Source: Candidatus Krumholzibacteriota bacterium
Lineage (GTDB): Bacteria > Krumholzibacteriota > Krumholzibacteriia > Krumholzibacteriales > Krumholzibacteriaceae
DNA length: 64,000 bases
Assembly: GCA_016931295.1 (NCBI GenBank)
Contig: JAFGEZ010000012.1
Location: 6,100-70,099, forward strand
Direction of reading: 5' to 3'
Made by a program: the position numbers and the translations under genes. The notes beneath the pieces are model-generated. The model searched no databases. It worked only from the letters and a program-made list of their open reading frames with translations, and was not told the DNA's origin. Positions 1 to 64,000 of the stretch are shown one piece after another (the first letter of the stretch is position 1; every line of letters starts with the position of its first letter).

Positions 1-1226
1 GGGCTCAAGACGGAGATCTCGATCTCGATACCGTCGATCTCGTCAGCCGTCACGGGAGGGAAGCGGTAGTCGTCGAAGGCGGCGGCGACGGCCATCTCGC
101 TGATCGTGTCGGCGAGGGGTTTGACCGCCTCGATGTACCCGATGCAGCCGCGAAGCCGGCCGCCCTTCTTCAGCGTGACGAAGCCGCCTCGCTTCTCGCC
201 GAGGACGTTCGAGGCGGGCCGTTCGGGGAGGGGCGCGTCGTCGCCGAGCGCACGTGCGATCGTTCGCCGGGCGAGGCGAAGAAGGAACCGGCGGGTGCCG
301 TCGTCGAGACCCGCGTCGTCCCCGGGGGCGCCCCGCGAAGAAGAGCGCTTCGTTCCTTGCGGTTCCTCGTCGCCGGTTGATCCGGCTGCGATCATCGCTG
401 CGGAAACGTACCCGACGACGCTCGAGTGGTCTCCCGTCACGTCCCCCGACGTCGCGTAGGCGAGGACGTCGCACCGCGATGCGCCGAGTCGGCCGGCGGC
501 GATCATCGCCGCCGCAGTCGGTCCGCCGCCGCACGCTTCCGTGCCGCCGGAGGAGAGCGAGGAGAGGAGCTGTTCAACCGAGAAGCCGCGGAGGCCGTCG
601 AGGAAGACGCCGTCGAGCCTGCCGGCCTCCCGTCCGGCGTGGAAATGGGAGAGGTCCGTGCTCGCCACGATCAGCGCGTTCCGACCGGCGAGGGCCTCGC
701 CGAGGGCCTCGCCGAGGATGCGGACGTTCGATGCGCTCTGGTCGCCCATGACGATCGCCACGAGGTCGAACTGGCCGAGCGCCACCTGGAGGAAGGGGAG
801 CTGCACCTCGAGGGAGTGCTCGCCGCGGCCGCCGGCGACGACGCGATGCCCTTCCATCGCCGCGCGGACGCGACCGCCCGTTCCGGCGAGCAGCTCGACG
901 ATCTCCCTGTTCACCGGGATCGCGCCGAGCGGCGTCTCGTAGGCCGCGCCGGGGAAGACGGACGAGAAATCGAAGTATTCGACGTGGCAGGGGGAGATGA
1001 CGACGACCGTCTCGTAGGAGCGCCCGCGGATGAGTCGGTAGCCGTGCGCCGCGACAGCGCCCGAATACTGGTAGCCGGCGTGCGGGGAGACGAGGGCGAC
1101 GACGCGCCCGCCGACATCGGCGGCGCCAACGGCGTCGAGATACCCCTCGATGTCCCGCCTCAGTCGCACGGGGTCCCCGGGGTAGAATTGGCCCGCGACG
1201 ACCGGCGGGCGCACGGTGCGTTCCAT
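1..1226 (-). CDS. AmmeMemoRadiSam system protein B (MEMO1-like) fused in frame to an AMMECR1 (protein A) domain; 3' end runs off the window
   Basis: Hand translation of the minus strand. ATG at 1226 gives MERTVRPPVVAGQFYPGDP...VSPHAGYQYSG...IVASTDLSHFH...SGDVTGDHSSVVGYVSAAM, all MEMO hallmarks. This is followed in the same frame, with no stop, by a Gly/Asp/Glu-rich linker and then AMMECR1-like sequence (GCIGYIE, AAAFDDYRFPPV). The frame was checked to be continuous at positions 119, 419, 539 and 719. It is absent from the ORF track because there is no stop inside the window. Confidence 0.75.
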   Translation of the reverse strand, partial: MERTVRPPVVAGQFYPGDPVRLRRDIEGYLDAVGAADVGGRVVALVSPHAGYQYSGAVAAHGYRLIRGRSYETVVVISPCHVEYFDFSSVFPGAAYETPLGAIPVNREIVELLAGTGGRVRAAMEGHRVVAGGRGEHSLEVQLPFLQVALGQFDLVAIVMGDQSASNVRILGEALGEALAGRNALIVASTDLSHFHAGREAGRLDGVFLDGLRGFSVEQLLSSLSSGGTEACGGGPTAAAMIAAGRLGASRCDVLAYATSGDVTGDHSSVVGYVSAAMIAAGSTGDEEPQGTKRSSSRGAPGDDAGLDDGTRRFLLRLARRTIARALGDDAPLPERPASNVLGEKRGGFVTLKKGGRLRGCIGYIEAVKPLADTISEMAVAAAFDDYRFPPVTADEIDGIEIEISVLS

Positions 1227-1309
1227 CGTCCCCTCTTCTCCTTTCGCGGCGTTCGCGGAGACGGCGATTGCCGCCGCCGCGAAGACCGCCGCTCCGACGA
1301 TGCATCCTC

Positions 1310-2455
1310 TCATTCCCAGACTCCCGGCACCGCCGCGCCGCACGCGGCGCACCTGCCTTCCCGGATGGCCGTCGCGACCACGCGGTACCCGCTTCTCGAT
1401 ACTACCGTCTTCCCGCAGGCGGGGCAACAGGTGTTCTCCGCCTCGCCGTGGGGGACGTTGCCGATGTAGACGTAGCGCATTCCCGCCTCCATCGCGGCGT
1501 CCCGTGCGCGCTCGAGCGTCTCGACGGGGGTCGGTGGAAGGTCGCTGAGACGGTAGTGGGGGAAGAAGCGCGAGAAGTGCAGCGGAACGTCGGGGCCGGC
1601 GTGGCCGGCCAGCCACGCGGCCATCTCGCCGATCCGGGCCGGATCGTCGTTCAGCGTGGGCACGACGAGATAGACGATCTCGAGCCACGTTCCGGTCTCG
1701 CTGACCGTTTCGATGGCGGAGAGGACCGGCGAGAGCCGTCCGGAGCAGATGCGGCGGTAGTAGTCGTCGTCGAAGGCCTTCAGGTCGATCTTGACCGCGT
1801 CCACGAGCGAGCAGAGCTCGCGGAGCGGCTCCGTCTCGATGTACGCCCCGGTGACCACGACGGACCGGAGCCCGCGTTCCCTGGCGAGCGAGGCGATGTC
1901 GGCGGCGTATTCCCAGTAGACGACCGGTTCCCCGTAGGTGAATGCGATCGATGCCGCACCGACCCGGGAGGCCGCATCGACGATACGGTCGGGCGGCATG
2001 TCCTGCGTGTCGACCTCGCCGGGACGCGAGCGGGATATCTGCCAGTTCTGGCAGAAGTCGCAGGCGAGGTTGCAGCCGACCGTCGAGAGTGAGAAGGCGG
2101 AGGTCCCGGGAAGGAAATGGAAGAAGGGTTTCTTCTCGATCGGGTCGAGATGCATCGCGCAGGGCCGGCCCCAGACGAGCGTCACGAGCCGGCCGGCCTC
2201 GTTCCCGCGCGCACCGCACCAGCCGCTGTCTCCCGGCGGGATCACGCAGGCGCGGGGACAGAGCAAGCATCGCACGCGACCGTTCCCGGCCGGTTTCCAC
2301 CAGCGGGCCTCGACGGCGTCGGCCGCCGCCGGCGAGGGGATGCCTGCGGCCAGGAGAGCGGCGGTCGATCCGGCGAGAAAACACCGCCTCGTCATCGGAT
2401 CGCCGACGGTTCGTCTGCCGTGTCTGGTGTTCTTCATGATCGCTCGCGACCTCAT
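1310..2455 (-). CDS. AmmeMemoRadiSam system radical SAM enzyme (PflA-like activase fold) with a Tat-signal-like N-terminus
   Basis: CNLACDFCQNW radical SAM CxxxCxxC motif. N-terminal Cys ribbon CLLCPRACVIPPGDSGWCGAR. Sits directly upstream and co-directional with the MEMO-AMMECR1 gene. N-terminus MTRRCFLAGSTAALLAAGIPSPAAADA resembles a twin-arginine signal. The start could be Met1 (2455) or Met15 (2413). Confidence 0.85.
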   Translation of the reverse strand: MRSRAIMKNTRHGRRTVGDPMTRRCFLAGSTAALLAAGIPSPAAADAVEARWWKPAGNGRVRCLLCPRACVIPPGDSGWCGARGNEAGRLVTLVWGRPCAMHLDPIEKKPFFHFLPGTSAFSLSTVGCNLACDFCQNWQISRSRPGEVDTQDMPPDRIVDAASRVGAASIAFTYGEPVVYWEYAADIASLARERGLRSVVVTGAYIETEPLRELCSLVDAVKIDLKAFDDDYYRRICSGRLSPVLSAIETVSETGTWLEIVYLVVPTLNDDPARIGEMAAWLAGHAGPDVPLHFSRFFPHYRLSDLPPTPVETLERARDAAMEAGMRYVYIGNVPHGEAENTCCPACGKTVVSRSGYRVVATAIREGRCAACGAAVPGVWE

Positions 2456-2495
2456 GGATAATGATAACCGCGGGAGGCGGGGCGCGCAACCGCGC

Positions 2496-3833
2496 TCAGG
2501 GCATGAGACCGGCGCCGATCGATTCGAACCGGCGGCGCAGGCGGGCGGCGGTATGCACGGGGAGACGCCCGAGTGCGTCCGAGGAGAGCGATCCGCCGAT
2601 CTCGTGGTCGGCGAGGGGCGTGGCGATGCGGATGCGGTCGAGCAGGCGTCCGTCCGCGTCCTCTATGACGATCTCGACGGCGAGCGGATCGAGAAAGGAT
2701 GCGCCCGACTCGAAGGTGTCGTCGAGAAACCCGTCGAACCGCGTCCGCCGCAGGTCGTCGAGAAGCGAGAAAACGGCCTGGCCCCGGACCGCCGCGTCGC
2801 CCGCTTCGGGCGCGACCCACGCGCCGTCGCCGCCGCGCAGCGCGACGGTCGTGTCGGGGCTCGTCCACCGGACGAGATGCGCCGCGTTCGGATCGAAGAA
2901 GGCGAGCCGGCGGGAGCGCAACCCTTCCGGGTCGACCTCGAAGATCGGGAGGATGTCCGACGTCCTGATCGAGACGACCTTGTCGAGACCGTCGCGGAGC
3001 ACGTGCACCGTCTCCTCGTCGACCCGTCCGATCGAGATCGAGACGATCCCCGACGGGCCGTCGATGAACAGGCGGCGGCCGGGGGCGCGGAGGCCGAACC
3101 GATCGAGGGAATCCGTCGTCTCCGCGTCGAAGGAGCGGATGATCGTCTCGGAGAGCCTCTTCGCGTACGCGTCCATCCAGGAGGACTCCACGCGGTAGCG
3201 CGGGCCGGTGCGCCACCATCCCCCGGCCTCGCGGGCGAAGGAGAGACGGCGGTTGCCGTCGTTGACGGTGATCGCGGAGATGTCGCCGGGGATGACGTGG
3301 AACAGGTTCTTGTCGCGCAGGTGGAAGAGGTTCTTGCGCATCGCGTTGTGCATCAGGTCGCGCGTGATGAGGACGGCGTGCTCGTCGTTGACGCGGACGT
3401 AGGCGCGGGGGCCGGTCGGCGTCGTGTCGCCGACGCGCACCGTGTCGACGCGGCCGCGACGATCGTTGAAGAGGATCACCGTGGCAAAGGGATCGTCGAG
3501 ACCGTACGGGGCGAAATCATACACCCCGTCGAATTCCTCGAGTTTCCGTCCGGGGACGACCTGGTCGAGGACGAGGTCGATCATCGACCGCTGGCCGGGG
3601 GTGACGACCGGGCTCGTGATGATCCACTCCTCACCGGACCGTTCCATGACGATCAGCTCGCCCCCGGGCGGGCGGAGCGAGAAGCGGTCGACCTCCTCGG
3701 GGCCGTAGGGGAAGATGGTTCCGGAGCGGCCCGAACGCTCCGTCGCGCGCCGCCGCGGCTCCTCGACGGCGAAGAACCATGCGGCGACCAGGATGAGCAG
3801 TACGAGGAGGATCCATGTCGTTCGCGCGCGCAC
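2496..3833 (-). CDS. DUF4340-like protein, N-terminal membrane anchor, associated with the GldG-type ABC system
   Basis: ORF 2496..3947. Preferred start is GTG at 3833, preceded by a gaaagga RBS and 13 nt after the GldG stop. Has an N-terminal TM helix (TWILLVLLILVAAWFF). Its position downstream of GldG/GldF/GldA-like genes is typical of DUF4340. Confidence 0.65.
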   Translation of the reverse strand: MRARTTWILLVLLILVAAWFFAVEEPRRRATERSGRSGTIFPYGPEEVDRFSLRPPGGELIVMERSGEEWIITSPVVTPGQRSMIDLVLDQVVPGRKLEEFDGVYDFAPYGLDDPFATVILFNDRRGRVDTVRVGDTTPTGPRAYVRVNDEHAVLITRDLMHNAMRKNLFHLRDKNLFHVIPGDISAITVNDGNRRLSFAREAGGWWRTGPRYRVESSWMDAYAKRLSETIIRSFDAETTDSLDRFGLRAPGRRLFIDGPSGIVSISIGRVDEETVHVLRDGLDKVVSIRTSDILPIFEVDPEGLRSRRLAFFDPNAAHLVRWTSPDTTVALRGGDGAWVAPEAGDAAVRGQAVFSLLDDLRRTRFDGFLDDTFESGASFLDPLAVEIVIEDADGRLLDRIRIATPLADHEIGGSLSSDALGRLPVHTAARLRRRFESIGAGLMP

Positions 3834-3846
3834 AACCGGTCCTTTC

Positions 3847-5391
3847 TCACGCGGAGCGGCGCCGCCGGATCGAGACGAATGCAGCCATGCCGGCGACGGC
3901 GAGGGGAACGGCGACGACGGGTATCCAGAAGACCACCCGGCCTTCACGGTCGGAGAGGACGACCGGCTGGAGGAGCGGATCGCGGGGCCTGATCGAGATC
4001 AGATCCTCCTGCTCGGCGAGCCAGCCGATCGTGTTGAGGATCAGGTCGCGGTGCGCGGAGGTCTTCACGTTCGCGTTCATCGCGAAGTCGGCGTCACCGA
4101 AGACGACGAGGCGCATGCGGCGCCGGAGCGGGGCGCCCGCCGCGTCGCCGGGGGGGACGTCGCGGGAAGCGACGGCGGCGATGGCCACCGGGCCCGCCGC
4201 GTCGTGTTCGGGGTCGAAGCGCGTCTGTCCCGCCATGAGGGAATCGAGATCGGATTCCGAGTAGGCGCCCTGAGCGGTCTTGCAGAGGACGATCGCCTCG
4301 ACGCCCTCCGGCGCCGGATCGGCCGGCAGGACGGACCGGGCCTGGGGAAAGAAGGAAAGCTCCCGTATCGGGCGGGTGATCGCATGGTCGCCGTAGGTGT
4401 TGACCACCGGGGTCAGGTAGTTGCCGGCGAGCAGCTTCCCGAACCGGTCGATCACCATGTCGTCGCGGACCTCGATCCCGTGCCGGTACGCGATGAGGCA
4501 CAGCCGCGGGATCGAGGTCATCGGCTCGAGGAGCATGAGGACCTTTCCGCCGCCGTCGAGGTAGCCGTCGACGAGGGCCTCCTCGCGCGGGAAGAGATCG
4601 ACGGACGGGCCGGCGATGACGAGCATCTCGCAACTGTCCGGCACCCCATCCGCCGTGGCGAGAAGGAGCTCCCTCGCGTCGTACCCCTCGCCCGCGAGGG
4701 CCAGGCCGAGCTCGCTGTAGCCGTCCGGCGCCTCGTCGTCGATCGACTTCTCGCCGTGGCCCGTCGTGAAGCAGACGGTCTTCCTTCCCGGCCTGACGAC
4801 CTTGAGGATCGCGTTGGTGAGGGCTTCCTCGCTCGTCTCCGTGATGTGCGCGTCCCGCTCGCCCGATTCGACGACGATGGTCTCCACGTCGCCGACGCCG
4901 TAGCGGCGGGCGGCGACGGGATCGCGGTCGGGATCGACGAATCGCCAGGTCAGGCGGGTGGAAGCGGCGGCGTATTCGCGGACGAGATCCTCGAGCACGC
5001 GGCGCACGGGGGAGGTGTCCTTGAAGAAGAGGTTCACGGCCACGTCCTTCTCCAAACCGGCGAGGATCGCCCGCGTCTGCGGCGCGAGGGAGAAGCGCCG
5101 GTTCGCCGTGGTGTCGAAACGCCTGTCGTGGCGCGTCGCGATCGTCTGCAGGAAGACGAGCAGGCCGAGGAAGAGGGCGATCGACATCCACGCGTGCATC
5201 TCGAGGCGGCGCTGGCGTCTGCCGCCGGCCGTGCGATCGCGAAAGAAGAGGGCGGCGACCGAGAAGGCGAACCCGAGGAGGAGGGGGAGGACGGAGAGGA
5301 AACCGCTGCCGTGCAGTATCCCGTAGGTGACCGAGCCGACGAGTATGAGCGCCAGTCCAAGCGGTCCGAATATTCCTGTCATGCGTCGCAT
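3847..5391 (-). CDS. GldG-like ABC-type transport system auxiliary component (N- and C-terminal TM anchors)
   Basis: 514 aa with TM segments at both termini and a large central domain. Directly follows the ABC-2 permease and ATPase. Family resemblance to the Gliding-motility-associated ABC transporter substrate-binding GldG / ABC-type uncharacterised transport system. Confidence 0.8.
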   Translation of the reverse strand: MRRMTGIFGPLGLALILVGSVTYGILHGSGFLSVLPLLLGFAFSVAALFFRDRTAGGRRQRRLEMHAWMSIALFLGLLVFLQTIATRHDRRFDTTANRRFSLAPQTRAILAGLEKDVAVNLFFKDTSPVRRVLEDLVREYAAASTRLTWRFVDPDRDPVAARRYGVGDVETIVVESGERDAHITETSEEALTNAILKVVRPGRKTVCFTTGHGEKSIDDEAPDGYSELGLALAGEGYDARELLLATADGVPDSCEMLVIAGPSVDLFPREEALVDGYLDGGGKVLMLLEPMTSIPRLCLIAYRHGIEVRDDMVIDRFGKLLAGNYLTPVVNTYGDHAITRPIRELSFFPQARSVLPADPAPEGVEAIVLCKTAQGAYSESDLDSLMAGQTRFDPEHDAAGPVAIAAVASRDVPPGDAAGAPLRRRMRLVVFGDADFAMNANVKTSAHRDLILNTIGWLAEQEDLISIRPRDPLLQPVVLSDREGRVVFWIPVVAVPLAVAGMAAFVSIRRRRSA

Positions 5392-5395
5392 GCGC

Positions 5396-6166
5396 TCAGT
5401 TCCTCCATCTGGCCGATTCGAGCGATTTCAGCGTGAGGAAGAGGAAGAAGGCCGACATGAGGAGGTAATAGGTGACGTCCTGCAGGACGATGACGCCCTT
5501 GGTGAAGGACTCGAGATGATAGAGAAGGGAGAACTGCGAGATCACCTTCGCCGCGGTCGGGCCGGCGAAGGGGACCGTCCACCCGATGACGAGGAAGAAG
5601 AGGCCCGCCCCGAAGGCGGAGACCCCCGCGACGAGCTGGTTGTCGGTGAGGGAGGAGAAGAACGTGCCGATGGCGATGAAGGTCCCTCCCATGAGAAAGA
5701 GGCCGAGGTAGCCGGTGACGATCGGCCCGGGCTCCGGATCGGCGTAGACGGCGAGGAGCACGGGGCAGGCGACGGTCCCCGCGAGCATGATCCCCCAGGT
5801 CGCGAGCGCCGCGGCGTATTTGCCGGCGACTGCAGGCAGGTCGCCGATCGGATAGGTGAGCAGGAGCTCGAACGTCCCCTGCTTCCGTTCCTCGGCGAGC
5901 AGGCGCATCGTGAGGAGGGGAAGCAGGATGAGCAGGATGAGGCTGAGGTCCCCGAGAAGCGGGCGCATGACGTCGTCGGTGAGGTTCAGCGGCATGCCGA
6001 AATCCCCCGACCTGGCCATCTGGTAGGAGAGGTAGTTGTACCGCTTGAAGATGTTGTGGAAGAAGTAGCCGGCGAGGAAGAGGAATACCGACAGCGTCAC
6101 CCACGCGGTGAGCGACCGGAAGAGGTACTTCAGCTCGCGCCGGAAGATGATGGCGAAGGGGCGCAT
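5396..6166 (-). CDS. ABC-2 family transporter permease (GldF-like)
   Basis: 256 aa polytopic membrane protein (MRPFAIIFRRELKYLFRS...), typical ABC-2 permease. Overlaps or abuts the ATPase gene. Confidence 0.85.
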   Translation of the reverse strand: MRPFAIIFRRELKYLFRSLTAWVTLSVFLFLAGYFFHNIFKRYNYLSYQMARSGDFGMPLNLTDDVMRPLLGDLSLILLILLPLLTMRLLAEERKQGTFELLLTYPIGDLPAVAGKYAAALATWGIMLAGTVACPVLLAVYADPEPGPIVTGYLGLFLMGGTFIAIGTFFSSLTDNQLVAGVSAFGAGLFFLVIGWTVPFAGPTAAKVISQFSLLYHLESFTKGVIVLQDVTYYLLMSAFFLFLTLKSLESARWRN

Positions 6167-6167
6167 C

Positions 6168-7106
6168 TCAGGCCTCCTCCGTGACGAGCCGCAGGAAGAT
6201 CTCCTCGAGCGAGAGCTCCTCGCCGAAGATCTCGACGAGGGGCAGTCCTGCGTGGACGAGACGGGAGGCGATCGCTCCGCGCAGATCGATCTCGGGGGCC
6301 GTCTCGACGCGGATGCCGTTCGTGTCGTCCGGCGATGTCGCCACCGCGAGGATGCCCTCCATCCGTTTGATCTCCCCGGCGGCGGCGGCCGTCGAGGCCG
6401 GATCGGCGAGACGGACCCGGACGGTCGAGGAACGGCGGAGCCGGTTCCGCAGGTTGGCGGGGCTGTCGACGGCGACGAGCTCGCCGCGGTTGACGATGAT
6501 GACGCGGTCGCAGACCTGGTTGACCTCGGGGAGGATGTGGCTGGAGAGGATCACGGTGCGGTCCTGGCCGATGTGCTTCACCAGGCGCCGGATGTCGATG
6601 ATCTGCTTGGGATCGAGACCGATGGTCGGCTCGTCGAGGATGAGCAGCTCCGGGTCGCCGATGATCGCCTGCGCGATGCCGACCCGCTGCTGGTAGCCCT
6701 TGGAGAGGTGTCCGATCGTCCGGTGGGCGACCTCGGCGAGACCGCATTTCTCCACGGCGTCGCCGACCGCCGCCGTGACGCGGCGCGCGGGCACGCCCTT
6801 GAGGCCGGCGGCGAATCCGAGATACTCGGCCGTCCGCATGTCGTGGTAGAGGGGGGTCTTCTCGGGGAGGTAGCCGATCCGTCGCCTGACCTCCATCGAC
6901 TGCTCGAGTATGTCGAAGCCGCAGATCCTCGCCGTTCCGGACGTGGGGGGGAGAAAGCAGGTGAGCATCCGCATCGTCGTCGTCTTCCCCGCGCCGTTCG
7001 GGCCGAGGAAGCCGAGGACCTCGCCGCGCTTCACGGTGAAGGAGAGATCGCGTACGCCAACGTTGGCGCCGTAGTACCGGGTGAGGTTCTCGACCTCGAT
7101 CAAATC
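6168..7106 (-). CDS. ABC transporter ATP-binding protein (GldA-like)
   Basis: Walker A GPNGAGKTT, signature LSKGYQQRV, Walker B LLILDEP. The ORF track extends to 7187 with a TTG start. I place the start at TTG 7106 (LIEVENLTRYYG), the usual N-terminus of this family. Start uncertain. Confidence 0.8.
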   Translation of the reverse strand, partial: DLIEVENLTRYYGANVGVRDLSFTVKRGEVLGFLGPNGAGKTTTMRMLTCFLPPTSGTARICGFDILEQSMEVRRRIGYLPEKTPLYHDMRTAEYLGFAAGLKGVPARRVTAAVGDAVEKCGLAEVAHRTIGHLSKGYQQRVGIAQAIIGDPELLILDEPTIGLDPKQIIDIRRLVKHIGQDRTVILSSHILPEVNQVCDRVIIVNRGELVAVDSPANLRNRLRRSSTVRVRLADPASTAAAAGEIKRMEGILAVATSPDDTNGIRVETAPEIDLRGAIASRLVHAGLPLVEIFGEELSLEEIFLRLVTEEA

Positions 7107-7352
7107 GCATCGTCTCCGCGTGTCGATGTGTCGAATGCTATCTGCCACCCATGCAAGAAGATAAGATACGGCGAGGCGCGGTGTCAATCACCGACGGGAA
7201 AAATGTCTTGTTCGCCCGGGATCGCCTTCCCTATCATCGGCCCCGTCGCCGGAGCGCGGTGTAACAAAATCCGCGATCCGCCGTAACAGGAGAAGACATC
7301 GGCGATCCCCCGGGATCGGCGGCCCTGGGAACGGTTCAACCGGACGGAAAGG

Positions 7353-7829
7353 ATGAAGATGAAGAAGGCGATCCTGACGCTCGCGATCCTGCTGCTGCTC
7401 GCGCCACCCGCCCGAGCCGCGGACACGGACCTCTGGTACTCCGTCGTCTTCCCCGGCTGGGGACAGATGCGCGACGGCCGGTACGGGCGGGGCACGGCGC
7501 TCGTCAGCGCCGAGATCGTATCCCTTCTCGGACTCGTCATCAGCGACATCCAGTACAACCGCGAGGTCGACAAGTACGACAACTGGCGCGCGACCTACTA
7601 CGCCGCAGACTACATCGGCGACAAGCAGGCCGCCTTCGAGATGATGAACGAGAAGTGGAACGAGGCCGAGGATCTCCACCGGTACCGGAACTATTTCCTC
7701 GGCGCGGCGATCGGCGTCTGGGCGATCGGCGTCATCGACATGGCGATCGGCGGAGAGGCCTCGCCGCCGCCGCTGGCCCTGGAGGCGCGCCGGGACGGAT
7801 TCCTCGTCACCAGGACGATTCACTTCTAG
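7353..7829 (+). CDS. hypothetical exported protein (signal peptide)
   Basis: ATG with aggatg RBS. Signal peptide MKMKKAILTLAILLLLAPPARAAD. GC3-rich codon usage. No family recognised. Confidence 0.6.
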   Translation: MKMKKAILTLAILLLLAPPARAADTDLWYSVVFPGWGQMRDGRYGRGTALVSAEIVSLLGLVISDIQYNREVDKYDNWRATYYAADYIGDKQAAFEMMNEKWNEAEDLHRYRNYFLGAAIGVWAIGVIDMAIGGEASPPPLALEARRDGFLVTRTIHF

Positions 7830-7830
7830 C

Positions 7831-8226
7831 ATGGAGAATACGATGCGGAGAACCTGTGCGATGATCGCGGCGGCCGTCCTGACGGTCGCCTTCCTCTCGT
7901 GCGGCACCGATCACGAGGGATTGCCGACCTCGTTCGAGTTCACGCCGCCGCCCGTCCCCGTCGACGTCGCCGCCTCCGGGCTTCCCGGCGAGACGCTCGT
8001 CACGTGGGGATACGGCGATCCGGGGATCGTCGGGGAGTACCGGGTCTACTACTACTACGAGGACTACGGGATGATCGAGCTCGTCGGCACGACGACCGAG
8101 ACGCTCTACCATGACGAGGGACTCGTCCCGAACGTCGAGTACTGTTACGTCGTCTCGGCCGTCGACTCGAACGGGCTCGAGGGCTACCGCTCCGAAACCG
8201 CCTGCGCGACGCCGACGATCGATTGA
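7831..8226 (+). CDS. fibronectin type III-like domain lipoprotein
   Basis: Lipobox LSCG after a signal peptide. FN3-like beta-sandwich motifs (EYRVYYY, EYCYVVSAVDSNGLEG). Begins 2 nt after the previous gene. Confidence 0.6.
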   Translation: MENTMRRTCAMIAAAVLTVAFLSCGTDHEGLPTSFEFTPPPVPVDVAASGLPGETLVTWGYGDPGIVGEYRVYYYYEDYGMIELVGTTTETLYHDEGLVPNVEYCYVVSAVDSNGLEGYRSETACATPTID

Positions 8227-8284
8227 ACAAAGCATTTCCGCCCGGTGGCACGGAATCTGCATGCCGCCGGGCGGGAGTGTATTC

Positions 8285-8833
8285 ATGTTCAGGCAGACCG
8301 ACGAAACGAAACCGCGCACGATGAGCGACCTGGCGAGCGAGGTCCTCGGGACGGAGGACGGCCGCATCTACCGGGTGATCATCGACGGCGTCTCGAGCAG
8401 GATCGAGACGAACGAGGCCTTCGCCATCAAGTTCGCCCTGCTCTCCCACGTACCCGTCTCGCGCATGAAGCATCTCATGCGCCGCCTGCCGGCCACCCTG
8501 TGGAAGGGGAGCGGCCGATCGCGCGCGGCGGGGCTTCTCGGCATGATCGAGGAAGCGGGAGGGAAGGGCAGGATCGAGGCGATGGCGCGTGAGCCCGTGC
8601 CGGGCGCAGGGTCGTCGGGAAAGAAGGCCGACACCGTCTGCCGCGTCTGCGGCTTCCCCCTCCGAACCGGTGAGGCCTTCTGCGATTTCTGCATGACGCC
8701 CGTCGACCCGGCCGAGACGGGACGCGCCGCGCCGCGCCGCGCCGCGGTCCGACGGGGACGCTCTCCCTATCTCTTCCTCTTCCTGGTCCTCCTCGGCGCG
8801 GCCGTCGCGGCGATTCTCGCGCTCGCGCGCTGA
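8285..8833 (+). CDS. hypothetical zinc-ribbon protein with C-terminal transmembrane anchor
   Basis: CRVCGFP...CDFC zinc-ribbon pattern. C-terminal SPY + LFLFLVLLGAAVAAILALAR hydrophobic tail. Alternative in-frame ATG at 8261. Confidence 0.5.
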   Translation: MFRQTDETKPRTMSDLASEVLGTEDGRIYRVIIDGVSSRIETNEAFAIKFALLSHVPVSRMKHLMRRLPATLWKGSGRSRAAGLLGMIEEAGGKGRIEAMAREPVPGAGSSGKKADTVCRVCGFPLRTGEAFCDFCMTPVDPAETGRAAPRRAAVRRGRSPYLFLFLVLLGAAVAAILALAR

Positions 8834-8835
8834 TC

Positions 8836-9735
8836 TCACATTTCCTCGAGCAGGTTTCCCTGGTTCGGCGCCGTGGCGACGCCGCGCAGCTGCGGGTAGA
8901 GCGCGATCAGCGAGGGCGGCACCTCCCGGCGGCGGTGTTCGAGCATCGCACGCAGCTGGACGGCGTTGACGAGCGCCTGGCCCCTGAAGTGGTTGTTGGC
9001 GACGATGAAGAGACGGTCGACGCGCGGGGCGACCGCGGCGGCGCGTTCGTGCCACCCGGACAGTTCCCCCTCGTCGTAGAGGTAGTCGTACCGCTCGTCC
9101 CGTGTCGACGAGGGATCGAACCAGTGCGCGCGGTTCCGTCCGTGCAGGCGGATGTAGCCGAGCCGGGGGGTCGTCGCGTGCGCGGTCGGCGGCATCGAAT
9201 CGCCGATGACCGGCTGGTCGATGTTGCAGAAGGCGAGATCACGGTCGGCGAGAAAGCCGGCGGTCTCGGGGTTGTTCCACGAGCCATGGCGCAGTTCGAC
9301 CGCGACGGGGCGGCCGGACAGGAGCGCTCCGAGACGGTCGAGGAGGTGGAGGTTGGCCGCGTCTCTCCGGAATGACCAGGGAAACTGCAGGAGCCAGGCG
9401 CCGATCCGGCCCGCCTCCTCGAGGGGCGAGAAGGCGTCGATGAACCGGCGCACGGCATCGTCGTCGGCCGTTCGCTCGTGGGTGATGGCGCGCCAGGCCT
9501 TCACCGTGAAGAGGAAACGGGGGAGATCGCCGATCCGTTCGACCCACCGCCGGACCATTTGCCTCCCCGGCACGCGGTAGAAGGAGCTGTTGAGCTCGAT
9601 GCAATCGACGTAGCGGGCGAGAAAGCGGAGACGGTCGATCGTCCGGGAGGCGGGATAGATCGGACCGATCCAGTCGGGATAGGACCAACCGGCGGTCCCG
9701 ATCCAGATCCGGTCGACGATCGGGGGAGACTCCAT
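8836..9735 (-). CDS. DUF72 (YecE-like) domain protein
   Basis: IGTAGWSYPDWIGPIYP and the DUF72 motifs that follow. 299 aa, typical size. Confidence 0.8.
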   Translation of the reverse strand: MESPPIVDRIWIGTAGWSYPDWIGPIYPASRTIDRLRFLARYVDCIELNSSFYRVPGRQMVRRWVERIGDLPRFLFTVKAWRAITHERTADDDAVRRFIDAFSPLEEAGRIGAWLLQFPWSFRRDAANLHLLDRLGALLSGRPVAVELRHGSWNNPETAGFLADRDLAFCNIDQPVIGDSMPPTAHATTPRLGYIRLHGRNRAHWFDPSSTRDERYDYLYDEGELSGWHERAAAVAPRVDRLFIVANNHFRGQALVNAVQLRAMLEHRRREVPPSLIALYPQLRGVATAPNQGNLLEEM

Positions 9736-9794
9736 GAGGGGATCATGGGCGATTTGAACTGGAAAATCAACGGGGATTGCGATATAACCGGGCC

Positions 9795-11306
9795 ATGACG
9801 ACGGGCGCAGACAGCGGGCGAGATCGCGCCGTGCTCGCCGCGATCACGATCGCGGCGGCGGCGCTGCGCCTGTTCCGCCTCGATGCGCAATCGATGTGGA
9901 CGGACGAGCTCCTCTCGGTGCACGCCTGGACGACGCCGCCGGGCGTTTCCTTCGCCGTCAAGCTCCTCTGGGACGTGCACGGCCCGCTCTATTCCCTGTT
10001 CATGCATTTCTGGAGCGCCGTCTCCACCGCTCCCGCCTGGCTTCGCCTGCCGAGCGCGGCGGCGGGCACGGCCGCCGTTCCCCTCGTCCACGCATGGCTG
10101 CTGCCGATCGGCGGCAGACGCGTCGCCCGCTACGCGGCGCTCTTCCTCGCCGTCAGCCCGTTCGCCCTCTACTACGCCCAGGAGGTCCGCTTCTATTCCT
10201 TTCTCCTCCTCGCGTCGATTCTCGCCCTCATCGTCTATCGCCGGTTCGTCGAGACCCCCTCGATCCGCCGCGGCGCGCTTCTCGGGTTGAGCCTCCTCGC
10301 GGCCTGCCTCTGCCATTTCTCGGCGGGATTCCTCTGTCTCGGGCTTCTCGTCCATCTCGCGGTCACCGGCCGCCTCCGCGGGCAGGCGCTCGGCGCGGCG
10401 GCCCTCGCCGGCCTGATCGTTCTCGCCGGGATCTCGCCGTGGATCTACCGGGAGGCGCAGTTCCTGAGGACGATCAGCGTGGTGAACGTGCAGACGATCC
10501 CTGTCGAGGAGCGGTACCGGGGCGAGCTGACGCTCAGCGCGTGGGCGTACCCGTACAGTCTCTACGCCTTTTCCGTGGGGTATTCGTTCGGGCCGGGACT
10601 CCGCGATCTGCACCGGATCGAGGGGGCGGGTGCGGTCTTCGCGGCACACCGGTGGGCCATCCTGACGGTCGTTTTCCTCTTCGGCGGGCTGCTCGCGAGC
10701 GGGATCGCCCGTGCCAGGCGAGGGCCGCTGACGCTCTTCCTCTCGATCGCCGGCGCCGCTTTCGCATCGATCCTCCTCCTCACGGTACTCAACGTCAAGA
10801 TCTTCAACGTCCGGTATCTCACCAGCGCCTTTCCGGTCTTCGTCGCCCTTCTCGCGTACGGCGCGCCGCGCCGGGCGGGGGCGGTCGCGGCAGGGCTCGT
10901 CTGCGCCTGCATGCTCGTCTCGGACGCGCAGTATTTCCTCATGCCCCGATACTGGCGGGATGATATCCGGGGAGCGGCCCGCATCGTCGAGGATGCCGGC
11001 CGCGAGGGAGACCTCGTGCTGCTGCCGGGGGTGAAGGACGTCTTCGACTTCTACTACGAGGGACCGGCCGACTCGCGCGGCCTCTACCCGGGCTATCCGG
11101 GCACCGACGAGCTCGCCGGCGAGGTCCGCGACCGGCTGAGCGCGGGGGGCAGGGTCTGGCTCGTCAGGACGCGGACGTGGGAGACCGATCCGGGAGACGC
11201 CTTCCTCGAAGCCCTCGAGGGGGCGGGCGTTTCCGCCCGCCGCGACAGTCTCCCCGGCGTCGAGGTCCTCAGGTTCGACCGGGAAACGGCCCGCGGGGGC
11301 GGTTGA
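9795..11306 (+). CDS. GT39/PMT_2-like polytopic membrane glycosyltransferase (dolichyl/polyprenyl-phosphate-mannose dependent family)
   Basis: About 12 TM helices. The N-terminal loop with DE motif (WTDELLSVH) is typical of PMT/ArnT-like GT-C enzymes. ORF track start TTG 9777; ATG 9795 preferred. Confidence 0.7.
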   Translation: MTTGADSGRDRAVLAAITIAAAALRLFRLDAQSMWTDELLSVHAWTTPPGVSFAVKLLWDVHGPLYSLFMHFWSAVSTAPAWLRLPSAAAGTAAVPLVHAWLLPIGGRRVARYAALFLAVSPFALYYAQEVRFYSFLLLASILALIVYRRFVETPSIRRGALLGLSLLAACLCHFSAGFLCLGLLVHLAVTGRLRGQALGAAALAGLIVLAGISPWIYREAQFLRTISVVNVQTIPVEERYRGELTLSAWAYPYSLYAFSVGYSFGPGLRDLHRIEGAGAVFAAHRWAILTVVFLFGGLLASGIARARRGPLTLFLSIAGAAFASILLLTVLNVKIFNVRYLTSAFPVFVALLAYGAPRRAGAVAAGLVCACMLVSDAQYFLMPRYWRDDIRGAARIVEDAGREGDLVLLPGVKDVFDFYYEGPADSRGLYPGYPGTDELAGEVRDRLSAGGRVWLVRTRTWETDPGDAFLEALEGAGVSARRDSLPGVEVLRFDRETARGGG

Positions 11307-11409
11307 CAGCCGTCCGAAGCGGGATATACTCCTTACAGAAGCTCGAATTCACCGCGGGGAGGCTCGCATGGCCGGAACGTGCCCCGATCGGGAAGGTGAT
11401 GTCGCCGCG

Positions 11410-11440
11410 CCACGACGACGGGGTCGTCGTGGTGTTTTTT
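11410..11440 (+). terminator. Rho-independent terminator downstream of the GT39-like gene
   Basis: Perfect 10-bp GC-rich stem CCACGACGAC/GTCGTCGTGG with a GGG loop, followed by TGTTTTTT. Confidence 0.65.
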
Positions 11441-11489
11441 CGCCCGACGGGAAAAAGGACCGCGCGGGTCCCGGAACGGGAGGCGGGAC

Positions 11490-11939
11490 ATGCTACGGAC
11501 ATCGATTCTGACAGTGCTTCTCGCGTCGATCGTCACGGGTTGCGGATGCGCGGGGATGTCGACCGTCGAGCGCGAGTATCTCACCGAACCGGCATCGAGG
11601 GAACAGTACCTCGTCGACCATCCGGGCTGCGCGTTCATCCGCCACATCAGGAACGGCGAGATCGTGCGGGGAATGGTCTTCGACGAGGTGATGGCCTCCT
11701 GGGGGCTGCCGAACGTCTACATGGCCTCCGAGGGCACGCCGAGGGAATACTGGATCTACTACGTACAGGGGGAGGATACGCGTTCGATCCTCATCTATAC
11801 GCTGCTCTTCCACGATTCGTGCCTCGAGCAATGGGAGATCGACCAGAAGCGCTTCGCAGACACGCGCATCGTCTCGGGGGGCGAGGCGCAAGGGATGGAA
11901 CGCGTCAACACGCTGTACCTGGACAGGAAACGCCGGTAA
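11490..11939 (+). CDS. hypothetical lipoprotein
   Basis: Signal peptide with lipobox (LLASIVTGCGC). gggaggcggga RBS. 149 aa. Confidence 0.6.
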   Translation: MLRTSILTVLLASIVTGCGCAGMSTVEREYLTEPASREQYLVDHPGCAFIRHIRNGEIVRGMVFDEVMASWGLPNVYMASEGTPREYWIYYVQGEDTRSILIYTLLFHDSCLEQWEIDQKRFADTRIVSGGEAQGMERVNTLYLDRKRR

Positions 11940-12027
11940 CGGCGGGGCGCCCGAACCAGACGAAACGTGAGAGAAGGGGTGTATCGATGGAGTCCGTCGG
12001 GCGCCCCCGCCTTCGGATGATTTCCAT

Positions 12028-12056
12028 TTGACTTCCCCGCCCGCCTTCACTATGCT
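12028..12056 (+). promoter_or_regulatory. sigma70-like promoter upstream of hsp20-lon (TTGACT-17-TATGCT)
   Basis: -35 TTGACT at 12028-12033, 17-nt spacer, -10 TATGCT at 12051-12056, about 75 nt upstream of the Hsp20 start. Confidence 0.45.
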
Positions 12057-12130
12057 AAACACCGAAAATCCATGAAGATACTTCACGGGCGCCCTCGATG
12101 TCGCCGACGGGACGCGCCGGACGGGTGCAG

Positions 12131-12539
12131 CATGAAGAAACGACCGGAATTCATCGACGGTTTCGGAGCCGGCCGGGAGGGACGGCGGCGCGTGAAACTC
12201 CCCGCGGATCTCGCCTGGGAACCGGCCGTCGACATCTGCGAATCGGCGGACGAGGTGATCCTCTCCTTCGAGATCGCCGGGATGGATCCCGAACGGATCT
12301 CCGTCGAGGTCGACGGACGGATCCTCCGGATCGACGGGTTCAGGGAGAACGCCTGCCCGGCCGGCGAATTGCATTTCCACACGCTCGAGATCCGCATGGG
12401 GCGGTTCCGCAGGGAGATCGCCTTGCCCGTGTCGGTCGATCCCTCGAAGACGAATGCGCGGTACCGGAACGGGATGCTCGAGATACGGATACGGAAGCTC
12501 GATTCGAACGAGCGGGTGAGGAACGTCCCTGTGGAATAG
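12131..12539 (+). CDS. Hsp20/alpha-crystallin family small heat shock protein
   Basis: ACD motifs (LPADLAWEPAVDICESADEVILSFEIAGMDPERISVEV...GMLEIRI). Start taken at MKKRPEF. The upstream Met at 12072 is also possible. Confidence 0.8.
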
Positions 12540-12559
12540 GGCGTGAAGAAAGGCGAGGC

Positions 12560-14950
12560 GTGTCCGAGACGCATCCCGACAACGAGCTGATCGCGCGGAT
12601 ACCGGCCGAAGTGCCCGTCATCCCGATCAACGACGGCGTCGTCTTTCCCTACATGCTCGTTCCGCTCGTCTTGACCGACGAGCACCTGATCAGGCTCGTC
12701 GACGAGGCGCTGGCCGGATCGAAGATCGTCGGCGTCTTCACCCAGCGCAACCGCGACACCGAGCATCCGGGGCCGGGGGACATCTACCACACCGGCTGCG
12801 CCATGCTGATACAGAAGATGGCGCGGTTCCAGGACGGCCAGGTGCGGATACTCGGCCAGGGGATCGCGCGCGTGGAGATCGTCGAGATGACCGACGACAC
12901 GCCCTTCATGCGCGCGCGGGTGCGCGTCGTCCATGAGCCCGACCGAGTCTCCGACAGGACGAAGGCGATCACCAGGAACGCGACGAATGCGTTTCTCGAG
13001 GTCGTCGACGCGTCGGAGAACTACCCGGAGGAGATCAAGGGGCTCGTCCAGGGCATCAAGGACCCGGGCCGTCTCGCCGACATGCTCGCGGCGAACCTCG
13101 AGATCGGTATCGAGGAGAAGCAGCACATCCTCGAGCTCCACGATCCCGGCGAACGGATCGCGCACGTCTACGAATTCATCTCCGGGGAACTGGAGATCGC
13201 CCGCATCGGCGAGAAGATCAGGCACAACGTCCGGCAGGAGATGGACAAGGAACAGCGCGAGTACTATCTCCGGCAGCAGATCAAGGCTATCAGGAAGGAG
13301 CTCGGCGAGGAGGACGCGGCGGTCGAGCTCGACGAGCTGAAGACGGAGATCGACGAGACGCCGATGCCGGCGACGGCCCGCGAGGCGGCGCTCAAGGAAT
13401 GGCGGCGTCTCCGGAAGATGTCGACGAACTCCGCCGAGTACACCGTCGCACGCACCTATCTCGGCTGGCTGCTCGATCTGCCGTGGGAGGTGTCGACGGA
13501 GGACGCGATCGACATCCGCAAGGCGGCGAGGATACTCGACCGCGACCACTACGATCTCGCCGTGCCGAAGGAGCGGATCCTCGAGTTCCTCTCCGTGAAG
13601 ACGCTCAGCAAGAGTCTCCGCGGCTCGATACTCTGCTTCGTCGGTCCGCCGGGTGTCGGCAAGACGTCCTTCGGGCGATCCATCGCCCGGGCGATGGGAA
13701 GGCGGTTCGTGCGGATCTCCCTCGGGGGGATCCGCGACGAGGCGGAGATCCGCGGACACCGGCGCACGTACATCGGCGCCCTTCCCGGCAGGATCATCCA
13801 GGGGATCCGGACGGCGGGAAGCAACAACCCCGTCTTCATGCTCGACGAGATCGACAAGCTCGGGCACGATTTCCGCGGCGATCCCGCCTCGGCCCTTCTC
13901 GAGGTGCTCGACCCGGAGCAGAACCACAGCTTCGAGGACAATTACATCAACACGCCGTTCGACCTGTCGCGGACGATGTTCATCACGACGGCGAACGTGA
14001 CGCACACGATCCCCGGACCGCTCCTCGACCGGATGGAGATCATCGAGCTTCCCGGCTACATCACGCGCGAGAAGGTGCAGATCGCCAGGAGATTCCTCGT
14101 GCCGAGGCAGCTCGAGGAGAACGGCGTGCCCGTGAAGAAACTCGCCTTCTCAGACGGGGCGATCGCCGCGCTCGTCGAGCGGTACACGCGGGAGGCGGGC
14201 GTCCGCAATCTCGACCGGCGCATCGCGTCGGTCGCGCGGAAGGTCGCCCGCAGGATCGTCGAGGGAAAACGGGGCTCCTGGCGGGTCACGCCGCGGAACC
14301 TCACGTCCTACATCGGATCGGCGGACCACGTGGCACAGGAAAAGCTCAAGCAACCGACGGTCGGCGTGTCCACGGGGATGGCGAAGACGGCGACGGGGGG
14401 AGTGATCCTCTTCGTCGAGGCCCTCGGCGTGAAGGGCCACGGCGCGACGAAGCTGACGGGGCAGCTCGGCGACGTGATGAAGGAATCGGCCGAGGCGGCG
14501 ATGAGCTTCATCCGGGCGCACTACAGCCATTGCCTCAGGGACGACGGCTTCTTCGAGAACACCGATATCCACCTGCATATCCCCGCCGGGGCCGTTCCGA
14601 AGGACGGGCCCAGCGCGGGCGTCGCCATCGCGACGGCGATCGCGTCGCTCGCTCTCGACGATGCGATCCGCGACGACGTCGCGATGACGGGGGAGATCAC
14701 CCTCACGGGAAAGGTTCTTCCCGTCGGCGCGATCAGGGACAAGGTGATCGCGGCCCACCGGGCGGGGATCAGGGAGGTCATCCTTCCGGCGGCGAACCGC
14801 AACGACGTCGAGGACGTGCCGAGGGAGGTCACCCGCGATGTGCGGTTCCGGTTCATCGAGCGGGTCGACGACTGCATCGCGGCCGCGCTCACGGGGTCTG
14901 GATGCGGACGGCGGCCACGGAGGAGGAGACGGGCTGATGACCGATCGTGA
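12560..14950 (+). CDS. lon: ATP-dependent Lon protease
   Basis: LON N-domain, Walker A GPPGVGKTS, protease Ser site DGPSAGVAIA and Lys. The ORF track merges it with upstream out-of-frame sequence (12098). True start is GTG 12560 (VSETHPDNELIARIP), with a gaaaggcgagg RBS, 21 nt after the Hsp20 stop. Confidence 0.9.
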   Translation: MSETHPDNELIARIPAEVPVIPINDGVVFPYMLVPLVLTDEHLIRLVDEALAGSKIVGVFTQRNRDTEHPGPGDIYHTGCAMLIQKMARFQDGQVRILGQGIARVEIVEMTDDTPFMRARVRVVHEPDRVSDRTKAITRNATNAFLEVVDASENYPEEIKGLVQGIKDPGRLADMLAANLEIGIEEKQHILELHDPGERIAHVYEFISGELEIARIGEKIRHNVRQEMDKEQREYYLRQQIKAIRKELGEEDAAVELDELKTEIDETPMPATAREAALKEWRRLRKMSTNSAEYTVARTYLGWLLDLPWEVSTEDAIDIRKAARILDRDHYDLAVPKERILEFLSVKTLSKSLRGSILCFVGPPGVGKTSFGRSIARAMGRRFVRISLGGIRDEAEIRGHRRTYIGALPGRIIQGIRTAGSNNPVFMLDEIDKLGHDFRGDPASALLEVLDPEQNHSFEDNYINTPFDLSRTMFITTANVTHTIPGPLLDRMEIIELPGYITREKVQIARRFLVPRQLEENGVPVKKLAFSDGAIAALVERYTREAGVRNLDRRIASVARKVARRIVEGKRGSWRVTPRNLTSYIGSADHVAQEKLKQPTVGVSTGMAKTATGGVILFVEALGVKGHGATKLTGQLGDVMKESAEAAMSFIRAHYSHCLRDDGFFENTDIHLHIPAGAVPKDGPSAGVAIATAIASLALDDAIRDDVAMTGEITLTGKVLPVGAIRDKVIAAHRAGIREVILPAANRNDVEDVPREVTRDVRFRFIERVDDCIAAALTGSGCGRRPRRRRRADDRS

Positions 14951-16025
14951 TTCCGGGCGACATGTCGTGCCCCGGATGTTTTCCTTCATGATGAGGAAGG
15001 CGGACCGCGGGAAGGCGTTCGCGCTCCCCGCCGGCGTCGCCGAGGGACGGCTGCTCGTCGTCGGCTCGGGAGACGTCACCGACCTGCTCTTCGCCGCTCC
15101 CCTGGTCAATTTCTTCAAGCGGCGCTTTCCCGCGGTGAAGATCACCGTGCTCGCCGAGACGGCGAACGCGGCGATCGTCAGGGAGACGATGAAGGCCGAC
15201 AACCTGATCAGCGTGGAGAGCGGGCAGCTCAGGCTCTACCGGGGGGACTATCTCGCGCTCGTCAGGAAACTGCGGAAGCAAGACTACCGCACGGCGCTCC
15301 TGCTCGGCAGGGGCTTCTCGCTCGAGCGGGCGATGCTCGCCTTCGCGTCGGGCGCCGACATCCGCATCGGCTTCGACAGCCCGGCGGCGTCGCCGTTCGT
15401 CAACTGCGAGATCAGACTCTCCCCGGACGGTTACGAGGGCAACAAGATCCGCCGCGTCCTCGAGTCGATCGGCATCCCCCGAAATGACGACCTGCCGCCG
15501 GTGACCATCACGCAGCATGCCCGGGCGCACGCGAAGCAACTGATCCATTTCCGGAAGCCCGAGCGCGACACGCTCACCGTCGGACTCGATCCCGGCCGCG
15601 GCAAGAGCCGCCATCGCGTGATCAGCGAGATCGTCGCCTACCTCGCGAACAACCTCGCCGGACGCAGGAAGGCGAAATTCCTCATCCTCACCTTTCCCTG
15701 GGACGCAAGGATGGTGCAGCGGTTCGCCGCCGAGCTGAAAGGGGAGACGATCGATCTCGTGCCGGCGGACGCGGCCGAGACGATCGCCTATCTCTCCCAG
15801 TGCGACCTGTTCATCTCGGGCAATACCGACCTGTTCCATTTCGCGGCCGCCCTCGGCGTGCCGACGGTGGGTCTCTTCACCCGGTTCGACGGCGGGCGCT
15901 GGGTTCCCGGCGACGCCCCGAATGTCCGCATCTTCAAGGGAACGAGAGGCGAGAAGCTCTCGCTGAACCGGTTCTTCACGATGGTCGAAGAGGTGTTGTC
16001 CTCGGGAGCGGCCGTCTCGATCTGA
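14937..16025 (+). CDS. glycosyltransferase family 9 (LPS heptosyltransferase-like)
   Basis: GT9 fold motifs. Strong ggaggagg RBS before ATG 14937. Overlaps the Lon 3' end by 14 nt. Confidence 0.75.
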   Translation: MTDRDSGRHVVPRMFSFMMRKADRGKAFALPAGVAEGRLLVVGSGDVTDLLFAAPLVNFFKRRFPAVKITVLAETANAAIVRETMKADNLISVESGQLRLYRGDYLALVRKLRKQDYRTALLLGRGFSLERAMLAFASGADIRIGFDSPAASPFVNCEIRLSPDGYEGNKIRRVLESIGIPRNDDLPPVTITQHARAHAKQLIHFRKPERDTLTVGLDPGRGKSRHRVISEIVAYLANNLAGRRKAKFLILTFPWDARMVQRFAAELKGETIDLVPADAAETIAYLSQCDLFISGNTDLFHFAAALGVPTVGLFTRFDGGRWVPGDAPNVRIFKGTRGEKLSLNRFFTMVEEVLSSGAAVSI

Positions 16026-16049
16026 GCGTCTCCGAGCGAGAGGTCTTTC

Positions 16050-17915
16050 ATGCCGGAACAGCGTCCCGGACGTCTCTACATCAAACTCTTGCGTTATCTG
16101 GGACCGCACTGGAAACGCCTCGTCGTGCTCTTCGTCTGCACGACCGTCTTCGCCTCCCTGAGCGGGGTCTCGCTCACGCTGATTCCGCCCTTTCTCAACA
16201 TCCTCTTCGGGACGGAGCCGGCGATCGAGCAGACGACCGGGGAGCCGGGGGCGGAGAAAGCGGCCGACCGACTCGTGCCCGACGCCGTCGAAAGCCGGCT
16301 CGACCACCTGAAACAGGCGGCCCGGCGCTTCGTCTACTCCGGCACGCAGACCGAGCGACTCGCCAGGTTCTGCATCATCTTCTTCCTGCTCATGGTGGCG
16401 AAGAACCTCTTCGGCTACGTGGGGACCTATCTCACGCTCTGGCTCGAGCAGTCGATCCTGCGGACGATACGAAACGATCTCTACGGCAGGATACAGGCGC
16501 TGCCGATGGCCTTCTTCGACCTCCAGCGGACGGGCCACCTGATCTCGCGGATCACGAACGACGTGACGAGCCTGCGGGGCGTCGTCGTCGGGGGGCTCGC
16601 CTCCATCGTCAGGAACACCCTGATGACGGCGATCGCCGTGGCGATCATCTTCTACACCTCCTGGCGCCTGGCGTTGCTGACGATCGTGCTCGTGCCGGTG
16701 AACATCGGTCTCATCGCGATCATCGGGCGCAAGCTCCGCAAGGGAAGCCGCCGCGCGCAGGAGAGCATGGCCGACATGACGGCGACGCTGCAGGAGACGA
16801 TCTCGGGGGTCCGGGTGGTCAAGGCCTTCGGCATGGAGGGCTTCGAGCGGGAGAAGTTCGCATTCTTCAACCGGAAATACTGGCGCGAGTATCTCAAGAT
16901 GCGGCGCTTCGCGGAACTCGCCTCGCCGACGAGCGAGACGCTCGGCATGCTCGCGGCCGTCGTCATACTCTGGTACGGGGGGAAGCTCGTCATCGCCGGC
17001 GGCATCGAACCGGCCAACCTCATGATGTTCATCGGGGCGATGCTCTGGGTCGTCACCCCGATCAAGAACCTCTCGAAGCTGAACAGCGTCATCCAGGAAG
17101 GCCTCGCCTCCGCCGCTCGCGTCTTCGAGATCCTCGAATACGAGACGGAAGACGGCGAGGACGGCGCCCGCGAGATCGGGGGCGTCTCGGAGGAAATCGA
17201 GTACCGGGACGTCTGCTTTTCCTACGGGGAGGGGACGCCGGTGCTGCGGGACGTGAGCTTCCGGGTTCGCCGGGGCGAGGTCGTCGCCCTCGTCGGCGCG
17301 AGCGGCGCGGGCAAGTCGACCGTCGCCGACCTGCTTCCCCGGTTCTACCGCCCGACGTCGGGTCGCGTGCTGATCGACGGGATCGACATCGCCGATGCCC
17401 GTCTCGCATCGCTCAGGTCGTTCATGGGGATCGTCACGCAGGAGACGATCCTCTTCAACGACACGGTGTTCAACAACATCGCCTACGGGGTCTCCTCCTG
17501 CCCGCGGGCCGACGTCGAGCGGGCCGCGCGCGCCGCCAACGCGCACGAATTCATCGAGGCGATGCCCTGCGGCTACGACACCGTCATCGGCGACCGCGGC
17601 ATCCAGCTGTCCGGCGGCCAGCGGCAGCGCCTCGCGATCGCCCGGGCGCTGCTCAAGGATCCGCAGCTTCTGATTCTCGACGAGGCCACGAGCTCGCTGG
17701 ACGTCGAGAGCGAGGCGCTCGTCCAGGAGGCGATCGACCGTCTCGTCAGGGGCAGGACGACGCTCGTCATCGCGCATCGACTCTCGACGATCAAGAATGC
17801 CGACCGGATCGTCGTTCTCGAAGATGGCCGCATCAAGCAGGTCGGCACGCACGAGGAGCTGATCGGTGCGGACGGGATATATCGCAAGCTCTACCGACTG
17901 CAGACCGGGGCGTGA
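16050..17915 (+). CDS. msbA: ABC exporter, fused permease/ATPase, MsbA-like lipid A/LPS-precursor flippase
   Basis: Six TM helices plus NBD. Walker A GASGAGKST, LSGGQRQRLAIARAL, ILDEATSSLD. Located inside the LPS core cluster. Confidence 0.8.
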   Translation: MPEQRPGRLYIKLLRYLGPHWKRLVVLFVCTTVFASLSGVSLTLIPPFLNILFGTEPAIEQTTGEPGAEKAADRLVPDAVESRLDHLKQAARRFVYSGTQTERLARFCIIFFLLMVAKNLFGYVGTYLTLWLEQSILRTIRNDLYGRIQALPMAFFDLQRTGHLISRITNDVTSLRGVVVGGLASIVRNTLMTAIAVAIIFYTSWRLALLTIVLVPVNIGLIAIIGRKLRKGSRRAQESMADMTATLQETISGVRVVKAFGMEGFEREKFAFFNRKYWREYLKMRRFAELASPTSETLGMLAAVVILWYGGKLVIAGGIEPANLMMFIGAMLWVVTPIKNLSKLNSVIQEGLASAARVFEILEYETEDGEDGAREIGGVSEEIEYRDVCFSYGEGTPVLRDVSFRVRRGEVVALVGASGAGKSTVADLLPRFYRPTSGRVLIDGIDIADARLASLRSFMGIVTQETILFNDTVFNNIAYGVSSCPRADVERAARAANAHEFIEAMPCGYDTVIGDRGIQLSGGQRQRLAIARALLKDPQLLILDEATSSLDVESEALVQEAIDRLVRGRTTLVIAHRLSTIKNADRIVVLEDGRIKQVGTHEELIGADGIYRKLYRLQTGA

Positions 17916-17928
17916 CGGGATCCTGGTG

Positions 17929-18912
17929 ATGGCGCCGAACTGGCTCGGGGACGCCGTGATGGCCACGCCGATTCTCGCCGTCCTCCAGGAGACCGGAAAC
18001 GGGCGATCCGTCACGGTCGGCTGCCGCTCATACGTCTCGGAGATCTTCCGCCGCCATCCGGCAATCGACCGGATGATCGTCTACGACGGAGACGGCAAGC
18101 TGTCCGGGGCCGCGAGGGCGCTTCGGCGCGGACGACCGGCGAACGGATGGAGCAACTGCATCGTGCTGCCCCCCTCCTTCGCGGCGGCGCTCGCGGCCAG
18201 GCTCTGCGGCGCCGGGGGCCGGGTCGGGTTCGGCGGCGCGGGGCGCTCCCTGCTTCTTTCCCGGGCGGTCGGGAAAACCGATCGGGGCGAGCATCTCTCC
18301 AGGTCCTACGTCCGCCTCGCGGAGGCGGCGACGGGAAGGAGGGCGCGAAAGATACCGCTTCCCGTCGTCGTGCCGCCCGAGGACTGGCGTGCGACGGTCG
18401 CGCGGAACGGGCTCGACAGGCCGTATCTCGCCGTGGCGGCGGGCGCGGCCTACGGATCCGCGAAGCGCTGGCCGGTGAAGCGGTTCGCGGCGGTCGCGGC
18501 GCGCGCCGCCACGCGGGGATTCGTCGCTGTCGCGCTCGGCACCGCGGGGGACGCGGAGGCGCTCGACGCGATCGCCGCCGCGGGCGGCGGGACGAGCCTC
18601 GCCGGAACGCTCGACGCGGCGGGGCTGGTCGCCGTGCTGCGGGGCGCCGCGTGCGTGCTCGGAAACGACAGCGGCCCCGTGCATATCGCCGCGGCGATGG
18701 GGCGGCCGACCGTCGCCGTCTTCGGCTCGACGAGCCCCGCATGGACGGCGCCGCGGGGGAGACGAGCCCGTGTCGTACGGGCCGATCTCGAGTGCTCCCC
18801 CTGCTTCCGGCGGGAATGTCCCGACGGCGAACCCGCCTGCCTCGACTCGATCTCCGTCGACGAGGTCGCCGGGGCGGTCGACGCGGCGATCGAGGAGGAT
18901 ACGGATGAGTGA
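17929..18912 (+). CDS. GT9 ADP-heptose:LPS heptosyltransferase (WaaF/WaaC-like)
   Basis: MAPNWLGDAVMATPIL N-terminus is typical of heptosyltransferases I/II. Confidence 0.75.
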   Translation: MAPNWLGDAVMATPILAVLQETGNGRSVTVGCRSYVSEIFRRHPAIDRMIVYDGDGKLSGAARALRRGRPANGWSNCIVLPPSFAAALAARLCGAGGRVGFGGAGRSLLLSRAVGKTDRGEHLSRSYVRLAEAATGRRARKIPLPVVVPPEDWRATVARNGLDRPYLAVAAGAAYGSAKRWPVKRFAAVAARAATRGFVAVALGTAGDAEALDAIAAAGGGTSLAGTLDAAGLVAVLRGAACVLGNDSGPVHIAAAMGRPTVAVFGSTSPAWTAPRGRRARVVRADLECSPCFRRECPDGEPACLDSISVDEVAGAVDAAIEEDTDE

Positions 18913-19927
18913 GAAGGGATTCGATGCGCGGCGGCTTGCCGGCATCCTCGGGCGGTGGCGCGGCAAGCGGATCGTCGTTCTCGGCGACCTGATGATCGAC
19001 GAGTTCGTGTACGGTCGCACCGAACGCGTATCGCGAGAGGCGCCGGTCGTCGTCGTACGCTACGACGGAAGCGGATTCTCGCCGGGCGGAGCGGCGAACG
19101 CCGCCCAGAACGTCGCCGCGCTCGGCGGACGGGCCGTGCCGGTCGGGTTCGTGGGCGGCGACGAGCGCGGGCCGATGCTCACCGGGTTGCTCGCCGATTC
19201 CGGGGTCGCCACGCGGGGGATCCTGACGCTGGCCGGGCGGTTCACGACCACGAAGATGCGCGTGATGGCGGGGGATTACCACGCGCAGCGGCAGCAGATC
19301 GTTCGCGTCGACCGGGAGCAGGACCGCTCCCTGTCGCCGCGCGAGGAGGCGCGGATTCTCGCCAGGTTCCGGCGCGAAGCCGCGAGGGCCGCGGCGGTCG
19401 TCCTCAGCGATTATCGCCAGGGACTCTTCACGCCACGGGTCATCGGCGAGGCGATCCGCTTCTGCCGCGCGCGCGCGATCCCCGTCGTCGCCGATTCGCG
19501 TTTCAACCTCGCGGCTTTCCGCGGGGTGACGACCGCGGTGCCGAACGAGGTCGAGGCGCACGCGGCGGCGGGAACCGACGCGGGACGGGCGCCGATCGAC
19601 CGGGCGGGCCGGCGGCTCCTCTCCCGGCTCGAAAGCGACTCCCTGATCGTCACGCGGGGCAGGTTCGGGATGTCGCTCTTCCGCCGCCGCCGCCCGCGGA
19701 TCGACATCGCCGTCGTCGGGAGCGCCGAGGCGACGGACGTGACCGGCGCGGGCGACACCGTCGCGGCGACGATCGCGCTCGCTCTCGCCGCCGAAGCGGA
19801 TGTGCGGGAGGGGATGGCCCTGGCGAACGCCGCGGCGTCGATCGTCGTGATGAAGCGCGGCACCGCCACGGCGAGCGTCGGCGAGCTCGCCGATCTGCTT
19901 CGCGAACTCGGCGTGGCGGACAAGTGA
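18905..19927 (+). CDS. hldA: D-glycero-beta-D-manno-heptose-7-phosphate kinase (HldE domain I / RfaE1, PfkB fold), stand-alone
   Basis: RfaE kinase motifs (IVVLGDLMIDEFVYG...REAPVVVV...GGAANAAQNVAALGG, C-terminal GAGDTV). Overlaps the upstream gene by 8 nt. Confidence 0.8.
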   Translation: MSEKGFDARRLAGILGRWRGKRIVVLGDLMIDEFVYGRTERVSREAPVVVVRYDGSGFSPGGAANAAQNVAALGGRAVPVGFVGGDERGPMLTGLLADSGVATRGILTLAGRFTTTKMRVMAGDYHAQRQQIVRVDREQDRSLSPREEARILARFRREAARAAAVVLSDYRQGLFTPRVIGEAIRFCRARAIPVVADSRFNLAAFRGVTTAVPNEVEAHAAAGTDAGRAPIDRAGRRLLSRLESDSLIVTRGRFGMSLFRRRRPRIDIAVVGSAEATDVTGAGDTVAATIALALAAEADVREGMALANAAASIVVMKRGTATASVGELADLLRELGVADK

Positions 19928-20018
19928 CGGGGAAAACGTGTTGGACGGCAGGCGGGATTCGCCGGGCCGACAACCGCGATCGCCGGAACGCGACGTCCGC
20001 GACCGGCGCGAGAGGAGG

Positions 20019-20510
20019 ATGCGGGTGAAGGATCGTCTCTACCGCGACGTCGAAAAGCTCGCGCGGGATCTCGACGAAAAACGCCGTCGGGGCGCACGCG
20101 TCGTCCTCGCGAACGGCTGTTTCGACATACTCCACGTCGGGCACGTGCGCTACCTCGAGGAGGCCGCCGCTCTCGGCGACCTGCTCGTCGTCGCCGTCAA
20201 CGACGACGATTCGACGCGCGGCCTGAAGGGCGACGGACGACCGGTGATGCCCGGGGAGGAGCGGGCGGAGCTCCTTCTCGCCCTGCGATGCGTCGACCGG
20301 TGTCTTCTCTTCGGCGCGCCGACCGTCGATGAGATCATCCGGATTTTGCGGCCGGACATCCATGCGAAGGGAACGGACTACACGGTCGACACGGTTCCCG
20401 AGATCGAGTCCGCGCGGGCCGTCGGGACGCGCACGGTCATCACCGGCGACCGGAAAAGCCACGCGAGCAGGGACGTCATCAGGAAGGTGCGCGGCGATGG
20501 ACGGTCCTGA
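20019..20510 (+). CDS. hldC: D-glycero-beta-D-manno-heptose-1-phosphate adenylyltransferase (HldE domain II / RfaE2), stand-alone
   Basis: Cytidylyltransferase-fold motif ANGCFDILHVGHVRYLEEA and the RfaE domain II C-terminal half. Confidence 0.8.
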   Translation: MRVKDRLYRDVEKLARDLDEKRRRGARVVLANGCFDILHVGHVRYLEEAAALGDLLVVAVNDDDSTRGLKGDGRPVMPGEERAELLLALRCVDRCLLFGAPTVDEIIRILRPDIHAKGTDYTVDTVPEIESARAVGTRTVITGDRKSHASRDVIRKVRGDGRS

Positions 20511-21513
20511 TCTCCTCTCGGCGCGCGCACCCCGCATCCTCGTCACGCGCCTCCGGTATCTCGGGGACGTGATACTCTCGATTCCCGCCGTCGACGCGCT
20601 CAGGGAGTGCCGGCCCGACGCTGACATCCATTACCTCGCGGAGCGTCCGCACCACGAGATACTCGAAAGCCATCCGTTTCTCGACGGCGTCATACCGCTC
20701 GATCCGGGAATCGCCGGGACGATGCGGGCCGTGCGGATCCTCCGGCGGATGCGCTTCGACGCGGCCATCGACCTCTTCTACAACCCGCGCAGCGCGAACC
20801 TCCTCCGTCTCGCCGGCATTCCCGTGCGAGTCGGCGGGGGGAGGCGGTGGCGGCGCAGGTTGTACACGCACGTCGTCGCGAAGCCGCCCGCCGATCCGAG
20901 CGCGGTGTCGCACCATCTCCGGTTCGTCGAGGCGCTCGGCTGCGCAGCCGCGTGGCGCCTGCCGCGCGTCCATCTCCGCGAAGAGGAGCGCCTGGGGGGG
21001 GCGAGGCTTCTCGAACGCACGATCGGCGGCGGGGGGGAGGGGCCGGTGATCGCCGTCCATCCCGGGGGGACGTGGCCCGCGAAGCGATGGCCGCCGGAGC
21101 GGTTCGCCGAGCTCGCCCGCCTGGCAGGTTGCGCGCTCGATGCGCGGATTCTCGTCGTCGCCGGACCGGGAGAGGAACAAATCGCACGCGAGGCTGCGGG
21201 AACGGAGGGCGCGGTGCTGCCACTCCAGCCGATCAGGACGCTCGCCGCCGTTCTCTCGGCCTGCGACGCGGTCGTCTGCAACGACGGCGGCGTGATGCAC
21301 CTCGCCGTGGCTCTCGGGGTGCCGACCGTCGGCATCTTCGGCCCCACCGAACCGGAGATCTGGTTTCCCTACGAGGGGAAGGGCCCCTTCCGGCTCGTCA
21401 CGCACCGCGTCGCCTGCGCACCATGCCACCGCCACGAATGCGACGATCGCCGCTGCCTCGACGGGATCGGCCCGGACGAGGTCTTCTCGGCGCTCGAGGA
21501 AGTCGCACGGTGA
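20497..21513 (+). CDS. glycosyltransferase family 9 (heptosyltransferase-like)
   Basis: ILVTRLRYLGDVILSIPAV GT9 N-terminal motif. Overlaps the previous gene. Confidence 0.75.
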   Translation: MDGPDLLSARAPRILVTRLRYLGDVILSIPAVDALRECRPDADIHYLAERPHHEILESHPFLDGVIPLDPGIAGTMRAVRILRRMRFDAAIDLFYNPRSANLLRLAGIPVRVGGGRRWRRRLYTHVVAKPPADPSAVSHHLRFVEALGCAAAWRLPRVHLREEERLGGARLLERTIGGGGEGPVIAVHPGGTWPAKRWPPERFAELARLAGCALDARILVVAGPGEEQIAREAAGTEGAVLPLQPIRTLAAVLSACDAVVCNDGGVMHLAVALGVPTVGIFGPTEPEIWFPYEGKGPFRLVTHRVACAPCHRHECDDRRCLDGIGPDEVFSALEEVAR

Positions 21514-21518
21514 GTCGG

Positions 21519-22619
21519 ATGACCGGCAGACGTTCGCCCGTCGATCTCGGCCGCATCGGACCGGTCGACCGGATCCTCGTCGTGCGTCTCAAGGCGATGG
21601 GGGACATCGCGCTCTCCCTGCCGATCGTCTGGGCCCTCCGGGAGCGCTTTCCCCGGGCGCGAATCGATTACCTGGTCGGCGCCCGGTACGCGGGCGCCCT
21701 CGACGGCGACACCGGTCTCGACGAGGTCATTCCGCTCGAGGGCGCGGCGCCGCGGCAGGCGCGACTCGCCGCGCGGCTCCGGCGAAGGCGGTACGACGTG
21801 GCGATCGACCTGCTCTCCTCGCCGAGGAGCGCCGTCCTCACGCTCCTCTCGGGGGCGCACCTGAGGATCGGGATGGACGTGGGGCGGCACAACTGGTGTT
21901 TCCACCGCGTCCTTCCCCGCGCGCTACTGGACGGGCACGGCGCGATCGTCAGGCAATACACGCTCGAATCGAACCGCGAGTACGCGCGGATGATCGGCCT
22001 GGGCGATCCCGGTCCGGGGCCGGATCCGCGCGGATGGCGCTCGGGGCTCGCCCCGGGATTCCCCGCGGCCGAGACCGAGCGGGCGTGGGCCGGGGAATGG
22101 ACCGGTTCGCTCGGCGAGCGGGCCGGGCGGCTCTGCGGCATCGTGCCGGGAGCGACCTACGTCGAGAAGTCATGGCCGGTCGAGCGGTTCGTCGAGCTCG
22201 CCGGGCGCATCCCGGGCGAACTGGGACTCGTTCCGCTCGTTTTCTGGGGACCGGGGGAAGAGGCGGTCGCCGGGCAGGTCGCCGCGGCGTCGCCCGCGGC
22301 CCTGATGGCCCCGCCGGCCTCGATTCCGCGCCTCGGCGCGATCGTCGGCCGCTGCCGCGTGGTCGTCGGCATCGATTCGGGGCCGAAGCACCTCGCCGTT
22401 CTCCAGGGGGTGCCGACGGTGACCCTCTTCGGGCCGACCGACCCGCGCGTCTGGGATCCGATGACCGGCAGGCACCGGGTCCTCGGGGGCCCCGAACGCG
22501 GCCGGGGCGGGGGCAAACAGCCGGCGGCGCGAAGGATCGACGAAATCGCCGTCGACGAGGTGATCGGCGAACTGCGGCTCGCTCTCGGGGCGGAAACCGA
22601 CGCAGGAGGTGGCCGGTGA
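21519..22619 (+). CDS. glycosyltransferase family 9 (heptosyltransferase-like)
   Basis: ILVVRLKAMGDIALSLPIV GT9 motif. Internal ATG 21519 of ORF 20847..22619; the upstream 224 codons of that ORF are off-gene. Confidence 0.75.
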   Translation: MTGRRSPVDLGRIGPVDRILVVRLKAMGDIALSLPIVWALRERFPRARIDYLVGARYAGALDGDTGLDEVIPLEGAAPRQARLAARLRRRRYDVAIDLLSSPRSAVLTLLSGAHLRIGMDVGRHNWCFHRVLPRALLDGHGAIVRQYTLESNREYARMIGLGDPGPGPDPRGWRSGLAPGFPAAETERAWAGEWTGSLGERAGRLCGIVPGATYVEKSWPVERFVELAGRIPGELGLVPLVFWGPGEEAVAGQVAAASPAALMAPPASIPRLGAIVGRCRVVVGIDSGPKHLAVLQGVPTVTLFGPTDPRVWDPMTGRHRVLGGPERGRGGGKQPAARRIDEIAVDEVIGELRLALGAETDAGGGR

Positions 22620-23389
22620 TGGGACTCGACCGTGTATCGCTCGTCGTCATCACGCGCGACGAGGAAGAGAACATCGCCCGCTGCATCGAGAGCGCGGCGG
22701 GGGTCGGCGAGACGATCGTCGTCGATTCGCACAGCGGCGACCAAACGAGGGAGATCGCCCGTTCCCTCGGCGCCACGGTCCTCGAACGGGACTTCGTGTC
22801 GAACGCCGACCAGAAGAACTGGGCGATCGAACGCACGAGCGGGGAGTGGGTGCTGATCCTCGACGCGGACGAGCGACTCACCCCGGCGCTTCGCGACGAG
22901 ATCGCCCGGTCCGTCGACGATCCCCGCGGTGCGGACGGGTGGTACATCCGCCGTCGAAACGACTTTCTCGGGCGCCGGATCGATCACTGCGGCTGGGGGC
23001 GCGACCGCGTCCTGCGCCTCTTCAGGCGGGGCGCGGGGCGCTATCCCGAGCGGGCCGTCCACGAGCGGTTCCGTCTCGACGGCGAGGCGCGCCTGCTCGT
23101 CGAGCCGATGCTGCATTCGCCCTACCGCGACATGGCCGACTATCTCGACCGGATGCGCAGCTACAGTCTCCGCGGCGCGGCGGAACTGCACGGGCGCGGC
23201 GCCTCCTGGTTCCCCGCGATCCTCCTTCGTCCCGCGTGGCGTTTCATGCGCATGTACGTCGTGCAGCTCGGCTTCCTCGACGGCGCCGCCGGCCTGGTGC
23301 TCTGCGGCGCGGCGGCGGCCGGCGTCTTCTTCAAGTACGCCGCGCTCCGGGAACTGGGGCGCCGCGATGCGGCGGGAGCGGATCGATGA
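22619..23389 (+). CDS. GT2 family LPS-core glycosyltransferase (WaaE/KdtX-like)
   Basis: SLVVITRDEEENIARCIES...VVDSHSGDQT...LILDADE GT-A motifs. ATG overlaps the previous stop (ATGA); ggaggtgg RBS. Confidence 0.75.
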   Translation: MGLDRVSLVVITRDEEENIARCIESAAGVGETIVVDSHSGDQTREIARSLGATVLERDFVSNADQKNWAIERTSGEWVLILDADERLTPALRDEIARSVDDPRGADGWYIRRRNDFLGRRIDHCGWGRDRVLRLFRRGAGRYPERAVHERFRLDGEARLLVEPMLHSPYRDMADYLDRMRSYSLRGAAELHGRGASWFPAILLRPAWRFMRMYVVQLGFLDGAAGLVLCGAAAAGVFFKYAALRELGRRDAAGADR

Positions 23390-24468
23390 CCGGCGGCGAT
23401 CCGGAACTGGTCTTCTTCGGCGCGTTCGATCCCGCCTACCCGCGGAACGCGATCATCCGCGAGGGGTGGCGCCGGACGGGGCGGCGGGCGAGCGAGTGCC
23501 GGACGGACGTCAAACGGAAGGCGCCCACGCGCTATCCCGCGCTCCTCTGGCAATTCCTGTCCGGGAATCACCGCGGCGGCGTGATCTTCGTCCCCGATTT
23601 CCGCCACAAGGACGTGCCGCTCGCGTGGCTCATCGCCCGCCTCGCCGGCCGCCGGCTCGTCTTCGATCCGCTCGTCTCCCGGTGGGAGACGCGCGTCCTC
23701 GACCGGGGTGACGCCACCGCGGGCTCGATGCAGGCCGGGCACAACCGGAACATCGACCGCCTCTCCTTCCAGCTCTCCGATCTCGTACTCGCCGATACCG
23801 ACGCGCACGGAAATTTCTTTGCACGCGAGTACGGGCTGCCGGACGGCCGGGTGCGCACCCTCTATCTGGGCTTCGACGACCGTCTCTTCCCGCCGGCACC
23901 GCCGCCGGAAGCGAACGGGACGCTCCGCGTCCTCTTCTATGGATCCTACCTGCCGCTGCACGGCGTGCCGACGATCGTGGAGGCCGCGGCCGCCGTGGCA
24001 AACGAGGACATCCGCGTGACGCTCGTGGGCGGCGGGCAGACGCACGATGAGACGAAAAGACTCGCCGAACGCCTGCGGGCGCCGATCCGGTTCCTCGACG
24101 CGGTGCCGGACACGGCGCTCGCCGGGCTGATCGCCCGGGCAGACGTCGTCCTCGGCGTCTTCGGGACGACACCGAAGGCGTCGCTCGTCGTCCCGAACAA
24201 GGTCTACCAGGCGCTCGGCGTCGGCCGGGCCGTCGTGACGGCGTCGAACCCGGCTGTCGGGGAGATCTTCCGAGACGGCGAGCATCTGCTCGCCGTCTCG
24301 GCGGGGGACGCGCGCGCTCTCGCCGGCGCCCTCCGGCTTCTCGCCGCCGATCGCGGGAGGGCGCGCGCTCTCGCCGAGGCGGGGGGGCGGTACGTGCGGG
24401 AGCGGTTCAATCCCGGACGGATCGCCGACGACCTCTCGGCACTGCTCCGCGAAGGGGGGATCAGGTGA
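23386..24468 (+). CDS. GT1/GT4-like glycosyltransferase
   Basis: C-terminal GT-B motifs. ATGA overlap with the upstream gene. Confidence 0.7.
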   Translation: MTGGDPELVFFGAFDPAYPRNAIIREGWRRTGRRASECRTDVKRKAPTRYPALLWQFLSGNHRGGVIFVPDFRHKDVPLAWLIARLAGRRLVFDPLVSRWETRVLDRGDATAGSMQAGHNRNIDRLSFQLSDLVLADTDAHGNFFAREYGLPDGRVRTLYLGFDDRLFPPAPPPEANGTLRVLFYGSYLPLHGVPTIVEAAAAVANEDIRVTLVGGGQTHDETKRLAERLRAPIRFLDAVPDTALAGLIARADVVLGVFGTTPKASLVVPNKVYQALGVGRAVVTASNPAVGEIFRDGEHLLAVSAGDARALAGALRLLAADRGRARALAEAGGRYVRERFNPGRIADDLSALLREGGIR

Positions 24469-25550
24469 AAGCGCTGCTCGCCGGAAGCGAATCGGGCTGG
24501 CGGGGCGGCGAGCACCAGACGCTGCTCCTCGCGATCGGACTCCGAAAGCGGGGGATCGACGTCACGATCGCTGCGCCGGGGCGATCGGCGCTGGCCGCGC
24601 GGGCGGCGACGGCGGGCATACCGGTCGTCCACCTTTCCTTCGAGACGGTCCCGCTGTGGACCCCGCTCAGACTCGCCGACGTCTGCCGCCGCCGCGGGAT
24701 CGACATCCTGCACGCGCAGACCTCGCGCGCCCATACGCACTGCGGCATCGCGAGCCGTCTCCGCGCCGGCGGCGCGGCGCTCGTCGTGAGCCGCCGGACG
24801 GCCTTCCCCGTATCGCGCGGCGTCTCCCGGGCGCTCAAGTACCGCCGGTGGGCCGATCACTACCTGCCGATCTCCGCCGCCGCAGCCCTCGCGCTCGAAG
24901 AGGCGGGCGTGCCGCGGGAACGCATGACGATCGTTCCGAGCGGGATCGAGACGGCGCGATTCGCCGGCCTCCATCAGGACGGGCGTGAACGAAAGCGACG
25001 CGGCCTCGACGGTCGCTTCGTCGTCGGCACGGTCGCCGCCCCGACGCCTGAAAAGGGGCTCGACGTCCTCGCGGCCGCGGCCGCGATCCTCGGTCCGGCG
25101 GCGGGGGGGAAGACGGCCGGGAGAATCGCATTCCTCGTCCGGGCGACGGCGGCGTTCGCCCCGACCGCGGGGATCGCGCGGATCGATCCCGGCGAGATGC
25201 CGATCGAGCGATTCCTCGCACTTCTCGACGCGTATGTCGTTCCGTCCAGGGCGGAAGGGTTGTCGACGGCGCTGATGGCGGCCGTGGCCGCGGGGCTTCC
25301 CGTGGCGGGAAGCCGCGTCGGCGGCATACCGGAAGTCGCCGGCGAGGACCACGCGATCCTCGTTCCGCCGGGGGATCCCGCGGCCCTGGCCGGGGCGATC
25401 GCCGCTCTCGCCGACGACGACGGGATGCGGCGTCGCTTCGCCGCGAGGGCCGGGGAGCGGGCCGGGGAGTTCGACATTTCGCGCACCGTCGAGAAGACCA
25501 TTGCCGTCTACGAACGGCTGCTCGCCTCCGCCGGGCGTCGATTGCGATGA
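24465..25550 (+). CDS. GT1 (GT4) glycosyltransferase
   Basis: GT4 motifs (EGLSTALMAAVAAGLPVAGSRVGGIPEV). GTGA overlap with the upstream gene. Confidence 0.75.
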   Translation: MKALLAGSESGWRGGEHQTLLLAIGLRKRGIDVTIAAPGRSALAARAATAGIPVVHLSFETVPLWTPLRLADVCRRRGIDILHAQTSRAHTHCGIASRLRAGGAALVVSRRTAFPVSRGVSRALKYRRWADHYLPISAAAALALEEAGVPRERMTIVPSGIETARFAGLHQDGRERKRRGLDGRFVVGTVAAPTPEKGLDVLAAAAAILGPAAGGKTAGRIAFLVRATAAFAPTAGIARIDPGEMPIERFLALLDAYVVPSRAEGLSTALMAAVAAGLPVAGSRVGGIPEVAGEDHAILVPPGDPAALAGAIAALADDDGMRRRFAARAGERAGEFDISRTVEKTIAVYERLLASAGRRLR

Positions 25551-25620
25551 AATCGACACGGCTCTTGCATCTCCTGTCACCAGGAGACAGGCAACGCGAA
25601 TGAGACAATACATGAGGTGA

Positions 25621-26508
25621 ATGATGTTACATGTTGTAATGATGAGAGATGGAAACACGGTACGCGCCGCGGCATGGCGCGCGGCGCTGATCGCGGCGAT
25701 CCTCGTGGCGGTCATTGCCGTCCTCGATTCCGGACAGGTACGGGCCGATGAATCGGCGCTCGACGGCTACGAGATCGTCCAGCCGCTGCCCGAGCGTGTG
25801 CCCTGGGGCGAGGGGGAATACCTGCTCTTCTCTATCCAGTACGGACTGATCTATGCGGGCGACGCGACGCTCGAAGTGCGGAACATCGCCGTCCTCCCGG
25901 ACAGCCAGCCCAGCTATCACGTCGTTTCGATCGCCCGGACAAACAAGGCCTTCGACGTCGTCTTCAAGGTGCGCGACCGGCACGAGTCCTTCATACACTG
26001 GGACGACCTCTACTCGCTCCGATTCGTCAAGCATCTGCGGGAAGGGCGGTTCAGCCGCGACGGGCGGGTCGATTTCGACCAGCGGAACCATCTCGCCGTC
26101 TCCGGCGGCACGACCGTGGGGATCCCGCCCAACACGCATGATTTCCTTTCCGCGCTCTACTACATGCGGACGATACCGATCGAGCCGGGACAGGCCGTCT
26201 TCCTGCCGAATCACACGAACGGCAAGAACTATCCCATCTACGTGAAGGTGACCGGACGCGAGCGGGTGAGCGTGCCGGCGGGGGAGTTCGACTGCCTCGT
26301 CGTCGAGCCGGTGCTCGAGACGTCGTCGATCTTCGAGCACAAGGGCAAGTTGACAATCTGGATGACCGATGATACCGTCCGCATGCCCGTCCTCCTCCGC
26401 TCCAAGGTGATCGTCGGGGCGTTCGAGGCGGTGCTCAAGGAGTTTACACTGTCAACGGAAGCGCCGCGCGTCCTCGGGCGCGCAGAAAGCGGCGGCGATG
26501 GCCGGTAA
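25621..26508 (+). CDS. DUF3108 domain protein (signal anchor)
   Basis: N-terminal TM anchor followed by a DUF3108-like beta-rich domain (EGEYLLFSIQYGLIYAGDATLEV...). gaggtga RBS. Confidence 0.7.
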   Translation: MMLHVVMMRDGNTVRAAAWRAALIAAILVAVIAVLDSGQVRADESALDGYEIVQPLPERVPWGEGEYLLFSIQYGLIYAGDATLEVRNIAVLPDSQPSYHVVSIARTNKAFDVVFKVRDRHESFIHWDDLYSLRFVKHLREGRFSRDGRVDFDQRNHLAVSGGTTVGIPPNTHDFLSALYYMRTIPIEPGQAVFLPNHTNGKNYPIYVKVTGRERVSVPAGEFDCLVVEPVLETSSIFEHKGKLTIWMTDDTVRMPVLLRSKVIVGAFEAVLKEFTLSTEAPRVLGRAESGGDGR

Positions 26509-27445
26509 ATACCGTGAGATCGATCTGTCCGGGGTCAAAACCGTCTCCGTCTCGGACCGTGGCAGCTCGGTCACGGCGGATCGCTTCGGCAGGCCGGCCA
26601 AGGGCGGGAAATCCTTTTCGCGATGGCTGGATTCCTTGCCGCGATTCCTCGCCGTCGAGGAGCTCCGCGCGCTCGCGCTCGCCATGCGGCGGGCTCATGC
26701 CGGGCCGCGCGGGGAGATCCTCTGGATGATGGGGGCGCATGTCGTCAAGTGCGGCCTCTCGCCCTACGTCATCGACCTCGTCCGCAGGGGCTGGATCACC
26801 GGTGTCGCGATGAACGGCGCCGGCGCGATCCACGACATGGAGATCGCGCTCTTCGGCGAGACGAGCGAGGACGTCGCCGCGAACCTCGAGCGGGGGATCT
26901 TCGGATTCGCCTCGGAGACGGCCGACGCTGCCTTCGATGCGATCGCCGGCGGGGAACGGTCGGGATACGGGCTCGGCGAGGCCCTCGGGGCGCGGCTCGT
27001 CGAGCGGCGCGCGCCGCACCGGAAGCTCAGCATCCTCTGCGAGGCCTATCGTCACGACGTGCCGGTCACCGTCCACGTCGCCGTCGGGACGGACATCCTC
27101 CACCAGCACCCCGGTTTCGACGGCGCGGCCTGGGGACGACTCACCGCCAGGGATTTCCGCATCTTCGCCGAGCGGGTCCGCGCGCTCGGCGTGGACGGCG
27201 GGGTCGCGCTCAACATCGGCTCGGCGGTCCTCCTTCCCGAGGTGTTCCTCAAGGCCTTCAGCATCGCCCGGAACCTCGGTGCGCCGTTCGAGCGCCTGAC
27301 GACATGCACGATGGACATGGTCAGGCACTACCGCCCGGAGGAGAACGTCCTGCGGCGCCCGACCGCCTTCGGCGGCAGGGGGATTCGGCTCGTCGGACAT
27401 CACGAGCTGCTCGTCCCGCTCCTCTATTCGGCGCTCCTCTCGTGA
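26498..27445 (+). CDS. hypothetical conserved protein, unknown family
   Basis: 315 aa, GC3-rich, overlaps the DUF3108 gene end by 11 nt. GVAMNGAGAIHDME motif. No confident family. Confidence 0.55.
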   Translation: MAGKYREIDLSGVKTVSVSDRGSSVTADRFGRPAKGGKSFSRWLDSLPRFLAVEELRALALAMRRAHAGPRGEILWMMGAHVVKCGLSPYVIDLVRRGWITGVAMNGAGAIHDMEIALFGETSEDVAANLERGIFGFASETADAAFDAIAGGERSGYGLGEALGARLVERRAPHRKLSILCEAYRHDVPVTVHVAVGTDILHQHPGFDGAAWGRLTARDFRIFAERVRALGVDGGVALNIGSAVLLPEVFLKAFSIARNLGAPFERLTTCTMDMVRHYRPEENVLRRPTAFGGRGIRLVGHHELLVPLLYSALLS

Positions 27446-27453
27446 ATTCCCGT

Positions 27454-27482
27454 TGACAACGCGCCCCTGCCTGTGGTACTAT
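27454..27482 (+). promoter_or_regulatory. sigma70-like promoter (TTGACA-17-TACTAT) for the EPS operon
   Basis: -35 TTGACA 27454-27459, 17-nt spacer, -10 TACTAT 27477-27482. About 158 nt upstream of ATG 27640. Confidence 0.5.
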
Positions 27483-27589
27483 TCGGTCCTAAGGAGGTAC
27501 GGAGAGAGAGACGTCTGCTACTGGGATTTGCTCGCAACGATCCGGCACGTCGCCTATCGAGTGAGTTCCCGTGGCAGGCGTTTTGCTTG

Positions 27590-27616
27590 TGGCCCGGGCA
27601 GGCGACCTGCCCGGGC
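27590..27616 (+). promoter_or_regulatory. perfect GC-rich hairpin in the 5' leader of the EPS operon (possible attenuator or operator)
   Basis: GGCCCGGGCAG gcgac CTGCCCGGGCC, an 11-bp perfect inverted repeat about 24 nt upstream of the RBS aggaagaggagaga. No T-tract follows. Confidence 0.5.
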
Positions 27617-27639
27617 CATTTGCCAAAGGAAGAGGAGAG

Positions 27640-28329
27640 ATGTCAGGAATCCCCCGTATCAACGAAGCGTTCATCGAGGAGCCGTCGACGCAGGGCGTCG
27701 GCGTCGTTCCCGCCGCCGCGGAGAGTCCGGTCTATCTCGCGATCAAGCGCGTCATCGACGTCTGTGTCGCGTCGTTGCTTTTGATACTCTTTCTTCCGAT
27801 CATCCCGGTCGTCGCCCTCCTGATCAAGATGGATTCGCCGGGCCCGGTCCTCTACCGGCAGAAGCGGATCGGCAGGAAGGGAAAGGAATTCAATTTCTAC
27901 AAGTTCCGTTCGATGGTCATGGGCGCCGAGAAGGTCGTCGGGGCGCTCCGTCCGTTGAGCGGCGTCGACGGCCCCGTGTTCAAGCTCAAGGAGGATCCCC
28001 GGGTCACCGGAGTCGGCCGGTTCCTCCGTCGTTCGAGCCTGGACGAGCTCCCACAGCTCTTCAACGTGCTCAAGGGGGAGATGAGCATCGTCGGTCCCCG
28101 CCCCAATCTGCCCTCAGAAGTGTCGCACTACCTTCCCTGGCAACGGAGACGGCTCGACGTAACACCCGGCATCACTTGCCTTTGGCAAATCGCCGGGCGC
28201 AGCCATATCGGATTCCAGGAGTGGATGAGACTCGACATGGAGTACATCCGCACCCGGTCGCTCGTCACCGACCTCCAGATCATGGCGAAAACGATCCCCG
28301 CCGTGATAGCCAGGAAGGGGGCGTACTGA
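27640..28329 (+). CDS. bacterial sugar transferase (short PglC/EpsB_2-type polyprenyl-phosphate hexose-1-phosphate transferase), priming enzyme
   Basis: PF02397-type motifs ([36 protein letters not shown]). One N-terminal TM helix. Strong RBS. Confidence 0.85.
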
Positions 28330-28362
28330 GCCGCTTGGCATGTATCTTGCCCGAAAACGTGA

Positions 28363-28389
28363 TTGACAGGGTGTGTCTAAGGGTATAAT
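28363..28389 (+). promoter_or_regulatory. internal sigma70-like promoter (TTGACA-15-TATAAT) upstream of the Wza-like gene
   Basis: Consensus hexamers but a short 15-nt spacer, or 17 nt if the -10 is read as TAATTT. Confidence 0.35.
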
Positions 28390-28450
28390 TTTACGCCGGT
28401 TAATACGGGGATGGATCCCGGCTGCCGGGCGGAACGAAGACGGAAGGACG

Positions 28451-29242
28451 ATGGCGCTGTATCCGCGATTCATAATGGCTCTCGCTCTGGTTCTCGCCGT
28501 ATCGGCAGCGGGCTGCGGCGGAGGGAACAGGCTGATCATGCAGGGGGGCGGCGAGGTGGAGCACGGCGAGCTCGACCTCGCGAGGCTTCCCGGGGCGGCT
28601 TCCGCATCCGGCGGCGCCTATCGCGTCTCCCACGGCGACGTGCTCGACATCTTCTTCCTCTACAACCGCGACCTCTCCAGGCAGGATATCAGGGTCCGTC
28701 CGGACGGGCGGATCTCCTACCCGTACGCGGGCGAGATCCAGGCGGCCGGGCTCACCGCGTCCGAAATCGACAGCATCCTCACCGACAGGTTCTCGGAAAT
28801 CGTCCGCGATCCCGAGATCTCCGTCATGGTCAGGGAGTTCCAGGAGCCGGTCGTCTACGTGATGGGCGCGGTCGGCTCAGCCGGCGGATACGCCTGGCGG
28901 CGGGGGATGACCCTGATGAACGCCCTGGCGCTGGCCAGCGGACCGGGCGACCGGGGAAAGCGGAACGGCGTGCTCGTCATCAGGCGCGTCGCTCCCGACC
29001 GGGTGGCCGGCATCCAGATCGATGTCGAGGCGCTTACCGACGGGAATCATTTCGAATACGACATACCGATCCAGCCGTACGACATCATCTTCGTGCCGAA
29101 ATCCCGGATCGCGAAGGCGTCGGAGTTCGTCGAATCCCTCTATACCATCCTTGGCAGGCCGGGGGATATCTACATCAAGGGCTGGCAGGTCTTCAACCAG
29201 CGTGCGCTGTACGACTTCTACAAGAGGACGGGGCAGCGGTAG
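28451..29242 (+). CDS. polysaccharide export protein (Wza-like periplasmic/outer-membrane component, PEP-CTERM-locus type)
   Basis: Lipoprotein signal (AVSAAGCGGG). Poly_export motif YRVSHGDVLDIFF. SLBB-like C-terminal half. Confidence 0.8.
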   Translation: MALYPRFIMALALVLAVSAAGCGGGNRLIMQGGGEVEHGELDLARLPGAASASGGAYRVSHGDVLDIFFLYNRDLSRQDIRVRPDGRISYPYAGEIQAAGLTASEIDSILTDRFSEIVRDPEISVMVREFQEPVVYVMGAVGSAGGYAWRRGMTLMNALALASGPGDRGKRNGVLVIRRVAPDRVAGIQIDVEALTDGNHFEYDIPIQPYDIIFVPKSRIAKASEFVESLYTILGRPGDIYIKGWQVFNQRALYDFYKRTGQR

Positions 29243-29255
29243 GCCGGGCGGATCC

Positions 29256-30617
29256 ATGGAGCAGGAATTCAAGAAGAAGGAATCGACCGTCAAGGATTTC
29301 CTCGAGGTGATCTTCAGGCGGAAATGGATCATCGTCGGGATCGTCCTCGTGTCGACCGTCCTCGTCCTCGTCATGAATACGAGGGAACCCGCCGTCTACG
29401 AGTCCATGGCGCGGATCCTCGTCAAGCGCGGCGAGGCGATGGGCGTGTTCAATCCCTACGTCCGCACGCTGACCTGGGAAGAGGAGATCGCGTCCCAGAT
29501 CGAGATGGTGAAATCGCAGGTCGTGGTCGACCGCGCCCAGGAGATCCTCCATCGATTCGTCCCCGAGGGATACGAGACCGACGAGCAAATAAACGTCAAC
29601 AACGTCAATTCGGACGTCGTCTCGACATCGAACGTGATCTGGGTGACCTACACGTCGCGGGACCCGGTCTTCTGCCGCGTCGCGGTGAACGCGATGGTCA
29701 ACGCCTACCGGGACTACTACCAGCAGGTCCGCACGCCGCCGGAGATGGAGGATTTCTTCGCGAACGAGAAGCAGATCCTCATGGAGGAGATCGAGTACTG
29801 GCGGGAGAGGAAGCAGCGGGTCGAAAGCGAGTGGGGGATCATCGATCTCAACAGGCAGCGCACGGACGCGCTTCAGCAGCTCTGGACGCTGCGGAACGAA
29901 CTCGGCGACATCGTGCAGGAGCGGCGGGAGCGTGAATCGATTCTCGAGACGCTCGAGACCCTCGAACAGGCCGACGTCGCCGAGCTTTCGGCGATCTCCA
30001 CGGGGCTGCTCGAACCCGGCCAGCGCGAGGGCGTCGTCGAGAATCTCCGGCGACGGCTCATCGACCTGAAGATGCAGGAATCGGATCTCGCGGCGCGATA
30101 CACCGATTCCAACAAGGAGCTCGTGAACATCCGCGCCCAGATCGACGACATGCACGGTCTTTTGTCGAAGGAGATCGATGCCCTTCTCTTCGTCAACCGG
30201 AGCCGGCTCTCCGTCGTCAGGGACCGCGAACGGAGCCTGAGAAGTGACATCGCCAGGTTGGAGAGCGAGAACGAGGAATTTCCCGCGCAGGAGGTCGAGC
30301 TCCAGCGGATCGAGACGTCCCTCCAGAACGCGATCGATTCGTACGAGGCGCTCGTCGAGCAGCATATCAATTCGCGGATCTCGATCGCGAGCAACCCGGA
30401 GTGGAACGTGACGATCCTGAATCCCGCCGATTCGGCGCACGCCCGAAAGACGCGGGACTACGTCCGGATCGCGCTCGGCCCACTTTTCAGCCTGGTGATC
30501 GCGCTCGGGTTCGCATTCTTCATCGACAACCTCGACCACTCGATCAAGAACGTCTCGGAGGCGGAGGACGTGCTGCAGATGAACGTGCTCGCCTCTTTCC
30601 CGGACACGAAGCGGTGA
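29256..30617 (+). CDS. polysaccharide chain-length determinant (Wzz/GumC-like, PEP-CTERM-locus type)
   Basis: N-terminal TM, long coiled-coil periplasmic region, C-terminal TM (LGPLFSLVIALGFAFFI). True start ATG 29256; the ORF track 5' extension is off-gene. Confidence 0.8.
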   Translation: MEQEFKKKESTVKDFLEVIFRRKWIIVGIVLVSTVLVLVMNTREPAVYESMARILVKRGEAMGVFNPYVRTLTWEEEIASQIEMVKSQVVVDRAQEILHRFVPEGYETDEQINVNNVNSDVVSTSNVIWVTYTSRDPVFCRVAVNAMVNAYRDYYQQVRTPPEMEDFFANEKQILMEEIEYWRERKQRVESEWGIIDLNRQRTDALQQLWTLRNELGDIVQERRERESILETLETLEQADVAELSAISTGLLEPGQREGVVENLRRRLIDLKMQESDLAARYTDSNKELVNIRAQIDDMHGLLSKEIDALLFVNRSRLSVVRDRERSLRSDIARLESENEEFPAQEVELQRIETSLQNAIDSYEALVEQHINSRISIASNPEWNVTILNPADSAHARKTRDYVRIALGPLFSLVIALGFAFFIDNLDHSIKNVSEAEDVLQMNVLASFPDTKR

Positions 30618-30624
30618 GAAGACG

Positions 30625-31482
30625 ATGTACGAGGATTTCTACGGTTTCAGGGAGCTCCCCTTCAACGTGACGCCGGATCCCCGGTTCCTCTACCGGAGCC
30701 GGAGCCACCGGGAGGCGCTCGCGTACATCACCTACGGGATCTTCCAGAAGAAGGGCTTCATCGCCCTCACCGGGGAGGTCGGCGTCGGCAAGACGACCGT
30801 CGTCAACGCGTTCATCGATCTCTTCCAGCCATCGCTGGAGGTCGCCTTCGTCTTCACCACGAAGTTCCCCTTCGATCAGCTCCTCTACCTGATCTGCCGC
30901 GACTACGGGCTCGATGTCGAGGGGATGAACAAGGCCCAGACGCTCCTCGCGCTCAATGAATTCCTGATATCCCAGTACGAGCGGAACCGGAACACGGTGC
31001 TGATCATCGACGAGGCGCAGAATCTCAGCCCGGACGTGCTCGAGGAGCTCCGGATGCTCTCGAATCTCGAGACGCGGGACCGCAAGCTCCTGCAGATCAT
31101 GCTCGTCGGGCAGCCGGAGCTCGAGGCGATCCTCAACATGAGCGAGATGCGACAGCTCAGGCAGCGGATACCGGGGATCTGCAGGATCTCCATGCTCGAT
31201 CACGAGGAGGTCGTCTCCTACGTGAAGACGCGGCTCGAGATCGCCCGCGGCGGAGACGGCGGTCCGCACTTCACCGACGATTCCCTCGCGGAGATATTCC
31301 ACTATTCTGGGGGGACCCCGCGGCTGATCAACATCCTCTGCGATCGCGCGCTCCTGATCGGCTACGTGTCGAACACGAAGACGATCGACGGGCGCATCGT
31401 CCGCGAGGGCGTGCGGGACCTGGAGTCCCGCGAGGCGGCATCCCCTGAACGGCGCGTCGGGCCACGCGCGTATCCTGGCTGA
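30625..31482 (+). CDS. ExeA/MshM-like AAA ATPase (PEP-CTERM-locus secretion ATPase subfamily)
   Basis: Walker A GEVGVGKTT, Walker B LIIDEAQNL, ExeA-like architecture. Confidence 0.8.
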   Translation: MYEDFYGFRELPFNVTPDPRFLYRSRSHREALAYITYGIFQKKGFIALTGEVGVGKTTVVNAFIDLFQPSLEVAFVFTTKFPFDQLLYLICRDYGLDVEGMNKAQTLLALNEFLISQYERNRNTVLIIDEAQNLSPDVLEELRMLSNLETRDRKLLQIMLVGQPELEAILNMSEMRQLRQRIPGICRISMLDHEEVVSYVKTRLEIARGGDGGPHFTDDSLAEIFHYSGGTPRLINILCDRALLIGYVSNTKTIDGRIVREGVRDLESREAASPERRVGPRAYPG

Positions 31483-31504
31483 CGAAGAGGGAAAGGGGCG
31501 ACGC

Positions 31505-32272
31505 GTGAGCAGAATCTTCGACGCGCTGCGAAAGGCCGAACGCGAACGGGTGAAGCCGCCGCGCCCGCGGAAACGGCCCGCTCCCTCGCGGCCGGCTTCC
31601 GCCGAGGCGGGAGAGCACGTCTTCCTGCGGGGCCTCGACGAGCAGTTCCGCCGATCCCTGCAGAACCTCCGCAACTCGATCGATTCGGAGATGCGGAACC
31701 GCGAGTCGCGCGTGATCCTCTTCACCAGTTCCGTGGCCGGGGAGGGGACGACGACGATCGTCTCCTTTCTCGCGCGGATGCTTTCCCTCGGCGAGACCGA
31801 GCGAGTGCTCCTCGTCGATTGCGCGGTTCATCATCCCACCCTGCACAGGCTGTTCGGCATCGATAACGAACGGGGGATCGTCGATTTCCTTTCAGGCTCG
31901 GCCACCCTCGAACAGGTGACGACGTCGGTGGACGCCGACGCGCTCGATATCGTCACGGCGGGAAGCAGCGTCAGCGCGGAAATGATCCAGTCCCGCTTCA
32001 ATTCCGAGATCATGCGGCGATTCGTCAAGGAGTCCGGCGAGATCTACGACTACGTCCTCATCGATTCCTCCGCCGTGCTCGAGGCGCCCGAGACGCCCAT
32101 CATCGCCTCGTCGGCCGACGCCGTCGTCCTCGTCGTGCAGGCGGGGAGCACGAAGCGAGAGGTCATCAAGCGCGCGGTGCAGATGGTGGAGAAACTCGAC
32201 GGCTCTTTCATCGGCACCGTACTCAACCGGAAGCAGTACCACATCCCCGAGTTCATCTACAGGCGGGTATAG
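31505..32272 (+). CDS. BY-kinase-like P-loop protein (EpsG-type) with degenerate Walker A, probable pseudo-kinase
   Basis: Family architecture (MSRIFDALRKAERE N-terminus, P-loop region, DxD) but Walker A reads GEGTTT instead of GEGK[ST]. GTG start 31505 with a gaagagggaaagggg RBS. Confidence 0.7.
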   Translation: MSRIFDALRKAERERVKPPRPRKRPAPSRPASAEAGEHVFLRGLDEQFRRSLQNLRNSIDSEMRNRESRVILFTSSVAGEGTTTIVSFLARMLSLGETERVLLVDCAVHHPTLHRLFGIDNERGIVDFLSGSATLEQVTTSVDADALDIVTAGSSVSAEMIQSRFNSEIMRRFVKESGEIYDYVLIDSSAVLEAPETPIIASSADAVVLVVQAGSTKREVIKRAVQMVEKLDGSFIGTVLNRKQYHIPEFIYRRV

Positions 32273-33484
32273 ATGTCCAGCGATACCGGTCCGACGGCGG
32301 AAGGATCCGTTTCGCGCCGGATCGGGATCGACCGGTTCCTCGAATCGTGCGCGGATCTCGTCGCCCGGGAAGCGGGGGAAGGCCGGCTTGCGGGCTGCTT
32401 CGTCTGCGGTTCATTCGCCACGGGCGAGGAGAGTCTCGTCGAGGACGCCGGCGACGCGATCCTTCTCTCCGACGTCGACCTGGTGGCCGTCGTGCGCGAT
32501 CTCGACACCCATCGCTCGATCCTGTCCCGGAAACGATCGATCGGGGAGGCCTGCGAGGCCTTGTTGCCCGAGGTGCGGTTCGCCGGACGCGTCGACGTCG
32601 GCGTGCTCCTCGCGGACGAGATCTCGGCGCTTCCGCATTCCCCCGGCATCTACGATCTGCGCGAGCGGGGGCGGGTCCTCCTCGGTCCGCCGGAACTCCT
32701 CGAGGGGATTCCCGACCGCGATCCGGCGCGGATCGGCGGCCGCGAGGGGCTCAGGCTCGTCGAGAACCGCGTGCCGCCCCTGTTCGCCGCGCACGTGCTC
32801 GGGGAATCGACGGGCGTCGACCGCTGGCGTTTCCTCTACGCGCTCTGCCGCGTCTACACCGACATCGCAACGGCCGCCCTGTGTCTCGCGGGACGGTACG
32901 TGCCGGGGTATGCGGAGCGTTCAACCCGGTTCGGGGAGATCGCCGGCGGGAAAGTCGCGTGGAAGGAATTGCGGGAGCCGGTCGAGCGCTGGACGCGCTT
33001 CAAGATCGAGCCGGGACGCGGGATCGCGCGGGAGGCGATCGGCGACACGGGAGACGAAGAACTGTGGGACCGTGCCGCGGCGGATCTCCTTCGATTCTGG
33101 CGGCGGGCGGCCGCCTCCGTCGCCGGTCGCGACCCCGTCGAGGGGGAGAAGACGGACGTCGGCCTCATGATCGAGGAGAACAGCCTCCGGGCGCGACGTC
33201 TCACGAACGCGCGGCGTTGGGCGGCCCTGCTCCGCGGACTCGGCACGACGGACGGGCTCCGCGCCGCGGGGGCGCTCAGGGGGCGCATGCTCACCGTCGA
33301 CCCGGAAGCGTTCATCCGGCTCTCGGCCCTCTCCATCCTCGACGCCCGGGTCGCCGGCGGCAAAAACGCGACGGTCGGGGGGGCGCCCGGCGGTTTTCCA
33401 TTCGGCGCCGGATCGTGGGAGGAGGCGGCCCGCCTCGTCACCCGGCACTGGCACCGGCTGGTCTTCGACCGCGAGGAGGGATAG
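32273..33484 (+). CDS. nucleotidyltransferase-fold protein (pol-beta/LicD-like G[GS]...DhD motif) of unknown function
   Basis: CGSFATGEESLVEDAGDAILLSDVDLVAVV: a GS motif followed 19 residues later by DVD, on a hydrophobic beta-strand context. 403 aa. ATG immediately after the upstream stop; the downstream gene starts 4 nt after its stop. Confidence 0.55.
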   Translation: MSSDTGPTAEGSVSRRIGIDRFLESCADLVAREAGEGRLAGCFVCGSFATGEESLVEDAGDAILLSDVDLVAVVRDLDTHRSILSRKRSIGEACEALLPEVRFAGRVDVGVLLADEISALPHSPGIYDLRERGRVLLGPPELLEGIPDRDPARIGGREGLRLVENRVPPLFAAHVLGESTGVDRWRFLYALCRVYTDIATAALCLAGRYVPGYAERSTRFGEIAGGKVAWKELREPVERWTRFKIEPGRGIAREAIGDTGDEELWDRAAADLLRFWRRAAASVAGRDPVEGEKTDVGLMIEENSLRARRLTNARRWAALLRGLGTTDGLRAAGALRGRMLTVDPEAFIRLSALSILDARVAGGKNATVGGAPGGFPFGAGSWEEAARLVTRHWHRLVFDREEG

Positions 33485-33488
33485 ACCG

Positions 33489-34604
33489 ATGAGGACGGTC
33501 GTCGTGATCATCGACGCGCTCGGCGCCGAGTTGGCCCGAACCCACGGGTTCGCGGTCGCCGGACTGGCGCACGGGCGGCGGCTCGAGAGCGTGCTCGGTT
33601 TCAGCCAGGCGGCGCTCACCTCGATACTCACCGGCGTCCGGCCCGATCGACACGGGCTCTGGATGATGTACGCCTTCGACGATCGTTCACCGTTCCGGTT
33701 CCTGCGGTGTTTCCCGGACGCTCTCGGCACGCGGCGGCGCATCGTCCGCCGCCTCGTCAGGTGGAAGCTCGGCGCACTCGATCGCGTCGGCGCGTACTAC
33801 AGCCTCTACGACGTGCCGAAGCGCGTCCTCGGCTGCCTCGATCTCCCCGCGCGCCGGCCCCTCTTCGAGCCGGGAGGAGGGCAGGGGACGCCGACCGTGA
33901 TCGATCGGGCGATCGAGCGCGGGGACCGCTGCTTCGTGCGGGACTACCGGTGTCCCGAGCTCGAGGCCTTCGACGACCTCGACCAGGCGCTCGACGCGGG
34001 ACGGCACGATTTCCACCTGCTCTACACGGCGGGGCTCGACGCGGTGCTGCATCGATTCGGCACGGGGCACGAGGAGACGGCGAAGCGGCTCCGCCTGTAC
34101 GAAAAGCGGCTCGGGCGGATCGTGTCGAAATGCGACCGGATGATCGTTCTCGGCGATCACGGGATGTGCGACGTCGAGCGGACGGTGGATCTCATCGCCC
34201 GGGTCGAAGCGCTCGGACTCCGGGTTCCCCGCGATGTCGTTCCGTTCTACGACGCGACGATGGCCCGCTTCCGGGTGCGCGACGCCCGCGTGCGAAGCGG
34301 GCTCGAGCAACTCCTCGGGGAACTCGGGTGCGGGCGGATCCTCGACGAGGCGGAGCAGCGCCTGCTCGGCGTCCGCTTCGAAGACGGCCGTTTCGGCGAT
34401 CTCATCTTCGTCGTCGAGACGGGGACGGTGATCGAGCCGAGCTTCATGGGGCGCACGGCTCCCGCGGGGATGCACGGCTATCATCCCGCCGCGCCGTGCA
34501 TGGACAGCCTGATGCTCTCGAGCGAGCTGGCCGACGGGTGCCGATCGATCACGGACGTCGCATCGCTCGTTTTGCCGGGCTTCGCCGCGGGGGGAGCGGC
34601 ATGA
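33489..34604 (+). CDS. alkaline-phosphatase-superfamily enzyme (type I phosphodiesterase / nucleotide pyrophosphatase-like), soluble
   Basis: N-terminal metal-site motif VVIIDALG, C-terminal GMHGYHP. 371 aa, no TM helix. Overlaps the flippase start (ATGA). Confidence 0.6.
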   Translation: MRTVVVIIDALGAELARTHGFAVAGLAHGRRLESVLGFSQAALTSILTGVRPDRHGLWMMYAFDDRSPFRFLRCFPDALGTRRRIVRRLVRWKLGALDRVGAYYSLYDVPKRVLGCLDLPARRPLFEPGGGQGTPTVIDRAIERGDRCFVRDYRCPELEAFDDLDQALDAGRHDFHLLYTAGLDAVLHRFGTGHEETAKRLRLYEKRLGRIVSKCDRMIVLGDHGMCDVERTVDLIARVEALGLRVPRDVVPFYDATMARFRVRDARVRSGLEQLLGELGCGRILDEAEQRLLGVRFEDGRFGDLIFVVETGTVIEPSFMGRTAPAGMHGYHPAAPCMDSLMLSSELADGCRSITDVASLVLPGFAAGGAA

Positions 34605-36103
34605 GCGTGGAGCGCGTCGGCAGGGCGATGACGTGGAGCGTTCTCGCCAGGGTCGCGCGGTTCGCGGCCGGGCCGATCGCATACGTGGTGATCGTCCGTT
34701 CCCTGGGCGAGACCGACTGGGGGATCCTGAGCATCCTGCGGACGATCTCGTCACTCGCCCTCATCGTCGTGACGGCGGGGGGCGGCAACGCGCTGCTCCG
34801 GTTCCTGCCGCAGCTCCGGGTCACGGGAGGCGCGGGGCGCTTCATGGCGAGATTCCGGTTCGTTTTGCTCGCGCAGGCGGTCGTCTGGGGCGCGCTTCTC
34901 GGCGTCTCGCGGCTCGTCGGCGACCGGGTGGGGCGGCTCGTCGGCGCGCCGGGGGAGGGTTTCACCGGTCTCCTCCTCGTCGCGATCGGGGTCGTCATCT
35001 TCGAGGTGATGCTCCGCCTCGTGACCTCGGCGCTCCAGTCATGGTACGAGACGCGCAGGCTTGCGATTGTAACCGTAGCAGGTAATATAGCATACGTGAT
35101 ATTGCTCGTCTTGTTCCTCAAGTCGGGGACGGGCATCGTCGGCGTTCTGTTCGCCGGCGCCATCGTCAACCTGGCGATGAGCGTCCTGCTCGCCAGGCAG
35201 GTCTTCTCGCTCGTTTGCTCGGCGCCGGAGGCCGGGGGGGAGGCGCCCCGCGTCGGGCGGATCTTCGCCTTCTCGCTCCCCTTCGTGGCGACGGGGCTCC
35301 TCAACGAGATCGTATGGCGCCACTCCGAGGTCCTCTTCCTCGGGCATTTCGCCGGCGTCGAGGCGGCGGGGTATTTCGGGCTCGCCTACCGGACGACCCA
35401 GCAGTTTCTCGAGTTCGTGCCCCTCTCGATCTGGCCGATCGTCATGGCCGGCGTCACCGAGGCCTATGCGAAAGACCGCAACCGTCTCGCCGGGTCGATC
35501 GATCTCTACTACCGGTTGCTGTACATTCTCGTCATGCCGGTCGCCGCGCTCGGATTCGCCCTGTCGAGACCGCTCGTGCCCTTCCTCTTCGGCGAGGCGA
35601 TGGCTCCGGCCGCGCAGGTAACGCAACTGTTTTTCGTTGTCTTTTCATACTCCTTTCTCTATACTCCGCTCAGCATGGCCCTGTATGTGATGGAGAAAAG
35701 CTGGCTTAACATGCTGACCTTCGCCATGCTCGCCGCGGTGAACATCGGTCTCGATCTCGTGTTCATTCCGAGGATCGGGATCGACGGCGCCCTGCTCTCG
35801 GTCGCGCTCGTGCTCGCGCTCAGCGTGGCCGTATTCGGCGTCGTCGTCAAGCGGGTCAGGCCCGATATCCGGATCCCGTTCGGGTTCGTGCTCCGCTGCT
35901 ACGCGGCGTGCCTGCCGACGGCCCTCATCGCGCTGACCTCGTCCCGCTGGCACTCGGTTCCCGCGCTCGCGATCCAGGCGCTCGCCGGAATCGTGCTGCT
36001 CTATGCGGGGTTCAGGGCGATGCGGGTCATCGGGGCGAGGGAGAAGGAGATGATCGCCAGGCTGCCCATACCGTTCAAGGGACGTTTGATCGCACTCTTC
36101 TAG
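34601..36103 (+). CDS. Wzx-like oligosaccharide flippase (MOP/polysaccharide biosynthesis protein family)
   Basis: About 12-14 TM helices, PST-family features. True start ATG 34601 inside ORF 33707..36103. Confidence 0.75.
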   Translation: MSVERVGRAMTWSVLARVARFAAGPIAYVVIVRSLGETDWGILSILRTISSLALIVVTAGGGNALLRFLPQLRVTGGAGRFMARFRFVLLAQAVVWGALLGVSRLVGDRVGRLVGAPGEGFTGLLLVAIGVVIFEVMLRLVTSALQSWYETRRLAIVTVAGNIAYVILLVLFLKSGTGIVGVLFAGAIVNLAMSVLLARQVFSLVCSAPEAGGEAPRVGRIFAFSLPFVATGLLNEIVWRHSEVLFLGHFAGVEAAGYFGLAYRTTQQFLEFVPLSIWPIVMAGVTEAYAKDRNRLAGSIDLYYRLLYILVMPVAALGFALSRPLVPFLFGEAMAPAAQVTQLFFVVFSYSFLYTPLSMALYVMEKSWLNMLTFAMLAAVNIGLDLVFIPRIGIDGALLSVALVLALSVAVFGVVVKRVRPDIRIPFGFVLRCYAACLPTALIALTSSRWHSVPALAIQALAGIVLLYAGFRAMRVIGAREKEMIARLPIPFKGRLIALF

Positions 36104-36116
36104 ACGAGGACAGGAC

Positions 36117-36794
36117 ATGTATCGCGACAAGACCATTTCAGTCGTCATCCCCTGCTACAACGAAGAGGAAGGCGTGGCGCGCGTCATCGCGTCGCTGCCG
36201 CCGTCGATCGACGAGGTCGTCGTCGTCGACAACAACTCGACGGACCGCACGGCGGCCGTCGCCAGAGAACTCGGCGCGCGGGTCGTCTTCGAGGCCCGGA
36301 AGGGCTACGGGGCCGCCTACAAGGCGGGATTGCCGACCGTTACCGGTGACATAACGGTCACGATGGACGGCGACGGCACCTACCCGGTCGAGCAGATCGA
36401 GGAATGCATCGACCATCTCCTCGATCGGGAGCTCGATTTCGTCTCGGCCTCCCGTTTCCCGCTGAAGGACCCTTCGGCGATGAACTCCTCGAACCAGGCG
36501 GGGAACTGGATCCTCACCGCCGGGACGGCGCTGCTCTTTTTGCGGCCGATCCGCGATTCGCAGTCGGGGATGTGGATCTACCGGAGCCCGATCTATCCCG
36601 AACTGCGTGTGAAGAGCGACGGGATGCCCTTCTCCGAGGAGATCAAGATCGCCGCCATCCGGCACCCGCGGCTCCGATTCGACGAATACCACGTCAATTA
36701 CCATCCGCGTATCGGCGAGGTGAAGCTCGACAAGTGGCGCGACGGGCTCCTCAACCTGTGCTATCTCGTCAAGCTGAGGTTCACCCCCCGGTGA
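36117..36794 (+). CDS. GT2 polyprenol-phosphate glycosyltransferase (DPM1/ArnC/GtrB-like, soluble form)
   Basis: ISVVIPCYNEEEG...VVVVDNNSTDRT...TMDGDG GT-A DxD motifs. Confidence 0.75.
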   Translation: MYRDKTISVVIPCYNEEEGVARVIASLPPSIDEVVVVDNNSTDRTAAVARELGARVVFEARKGYGAAYKAGLPTVTGDITVTMDGDGTYPVEQIEECIDHLLDRELDFVSASRFPLKDPSAMNSSNQAGNWILTAGTALLFLRPIRDSQSGMWIYRSPIYPELRVKSDGMPFSEEIKIAAIRHPRLRFDEYHVNYHPRIGEVKLDKWRDGLLNLCYLVKLRFTPR

Positions 36795-36816
36795 TCCGTC
36801 CCGTAAAGGAGATCGG

Positions 36817-37179
36817 ATGTTCAAGAACCTCCTCCTCATCGTGCTGACCGTTTGTCTGAACACGACGGGGCAGTTCCTGATGAAGGCGGGCATCAACAGG
36901 ATCGGCAAGATCGATCTGCACAACCTCGTCGATTCCTTCGGACGCGTCGTCGTGTCCCCCTTCGTCCTCGGGGGATTCGGCACGTACGCGATCAGCGCCG
37001 TGCTCTGGATCATCATCCTGTCCCGGACGGAACTCGGCTGGGCCTTTCCCATGGTGAGCCTCTCGTACGTGATCACCGTTCTCGTCGGGCCGGTCCTGCT
37101 GAACGAGACCTTCTCCTACCAGCGTTTCATCGGCGTGCTCGTCATCTGCGTCGGAGTCTATCTCGTCAGCCGGACCTGA
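36817..37179 (+). CDS. small 4-TM DMT/EamA-like protein (ArnE/ArnF-type polyprenyl-phosphate sugar flippase subunit-like)
   Basis: 120 aa, four TM helices, similarity pattern to ArnE/ArnF. aaaggag RBS. Confidence 0.65.
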   Translation: MFKNLLLIVLTVCLNTTGQFLMKAGINRIGKIDLHNLVDSFGRVVVSPFVLGGFGTYAISAVLWIIILSRTELGWAFPMVSLSYVITVLVGPVLLNETFSYQRFIGVLVICVGVYLVSRT

Positions 37180-37205
37180 CACACGCGCACCGGGAGGATG
37201 ACGCC

Positions 37206-39818
37206 GTGAAGAGCAGGCCGGTCTTTCCCCTCGTCAACGCGGTACTGCTGGGGATCTCGGCGCTGACCGGGCTGCGGATCCTGCCCGGTCCCGGATGGGT
37301 CGGCGTGCTCCTCGCCTTCTACGCGCTCGTCGTGCTGCCGGGGATCCTTCTCCACCGCCTGATCTTCCGCAGGTCGGTTTTTTCGCTCGACGGTATGGGG
37401 ACGGCCATGTCGTTCGGACTGGCCGTTCCGGCGACGATCGCGCTCGCCGGGTTCATCCCCGGTGTCGGATTCGGCGTTCTCGCCGTCGCCGCTTCGGGCG
37501 CCACGCTCTGTTTGCTGCTGCTCGACCGCCGATCGAGCGATCGGCGGCGCGGAACGGCGACGGAGCTCGTCGGCGTCTTCGCCGGCGGGGATCGTCTGGG
37601 GAGCGGGGAACGGTCCGCAAGGTTTCTCCTCGTCGCGCTGATCTTCGCGGCGTGCGCCGTTTTCTTCCAGGGAACGGGGGAACTCGGCGCGGGAAGCGAC
37701 GGTCCCGATCATGTCTCCTTCGTTCGCCGCGCCATCGAGACGGGAAATCCCTTTCCCGGGGATTCCTTCTTTCGCGAGGGGGACGGCGTCGTTCCCGACG
37801 CCCGGAAGGGGCTCTGGCACGGCGCGATGGCGATCTGGGCAAAGCAGGCCGACGCCGATCCCGTCCTGCTCTGGCGGGCAGCTCCTGCGGCGCTCGCGGC
37901 ATGCCACCTGATCCTCTTCCTCTTCTTCGCGCGCGCCGTCACTGGATCGGCGCTCCTCTCGTTGCTTGCCGCGGTCTTCTTCCTCGTCTTCTATCGCGGC
38001 GAGGGGTTCGTCTGGCTCACGAAGGCGGCATTCAGCCGCAATGTCGCGCAGGCGATGCTCTGGGGCGCGGCCGGAAACGCGATCCTGTTCCTCCGGGGCG
38101 GCGACCGCCGTCGCCTCGCCGCGGCGGCATTCGTTTCCGTCGCCGGGTGCGCAGTCCACCTGATCTTCGCCCCGCTGCTCGGGATGTTCCTTCTCGGACT
38201 CGCCGTGCACGCACTGCGGCGCGGCGGCGGGGGAGGGGCGAGGCGGCGGGTCGTCGAGACCGCGGCCGTCCTTCTCCTCGCAGCGTCGGTTGCGACGGCG
38301 GTCCGGCTGATACGGACCTTTTCTTTCGGCAACGAGATCCATGCGCACATGCAGGGCATGCTCCTGCTCGGCGGCGGTCTCGTCGTCCTCGATCCGGTCG
38401 AGCTTTTGTCCCGGATGCACGCAGTCTTCTTCTTCGTCGTCGCCGGGGCGATCTTCCTCGCGCCGCCCTTCACCTCCCGGAAAAACGTCTCTCTCGCGTC
38501 GGCCCTCTTCTGGCCGCCGGTGATCTTCGTCCTCTTTCCCCCGACGGCGACCCTTCTCGAGAGGATCCTCGGGTATCTCCACTACCGTATCCTCTACGCG
38601 GCGCCGGTGATGTGCATGCTGGCGATCGTTCTCGCACGGCTCGCGGGGATCGTCCTGGCCGGAACGCGGGGGAAAAGCGGATCGGGACGGATCGCCGGGC
38701 GGGTCGCCGCCCTCGCGGCGCTCGTTTTCTTCGCCGCTGTCCCGCTCAGGTTCGGCCTGAAGGACGCGGTCTCCGCGGTCCGGGAGATGCCTAAGGCATC
38801 GGAAACGCCGGCGGCCGGGGAGCAAATCGCGGATCTCCTGCGCGGTCACGGCCGGCCGGGCTCCGTCGTCATCTCCGATCCGAGGACATCGTACCTGATA
38901 TCGGCCTACACCGATCTCTTCGTCGCGACGATCGACGGGCAGCACGGTTCGCCGGCCGACACGGCGGCGGCAACCCGTTTACGCGAGACGCGGGACCTGT
39001 TCTCGCCCTTCGTGCCGATCGCGGCGAGCGTGCCCTGGCTTCGCGCGACCGGCGCGGATCTCCTCCTCCTCGATACGGGGATGCCGGCCGATTTCTTCGG
39101 CACGATGCCGGCGACCGGCGCCGGCCCCGTGCTCGAGAAGATGCGCCGATGCGCCCTGTTCGACGAGATCGACCGGCGAAACGGACTCGTCCTCTTCGAC
39201 CTGCGTCTGGACGGCGGGCTCTCCGCCGCCGACTCGGCGAGCGTCCTTCGCGCCGATCGCGGCGATGCGTGTCCCGAGGGAAGCGTCCGGGGCGGGGCGG
39301 CGGCGGTCGGCGAGACGATCCGTCTCGAGGGTATCTGCCTGGAGCGGTCGACGGTCGCCCCCGGGGACACCCTGCGGGGAACCTTCCTCTGGTCGATCGG
39401 AGAGCCCGTGTTCTTCGGTTTGCCGATCGCCTGGACGCTCCGGCTCGACGCCCCCGAGTCGCGGGGGACGTGGCATCGTCCATGGTACGGAAAGCAGTAC
39501 CGGCGGATCGTCGAGCGGCGTGACGGTCGTTTTCGCCGCGCGACCTTTTCCGGACTCGTCGGGGCGGCCGGCCTCCGGCCGGACGGATGGGAGACGGGGA
39601 GTCCCGCCTACCGCGAGGCATTCGCCGTGTTCCTCCCTTCGTCGATGGCGGCGGGAGAGTGGACGATGCGGGTGACCGTGAGGCGGGTGCCCTACATGGA
39701 CAACCGGACGATCGCAGACTACCTGCGGAGCGAGGACTCCTTCCACGGCGCTGTCGTCGGTGCGATCGTCGTCGGGTTGGAAGGCGGGATCGAGGGGGGA
39801 GAAGCCGATGCTCCCTGA
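37206..39818 (+). CDS. large polytopic membrane protein with C-terminal periplasmic domain, putative GT-C fold glycosyltransferase (ArnT/PMT-like)
   Basis: GTG 37206 after a gggaggatga RBS. About 13 TM helices over 500 aa, then a roughly 350-aa soluble domain. Follows the GT2 + ArnE-like pair, which is the canonical context for GT-C enzymes. Confidence 0.55.
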   Translation: MKSRPVFPLVNAVLLGISALTGLRILPGPGWVGVLLAFYALVVLPGILLHRLIFRRSVFSLDGMGTAMSFGLAVPATIALAGFIPGVGFGVLAVAASGATLCLLLLDRRSSDRRRGTATELVGVFAGGDRLGSGERSARFLLVALIFAACAVFFQGTGELGAGSDGPDHVSFVRRAIETGNPFPGDSFFREGDGVVPDARKGLWHGAMAIWAKQADADPVLLWRAAPAALAACHLILFLFFARAVTGSALLSLLAAVFFLVFYRGEGFVWLTKAAFSRNVAQAMLWGAAGNAILFLRGGDRRRLAAAAFVSVAGCAVHLIFAPLLGMFLLGLAVHALRRGGGGGARRRVVETAAVLLLAASVATAVRLIRTFSFGNEIHAHMQGMLLLGGGLVVLDPVELLSRMHAVFFFVVAGAIFLAPPFTSRKNVSLASALFWPPVIFVLFPPTATLLERILGYLHYRILYAAPVMCMLAIVLARLAGIVLAGTRGKSGSGRIAGRVAALAALVFFAAVPLRFGLKDAVSAVREMPKASETPAAGEQIADLLRGHGRPGSVVISDPRTSYLISAYTDLFVATIDGQHGSPADTAAATRLRETRDLFSPFVPIAASVPWLRATGADLLLLDTGMPADFFGTMPATGAGPVLEKMRRCALFDEIDRRNGLVLFDLRLDGGLSAADSASVLRADRGDACPEGSVRGGAAAVGETIRLEGICLERSTVAPGDTLRGTFLWSIGEPVFFGLPIAWTLRLDAPESRGTWHRPWYGKQYRRIVERRDGRFRRATFSGLVGAAGLRPDGWETGSPAYREAFAVFLPSSMAAGEWTMRVTVRRVPYMDNRTIADYLRSEDSFHGAVVGAIVVGLEGGIEGGEADAP

Positions 39819-40950
39819 GTCGCCGGCGGATCGGTCGACGATCCTCCTCTTCTCCGATGCGCCCTATGCCGGCGGCGCGGAACGCTACCTGTCGCTCCTT
39901 GCCGGGGGACTCGACCGGGCCCGCTTCGATCCCGCGCTCGTCATCGCCTCGAGGGGGCGGCTCGACGCTCTCCGGCGCGACGCCGAACAAGCGGGCGTGG
40001 CCGTGCACGAGACGGGGCCGGTCGATTCCGCGCGCGGTCTCTCCGCGTTCCGCCGGCTGACAAGGCGGCTTTGCCCGGCGATCCTCCATCTCAACCTGCC
40101 CGGACCGTTCAACGCCGCCTGCGGTCTCGTCGCCCCGGTCGGCCGGCTCTCGGGCGCGCGTCACGTCGTCTCGACCGAGCACCTGCCGATGGTGCCCTCC
40201 TTCGCCAGGGCGCGCCTGCTCCGGGGCATCGGGGGCCGCTTCATCGAACGCGTCCTCACGGTGAGCGAGGACAACCGGGGCCACCTCGCGCGGATCCATC
40301 GCGTCGATCCCGCCCGGGTGCGCGTCGTTCGCATCGGCGTCCCCGATCCGGGCCCCGTGTCGCCGGCGGGCTTGAGAAAGCAAACGGGGATCGGGTCGAG
40401 CGCCTTCGTTCTCATCGCCGTGGGGGCGCTCGAGGAGCGGAAGGGACATCGACACGCGATCGACGCCCTCGGCCTGCTGCCGGGAGATGTGCACCTCTTC
40501 GTCGCCGGGAGCGGGGAAGCTCGCGAGAAACTCTCCGCGCGCGCGGCGGCGGCGGGTGTCGCCGGACGCGTTCATTTCCTCGGGCAGCGAACCGACGTTT
40601 CGTCGCTTCTCGCCGACGCGGACTGCCTCGTCCTCTCGAGCGAGCTCGAGGCGACGCCCTACGTCATCGTGGAGGCGATGGCGGCGGGTCTTCCCGTGGT
40701 CGCGAGCGGCATCTTCGGCATCCCCGAGCTCGTGGAGGAAGGCGTGACGGGCCTGCTCGTGCCGCCGGGCGACCCGGCCGCGATCGCAAGAGCGATCGCG
40801 GCGCTCGCCGCGGACCCCGCCATCCGCCGGCGCATGGGGGCGGCGGCGAGGCGGCGATACGAGGAGCGATTCACGCTGGAGCGATTCGTCGCCGAGACCG
40901 TCGCCGTCTACCGGGAACTGCTCGATGCGACGAAGGGGGGGGACGCGTGA
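39808..40950 (+). CDS. GT1 (GT4) glycosyltransferase
   Basis: GT4 C-terminal motifs (EATPYVIVEAMAAGLPVVASGIFGIPELVEEGVTGLLV). Overlaps the previous gene end. Confidence 0.75.
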   Translation: MLPESPADRSTILLFSDAPYAGGAERYLSLLAGGLDRARFDPALVIASRGRLDALRRDAEQAGVAVHETGPVDSARGLSAFRRLTRRLCPAILHLNLPGPFNAACGLVAPVGRLSGARHVVSTEHLPMVPSFARARLLRGIGGRFIERVLTVSEDNRGHLARIHRVDPARVRVVRIGVPDPGPVSPAGLRKQTGIGSSAFVLIAVGALEERKGHRHAIDALGLLPGDVHLFVAGSGEAREKLSARAAAAGVAGRVHFLGQRTDVSSLLADADCLVLSSELEATPYVIVEAMAAGLPVVASGIFGIPELVEEGVTGLLVPPGDPAAIARAIAALAADPAIRRRMGAAARRRYEERFTLERFVAETVAVYRELLDATKGGDA

Positions 40951-42167
40951 AGATACTGCTCGCCCTCTCCTGGGCTCCGTGGCCCGTCAGGCGGGGAACC
41001 GACCGGCTCATGATGAACCTCGCCGGGGGACTCGCAAAAGGCCACGAGGTCTTCCTCGTCACGATGGCGCTCGATCGGGCGGGGCTCCGCGAGGTGGAGG
41101 ATGCGGCCCAGACTGGCGTGCGCGTCAGGGCGATCCTCGCGCCGAATCGCCGGAGCGCGCTCCACCGTGCAGCCTACCGCGTCCGCAACGCCGCGCTGCG
41201 CCGGCTTGCCCGCGTGCCGCGGCAGACCCTCTACGCGGCGCCTCCCGCGTTCCTCGATGCCGTCAGGAGGACGGCACGCGTGGAGGCGATCGATGCCGTC
41301 ATCGCGTCCTACTGGCACCTGTACCGGCTGGCGGGGACGACCGGCGCCCCGATCGAGGCCTTGTTGACCCATGACATCGATTTCCGCGTACACGAGGAAC
41401 GCATCGCCCGGGGGCTGTCGACGTTGCCTCCGGGGGAGGCGGAACGGCGCGAGCGCATCGAACGGGAGGCGTATCGCCGGTACCGGCGGATCGTCACCGT
41501 CACACCGCGCGACGCGGAGACGCTCAAGGAACTCGACGAGACGCGCGGCGCGACGATCCTGCCGCTGCCGCTCGCGATGGATCTCGACCGGTTCCGCCCC
41601 GGCGGTGGGCGGCGGGAGACGGACACGATCCTTCTCCTCGGCTCCTTCGACGCCGATTTCAACCGCGACGCCCTCTCCTTCTTCGCGCGGGACGTGCTGC
41701 CGATCGTGCGGCGAACGAGGCCGACTGCGCGTCTTCTCGTCGTGGGGCACCACGCAAACGGCGACCTGCGGCGCGAAGCCGGCGGGGGCGTCGAGTTCGC
41801 CGGGGGCGTACCCGATATCCGCTTGCATCTCGCCTCGTGCGCGCTCATGGTCTTGCCGCTCCGATTCGGCGGCGGGGTGCGCATCCGGATGATGGAAGCG
41901 GCGGCGATGGGAACGCCCGTCGTGAGCACAGGGATCGGCGTCGGCGGCATGGGACTCGTGCCGGGGCGGGAATACCTCGAGGCAAACGATCCGGCGGCGA
42001 TGGCGGAGGCCGTTGTCTCGTTGCTCGATGACGGCGATCTCGCCGCGCGCATCGGCCTCGGCGCCAGGAACTGGGCCGAGCGGACGATCTCGATGGCCGA
42101 TTATCCCGAACGGCTCGACCGGATGCTCGACCGACTCTCGGAGAACCGTCCCGGCGATCGCGCGTAG
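40947..42167 (+). CDS. GT1 family glycosyltransferase
   Basis: GTG start overlapping the upstream stop (GTGA). GT-B C-terminal motifs (RMMEAAAMGTPVVSTGIGVGGM). Confidence 0.7.
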   Translation: MKILLALSWAPWPVRRGTDRLMMNLAGGLAKGHEVFLVTMALDRAGLREVEDAAQTGVRVRAILAPNRRSALHRAAYRVRNAALRRLARVPRQTLYAAPPAFLDAVRRTARVEAIDAVIASYWHLYRLAGTTGAPIEALLTHDIDFRVHEERIARGLSTLPPGEAERRERIEREAYRRYRRIVTVTPRDAETLKELDETRGATILPLPLAMDLDRFRPGGGRRETDTILLLGSFDADFNRDALSFFARDVLPIVRRTRPTARLLVVGHHANGDLRREAGGGVEFAGGVPDIRLHLASCALMVLPLRFGGGVRIRMMEAAAMGTPVVSTGIGVGGMGLVPGREYLEANDPAAMAEAVVSLLDDGDLAARIGLGARNWAERTISMADYPERLDRMLDRLSENRPGDRA

Positions 42168-42213
42168 TTTTCCCGGTGGTCGCGGACGCCGCGTCGACAG
42201 AGCGGCCGGTTCG

Positions 42214-43704
42214 TCAGTTTCCGATCCGGCGCGACACGTCGACCCGCGGCATGTAATCGTCTACCGGGGGGAAGTTGTCGAGGTTGCGGCCGATCGCCGC
42301 CTCGAGGAAGGCGTTCGTCCACCGGAAGATGTCGTACCGACGGACTGCAAGGCGAAGCCGCTGCATCCGTTCCTTCCGCTCGTCGGCGGGCATGGTGAAG
42401 GCACGGTGGATCGCGGCGGCGACCTCCTCGATATGATAGGGATTGACGAGTATCGCCCCCTTCTGGAGCTGGGCGGCCGCGCCGGCGAATTCGGAGAGGA
42501 TCAGGACGCCCTTGCCCTCGATGCTGGCCGCGCAGTACTCCTTGGCGACGAGGTTCATCCCGTCCTTGATGGGAGTGATGAGGGCGATCTCCGCGGTGCG
42601 GTAATACGCGAAAAGCTCCGTCTTCTCGAGGGGACGGTGGATGTAGTGGATCGGGACCCAGCCCGAGCTCGTGTACCGGCCGTTGATGTCGCTCACGAGC
42701 TGCTCGATCTCGATCTTCAGCTCCTGATAGCGCGGGATGGAGCGCCTGCTCGGAACGACGACCTGGACGAGCGTGACCTTCCGGTGGAACTCGGGATGCG
42801 ACTGGAGGAACCGGTCGAACGCCTTCAGGCGCAGGGGGATCCCCTTCGTGTAATCGAGCCGGTCGATACCGAGGATGATCTTGCCGTTCGGGATGTACTC
42901 GTGTATGTACCACGCCTCGTCGGCCACCGTCCGGGAATCGGCGATCCCCTCGAAGGCGCGATAGTCGATCCCGATGGGAAAGGCCCCGACGCGGATACGG
43001 TGCTTGCCGAAACGGATCTCCTGCACCTGGCCGGCGCCGCGGACGCTGACCCCGTCGACGAGCGAGCGGACGCAGTTGATGAAGTTGCGGCGGTCGCGGA
43101 GGGTCTGGAACCCGATGAGGTCGTAGTCGAGGACGGCGCGGAGGAGCTCGGTCCGCCAGGGGAACTTGAGGAAGATGTCGAGGGGCGGGAAGGGGATGTG
43201 CAGGAAGAAGCCGAGGCTGGAGCGGACGCCGCGTGCGCGGAGTTCCTCGGCGACGGTGAAGAGGTGGTAGTCGTGCACCCAGATGAAGTCGTTCTGGCGG
43301 GTGTGCTCGGCGATCGCCGCGGCGAACTTCCGGTTGACTTCCCGGTAGATCTCCCAGTACGCGGGATCGAAATCACACATCGACTGCAGGTCGTGGAACA
43401 GGGGCCAGATCACCTGGTTCGCCATGCCGGCGTAGAAGCCGTCGATCTCCTCGCTGGTGAGGTCGACCGTCTTCATCGTGTAGCCCGCGCTGCGGGACGC
43501 TTCCTCGACGATGGCCGCGATCTCCCCGTTGCCCTGCGCCCCGGGCCAGCCGATCCACATCCCGCCGCGGTCCCGCAGCACGGGGGCGAGGGCCGTCACG
43601 AGCCCCCCGGAACCCTCGTGGACGACCCATGCCGTGCCGGTGCGCTCCAGCACGAAGGGGAGCCGGTTCGATATCATCACAACCCGCTTGATGTCGGCGC
43701 CCAT
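42214..43704 (-). CDS. otsA: alpha,alpha-trehalose-phosphate synthase (GT20)
   Basis: GT20 motifs (VVMISNRLPF, WVHDYHL, INGRY...PIHY). True start ATG 43704 inside ORF 42214..44205. Confidence 0.85.
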   Translation of the reverse strand: MGADIKRVVMISNRLPFVLERTGTAWVVHEGSGGLVTALAPVLRDRGGMWIGWPGAQGNGEIAAIVEEASRSAGYTMKTVDLTSEEIDGFYAGMANQVIWPLFHDLQSMCDFDPAYWEIYREVNRKFAAAIAEHTRQNDFIWVHDYHLFTVAEELRARGVRSSLGFFLHIPFPPLDIFLKFPWRTELLRAVLDYDLIGFQTLRDRRNFINCVRSLVDGVSVRGAGQVQEIRFGKHRIRVGAFPIGIDYRAFEGIADSRTVADEAWYIHEYIPNGKIILGIDRLDYTKGIPLRLKAFDRFLQSHPEFHRKVTLVQVVVPSRRSIPRYQELKIEIEQLVSDINGRYTSSGWVPIHYIHRPLEKTELFAYYRTAEIALITPIKDGMNLVAKEYCAASIEGKGVLILSEFAGAAAQLQKGAILVNPYHIEEVAAAIHRAFTMPADERKERMQRLRLAVRRYDIFRWTNAFLEAAIGRNLDNFPPVDDYMPRVDVSRRIGN

Positions 43705-43708
43705 GGCG

Positions 43709-44494
43709 TCATCCTTCCGTCTCACGAAGCCATCGTTCCAGGAATGCGAGAAGCCCCTCCGGCGGCGTGATGCGCGCGGCCGCTGCCGTCCGCCGGTTCG
43801 TCCGGGAGACGAGGATGCCCGTTCCGCGCCCCCGTATCGCCTCGAAGGCGTCCTCGTCGGTGAGGTCGTCCCCGAGAAAACAGGCGAACGCCTGACGGTT
43901 CTCGGCGAGGAGCGTCGAGACGGCGGTTCCCTTGTCGCGTCCGGGCGGGCGTATCTCGATTCCCCCGTCGAAGGGGCGCAAACAAAGGCCTCGCAGGTCG
44001 GCGATCCGCCGCCAGGCAGGCTCCACGTCTCGTTGCAGTCGTTCGATCGTTTCGTCGGGCGCGCCGCGCCAGTGCAGCGCGACACCGGCGGGCTTCGTCT
44101 CGCAGCGATCGCGGAAACCCGCCTTCCCGGCCGCGTCGAGCGCCTCCTCGAGTCCGGCGGCCGCGCGGGCGTCGAGCGAGGGCGGCTCGTACCTGCCGTC
44201 GGCAAGCAGGCGTTCCCATCCGTGGCTTCCCCACACCTCCGGGCGGCGCCCGGTGCCGAGGAGCGACACGAGCGAATCGACGCCGCGTCCCGTGATGACG
44301 ACGGTGCGGCATCTCCCGGCGGCGAGAAGCCGGTCGATCAGTTCCGTCACGCCTGGCCAGGGAACGGCGCGGTCCCGGTCGACGACGAAGGGAGCGAGGG
44401 TGCCGTCGTAGTCGAGCATCAGCAGCCGCCTGTCCGCGCGGGCGAGTTCCGCGAAGAACCGGTCGGGATCGAATGCGGGATCGAGGATATCCAT
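43709..44494 (-). CDS. otsB: trehalose-6-phosphate phosphatase (HAD superfamily)
   Basis: HAD motif I LMLDYDGTL, motif IV GDDLTDEDAF. Adjacent to otsA with a 4-nt gap. Confidence 0.8.
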   Translation of the reverse strand: MDILDPAFDPDRFFAELARADRRLLMLDYDGTLAPFVVDRDRAVPWPGVTELIDRLLAAGRCRTVVITGRGVDSLVSLLGTGRRPEVWGSHGWERLLADGRYEPPSLDARAAAGLEEALDAAGKAGFRDRCETKPAGVALHWRGAPDETIERLQRDVEPAWRRIADLRGLCLRPFDGGIEIRPPGRDKGTAVSTLLAENRQAFACFLGDDLTDEDAFEAIRGRGTGILVSRTNRRTAAAARITPPEGLLAFLERWLRETEG

Positions 44495-44522
44495 ATCATG
44501 GGCGCCCGCGGCTGGCGGGCGC

Positions 44523-45764
44523 CTATTCGAGCACGATACGCTCGCCGGCGCCCCGGATGAGAGTCACCATCGTGGTGAGGTATTCGCGGAGGTGCCGGGT
44601 AAGCAGGAAGTTCTCCCTGACGAAACGGTGCGCCTTCCCGCCCATCGCCTCGAGACGGTCGCGGTGGCAGAGGAGATATCTCGCGCGAAGGGCTGCTCCC
44701 TCGGGGGTGTTGACGAGGAACCCGGTGTGGTGATCGAAGACCTGGATCCGGATGCCTCCGGTGTCGCCGCCGATCACCGGTTTCCCCTTCCACATCGCCT
44801 CGGTCACGGTGAGCCCGAAACCCTCCCTGATCGATTTCTGCAGGACGATGTCCGCGCCGCGCTGTAGCGCGTTGATCTGGCGGTGCGCGTCCGCGGGGAG
44901 GACGAGGACGTGGATGTCGGCGTCCCCCTCGGCGGCGGCCCGCACCTCGTCGAGGACCTCCTGCGATTCCGGATCGTCCGTGGCCTCGCCGCCGGCGAGG
45001 GCGAGCTGGACGGTCGGCAGGAAATTCTTCGTGAGACGGTAGGCGCGTATCACGCCGACGGGATCCTTGAACCGGTCGTAGCGCGAGACCTGGAGCATCA
45101 GGGGGCGCTCGACGTCGATTCCCAGCGAGAGGAGCGTCGTCTGGACCTCCGTGTCCTTCAGGTCGATGTTCTTCTCGGACAGGGGGTCGATGCTCGGAGG
45201 GATCAGGTACTCGAGATGCGGGAGGGGCTGCGCGAACGCGGCGAGCGAGAAGACGCTCGCGTCGTAACCGGCGATGAACGGCCGGAGGTACTTCCACACA
45301 GAACGGTTCGGGCGGCTCGCGTCGATGTGGCACCGCCAGATCCATTTCCCCGTGCGCGATTCGAAGTGGCGGAGCAGCGGCGCCGGCTGGGGATCGTGGA
45401 TGAAGACGATGTCCGCCTTCTCGAGGACGGGGCGGAGGGTGTCGGCGTTCGCCGCGTTCACCTCCTCGTAGATCTTCAGCATCCGTTTCGGCACGTCGAC
45501 GCGATCTCCCTGGAGCGCGTTGTGGAAGCTCTTCGTCACGGAGAAGAAATCCTGGTTCCCCTCGATGACCTCCCACGAGACGTCGATCCCGAGCTCCCGT
45601 TTCAGGGGGACGAGCTTCGCGAGGATCTCGGCGACGCCGCCGCCCTTCTTCGTCGAGTTCACGTGAACGACGCGTATGCCCCGCAGGGGCTCGACGAGCT
45701 GGTGAAGGTGGTCGATAACGTCCCAGCCGACGATGTCGGCGTATTGTTCGAGCATCGAGGTCAT
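44523..45764 (-). CDS. GT4 glycosyltransferase of the TreT (trehalose glycosyl-transferring synthase) type
   Basis: TreT-like N-terminus (VHVNSTKKGGGVAEILAKLVPL...DVSWEVIEGNQDFFSVTKSFHNALQG). True start ATG 45764 inside ORF 44523..46562. Confidence 0.65.
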   Translation of the reverse strand: MTSMLEQYADIVGWDVIDHLHQLVEPLRGIRVVHVNSTKKGGGVAEILAKLVPLKRELGIDVSWEVIEGNQDFFSVTKSFHNALQGDRVDVPKRMLKIYEEVNAANADTLRPVLEKADIVFIHDPQPAPLLRHFESRTGKWIWRCHIDASRPNRSVWKYLRPFIAGYDASVFSLAAFAQPLPHLEYLIPPSIDPLSEKNIDLKDTEVQTTLLSLGIDVERPLMLQVSRYDRFKDPVGVIRAYRLTKNFLPTVQLALAGGEATDDPESQEVLDEVRAAAEGDADIHVLVLPADAHRQINALQRGADIVLQKSIREGFGLTVTEAMWKGKPVIGGDTGGIRIQVFDHHTGFLVNTPEGAALRARYLLCHRDRLEAMGGKAHRFVRENFLLTRHLREYLTTMVTLIRGAGERIVLE

Positions 45765-46438
45765 CGCGATCGCTCCCCGAACCGGCCGGCGAAGATGCCG
45801 GCGAGCTGCTGGCGCAACTCGGTGAGTGTGCCGAAGTAGGGGTCGACGTTTCCGAGGAGGCCGCAGAGATCGCGGTACCGGTCCTCGAAGCCGTAGAGCC
45901 ACGAGCTGAAGTCGTCGATGTTGCCGAATGTGCGCCGGCGGGCGTCGATGAAATGGTAGAAGATGCTGCTTCGGCTCATGGACGGGACGACTACGGCGAG
46001 TTCCTCCGGCTCGTGGATGACCTTGCGGGTGTCGAAGACGACGATCTGCGAGGTGATGAAATGGAACTCCGCGTCCGGACGCGTCCAGGAAATCGTCTCG
46101 ATCTCGTCCATGCGGGCCTCGAGGATGTCGACGATCGCCAGGCGGAGTTCCTCCAGGTCGGGAAGCCGCGCCGGGTCGATCGTCCCGAGACGCTCGGCGA
46201 GCACCTTGTCGTGCAGGGCGTGCCGGGCCCACGAGGCGAAGTCGTTGTAGTACTCGGGATCGTCGAAGCGGGCCTTGAGCAGTCCGCTCCAGAAGTGGTA
46301 GTAGATGCATCCGGAATCTATGTCCCGTACGATATTCCGGAGTTCCTTGAGATTCTGCGCGCGGATCCCCGTCGCGATCGCGGCGAGCGCGCAGTCCTTG
46401 ATCTCGAAGGAGGCATGTCCGGTGTCCGTCGTATCCAT
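45761..46438 (-). CDS. hypothetical protein with internal tandem repeat, co-transcribed with TreT-like/otsBA
   Basis: 225 aa. Two related segments (CIYYHFWSGLLKARFDDPEYYNDFASW and SIFYHFIDARRRTFGNIDDFSSW). Stop overlaps the TreT-like start. Confidence 0.55.
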   Translation of the reverse strand: MDTTDTGHASFEIKDCALAAIATGIRAQNLKELRNIVRDIDSGCIYYHFWSGLLKARFDDPEYYNDFASWARHALHDKVLAERLGTIDPARLPDLEELRLAIVDILEARMDEIETISWTRPDAEFHFITSQIVVFDTRKVIHEPEELAVVVPSMSRSSIFYHFIDARRRTFGNIDDFSSWLYGFEDRYRDLCGLLGNVDPYFGTLTELRQQLAGIFAGRFGERSR

Positions 46439-46607
46439 CCGTCAGCTCCTGCTCCGGGGAATGAGGCGGAACGAGCGCGAGGAGATCGAAACCCTTCCGG
46501 ATCGCCGTCCCGGAACGGGCCCGATACGCCGCAATACTAATGGAAACGCCGGGGGCGTTCAACTATAATAACCCGGTCGCTCGCCGAAACACACGAGGAG
46601 GACGTTC

Positions 46608-47339
46608 ATGAAGGGGATCATTCTCGCGGGGGGGCTCGGCACGAGGCTCATGCCGCTGACCCGGATCACCAACAAGCACCTGTTGCCCGTCTACGACAAA
46701 CCGATGGTCTTCTACCCGATCCAGGCGCTGATAAACGCGGGGATCCGCGACATCCTCATCGTGACCGGCGGGAACAACGCGGGCGATTTCCTCAGGCTCC
46801 TCGGGAACGGAAAGGATTTCGGGCTCGAGCACATCGACTACACGTACCAGGAGGGCGAGGGGGGGATCGCCGAGGCGCTCCGTCTCGCCGAGTATTTCGC
46901 CGGGGGAGAACGCATCTGCGTCGTCCTTGGCGACAATATCATCGAGAAGAACATCCGCCGCGCCGTCGAATCCTATCTCCGGCAACCCTCCGGGGCGAAG
47001 ATCCTCCTCAAAGAGGTCCCCGATCCGGAGCGGTTCGGCGTGCCCCTGCTCGACGGCGAACGCGTGGTGCGGATCGAGGAGAAGCCGTCCGAGCCGGCGT
47101 CCAGCTACGCGGTGACCGGCATCTACATGTACGACGAGCGCGTCTTCGAGATCATCAAAACCCTCGAGCCGTCCGATCGCGGCGAGCTCGAGATCACTGA
47201 CGTCAACAACGCCTACATCGAGCGGGGGGAACTCACCTGGGACGTTCTCGACGGATGGTGGACGGACGCGGGCACCTTCGACTCGCTGCTCAAGGCGAAC
47301 CGGCTCGTCGCCGAGACGGGGGCGAACCTGCTCGATTGA
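46608..47339 (+). CDS. rmlA: glucose-1-phosphate thymidylyltransferase-like sugar nucleotidyltransferase (short RmlA form)
   Basis: GIILAGGLGTRLMPLT...NKHLLPV N-terminal motif. 243 aa. GAGGAGG RBS. Confidence 0.75.
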   Translation: MKGIILAGGLGTRLMPLTRITNKHLLPVYDKPMVFYPIQALINAGIRDILIVTGGNNAGDFLRLLGNGKDFGLEHIDYTYQEGEGGIAEALRLAEYFAGGERICVVLGDNIIEKNIRRAVESYLRQPSGAKILLKEVPDPERFGVPLLDGERVVRIEEKPSEPASSYAVTGIYMYDERVFEIIKTLEPSDRGELEITDVNNAYIERGELTWDVLDGWWTDAGTFDSLLKANRLVAETGANLLD

Positions 47340-47352
47340 TGCCCCGCGACGT

Positions 47353-48210
47353 TCAGCCGGCGAAGGTCTCCCGGACGTATTCCTCGAGCGCCTCCTGCCA
47401 GGGGCGCGGCTCGGGAACGCCGAGAAGGCGGAAGTTGTAGTTGTCGAGCGCTTCCATGCGCGGCCGCGGGGCGGGCATCGCGAAATCCGCGGCACGGCAG
47501 GGGACGAGACGGCTGTTCCGGATCCCCGCGGCGTCGAGAATGACGCGCGTCTCGTCGAGACGGCTCGCCACACCCGGATTCACCAGGTGGTAGGTCCCGA
47601 AGAGTCCGCTCTCGATGAAGTCGAAGATCGCACGGGCCAGGTCGACGGTATAGGTCGGCGAACCGAAGAGGTCGTCGACGACGCGAAGCTCCTCGCCGGC
47701 ACGCGCCTTCCGGACGATCTTCGCGACGAACTTCTTGTCCTCCGGCCCGCCGCCGAATACCCAGCACGTGTTGAAGATGAAGAAGCGGTCGAGCAGGCTC
47801 CGCACCTCGAGCTCGCCGCGGTGCTTGGAGCGGCCGTAGACGTTGACGGGGGCGGGGTCGTCGTACTCCGTGTACGGCGTCGGCTTGTCGCCGGCGTAGA
47901 TCGATCCCGTGCTCACGTAGACCATGACCGCGCCGCACCGGCGGCACGCGAGGGAGACGTGGCGGGTGCCGAGGGCGTTCGTCCTGTAGGCCTCGTCGGG
48001 GTCGGTTTCGCAGTTGTCGACGTCGGTCATCGCCGCGAGGTGGAGAACGAATCGCGGTTTCGCGCCGCAGATCTCCTCGATGATCGTGTCGAAATCGCGG
48101 ACGTCCGTCTCGCGCAGGTCCCGCGGGTAGACCTCGTAGCGGCCGGAGAAGAGGGAAACGACCGCCCGCCCGAGCATTCCCCGCGCTCCCGTCACGTATA
48201 TCCTGTCCAT
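47353..48210 (-). CDS. rmlD: dTDP-4-dehydrorhamnose reductase
   Basis: IYVTGARGMLG Rossmann motif, YxxxK, typical 285 aa. GAGGAG RBS. Confidence 0.8.
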   Translation of the reverse strand: MDRIYVTGARGMLGRAVVSLFSGRYEVYPRDLRETDVRDFDTIIEEICGAKPRFVLHLAAMTDVDNCETDPDEAYRTNALGTRHVSLACRRCGAVMVYVSTGSIYAGDKPTPYTEYDDPAPVNVYGRSKHRGELEVRSLLDRFFIFNTCWVFGGGPEDKKFVAKIVRKARAGEELRVVDDLFGSPTYTVDLARAIFDFIESGLFGTYHLVNPGVASRLDETRVILDAAGIRNSRLVPCRAADFAMPAPRPRMEALDNYNFRLLGVPEPRPWQEALEEYVRETFAG

Positions 48211-48226
48211 CGATCTCCTCTTTCCG

Positions 48227-48682
48227 TCAACCGTCCCTGCGGTTCCAGTCGTAGGGGATGTCGCCGCCGTGCGGCGGGTAGCGGAACTCGTCCGGTTCCT
48301 CGTAGTCGTACGGCTCGGTGACCGTGTTGATGACGACCGCCTCGGTGTCGCTGATGCACTTGAATCCGTGGCAAACGCCGGGGGGTATCGTCACGCGGAC
48401 GGGATTGAAGACCCCGGCGAAGAATTCGTTTATCTCGCCATGGGTCGCAGAGTCCTCGCGATCGTCGTAGAGGACGATCTTCATCATCCCGCGGACGACG
48501 ACCATGTTGTCCCACTGCTTCCGGTGGAAGTGCCATCCCTTCACCACGCCGGGATAGGCGGTGGTCATGTAGACCTGGCCGAACCGGATGAAATCCTCCT
48601 CGTCGCAACGCACCATTTCCATCAGACGTCCGCGCTCGTCCGGAATGACGCGCAATCGCTTGACCTTGACACCCTCTATCAT
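48227..48682 (-). CDS. rmlC: dTDP-4-dehydrorhamnose 3,5-epimerase (cupin)
   Basis: RmlC motifs (GVVKGWHFHRKQ, DNMVVVRGMMKIVLYDDRE). True start ATG 48682 inside ORF 48227..48817. Confidence 0.75.
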   Translation of the reverse strand: MIEGVKVKRLRVIPDERGRLMEMVRCDEEDFIRFGQVYMTTAYPGVVKGWHFHRKQWDNMVVVRGMMKIVLYDDREDSATHGEINEFFAGVFNPVRVTIPPGVCHGFKCISDTEAVVINTVTEPYDYEEPDEFRYPPHGGDIPYDWNRRDG

Positions 48683-48725
48683 GGGTCCTTCCTTTGTTCG
48701 TGACAACGGGGACGATGCGCCCGCA

Positions 48726-48754
48726 ATACTAGCCGAACGGCCCGATGCTGTCAA
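48726..48754 (-). promoter_or_regulatory. sigma70-like promoter for rmlC-rmlD (TTGACA-17-TAGTAT on the minus strand)
   Basis: Minus strand reads TTGACAgcatcgggccgttcggcTAGTAT. About 45 nt upstream of the rmlC ATG. Confidence 0.5.
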
Positions 48755-48782
48755 CTCGGCGGCCGGCCGGCGGGGAACCCGG

Positions 48783-49832
48783 TCATCCTCTTTCGCCACC
48801 GGCCGCGATGGCGGCAAGGTGCGGTTCGAGGAACCGCGAGAAGACCGAGCGCCACGAGAGGTCGCGGACGGGCGCGGACGGCCGGGTGGGCGAGGCCCGG
48901 AAACGCGCGAAGACGGCGGGCAGGTCGGCGGCGCCCTCGACGCGGGCGAATCCCCGCCCCGATTCGACGATGTCCGGCAAGGCGACGATGGGGGTTGCCG
49001 CGACGGGAAGCCCGCAGGCGGCCGCCTCGATGACCGAGATGGGGCATTCGAGCGCGCCGCGGGGAGCGAGGACGGGGAAAAGGTAGCAATCGGCGAGCTG
49101 GTAGAGCTCGTGCATGTCAGGAAGGTATTCGTCGATCACGATCACCCCGGCGCGGCGGAGCCGTGACGCCCAGCCGGCCTCGGTCCCGCCGGACTTGACG
49201 ACAGGCAGGATATCCGATCCCCAGTCGCGCCATCGCAGGAAGACCTGCAGGTTGCGGCTCTCCTTCACATGCCCGACATGCAGGACGATCCACCGGTCGG
49301 CCGGCAGGTCGTACTTGCGGCGAAGCGCCGCCTTGCGCGCCGGCTCGACGGGGACGAAAACCGCGTCGTCGCACCCGGGCAGGACGACGTCGTTCGGCAC
49401 GCCGATCCCGTCGAGGGCGCTCCGCAGGCCGGGAACCGGCGTGAAGACCTTTTCAGGCCGGGCGAAACGGGAGATCGTCGCGTGCAGGGCCCCGATACGA
49501 CGGTCCTGGAGGGCGAAGACGAACAGGGGCGAGCCGGCGGCGGCTCGGAGGAGGAGCCCCCGGATCAAACCGGGCGGCGTGAGCCCGGACGACGGAAGGT
49601 AGAGGACGAGATCGAATCGCTCCTGGCGCAGGATTTGAACGAGGCCCCGGGAGAGGAACGTCCGCCGCGAGAGGAGGCGGAGCGAGCGGAACCCGTCTTC
49701 CGACTCGCCCAGGGCGTGCACGACGGTCAAATCGTGCCGCGCGGCGAGCCAGCGGCAGAGGTGCCTCGTGAAGACGAGCGATCCCTCCTCGGGAGTCGCG
49801 GTGATTTCTTCGCTTGCGAGCAGGATCCTCAT
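48783..49832 (-). CDS. GT1 family glycosyltransferase
   Basis: GT-B C-terminal motif (ECPISVIEAAACGLPVAATP). Divergent from the aminotransferase gene. Confidence 0.7.
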   Translation of the reverse strand: MRILLASEEITATPEEGSLVFTRHLCRWLAARHDLTVVHALGESEDGFRSLRLLSRRTFLSRGLVQILRQERFDLVLYLPSSGLTPPGLIRGLLLRAAAGSPLFVFALQDRRIGALHATISRFARPEKVFTPVPGLRSALDGIGVPNDVVLPGCDDAVFVPVEPARKAALRRKYDLPADRWIVLHVGHVKESRNLQVFLRWRDWGSDILPVVKSGGTEAGWASRLRRAGVIVIDEYLPDMHELYQLADCYLFPVLAPRGALECPISVIEAAACGLPVAATPIVALPDIVESGRGFARVEGAADLPAVFARFRASPTRPSAPVRDLSWRSVFSRFLEPHLAAIAAGGERG

Positions 49833-49977
49833 GAGCTTTCGATCCCCGCCTGGTCGTTGCCCGACGGCAGACTATCCCGTATGTCGAACCGAATACAACG
49901 AAAAAAGACCTCTGGTCGAGGCGGAAGCGCCGTTCGGGCCCGCCGGAAAAAGGGGGATAGCGCCTATAGTGCAAATA

Positions 49978-49986
49978 TGTTATAAT
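49978..49986 (+). promoter_or_regulatory. extended -10 promoter element (TGtTATAAT) upstream of the DegT-family gene
   Basis: atatgTtataat with TG at -15/-14, about 40 nt upstream of ATG 50028. Weak -35. Confidence 0.4.
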
Positions 49987-50027
49987 CGTTGGGATTGAGT
50001 CAGGGGTCAACATCGGGAGCTTGCTGT

Positions 50028-51125
50028 ATGAAGAATATTCCGTTTTTCAGCCTTGCGGAACAGACCCGCGGGATCCGGAGTGAGGTCGACGCGGCGATCG
50101 CCGGGGTCGTCGACAACACGGCGTTCGTTCTCGGACCGACGCTCGAGCAATTCGAGAAGGATTTCGCCGCGTATTGCGGCACGACGCACTGCGCGGGGGC
50201 GAGTTGCGGGACGACCGCGCTCCAGCTGGCGCTTCTCGCCGCCGGGATCGGTCCCGGCGACGAGGTGATCACCGTCGCGAACACCTTCATCGCGACCGTC
50301 GAGGCGATTGCGATGATCGGAGCGAAACCGGTCATCGTCGACGTTCTCGAGAGCACGGCCCTCATCGATCCGGCGCTGATCGAGTCGGCTCTCACGCCGA
50401 AGACGAAGGCGATCATACCGGTGCATCTCTTCGGGCAGACATGCGACATGGATGCGATCATGTCGATCGCCGAAGGGAAGGGGATCGTCGTCATCGAGGA
50501 CTCGTGCCAGGCGCACGGGGCCATGTACCGCGGGCGAAGGGCGGGCTCGCTCGGCCATGCGGGCGCCTTCTCCTTCTATCCGAGCAAGAATCTCGGGGCC
50601 TTCGGCGAGGGCGGAGCGATCACGACGAGCGACGAGCGCATCGTCTCCCGCGTGAAGGGGCTGCGGCATCACGGACAGTTCCGGAAGAACGAGCACGCCG
50701 AGCTGGGATACAACTACCGGTTGCATTCGCTGCAGGCCGCGATCCTCGGCGTCAAGCTCGCTCATCTCGACGAATGGAACGGCAAGCGGCGCGAGCTCGC
50801 CGCCAGGTACCGGGCGGCCCTCGGCGAGGCCGGTTTCTGGATGCCGGAGGAAGCCGACGGCTGCACGCCGGTCTATCACCTGTTCCCGATAGCGCGCGAG
50901 GACAGGGATGCGATCGGTCGGGCGCTGACCGACGAGGGCATCGGGTGGGGACAGCATTATCCGGTGCCGGTGCATCTGCAGCCGGCATTCCATCATCTGG
51001 GTTACGGGGAGAGGGACTTCCCCGTCTCGGAGCGATTGATGAGGACGAGTCTCACGCTGCCGATGTTCCCGGAATTGACGGGGGAAGAGGTCGACCGGGT
51101 CTGCGAGGTGCTCGTCAAGCTCTGA
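50028..51125 (+). CDS. DegT/DnrJ/EryC1/StrS family PLP-dependent sugar aminotransferase (WbpE/ArnB-like)
   Basis: PLP-lysine motif SFYPSKNLGAFGEGGA. Start ATG 50028 (MKNIPFF). Confidence 0.85.
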   Translation: MKNIPFFSLAEQTRGIRSEVDAAIAGVVDNTAFVLGPTLEQFEKDFAAYCGTTHCAGASCGTTALQLALLAAGIGPGDEVITVANTFIATVEAIAMIGAKPVIVDVLESTALIDPALIESALTPKTKAIIPVHLFGQTCDMDAIMSIAEGKGIVVIEDSCQAHGAMYRGRRAGSLGHAGAFSFYPSKNLGAFGEGGAITTSDERIVSRVKGLRHHGQFRKNEHAELGYNYRLHSLQAAILGVKLAHLDEWNGKRRELAARYRAALGEAGFWMPEEADGCTPVYHLFPIAREDRDAIGRALTDEGIGWGQHYPVPVHLQPAFHHLGYGERDFPVSERLMRTSLTLPMFPELTGEEVDRVCEVLVKL

Positions 51126-51217
51126 CGTCGCCGGCCGGGTCACGAACGAGGAGGGGGATACAGGTAAACGGTTAACGGCATAAGCAGAAGAGGGTCCTCG
51201 AGGCGGGAAGTGAAGCG

Positions 51218-51955
51218 ATGAGGAAGTTATCACTCGCCCTGGACAACAGCGACAAGGTTCGGCAGCGCACGGGAACCTTCGCGGGAGACGACCGTCTGAG
51301 CGTTCGCGAACGAAGCGCGTTGGAACGTTTCGTCAAGCGTATGCTCGATTTCGTTGCATCGGCGGTCCTTCTCGTCGTTGGATTTCCGTTCTTTCTCGCC
51401 ATCGCCCTGCTGATCAGGCTGACGTCGAGCGGCCCCGTGTTCTTCAGGCAAAAACGGATAGGGGAGCATGGGGAGGAGTTTACCCTTTTCAAATTCCGCA
51501 CGATGCGCACGGATTGCGATGACGCCTCTCATCGCGAATTCGCGCGCGATTTCATTCTCGGCCGGATGGACGATTCTCCCCTTGACGGTAGCGAAACCTC
51601 GGTTTATAAAATCACGAACGACCCACGGGTCACCGCGATCGGATCGTTCCTGCGGAAGACGAGTCTCGACGAACTGCCGCAGTTCATAAACATCCTGAGA
51701 GGAGAGATGTCGATCGTCGGGCCGAGACCGCCGCTGGCATACGAATACGACTGCTACGAGGATTGGCACAAGTTGCGACTGGCGGTGAGGCCGGGGCTGA
51801 CCGGCCTGTGGCAGGTGAGCGGGCGGAGCACGGTCCCGTTCCACGAGATGGTGATGCTCGATCTGTACTATATCGAGAACTGGACGTTGCTCCTCGATCT
51901 CAAGATCATGCTGCGTACCGTGCCGGTCATGCTGACCGGGGCGGGGGGATTCTAA
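51218..51955 (+). CDS. bacterial sugar transferase (second PglC-like priming phosphoglycosyltransferase)
   Basis: [32 protein letters not shown]. One N-terminal TM helix. Confidence 0.85.
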
Positions 51956-51970
51956 CCGGTTGGAGGAACA

Positions 51971-52999
51971 GTGCTCACAGTAGGTGTAATCGGCTGCGGA
52001 TACTGGGGTCCGAACCTCATCAGGAACTTCAACGCTCTCGCCGACAGCACGGTCAGGACCTGCGCCGATCTGGACGAGAATCGCCTCGCCCACATGAAGC
52101 AGCTCTATCCGTCGATCGGAACCACGACGGATTACCGGGAGATCATCGCCGATCCGGAGATCGACGCGGTCGTCATCGCGACGCCCGTATCGTCGCACTA
52201 TCCGATCGCCGTCGAGGCGATCGAGGCGGGCAAGCACGTCTTCGTGGAGAAACCGCTCGTGAAGTCGATCGAGGAGGGCGAGAAGCTCGTGCGCCTCGCC
52301 GCCGAGAAGAAGCGATTCCTCATGGTCGGGCACACCTTCGTCTTCACGTCCGCCGTCAACAAGATCAAGGATTTGATAAAGTCCGGCGAACTGGGAGACA
52401 TCTACTACATCCAGACGACCCGCGTGAACCTCGGTCTGTTCCAGGAGGACATCAACGTCGTCTGGGACCTGGCCCCGCACGACGTCTCCATCTTCAACTA
52501 CATCCTCGATTCGCGGCCCATCTCCGTCTCGGCGACGGGGCATTCGTACATCCAGCCGTCGATCCAGGACGTGGCCTTCGTCAACATACGGTACCCCGGG
52601 CAGGTGCTCGCCAACATCGAGGTGTCGTGGCTCAATCCCAACAAGATCCGGAAGACGACGGTCGTCGGATCGAAGAAGATGCTCGTCTACGACGACATCT
52701 CCCAGCTCGAGAAGATCAGGATCTACGACAAGGGCGTCACGGTCACGCCGCACTACGATTCCTTCGGCGAGTTCCAGCTCTCCTACCGCTACGGCGACAT
52801 CCGGATACCGAAGCTCAACGGGGCCGAGCCGCTCAAGATGGAGTGCCAGCACTTCGTCGATTGCGTCGAGGGCCGGGCGGAACCGATCAGCAGCGGCGTC
52901 AACGGGCTGGAAGTCCTTCTCGCGCTCAACGCCGCCGACCGGTCGATGGCCGCGCGCGGGGCGGAGTTCGAGATCGCCTACCCGAAGCTGGAAGGATGA
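51971..52999 (+). CDS. Gfo/Idh/MocA family NAD-dependent sugar-nucleotide dehydrogenase (WbpB-like)
   Basis: GTG start. Rossmann motif VGVIGCGYWGPN. EKP motif HVFVEKPL. Confidence 0.8.
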   Translation: MLTVGVIGCGYWGPNLIRNFNALADSTVRTCADLDENRLAHMKQLYPSIGTTTDYREIIADPEIDAVVIATPVSSHYPIAVEAIEAGKHVFVEKPLVKSIEEGEKLVRLAAEKKRFLMVGHTFVFTSAVNKIKDLIKSGELGDIYYIQTTRVNLGLFQEDINVVWDLAPHDVSIFNYILDSRPISVSATGHSYIQPSIQDVAFVNIRYPGQVLANIEVSWLNPNKIRKTTVVGSKKMLVYDDISQLEKIRIYDKGVTVTPHYDSFGEFQLSYRYGDIRIPKLNGAEPLKMECQHFVDCVEGRAEPISSGVNGLEVLLALNAADRSMAARGAEFEIAYPKLEG

Positions 53000-53002
53000 T
53001 CC

Positions 53003-53641
53003 ATGGAGAACGCGCATGAATCCCGGCGCCTGGGACTGGTGCGTCTCGGGTCGGACGCCAGCATCGACCCGGCGGCGATCGTCGGTTATCTCTCCCCGCG
53101 GCGGGGCGTGAGCGAGGAACTCGTCATCGGCGCGAACGCGCGCATCCGGAGCGGAACGGTCGTCTACGCGGGCTCCACGATCGGCGCCGGGCTGGAAACG
53201 GGCCACAACGTCGTCATCAGGGAACAGAACGAGATCGGTGACGCCTTCAACATCTGGAACAACTCGGTCGTCGACTACGGGTGCCGCATCGGCTCGAACG
53301 TCAAGATACACTGCAATATCTACGTCGCGCAGTTCACCGTCATCGAGGACGGCGTATTCATGGCGCCCGGCGTGACGATCGCGAACGACATCCATCCCGG
53401 CTGCCCCGGATCGGGCGAGTGCATGAGGGGGCCGGTGCTGAAGCGCGGCTGCCGCATCGGCGTGAACGTGACGATCGTCCCCTACGTGACGATCGGAGAG
53501 GGGACGCTGGTGGGCAGCGGGTCCGTCGTGACGAAGGATCTGCCGCCCGGCGTCCTCGCCTACGGGAATCCCGCGCGCGTCCACGCGAAACTCGAGGATC
53601 TCCGCTGCAAGCAGGGAAGGCGGGAAGGACCCTATATCTGA
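53003..53641 (+). CDS. left-handed beta-helix (hexapeptide) acetyltransferase (WbpD-like)
   Basis: Repeated hexapeptide units. 212 aa. 4 nt after the dehydrogenase gene. Confidence 0.75.
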   Translation: MENAHESRRLGLVRLGSDASIDPAAIVGYLSPRRGVSEELVIGANARIRSGTVVYAGSTIGAGLETGHNVVIREQNEIGDAFNIWNNSVVDYGCRIGSNVKIHCNIYVAQFTVIEDGVFMAPGVTIANDIHPGCPGSGECMRGPVLKRGCRIGVNVTIVPYVTIGEGTLVGSGSVVTKDLPPGVLAYGNPARVHAKLEDLRCKQGRREGPYI

Positions 53642-53649
53642 GGACGAAG

Positions 53650-54804
53650 ATGCATCCGTCCGACGGTGGCAGAACGGTATTCTTCCTGTCATCCACCCTC
53701 GTCACCGGGGGAGCCGAGCGGATCGTGGCGGCCCTGGCGACGAAACTGCCGGCGCGGGGATTCCGGACGGTCTCGCTCTGCCTCCGCGAGCGGGGGCCCG
53801 TCGGGGAATCGATCGCCCGGGCGGGGATCGAGACCCGCGACCGCCTCGCAAGCTGCCGGTACGATCCACTGTCGCCGGTCCGCGTCGCGAAACGCCTGCG
53901 AAAGGACCGGCACGGGATACTCTACGCGCTCGACCATCACGACGCACTGCTCTGCGGCGCGGCGGCCGGGCTCCTCGCGGGGCTCCGGCATCGCGTCATG
54001 CCCCTGCACTCGACCGGGTTGTGGGGCAGGAAGGGCTCGCTGAACCTGAGCGACCGCCTGGCGCTTCCCTTCTACGAGCGGGTGGTGGCGCTGGCCGGGA
54101 CCCATGCGGCATGGATCGCAGAACGGGAGGGCGTCGATCCCCGGCGGATCGCCGTCGTCAACAACGGCGTCGACACCGGACGCTTCCATCCGGCGGAGCC
54201 GGGGGAGCGAAACAGGACGCGCCGCGAGCTCGGGATCGACGCGGACGCATTCGTCATCGTCGTCGTCGCGAAGCTCAGGCCCGAGAAGAACCACGCCATG
54301 CTGCTCGACGTCGTCGCCGGGTTGCGTGGCCTGATCCCCGGGCTCATCCTTCTCGTCGCCGGGTCGGGCAAGGAGGAGGCGCGGCTCCGCGCGCGGGCCG
54401 ATGCCGCAGGACTCGGGGCGGCGGTGCGTTTCCTCGGGCTCAGGGAGGACGTGCCGCGCATCCTCCGGGCGTCGGACGTCTCCGTGCTGCCGTCGCACCC
54501 GGTCGTCGAGACCTTTCCGCTCTCGGTCCTCGAATCGATGGCCTCGGGCCTTCCGGTGGTCGCGACGCGGGTCGGATCGATCGCGGAGATGGTCGAGGAC
54601 GGCGAGGAGGGATTCCTCGTCGATCCGGGCGACGAGGCGGGGCTTCGCGGCGCGATCGCCCGCCTCGCGGACGGGGACCTGCGAACGGTGATCGGCATCC
54701 GGGCGCGCGAACGGGCCGTTTCCCGTTTCTCGGAAGAACGCATGATCGATGAGTACGCCCGGCTGTTCGGCCGCCTGGTCGCCGGGGAAAGGAGCCGACG
54801 ATGA
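53650..54804 (+). CDS. GT1 (GT4) glycosyltransferase
   Basis: GT4 motifs (ETFPLSVLESMASGLPVVATRVGSIAEMVEDGEEGFLV). True start ATG 53650 inside ORF 53281..54804. Confidence 0.75.
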   Translation: MHPSDGGRTVFFLSSTLVTGGAERIVAALATKLPARGFRTVSLCLRERGPVGESIARAGIETRDRLASCRYDPLSPVRVAKRLRKDRHGILYALDHHDALLCGAAAGLLAGLRHRVMPLHSTGLWGRKGSLNLSDRLALPFYERVVALAGTHAAWIAEREGVDPRRIAVVNNGVDTGRFHPAEPGERNRTRRELGIDADAFVIVVVAKLRPEKNHAMLLDVVAGLRGLIPGLILLVAGSGKEEARLRARADAAGLGAAVRFLGLREDVPRILRASDVSVLPSHPVVETFPLSVLESMASGLPVVATRVGSIAEMVEDGEEGFLVDPGDEAGLRGAIARLADGDLRTVIGIRARERAVSRFSEERMIDEYARLFGRLVAGERSRR

Positions 54805-55802
54805 CCCTCCCGGTCGATGCCGTCGTTGCGGTCACCTACCGCTGCGACTCCCATTGCAACATGTGCAATATCTGGCAGCTGCCGCCGGGGCCGGAACTCG
54901 AACCGGCGATGTTCGGGCGATTGCCCCGCACGCTCCGGGATGTCAACATCACGGGCGGGGAGCCGTTTCTCCGCGATGACATCGTCGATATCGTCCGCGT
55001 CGTCGACGAGCGGTGCCGCGGCCCTCGGATCGTGATCTCGACGAACGGCTTCCAGAAACGGCGCATCCTGCACGCCGCGCCCGCCCTGATGAGTATCGGC
55101 CGCAACGTCGGCATCGCCGTCTCGCTCGACGGGATCGGTGAAACGCACGACGAGATACGAGGCGTCGAGGGGGGGTTCGAGAAGGTCGTCGAGACGCTGA
55201 CGGGACTCAGGACGATCGGCTACCGAAACGTGCGCGTCGCGTTCACGGCGCAGCGGGGAAACGTCGAGCATCTCGGCGCCGTGTACGACCTGTCGCGGCA
55301 GTTCGGCTACCAGTTCACCGCGTCGGTCGCGCAGAATTCCGAATTCTACTTCTCGACCGACGAGAACCAGCGCGTCGAGCCGGGATCGCTCGAATCGGAA
55401 CTCAGGTACGTCATGCGGAAGGAATTGCTCTCCCTCAGCCCGAAACGCTGGTTGCGGGCGTATTTCTACGCGGGGGTCGAGCGGTTCAACGTGAAGAGGG
55501 AGCGGCTGCTCGGTTGCCTCGCCGGGAGGGAATCGGTCTTCGTCGATCCCGAGGGAAAGGTCTATCCGTGCCTGACCCTGAACCGGGAGATGGGAAATCT
55601 CGCCGAACGGGACTTCGAGGAGATCTGGGAGAGCGACAGCGCTCGCGAGGCGAGGGCGGCGGTCGATTCCTGCCGCCTGCCGTGCTGGATGATCTGTACG
55701 GCGCGCACCTCGATGCGGCGGACACCCCTGCGCCCGATCGGCTGGATACTCGCCTCGTGGGGGAGGATCGCCACGGGGCGTTTCCCCCGCGAATCGGCCT
55801 GA
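54801..55802 (+). CDS. radical SAM protein with C-terminal SPASM/twitch-like Cys cluster
   Basis: CDSHCNMC (CxxxCxxC) near the N-terminus. GGEPFL SAM-binding motif. C-terminal CRLPCWMIC. ATGA overlap with the upstream GT1. Confidence 0.75.
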   Translation: MTLPVDAVVAVTYRCDSHCNMCNIWQLPPGPELEPAMFGRLPRTLRDVNITGGEPFLRDDIVDIVRVVDERCRGPRIVISTNGFQKRRILHAAPALMSIGRNVGIAVSLDGIGETHDEIRGVEGGFEKVVETLTGLRTIGYRNVRVAFTAQRGNVEHLGAVYDLSRQFGYQFTASVAQNSEFYFSTDENQRVEPGSLESELRYVMRKELLSLSPKRWLRAYFYAGVERFNVKRERLLGCLAGRESVFVDPEGKVYPCLTLNREMGNLAERDFEEIWESDSAREARAAVDSCRLPCWMICTARTSMRRTPLRPIGWILASWGRIATGRFPRESA

Positions 55803-55809
55803 AGAAGCC

Positions 55810-56928
55810 ATGAACAACCGCGCACGTCTGTCGATAGCGATGATCGGGGCGAAGGGGCTCCCGGCCCTCTTCGGCGGGATCGAACGCCACGTGGAGGAGA
55901 TCGGCCTGCGGCTCGCCGACCGGGGGCACCGCGTCGTCGTGTTCGGCAGGCGTCCGTTCGGCGCGGTCGACGGGCATCGCGGCATGGAGCTCCGCGTTCT
56001 TCCGTCGATCCCCACGAAGAATCTGGAGACGGCAACGAACGCGTTCGCGGCGAGCCTGGCCGCGGCCGTCGGTCCCTATGACATCGTGCACTACCACGGG
56101 ATCGGCCCGTCACTCTTCTGCCCGATACCCCGGATCGCGGGCCGGCGGACCGTGGCGACGATCCATGCCCTCGATTACCGCCAGTCGAAGTGGGGCAGGG
56201 CTGCGAAATTCCTGCTACGGCGGGGCGAAGCGGTCGCCGCGACGCGGGCGGACGCGGTGATCGCCGTCTCGCGGATCATTGCGCAACTCGTCCGGGACCG
56301 GTACAAACGGACCGCGGATTACGTTCCAAACGGGACCACCCTCAGGGAAACCCCGCCGTTTCGCGAGGCGGCCGCGATGAGGATCGAGCCCGGGCGCTAC
56401 ATCCTGAGCGTGGGGCGCTTCATCGTCGAGCGGGGCTTCCATACGCTCATCGAGGCATTCTCGGCCGTCGAGACAGACTGCCGCCTCGTCATCGTCGGCG
56501 ACGAGCGCTTCGAGAGGCGCTACGCCGCGCGCCTGCGGGCATGCGCAGACGACCGCGTACTCTTTCCCGGTTTCATCTCGGGCCCGCTCCTCGACGAGCT
56601 CTACGGCCATTGCGCCCTCTACGTGCTCCCGTCCCTCGTCGAGGGATTGCCGATATCCCTGATCGAGGCGATGGGCTATTCCCGTCCCCTTCTCGCGAGC
56701 GACATTCCGGAGAACGTCGAGGTCGCCGGCGGGATCGCCGCCTTTTTCCGCCGGGGGGACGCGACCGACCTCGCGCGGGCCCTCGGGGAACTCCTCGCGA
56801 TGCCCGTGGACGAGCGGCTGGCGACGGGCGCGTCAGGGCGATCGCGCGTCGCCGAGCGCTACGACTGGGACCGTATCGCCGATCAGATCGAGGAGATCTA
56901 TTATCGCGTCGCACAGCCCTCCTCCTGA
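55810..56928 (+). CDS. GT1 (GT4) glycosyltransferase
   Basis: LYVLPSLVEGLPISLIEAMGYSRPLLASD GT4 motif. Confidence 0.75.
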   Translation: MNNRARLSIAMIGAKGLPALFGGIERHVEEIGLRLADRGHRVVVFGRRPFGAVDGHRGMELRVLPSIPTKNLETATNAFAASLAAAVGPYDIVHYHGIGPSLFCPIPRIAGRRTVATIHALDYRQSKWGRAAKFLLRRGEAVAATRADAVIAVSRIIAQLVRDRYKRTADYVPNGTTLRETPPFREAAAMRIEPGRYILSVGRFIVERGFHTLIEAFSAVETDCRLVIVGDERFERRYAARLRACADDRVLFPGFISGPLLDELYGHCALYVLPSLVEGLPISLIEAMGYSRPLLASDIPENVEVAGGIAAFFRRGDATDLARALGELLAMPVDERLATGASGRSRVAERYDWDRIADQIEEIYYRVAQPSS

Positions 56929-57029
56929 GGCGACCGGCCGCCGCCCGGGGCAATTTTCGTTGACACTTGGCCGCTCCATCTGATAGGTAGACCGTGTCGG
57001 TACGCGTTTTGCAGGCGGGAGGCGATACG

Positions 57030-57593
57030 ATGAGACTATCGGGTCGGGGAAGAGCGGGGATCGCGACGGTCGCCGTCATGTTCCTTCTCATGGCGGGATG
57101 CACGCGTTCCGAACGGGCAGGCCGCGTGGAGACGAGACCGGAACCGGACACCCGGGCGTCGACGATCCCGCTCGACGGCGTCGACGAGGCCGCGGACGCG
57201 CCGGCCCCGGCGGCGAAGCCCTACGATCTCGAGGCGGAGATGCCGGTCGAGGATACGCTCGCCGTCGCGCCGGAAGAGGACATCGAGTTCGAGCGCGTCG
57301 ATACGACGAGCGTCCGCGTGGAGGAGGCGGCAACCGGGACGGCGGTCCCCGAGGCCTTCGCCCTCGGGTACCGGGTACAGGTGTTCGCCTCCCGCGAACT
57401 GGCTGCGGCGAAGGCCGTGAAGGAAAGAATCGTGGCCGAGGGCGACCTCGCGACATATATAGAGTATGAAGACGGATTGTACAAGGTCCGGGTCGGGGAT
57501 TTCGAGAGCAGGGACGCGGCCGCGGCCGCGCGCGTGGCGCTCGGGGACCGGTACCCGGACTGCTGGATCGTGCAGACGACCGTTCGCAGGTGA
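57030..57593 (+). CDS. SPOR domain lipoprotein
   Basis: Lipobox LLMAGC. Pro/Ala/Glu-rich linker. C-terminal SPOR-like motif (YRVQVFASRELAAAKAVKERI...YKVRVGDFESRDAAAAA). Confidence 0.65.
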   Translation: MRLSGRGRAGIATVAVMFLLMAGCTRSERAGRVETRPEPDTRASTIPLDGVDEAADAPAPAAKPYDLEAEMPVEDTLAVAPEEDIEFERVDTTSVRVEEAATGTAVPEAFALGYRVQVFASRELAAAKAVKERIVAEGDLATYIEYEDGLYKVRVGDFESRDAAAAARVALGDRYPDCWIVQTTVRR

Positions 57594-57623
57594 CGCCTGC
57601 TGCCGGAAGGAGTACAGCACCAG

Positions 57624-58670
57624 ATGCCAGAGCTTCGCAAGGATCCGATCATCGGTCGATGGGTGATCATCTCGACCGAACGCGGCAAGCGTCCGATCGA
57701 CTTCAAGATGGAGAAGCGCCCGGCCAGGGGGGGATTCTGTCCCTTCTGCCCGGGGAACGAGGACAAGACGCCGCCGGAAGTGCTCGCCTACCGAGATCCG
57801 CATACGGCGCCGGACACCGCCGGATGGACGGTGCGCGTCGTTCCGAACAAGTTTCCCGCACTCCAGATAGAGGGCGAGCTCGACAAGCGCGGGGACGGGA
57901 TCTACGACATGATGCGCGGGGTCGGGGCCCACGAGGTGCTGATCGAATCGCCCGACCACAAGCTCAACCTCGCCTACCTGCCCGACGATCACGTCGAGAG
58001 CATATTCTGGGCACTGCGAGACCGTTGCATCGATCTCAAGAAGGATTCCCGCTTCCGGTACATCCTCGTCTTCAAGAACTGGGGAGAGGAGGCGGGGGCG
58101 TCGCTGGAGCATTCGCATTTCCAGATCATCGCCACGCCGATCATACCGAAGCGCGCGATCGAGGAGCTCGACGGCGCGAAGTTCCACTGGAGCCTGAAGG
58201 AGCGGTGCATTTTCTGCGACCTGCTCAAGCAGGAGATTCAGGAGGAGAAGCGGATCATCCACCGCAACGAGCATTTCATTGCGATCGCCCCCTACGCGTC
58301 GCGCTTCCCCTTCGAGACCTGGGTGATGCCCCTCCGCCACGTGTCGGCGTTCGAGAAGACCCCGACCGAGTGGTTCTCGTCGCTCGCGGGGATCATGAAG
58401 ACCGTCATCCGGAAGCTCGACATCGCCCTCGACGTGCCGCCCTTCAATTTCATCATCCACACGGCTCCCGCGAAGACCCCCGACCTCGACTATTACCACT
58501 GGCACATCGAGATCATGCCCAAGCTCACGAAGGTCGCCGGTTTCGAGTGGGGAAGCGGGTTCTATATCAATCCCACGCCACCCGAGGTCGCGGCCGAGGC
58601 GCTTCGGGCGATCGACGTCGACGCGCCGGCGGTCGGCGTCCTGGAAGGAAAGAACGAAGATGAAAAGTAG
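57624..58670 (+). CDS. galT: galactose-1-phosphate uridylyltransferase family (class I GalT, HIT-like)
   Basis: Zn site CPFCPGNE, active site HSHFQI, FCD motif. 348 aa. Confidence 0.75.
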   Translation: MPELRKDPIIGRWVIISTERGKRPIDFKMEKRPARGGFCPFCPGNEDKTPPEVLAYRDPHTAPDTAGWTVRVVPNKFPALQIEGELDKRGDGIYDMMRGVGAHEVLIESPDHKLNLAYLPDDHVESIFWALRDRCIDLKKDSRFRYILVFKNWGEEAGASLEHSHFQIIATPIIPKRAIEELDGAKFHWSLKERCIFCDLLKQEIQEEKRIIHRNEHFIAIAPYASRFPFETWVMPLRHVSAFEKTPTEWFSSLAGIMKTVIRKLDIALDVPPFNFIIHTAPAKTPDLDYYHWHIEIMPKLTKVAGFEWGSGFYINPTPPEVAAEALRAIDVDAPAVGVLEGKNEDEK

Positions 58671-60165
58671 CACACGGATGAACGTGGTCGTCGCGACCAC
58701 CGAGATCGTTCCCTACTCCAAGGTCGGGGGACTCGCGGACGTCATGGGCGCGCTCCCGGACGAGCTCGAACAGATCGGATGCCGCCTCACCGTCATCACG
58801 CCGCTCTACGCGTCGATCGACCGGCAGGCCTTCGGGATCGCGGCGGTCGGCGGTCTGCCGCTCCTCGCCGTCGACGTGGCGGGGCGTCGCGTGCCCTTCG
58901 GGCTCCGGAGCGCCGTCAAGCCGGGTACGGGCATTCGCGTCTACTTCGTCGAGAACGAGGAATACTACGGGCGCGACGGCATCTACACGACGGCCGCCGG
59001 CGAGGCCTTCCCGGACGAGGACGAGCGGACGATCTTCTTCAACCGCGCCGTCGTCGAGACGATCGCCAAACTGGGCATCTCGCCGGACATCGTCCACTGC
59101 AACGATTTCCACACGGGGCTCGTGCCGGCGCTCATCGAGATCGAACGGGGATCGGACCCGCTCTTCGAGACGACCGCGACGGTCTTCAGCGTGCACAACC
59201 TCGCCTACCAGGGCATCTTCGAGCGGGATTTCATCGTGAAGGCCGGGCTCGACCCGGCCCTGTTCTCGCCGATGAGCCCCTTCGAGTACTGGGGGCGCGT
59301 GAACGTGATGAAAGTCGGGCTGTCCTACGCGAGCGTCATCAGCACGGTCAGCCGCACGTACGCCGAGGAGATCATGTCATCCGAGGAGTACGGCTACGGG
59401 CTCGAGGGCGTCATCGCGGCGCGCCGCGATTCGGTCGTCGGGATCCTGAACGGCATCGATCCGGGCGCGTGGGATCCCGCCGCCGACGACCTGATCCCGG
59501 CCGCCTTCACCGCCGACGACCTTTCCGGCAAGGCGCGGAACAAGGCGGCGCTCGCCGAGGCGTTCGACCTGGACGCGACGCCCGACGTCCCCGTGATCGG
59601 CATGGTCTCCCGGCTCGTCGACCAGAAGGGCTTCGACATCCTCGCCGAGGCCCTGGCGTCGATCATGGAAGAGCCGGTCGCCTTCGCGATCCTCGGCACG
59701 GGCCAGCAGAAGTACCACGAGCTCTACACGGAGCTCGCCGGCGCCTATCCCGGACGCATGGGGGTCCGACTCGAGTTCAACAACGCCCTGGCGCATCTCG
59801 TCGAGGCGGGCAGCGACTTCTTCCTCATGCCGTCCCGGTACGAGCCGTGCGGGCTCAACCAGATGTACAGCCTGCGGTACGGCACCTTCCCGATCGTGCG
59901 CGAGACGGGCGGTCTCAAGGACACGATCGACGGGCTCTCGCCGAAGGGGGCGAAGGGGAACGGATTCACCTTCGTCGAGTACGACCCCGAGACGCTCGCC
60001 GATGCGGTGAAGCGGGCCGTCCGGTTCTATCGCGACGAGAAAGCGGTCGCCCGGGCCCGGGCCCGGGTCATGCGCGAGGACCACTCCTGGAGACGCTCGG
60101 CGAAGGAATACGTGAAGCTCTACGGGATGGCGGGCAGCCGCGCAGGAATGGGGTTGACAACCTGA
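58660..60165 (+). CDS. glgA: glycogen (starch) synthase, GT5
   Basis: KVGGLADVMGALP (KxGGL) N-terminal motif. Overlaps galT by 11 nt. Confidence 0.85.
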   Translation: MKSSTRMNVVVATTEIVPYSKVGGLADVMGALPDELEQIGCRLTVITPLYASIDRQAFGIAAVGGLPLLAVDVAGRRVPFGLRSAVKPGTGIRVYFVENEEYYGRDGIYTTAAGEAFPDEDERTIFFNRAVVETIAKLGISPDIVHCNDFHTGLVPALIEIERGSDPLFETTATVFSVHNLAYQGIFERDFIVKAGLDPALFSPMSPFEYWGRVNVMKVGLSYASVISTVSRTYAEEIMSSEEYGYGLEGVIAARRDSVVGILNGIDPGAWDPAADDLIPAAFTADDLSGKARNKAALAEAFDLDATPDVPVIGMVSRLVDQKGFDILAEALASIMEEPVAFAILGTGQQKYHELYTELAGAYPGRMGVRLEFNNALAHLVEAGSDFFLMPSRYEPCGLNQMYSLRYGTFPIVRETGGLKDTIDGLSPKGAKGNGFTFVEYDPETLADAVKRAVRFYRDEKAVARARARVMREDHSWRRSAKEYVKLYGMAGSRAGMGLTT

Positions 60166-60182
60166 CCGCCGATTCCTATAAT
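60155..60182 (+). promoter_or_regulatory. consensus sigma70 promoter (TTGACA-16-TATAAT) for the tRNA-Gly/tRNA-Cys unit
   Basis: -35 at 60155-60160 (inside the glgA 3' end), -10 at 60177-60182, about 24 nt before the tRNA-Gly 5' end. Confidence 0.55.
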
Positions 60183-60205
60183 GCATACGCTTTGTTGCAC
60201 ATAAG

Positions 60206-60281
<76 letters not shown>

Positions 60282-60337
60282 GATTGCGTGGAGTGGATCG
60301 CTGCCGATGATCGGGAGGGATCCACTCCCGCGTCAGA

Positions 60338-60412
60338 GGCGGCGTAGCCAAGAGGCTAAGGCGACGGTCTGCAAAACCGTTATCACCGGTTCGAATCCGG
60401 TCGCCGCCTCCA
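60338..60412 (+). tRNA. tRNA-Cys (anticodon GCA), CCA encoded
   Basis: Acceptor stem GGCGGCG/CGCCGCC, anticodon loop CTGCAAA, T-arm CCGGTTCGAATCCGG, 3' TCCA. Confidence 0.8.
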
Positions 60413-60629
60413 CGGTTATCATGCGGCGATGCCACTCCGAATCCCAGATTCCAGCACGATCATCGCCAGGTGCGGCGTGGCTTGCGTCGCCCCGCGGGAG
60501 CCGTTTGGCCGGCGGGCGTTCCGGCGCCGCGTGAGATACGCGCGTCCCCGGAAGACCGGCATCGATCGCGGGCGGGTTCGGGCCGTCCCGCGCGGCGGAT
60601 CACGGCGAGACCGATCGAAAGGAGAACGC

Positions 60630-61658
60630 ATGCCTTCACGGACGGTGGTCACGGCGGCAATCGCCGCGATGCTCGCCCTCGCTTCGAACGGATGCGCCGG
60701 AGGCGGCGGATCGAAGGCGACAAACGTTCCATGGCTTGGTTGTGCTCCGCCCGGTACGACGGCCGCGATCTTCGCGCCGGGTATCGTCTCGACCGGGGCA
60801 TCCGAGCGCGATATCGCGATGATGCCCGACGGCTCCGAGATCTACTTCGGACGCATCGTCGGCCCCTACGCCTACAGCGCCATCATGCAGACGAGACTGG
60901 TCGACGGCGTCTGGTCAAAGCCCGAGGTGGCGCCCTTTTCGCGGGACCCGGGGCATCTCGATCTCGAACCGTGCATCTCCCCGGACGGATCGCGTTTCTT
61001 CTTCCTCTCGACGCGGCCGGATACGTCGGCGGGGGAGACCGAAGCCGGCGATCAGGACATCTGGGTGATGGACCGCGTCGCGGACGGCTGGAGCGAACCG
61101 CGCAACCTCGGCCTGCCGGTGAACACGTCGGGCGCGGAGTTCTTTCCCTCCGTCACGAACGACGGCACCCTCTATTTCAACCGGCGGGAGCAGGGGGCGC
61201 GCGTTGAATACATCATGCGATCGCGTTTCGTCGACGGCGAATACGCCGAGCCGGAGATCCTCCCCGCCGAGGTGAACGCGGGCGACGACCGGTTCAACGC
61301 CTTCATCGCGCCGGACGAAAGCTACATCATCGTGTGCGTCGTCGGCCGGGAGGACAATCTCGGCGGCGCCGACTACTACGTCTCGTTCCGCGGGGCAAAC
61401 GACTCCTGGAGGGGCCCGTTCAATCTCGGCGCACGGGTGAATGCCGCCACGGGGCGGGAATGGTCCCCGTTCGTGTCGCGGGACGGGCGCTATCTTTTCT
61501 TCATGTCGTCCCGTACGACGGAAAAGCCCGACGGGGGACGGCTAAACGCCGCGTTCCTCGAACAGGCGCAGGGTCGACCGGGCAACGGGAACGCGGACAT
61601 CTGGTGGATCGACGCCGCGGTGATCGAGGATCTCCGGCCGACGCCGGACGATCGGTAA
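60630..61658 (+). CDS. PD40/TolB-like WD40-type beta-propeller lipoprotein
   Basis: aaaggagaacgc RBS. Lipobox LASNGC. Repeated PD40-like blades (DGSEIYF, DGSRFFFLS, DGTLYFN, DESYIIV, DGRYLFFMS). True start ATG 60630 inside ORF 60429..61658. Confidence 0.75.
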   Translation: MPSRTVVTAAIAAMLALASNGCAGGGGSKATNVPWLGCAPPGTTAAIFAPGIVSTGASERDIAMMPDGSEIYFGRIVGPYAYSAIMQTRLVDGVWSKPEVAPFSRDPGHLDLEPCISPDGSRFFFLSTRPDTSAGETEAGDQDIWVMDRVADGWSEPRNLGLPVNTSGAEFFPSVTNDGTLYFNRREQGARVEYIMRSRFVDGEYAEPEILPAEVNAGDDRFNAFIAPDESYIIVCVVGREDNLGGADYYVSFRGANDSWRGPFNLGARVNAATGREWSPFVSRDGRYLFFMSSRTTEKPDGGRLNAAFLEQAQGRPGNGNADIWWIDAAVIEDLRPTPDDR

Positions 61659-61723
61659 ACAACCGTGTGTGCTATCGTGTCTCGCCTCCGGGTGCGGACA
61701 TGCGCCTTGCGTCGGCTTTTCCC

Positions 61724-61752
61724 TTGATGCGACAGTTTCTCCGGCGTAGAGT
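61724..61752 (+). promoter_or_regulatory. sigma70-like promoter (TTGATG-17-TAGAGT) for tRNA-Leu
   Basis: -35 at 61724-61729, -10 at 61747-61752, 9 nt before the tRNA 5' end. Confidence 0.45.
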
Positions 61753-61761
61753 ATGGCGCGT

Positions 61762-61849
61762 GCCGGGGTGGCGGAACTGGTAGACGCAGCGGACTTAAAA
61801 TCCGCTGGTGCAACGCACCGTGCGGGTTCAATTCCCGCCCCCGGCACCA
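61762..61849 (+). tRNA. tRNA-Leu (anticodon TAA), long variable arm, CCA encoded
   Basis: Acceptor GCCGGGG/CCCCGGC, anticodon loop CTTAAAA, variable arm GGTGCAACGCACCGT, T-arm GCGGGTTCAATTCCCGC, ACCA end. Confidence 0.8.
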
Positions 61850-61894
61850 GGACGACGCGCATCGTTTCCCCGACGAACGGACAGGACAACCCAC

Positions 61895-62752
61895 ATGGAA
61901 CGTGCCGTATCGATCATCATCCCGGCATTCAACGAGGAATCGGGATTGGACTCCTTTCTCGGAAATCTCGTTCCGATCGCCCGCGAGCGGGGCTGGGAGG
62001 TCCTCGTCATCGACGACGGATCGACCGACGGAACGGCCTCGATCGTCCGCAAGGCCGGAGCGCGCCTGGTCAGCCAGCCGTACAACAAGGGATACGGAGC
62101 AGCGCTCAAGGCGGGGATACGGAACGCCTCCCACGAGACGATCGTGATGATGGACTCTGACGGCCAGCATCGTCCCGAAGATCTCGATCGCCTCCTCGAG
62201 CACGCCGGGACGCACGACATGGTCGTCGGGCAGCGCCGGAAAGCGGGCGGAATCCGGGCGCCGGGGAAGAAGCTGCTCTCGATGGTCGCCGACTACCTGA
62301 GCGGCGTGCGGATCCCGGATCTCAACTCGGGATTCCGCGTCTTCACGAAGAAGACGGTCGGGGAATTCCTGCACATCTGTCCCAACGGCTTCTCCTTCAC
62401 GACGACGATCACGCTGGCCTATCTCCGCGCGGGATACAGCGTCAAATACGTGCCGATCAGGACCGAGGAGCGGATCGGCCGGGCGAGCAACGTCAGGTTC
62501 TTCGGCGACGGCTACAAGACCTTCCTTCTGATCGTGCGCGTGATCGTGCTCTTCAACCCGCTCAAGGTGTTCATGCCGGTCTCCATCGTTCTCTTCCTGG
62601 CCGGCGCGCTCTTCACCATCTACGGTATCGTCGCCTATCGACGAGCGCCGAACATGGGCATGCTGGCGATCCTGACGAGCGTGCTCGTCTTCTTCATGGG
62701 GATCTTCGCGGACCAGATTTCCGCGATCAGGCGCGAACGGCACCCGGGATGA
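61895..62752 (+). CDS. GT2 polyprenol-phosphate sugar synthase (DPM1/GtrB-like) with C-terminal TM helices
   Basis: SIIIPAFNEE, VIDDGSTDGT, MDSDGQH DxD motifs. Two C-terminal TM helices. True start ATG 61895. Confidence 0.8.
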   Translation: MERAVSIIIPAFNEESGLDSFLGNLVPIARERGWEVLVIDDGSTDGTASIVRKAGARLVSQPYNKGYGAALKAGIRNASHETIVMMDSDGQHRPEDLDRLLEHAGTHDMVVGQRRKAGGIRAPGKKLLSMVADYLSGVRIPDLNSGFRVFTKKTVGEFLHICPNGFSFTTTITLAYLRAGYSVKYVPIRTEERIGRASNVRFFGDGYKTFLLIVRVIVLFNPLKVFMPVSIVLFLAGALFTIYGIVAYRRAPNMGMLAILTSVLVFFMGIFADQISAIRRERHPG

Positions 62753-62825
62753 CCGGCCCCGCTTTCGAAGAGCCCCGGGGAAGGGCCGTCGGGTATCCTG
62801 CGTCCGGGACGGCGGGGGAAGATAC

Positions 62826-63551
62826 ATGAGCGCATACGAGAACCGTTTCACCATGGACGAGGTGCGTCTGTTCTGGGACGGGGTCGCCGTCCACGAATAC
62901 GAGCGTGCGAACGACCTGATGGACCGTGTCCACACGCAGCGGTTCAGGGGGGCGATCTCGCGACTCGACCTGCGGGACGGCGCGCGGATCCTCAACGTCT
63001 GGTCGAGGATCGGCGACGGCGTGCCGTGGCTGCGCCGCGCATGTCCCGGTATCCGGCTGGTGAACGCCGATCTCTCCTTCGAGATGCTCCGGGGCAGCCG
63101 GCGACTGCATCCGGAAGAAACCCACGTGCAGACATCGCTGCACGAACTGCCCTTTCCCGACGATTCCTTCGATATCGCGATGTCCCTCGAGACGCTCGAA
63201 CACGTTCCCGACCCGCTCATCTTCCTTCGGGAGCTGCGCAGGGTGCTCGTGGAGGGCGGTCAGCTCGTCATGAGTTTGCCGCCGGCCTTCGCCGAATGGA
63301 CGAGCGTGCTGAATTCGATGCTGCGGTTCCATCACGGCGAGGGGCCGCACCGGTTTCTCGCGCCGGGGGAGGTGAAACGGATGCTGCGGGAAGCGGGTTT
63401 CGATCTGCTCGACCATGAGGGGACGCTGTTCATCCCGTTCGGCGGGATGCGTATGGAGCGTCTCGATGTCCAGCTGGGCAGGTTGTTCGGATCGGGCCCC
63501 CTGGCGAGCCTCGGCATCCGGCAGTTCTATGTCTGCTCGGCGACCCTGTGA
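62826..63551 (+). CDS. class I SAM-dependent methyltransferase
   Basis: Motif I-like ILNVWSRIGDG, post-I acidic residue, LVEGGQLVMSLP motif. Confidence 0.6.
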   Translation: MSAYENRFTMDEVRLFWDGVAVHEYERANDLMDRVHTQRFRGAISRLDLRDGARILNVWSRIGDGVPWLRRACPGIRLVNADLSFEMLRGSRRLHPEETHVQTSLHELPFPDDSFDIAMSLETLEHVPDPLIFLRELRRVLVEGGQLVMSLPPAFAEWTSVLNSMLRFHHGEGPHRFLAPGEVKRMLREAGFDLLDHEGTLFIPFGGMRMERLDVQLGRLFGSGPLASLGIRQFYVCSATL

Positions 63552-64000
63552 CATCCTGCTCGAGACGATCGTCGAGAGGGGGCTGTGCACCCGATGCGGG
63601 ACGTGCGTCGGCGCGTGCCCGACGGGGAACCTCTCGATCGCGGACCCGACGGGGCGTTGCCTCCCCGTCGCGGGGGACGATTGCACGTCGTGCGGTTCCT
63701 GTCTCGCCGGATGCCCCGGGGGGGAAGTCGATTTCGGCCCGCTCGAGGAGTCCCTCTTCGGGGAGCGGGCCCGGAACGAGCTGCTCGGCGTCGTGCGCAC
63801 CGCGTGGCTCGCGCATGCCGTCGATCCGTCGGTGAGGCGCGGCGGCGCGAGCGGAGGAGTCATAACGGCCCTGCTGCTTCGCCTCGTCGAGTCGAAAGAG
63901 ACCGCCGGGGCCGTCGTCTTCGGCGACGCCGCCGGGGAGCCGTGGCGGGGAGAAGGCGCGATCGCGCGGACGCGCGAGGACATTCTCGCCGCCTCGCAGA
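63529..64000 (+). CDS. FrhB/FdhB-like (coenzyme F420 hydrogenase/dehydrogenase beta subunit family) 4Fe-4S protein, 5' partial at window edge
   Basis: Hand translation from ATG 63529: MSARRPCDILLETIVERGLCTRCGTCVGACPTGNL...CTSCGSCLAGCPGG (two ferredoxin-like CxxCxxCxxxCP motifs), then GVVRTAWLAHA...RGGASGGVITALL. Not in the ORF track because there is no stop in the window. Overlaps the methyltransferase 3' end by 23 nt. Confidence 0.6.
   Translation, partial: MSARRPCDILLETIVERGLCTRCGTCVGACPTGNLSIADPTGRCLPVAGDDCTSCGSCLAGCPGGEVDFGPLEESLFGERARNELLGVVRTAWLAHAVDPSVRRGGASGGVITALLLRLVESKETAGAVVFGDAAGEPWRGEGAIARTREDILAASQ

Follow-up and report, generated by a model that had tools for sequence, protein, structure and literature searches.

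A Tat-type signal on an AmmeMemoRadiSam radical SAM enzyme and a predicted extracytoplasmic variant of the system

The AmmeMemoRadiSam locus and its closest described relatives

Radical SAM chemistry requires SAM together with a [4Fe-4S] cluster, which is O2-labile, and an electron donor of low potential, and to our knowledge all of the radical SAM enzymes studied so far are cytoplasmic. Pyruvate formate lyase-activating enzyme (PFL-AE) resides in the cytoplasm, where flavodoxin reduces it. The human homologues of the other AmmeMemoRadiSam components, MEMO1 and AMMECR1, are disease-linked. In the literature searched, we found no reported biochemistry in papers mentioning the AmmeMemoRadiSam system or AMMECR1 together with radical SAM. 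The only published functional prediction is RNA base modification, which presumes a cytoplasmic system (Balaji and Aravind 2007, PMC2034487); that proposal cannot apply to a periplasmic version.

We analyzed a 64-kb stretch of DNA (the window) that carries an AmmeMemoRadiSam locus at its left end. Conservation is given for A1, an alignment of 36 sequences reaching down to 38% identity. The radical SAM gene and the genes upstream of it have the following features.

1310 to 2455, minus strand: AmmeMemoRadiSam radical SAM enzyme (amrS-type), longest ORF, 381 amino acids counted from the first ATG
2315 to 2395, minus strand: Tat-type signal peptide MTRRCFLAGSTAALLAAGIPSPAAADA, residues 21 to 47 (27 amino acids), RR invariant in A1
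2384 to 2389, minus strand: twin arginines of the signal
1313 to 2308, minus strand: predicted mature catalytic domain, TIGR04337 positions 1 to 334
2216 to 2269, minus strand: N-terminal Cys ribbon, C63/C66/C70/C80, Cys invariant or nearly so in A1
2051 to 2074, minus strand: radical SAM cluster motif CNLACDFC (CxxxCxxC), residues 128 to 135, invariant or nearly so in A1
1925 to 1939, minus strand: GGE-like TYGEP motif (SAM-binding), residues 173 to 177, invariant or nearly so in A1
1340 to 1429, minus strand: C-terminal CCPAC...CAAC motif, Cys invariant or nearly so in A1
2496 to 6166, minus strand: upstream same-strand block of three genes (DUF4340, GldG-like, ABC-2 permease)
2496 to 3947, minus strand: DUF4340 protein
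3847 to 5391, minus strand: GldG-like ABC_transp_aux protein
5396 to 6166, minus strand: ABC-2 permease

By the TIGR04337 cutoff, the ORF at 1310 to 2455 is a full AmmeMemoRadiSam radical SAM enzyme: it scored 387.6 bits (cutoff, 220), with residues 50 to 381 covering profile positions 1 to 334 of 349, and it matched PF04055 with 77 bits. The catalytic domain is intact, with CxxxCxxC, the GGE-like motif, and the extra Cys residues all conserved in A1. An AlphaFold2 model had an overall pLDDT of 94.2 (93 to 98 in the core), and residues 1 to 30 formed a detached helix and coil with pLDDT 68 to 80. The top PDB fold match of this model was PFL-AE (3cb8; TM-score, 0.80 over the target; E = 1.5e-13), and the predicted fold thus matches PFL-AE with AdoMet.

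PFL-AE and the other glycyl-radical activases share with the window enzyme a partial TIM-barrel core and a CxxxCxxC near the N terminus. They are its closest solved fold and, after TIGR04337, its closest sequence families, at only 15 to 16% identity for PFL-AE. In contrast to PFL-AE, the window enzyme adds the N-terminal Cys ribbon and a C-terminal CxxC...CxxC domain. Many homologues carry the JGI label "pyruvate formate lyase activating enzyme." Judged from sequence, this label is a misnomer, because the activase models scored below their cutoffs on the window enzyme (TIGR02493, 55.9 versus 231.75 bits; TIGR02494, 49.3 versus 174.35 bits) and no glycyl-radical enzyme was found among the neighbors in the window or in the loci of relatives.

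The locus resembles the cytoplasmic AmmeMemoRadiSam system (TIGR04337/TIGR04336/TIGR04335) in several respects. Each of the three domains passes its curated cutoff, the translationally coupled genes lie side by side, and Memo-AMMECR1 is a fusion, as it is in many members. The radical SAM motifs are conserved, as are the Cys motifs at both ends of the enzyme. In contrast to that system, the variant here has a Tat signal on the radical SAM enzyme and a Sec or lipoprotein signal on Memo-AMMECR1. The exported variant also has a 14-TM SpeE-like companion, which was found at 0 of 20 signal-less loci. We considered whether the upstream ABC-2, GldG-like, and DUF4340 genes belong to the system, perhaps to export SAM. 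Their synteny with the radical SAM gene is kept only within the Krumholzibacteria, and homologues were found at 0 of 80 genome loci; we therefore left them out.

The Tat-type signal of the radical SAM enzyme

Classical Tat-dependent Fe-S and cofactor enzymes include hydrogenase small subunits, the DmsA/TorA family, NapG-type ferredoxins, and the NADP-containing glucose-fructose oxidoreductase. They carry S/T-R-R-x-F-L on a protein that folds around a cytoplasmically inserted cofactor, their partners are exported separately or together, and their carriers come from anaerobic lineages. The window enzyme, as read from its sequence, resembles them in these respects. In contrast to it, none of them is a radical SAM enzyme, and none needs a diffusible cytoplasmic cosubstrate after export.

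An earlier note on this DNA had reported a Tat-type N terminus (RRxFL, h-region, and A-x-A site) ahead of the Cys ribbon and CxxxCxxC, and we found that it is indeed present. The peptide MTRRCFLAGSTAALLAAGIPSPAAADA consists of T-R-R-x-F-L, an uncharged Ala/Gly-rich h-region (GSTAALLAAGIPSPAAA), and then an A-D-A site. Its Tat motif, T22-R-R-C-F-L-A28, is S/T-R-R-x-F-L-K-like. The segment AGSTAALLAAGIPSPAAA, moderately hydrophobic and uncharged, is followed by a small-x-small c-region, where signal peptidase would cleave at a candidate site between A-D-A and V. The signal directly precedes the Cys ribbon, ahead of TIGR04337 profile position 1. Among the ORFs of the 64-kb window, only the radical SAM enzyme has a Tat-like N terminus; no TatA- or TatC-like motifs were found in the window. 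Throughout, signal calls are based on motifs and hydropathy.

We found an RR motif of the form RRx[F..][L..] upstream of the Cys ribbon in 111 of the 120 closest homologues (52 to 100% identity). Eight more of the 120 begin inside the h-region, a sign that their genes were called too short. In A1, the two arginines (R3 and R4) are invariant and the remainder of the signal is variable. Tat-like N termini were also found in at least 28 of the best 150 representatives of 50%-identity clusters.

These alignments bear on the possibility, raised in the earlier note, that the signal is a start-codon or annotation artefact, with translation beginning downstream of the RR and the "signal" untranslated or misframed. 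There are three alternative ATGs ahead of the radical SAM core, at 2455 (M1), 2437 (M7), and 2395 (M21, directly before TRR); the NCBI record (P0001) uses M7, giving 375 amino acids. The 14 to 20 residues upstream of M21 are unconserved. No in-frame ATG lies between the RR and the conserved core; an in-frame GTG does exist at V61, just before the Cys ribbon, where a few members start (e.g., L032, MKKVRCLLCP). However, any of the three ATGs leaves the Tat motif 2 to 24 residues from the start and thus within the first 25, and several homologue gene calls begin exactly at M-x-RR. The stretch from the signal to the Cys ribbon, E49 to K54, is conserved at the protein level as EA[RK][YW][YW]E[KP], and we found no frameshifts or in-frame stops in any orthologue. 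Together with an RR that is invariant in 36 diverse sequences and common to 111 of 120 homologues, this refutes the artefact for practical purposes; the extension is shared by relatives.

We compared 80 genome loci from Eisenbacteria, KSB1, Acidobacteriota, Desulfobacterota, Omnitrophota, Bacteroidota, Planctomycetota, Verrucomicrobiota, and others. An N-terminal signal was found on 54 of the radical SAM enzymes (30 RR, 12 KR, and 12 Sec/TM-like) and was lacking on 26. In a neighbor-joining tree the signal-bearing enzymes form one large group, and the nearest neighbor has the same signal state in 75 of 79 cases. About 10 signal-less enzymes are nested inside the signal-bearing clade, and by this tree the signal can be lost. 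The distribution suggests a conserved clade of exported radical SAM enzymes in dozens of lineages and at least 10 phyla, with several independent signal and fusion architectures. The 12 homologues with very hydrophobic Sec-type signals count against export; they are hard to square with it because Fe-S insertion is cytoplasmic.

A vestigial signal, Tat-like on a protein that remains cytoplasmic, would fit the nested signal-less members. It would also fit the window peptide, which lacks the Lys of the SRRxFLK consensus and scored slightly below the TIGR01409 cutoff (16.1 versus 16.7 bits). PF10518 gave no match on this peptide; two orthologues passed it (P0020 and P0058, 29.0 and 30.4 bits versus 22.7). 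A relic, however, would hold neither the RR invariant across phyla while its flanks drift nor co-vary with partner signals or with a specific third gene, as described below. We consider a nonfunctional signal very improbable.

The MEMO-AMMECR1 partner and its Sec-type signal

The partner gene lies directly downstream and has the following features.

1 to 1313, minus strand: MEMO-AMMECR1 fusion (AmmeMemoRadiSam proteins B and A), continuing past the left end of the window
138 to 155, minus strand: LRGCIG of the AMMECR1 part
1310 to 1313, minus strand: ATGA overlap of the radical SAM stop TGA (1312 to 1310) and the MEMO-AMMECR1 start ATG (1313 to 1311)
1248 to 1313, minus strand: Sec-type signal peptide MRGCIVGAAVFAAAAIAVSANA, with a candidate site between A-N-A and A

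The part of MEMO-AMMECR1 inside the window matched PF01875 (179.8 bits) and PF01871 (97.2 bits). It also passed TIGR04336 (251.2 bits; cutoff, 26) and, although truncated by the window edge, TIGR04335 (105.4 bits; cutoff, 99). The earlier note had described this partner as lacking a signal peptide, which was wrong: it used the Met at 1226, and the upstream ATG at 1313 adds 29 residues, MRGCIVGAAVFAAAAIAVSANA followed by AKGEEGT. A Shine-Dalgarno-like GGGAG lies 8 nt upstream of this ATG. Three relatives (L081, L082, and L084) have the same or an adjacent junction between the two genes, with GGGAG/GGAGG conserved upstream. Their called starts are the equivalent upstream ones, and the N termini encoded there are all signal-like. 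The orthologous N termini (MRTPIAGAAFLAAMLAAGFAA..., MRAPSNTAAVLLLAALVAGAAC..., and MLFGRAFCFIALAAAVLGFAAAA...) differ in sequence and share a physicochemical pattern. The start-codon problem in the partner gene, which is a systematic one, is thus corrected here. The ideas of hitchhiking and of an isolated oddity arose because that start had been mischosen; hitchhiker export of a signal-less partner is rejected, as MEMO-AMMECR1 has its own Sec signal.

Where a signal-bearing radical SAM enzyme has an adjacent Memo gene, the Memo-AMMECR1 protein has a signal or lipobox in 24 of 24 cases. Memo lacks a signal at two loci (L054 and L079), and the radical SAM enzyme is signal-less at both. Six further loci combine a signal-less radical SAM enzyme with a signal-bearing Memo-AMMECR1, so colocalization of the two is not universal; a search upstream of these six enzymes in other frames found no hidden Tat signal. 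The contingency of Memo versus radical SAM signals alone gave p = 0.056. The distribution of routes suits the cofactor: the Fe-S protein carries a Tat signal and its partner one of the Sec or lipoprotein type. Because the partner also carries a signal, the case for activity across the membrane is stronger than the earlier note supposed.

A membrane neighbor, redox modules, and a model for export

In four relatives (L081 to L084), the system adjoins a gene for a Spermine_synth membrane protein (PF01564, 57 bits). In this genome the gene probably lies just beyond the window edge. Across loci, a SpeE-like gene was found beside 35 of 60 exported-type and 0 of 20 cytoplasmic-type systems (Fisher p = 9.5e-7). 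The column-wise hydropathy and charge profile of a 25-sequence alignment gave a layout of 7 TM segments, a spermidine synthase-like domain, and 7 more TM segments, with all of the K/R-rich loops on the side opposite the domain. By the positive-inside rule, on which alone this topology is based, the domain is predicted to face the periplasm. Like PRK03612-type membrane SpeE, which has an N-terminal TM domain, the neighbor matches PF01564 and, partially, NF002956 (99.7 bits). It differs from that type in its second 7-TM block, its predicted periplasmic domain, and a score far under the 472-bit equivalog cutoff; it also falls short of TIGR00417 (61.1 versus 249.55 bits). The protein retains the Gly-rich loop, the DG(R)xF motif, and, in VELD, the Glu that binds ribose. 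Its GGGDG motif lacks a conserved Asp, and in D(S/T)xDP the initial Asp is replaced (NLPdP or AAPAP). The neighbor thus shares the spermidine synthase fold but is probably not an aminopropyltransferase.

Some homologues are fused to other domains. In P0121 and P0146, an N-terminal anchor is followed by FMN_bind (with an SGAT flavinylation motif), a Pro-rich linker, and the radical SAM domain, and no TM segment separates FMN_bind from the radical SAM domain. P0130 consists of a signal, a beta-propeller, and the radical SAM domain, and P0141 of a signal, CBM_11, and the radical SAM domain. We also found fusions to DsbD_2 and Fer4_5 (NapH-like), and separate DsbD_2, FMN_bind, or NapH-like genes adjoin the radical SAM gene at L013, L017, L023, L028, L033, and L041. 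FMN_bind/ApbE substrates are extracytosolic (PMC8238504). The described flavinylated systems (NosR and RnfG/NqrC-like FMN_bind) use the same elements that are found fused to or beside the radical SAM homologues, namely [S/T]GA[T/S] FMN_bind, NapH/NosR-like Fer4_5, and DsbD_2; radical SAM, Memo, AMMECR1, and spermidine synthase go unmentioned in the survey of these systems (PMC8238504). Unlike these systems, the window locus itself lacks such a module: no FMN_bind, NapH, or DsbD_2 neighbors were found in the window or in Krumholzibacteria relatives.

We propose, with a probability of roughly 70%, that the window encodes an extracytoplasmic variant of the AmmeMemoRadiSam system, with Tat serving the Fe-S enzyme and Sec its partner; the site of action of all its parts is probably beyond the cytoplasmic membrane. 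According to this model, the radical SAM enzyme would fold and gain its [4Fe-4S] cluster(s) in the cytoplasm, possibly binding SAM there too, and the Tat pathway would then carry it over the cytoplasmic membrane by means of its twin-arginine signal. The translationally coupled MEMO-AMMECR1 protein, needing no cytoplasmic cofactor assembly, would exit unfolded through Sec with its own signal. Outside, the two may act jointly on an envelope or periplasmic substrate. In relatives, and probably here, the 14-TM protein would join them, with its adenosyl-ligand-binding domain on the predicted periplasmic side. The cluster may, in other lineages, receive its electrons from fused or adjacent transmembrane redox modules (FMN_bind with the ApbE flavinylation motif, NapH/NosR-like polyferredoxin, or DsbD_2).

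We know of no SAM pool or low-potential reductant outside the cytoplasm, which counts against this proposal. The earlier note had raised the need for cytoplasmic SAM and reductant as an objection, and fairly so. It is not decisive, because homologues are fused to or lie beside transmembrane electron transfer modules and because the exported variant is accompanied by a conserved membrane protein with a SAM fold.

The difficulty over SAM and reductant disappears if the radical chemistry occurs in the cytoplasm, before or apart from export, for example, on a small molecule that leaves the cell afterwards or on the precursor of MEMO-AMMECR1. In that case the Tat signal would have no role beyond subsequent disposal, recruitment to the membrane, or Tat proofreading. 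Anaerobic sulfatase maturase is a cytoplasmic radical SAM enzyme that acts on proteins exported later. The six loci that pair a signal-less radical SAM enzyme with an exported-type Memo-AMMECR1 would fit such an arrangement, and so would a fold closest to PFL-AE, a protein-activating enzyme. HxsB/C, a radical SAM maturase acting on the later-exported HxsA, is a further precedent (PMC13128918). However, cytoplasmic chemistry leaves unexplained the strict conservation of RR on the enzyme itself and the fusions of radical SAM to extracytosolic FMN_bind, CBM, and propeller domains. It also leaves unexplained why a predicted-periplasmic SAM-fold domain co-occurs with the exported variant. We regard it as improbable, though deserving of more weight than a vestigial signal.

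The extracytoplasmic reading can be taken further, to a first radical SAM system working outside the cytoplasm as a self-contained periplasmic module of four elements (the Tat-radical SAM enzyme, the Sec-Memo-AMMECR1 protein, the 14-TM protein, and redox modules). Here the outward SpeE-like domain would bind SAM or a SAM-derived adenosyl-sulfonium compound, which the membrane domain would perhaps translocate. In some lineages covalently flavinylated FMN_bind, NapH-like, or DsbD_2 modules would replace flavodoxin as the reductant of the [4Fe-4S] cluster. We offer this fuller version tentatively and hold it to be somewhat more doubtful than not. In the literature searched on AmmeMemoRadiSam, AMMECR1, radical SAM export, flavinylation, and spermidine synthase with radical SAM and Memo, we found no published description of an exported radical SAM enzyme.

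A widespread and strongly conserved exported clade would challenge the assumption that radical SAM is confined to the cytoplasm. If the proposal is true, the periplasm of many anaerobes would offer low-potential electrons as well as SAM, at least as a tightly bound cofactor, and SAM-dependent radical chemistry would take place on a cell envelope substrate in many anaerobic phyla. The function of the Memo/AMMECR1/radical SAM triad gains a concrete handle, and a module is defined that comprises the radical SAM enzyme, Memo-AMMECR1, the SpeE-like 14-TM protein, and redox feeders.

Rieske proteins and Tat lipoproteins are Tat translocated yet stay attached to the cytoplasmic membrane on its outer side. 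The RR peptide could likewise be an uncleaved signal-anchor that holds the Tat-translocated enzyme on the outer face of the membrane, near the SpeE-like protein. Many orthologues have no clear AxA site after the h-region, there are lipobox variants of the Tat signal (P0118, ...VLAAC with a Pro/Thr-rich linker, and P0073, ...MIAGC) and RR/TM anchors (P0121 and P0146), and the conserved SpeE-like partner is an integral membrane protein. In contrast, the window enzyme has a good site between A-D-A and V, and the orthologue h-regions (12 to 17 residues, mostly Ala/Gly) are short and weakly hydrophobic for a stable TM helix. We think a permanent anchor unlikely here, if a little less so than cytoplasmic chemistry; it would be a subvariant of the extracytoplasmic reading and does not contradict it.

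The Tat-type N-terminus of the radical SAM enzyme

By its profile matches, ORF 1310..2455 of the window was unambiguously identified as an AmmeMemoRadiSam radical SAM enzyme (rSAM). It scored 387.6 bits against TIGR04337 (cutoff 220; profile positions 1-334 matched residues 50-381) and 77 bits against PF04055. The coupled partner, a MEMO-AMMECR1 fusion, scored 179.8 bits against PF01875, 97.2 against PF01871, 251.2 against TIGR04336, and 105.4 against TIGR04335. The two proteins showed every testable feature of the AmmeMemoRadiSam family, and the rSAM fell outside the PFL-AE equivalog family. The relevant features are the following:

1310..2455, minus strand: rSAM ORF, 381 aa from the first ATG
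2455, 2437, and 2395, minus strand: candidate rSAM start ATGs M1, M7, and M21
1313..1311, minus strand: MEMO-AMMECR1 start ATG, in an ATGA overlap with the rSAM stop TGA (1312..1310)

The Cys ribbon (C63, C66, C70, and C80) is followed by CNLACDFC at residues 128-135, and the catalytic core with its SAM-binding site is intact. An AlphaFold2 model built with a 36-sequence alignment had a mean pLDDT of 94.2. Residues 1-30 formed a detached helix and coil of lower confidence. The remainder was modeled with confidence as an rSAM barrel, for which the PFL-activating enzyme 3cb8 was the best match in the PDB (target TM-score, 0.80). Most homologues carry the JGI label "pyruvate formate lyase activating enzyme." Since these homologues score ~56 bits against a family cutoff of 231.75 and have no glycyl-radical enzyme neighbor, the label is a propagated misannotation.

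An earlier note on this DNA described a twin-arginine motif, an h-region, and an AxA-type site before the Cys ribbon, and we found all three. Residues 21-47 are MTRRCFLAGSTAALLAAGIPSPAAADA, which lies inside the protein from any of the three starts; P0001, an identical NCBI protein from a Candidatus Krumholzibacteriota MAG, starts at M7. In this segment, T-R-R-x-F-L is followed by an uncharged stretch rich in Ala and Gly and then by A-D-A, which directly abuts the conserved EAR[YW][YW] with which the family core begins. No other ORF in the 64-kb window had a Tat-like N-terminus. The peptide was borderline by HMM (TIGR01409, 16.1 bits versus 16.7; no PF10518 match); orthologues scored 29.0 and 30.4 bits against PF10518, above 22.7.

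The same note allowed that the extension might be an ORF-start artefact. Among the 120 nearest homologues in the database, which are 52-100% identical, we found RRx[F/L/I/V/M/G][L/I/V/M/F/A] ahead of the Cys ribbon in 111. Eight of the nine others start within the h-region, a sign of truncated gene calls, and P0085 is the sole member without the extension. Some gene calls begin exactly at M-x-RR (P0017, P0020, P0033, P0041, and P0054, among others). Across the 36-sequence alignment, with identity down to 38%, both arginines are invariant and the next Phe is nearly so. This conservation rules out an annotation artefact. The remainder of the signal is free to vary, as expected of a functional signal peptide. 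An uncleaved anchor and a vestigial signal are less likely, rival readings of the same peptide; its A-D-A site speaks against the former and its invariant arginines against the latter.

We then classified the best 150 matches of a mature-domain search against representatives of 50%-identity clusters. No extension was present in 84, at least 28 were Tat-like, 16 had other extensions of 26-100 aa (including RK variants, lipoboxes, and TM helices), and 22 had long N-terminal fusions.

The partner signal and its co-variation with the rSAM signal

MEMO-AMMECR1 had been described as lacking a signal peptide, from a start at ATG 1226. We found that its frame is open upstream of that codon. Starting at the ATG at 1313, which has GGGAG 8 nt upstream, lengthens the protein by MRGCIVGAAVFAAAAIAVSANA/AKGEEGT, whose features, including an A-N-A site, are those of a typical Sec signal. 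The ORF extends beyond the window edge. Gene callers place the start at the equivalent upstream site in three Krumholzibacteria relatives (L081, L082, and L084), where the N-termini are MRTPIAGAAFLAAMLAAGFAA..., MRAPSNTAAVLLLAALVAGAAC..., and MLFGRAFCFIALAAAVLGFAAAA...; their sequences differ, and their signal-like character is equal. The claim of a signal-less partner is thus overturned. The Met at ATG 1226 is conserved in 4/4 Krumholzibacteria sequences, just before the Memo core (T-M-E-R-T-V-R), and in L081, L082, and the window an AAGGAG-like sequence precedes it. Either this Met is left over from the cytoplasmic start of an ancestor, or translation can also begin here to give a signal-less isoform.

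These signals suggest a model in which the rSAM would acquire its clusters in the cytoplasm and then leave it via Tat as a folded protein, and Memo-AMMECR1 would be exported through Sec. We scanned species-representative genomes and curated the N-termini at 80 rSAM loci from many phyla, among them Eisenbacteria, KSB1, Acidobacteriota, Desulfobacterota and other "Deltaproteobacteria," Omnitrophota, Bacteroidota, Ignavibacteriota, Planctomycetota, Verrucomicrobiota, Chloroflexota, and one Aenigmatarchaeota MAG. All localization calls are sequence-based heuristics. RR signals were present on 30 rSAMs, a [ST]-K-R-E-F-[LIV]-K variant on 12 (mostly Bacteroidales and Ignavibacteria), and strongly hydrophobic Sec-like signals or TM anchors on 12 (mostly Omnitrophota); 26 had no signal. 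A neighbor-joining tree built from the core domain places 16 signal-less sequences, among them archaea and several Acidobacteriota, together at its base and unites the signal-bearing rSAMs in one large group with ~10 signal-less members nested within. The nearest tree neighbor has the same signal state in 75 of 79 cases. Where a signal-bearing rSAM has an adjacent Memo gene, the Memo-AMMECR1 carries a Sec or lipoprotein signal (24/24). Signal-less Memo occurs only at L054 and L079, where the rSAM is also signal-less.

Two sets of loci do not fit a simple export model. Eight, mostly Omnitrophota (L008, L012, L013, L017, L018, L023, L042, and L066), have very hydrophobic classical Sec-type signals, e.g., MKKSLLLLILLLSVLFPAIGA/DQ, in place of RR, which is puzzling for Fe-S enzymes. 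Six split loci (L006, L022, L032, L045, L047, and L058) pair a signal-less rSAM starting near the Cys ribbon with an adjacent Memo-AMMECR1 bearing a Sec or lipoprotein signal; we found no hidden signal upstream of these six rSAMs in any frame. A rival reading of the exported rSAMs is that they act in the cytoplasm before export.

Other variants were seen. L014 (Omnitrophota) has tandem paralogues at 5552-6611 and 6826-7999, one signal-less (353 aa) and one with the Tat signal LSRRDFLKKGCMFAACASG. L051, whose contig is assigned to a Candidatus Aenigmatarchaeota MAG (DPANN archaea), has a Tat-signal rSAM (MTRREFVKKATVAAAG...) and a SpeE-like 14-TM gene; either the exported variant is used in archaea as well, or the contig was misbinned. 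In a Tat-bearing subgroup (L003, L021, L027, L046, and P0122), the first CxxC of the ribbon is CxxCH (e.g., NCGTCH, DCLKCH) after an extra ~40-aa insertion; this matches the c-type haem-binding motif and may be coincidence. Another subgroup (L015, L037, L038, L043, L051, L052, L059, L063, L069, and L074; P0149 and P0170) conserves F-[KR]-G-D-A-P-x-x-L-W-K-W-S-[KR]-E between signal and core.

A SpeE-like membrane protein and the proposed export model

At L081-L084, the gene adjoining Memo-AMMECR1 on the opposite strand encodes a membrane protein of 729-745 aa that contains a Spermine_synth domain (PF01564, 57 bits). It scored far below the SpeE equivalog cutoffs and is not a member of that family. 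Homologues occur at 35 of the 80 loci, all 35 with a signal on rSAM and/or Memo (35/60 signal-type loci versus 0/20 others; Fisher P = 9.5e-7). From three relatives, we infer that the window's genome probably has the gene beyond the left edge. A conserved acidic protein of 116-130 aa, with no Pfam match and no homologue at the other 80 loci, adjoins the SpeE-like gene in Krumholzibacteria:

L081, 9436-9786: acidic protein
L082, 12931-13323: acidic protein
L084, 12888-13271: acidic protein

Hydropathy and charge profiles of a 25-sequence alignment of the SpeE-like protein gave 7 TM segments, a ~310-aa domain, and 7 further TM segments. K/R-rich segments occupy both termini and loops 2, 4, and 6, and others follow TM8, TM10, and TM12. 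The positive-inside rule predicts an N-in, C-in protein with the SpeE-like domain on the trans (periplasmic) side. The D-G-R-x-F motif, the Gly-rich loop, and the Glu that binds ribose (VELD) are retained in the domain; neither the Asp of GGGDG nor the first D(S/T)xDP Asp is conserved. In SpeE structures the GGGDG Asp disfavors the SAM carboxylate, and its loss would be compatible with binding of SAM rather than dcSAM.

According to the export model, the rSAM, Memo-AMMECR1, and SpeE-like protein would act together at the membrane's outer face on a putative envelope substrate. SAM could be carried through Tat as a tightly bound cofactor and regenerated every turnover. NADP-containing glucose-fructose oxidoreductase is Tat exported and is a precedent for bound-cofactor export, and lysine 2,3-aminomutase, which regenerates SAM, is a precedent for its reuse. 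Alternatively, the 14-TM SpeE-like protein might deliver SAM.

AmmeMemoRadiSam is a known, computationally defined system, and we rate its putative exported form as new. In the literature searched, no radical SAM enzyme was described as periplasmic or as bearing a Tat signal, and this system was nowhere linked to a SpeE-like membrane protein; the sole functional prediction found was cytoplasmic RNA modification (PMC2034487). Automated PF10518 flags are already in databases, so the raw Tat feature is visible to anyone looking.

Redox neighbors and fusions

Fusions to redox modules were found among the homologues. In P0121 and P0146, an N-terminal RR/TM anchor is followed by FMN_bind, which bears the SGAT motif for ApbE flavinylation, and a Pro-rich linker then leads to rSAM, with no TM segment between FMN_bind and rSAM. 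FMN_bind/ApbE substrates carry electrons outside the cytosol (PMC8238504); none of rSAM, Memo, AMMECR1, or spermidine synthase is mentioned in that work. P0135, P0142, and P0148 add NapH/NosR-like Fer4_5 membrane domains and DsbD_2, and P0123 and P0132 are DsbD_2-rSAM fusions. P0130 joins a signal and a beta-propeller to rSAM, and P0141 joins a signal and CBM_11. Separate DsbD_2, FMN_bind, or NapH-like genes directly adjoin Sec-type rSAMs at L013, L017, and L023 and TM-anchored rSAMs at L028, L033, and L041. At eight loci from several phyla (L001, L002, L004, L005, L007, L019, L030, and L040), a ~355-aa DUF362 protein (PF04015, 76-84 bits) lies directly upstream of a Tat-rSAM on the same strand and itself bears a Tat signal (…SRRDFLKEF…). 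No redox modules were found near the window locus. These modules may offer an electron route to an extracytoplasmic [4Fe-4S] cluster, with the covalently bound FMN domain a plausible stand-in for flavodoxin. Overall, our analysis shows that the Fe-S enzyme has a conserved Tat signal, that its coupled partner bears a Sec or lipoprotein signal, that a specific membrane protein accompanies them, that redox fusions exist, and that the SAM-binding catalytic core is intact.

Among the 900-1150-aa matches of the mature-domain search are triple fusions such as P0134 (rSAM-Memo-AMMECR1, with an N-terminal TM helix) and P0163 (rSAM-AMMECR1-Memo), which confirms that the three activities operate as a single unit. 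In the rSAM homologues P0210, P0218, P0224, and P0265 (710-823 aa), the query matched in two stretches around a ~400-aa insert that looks like an intein or homing endonuclease.
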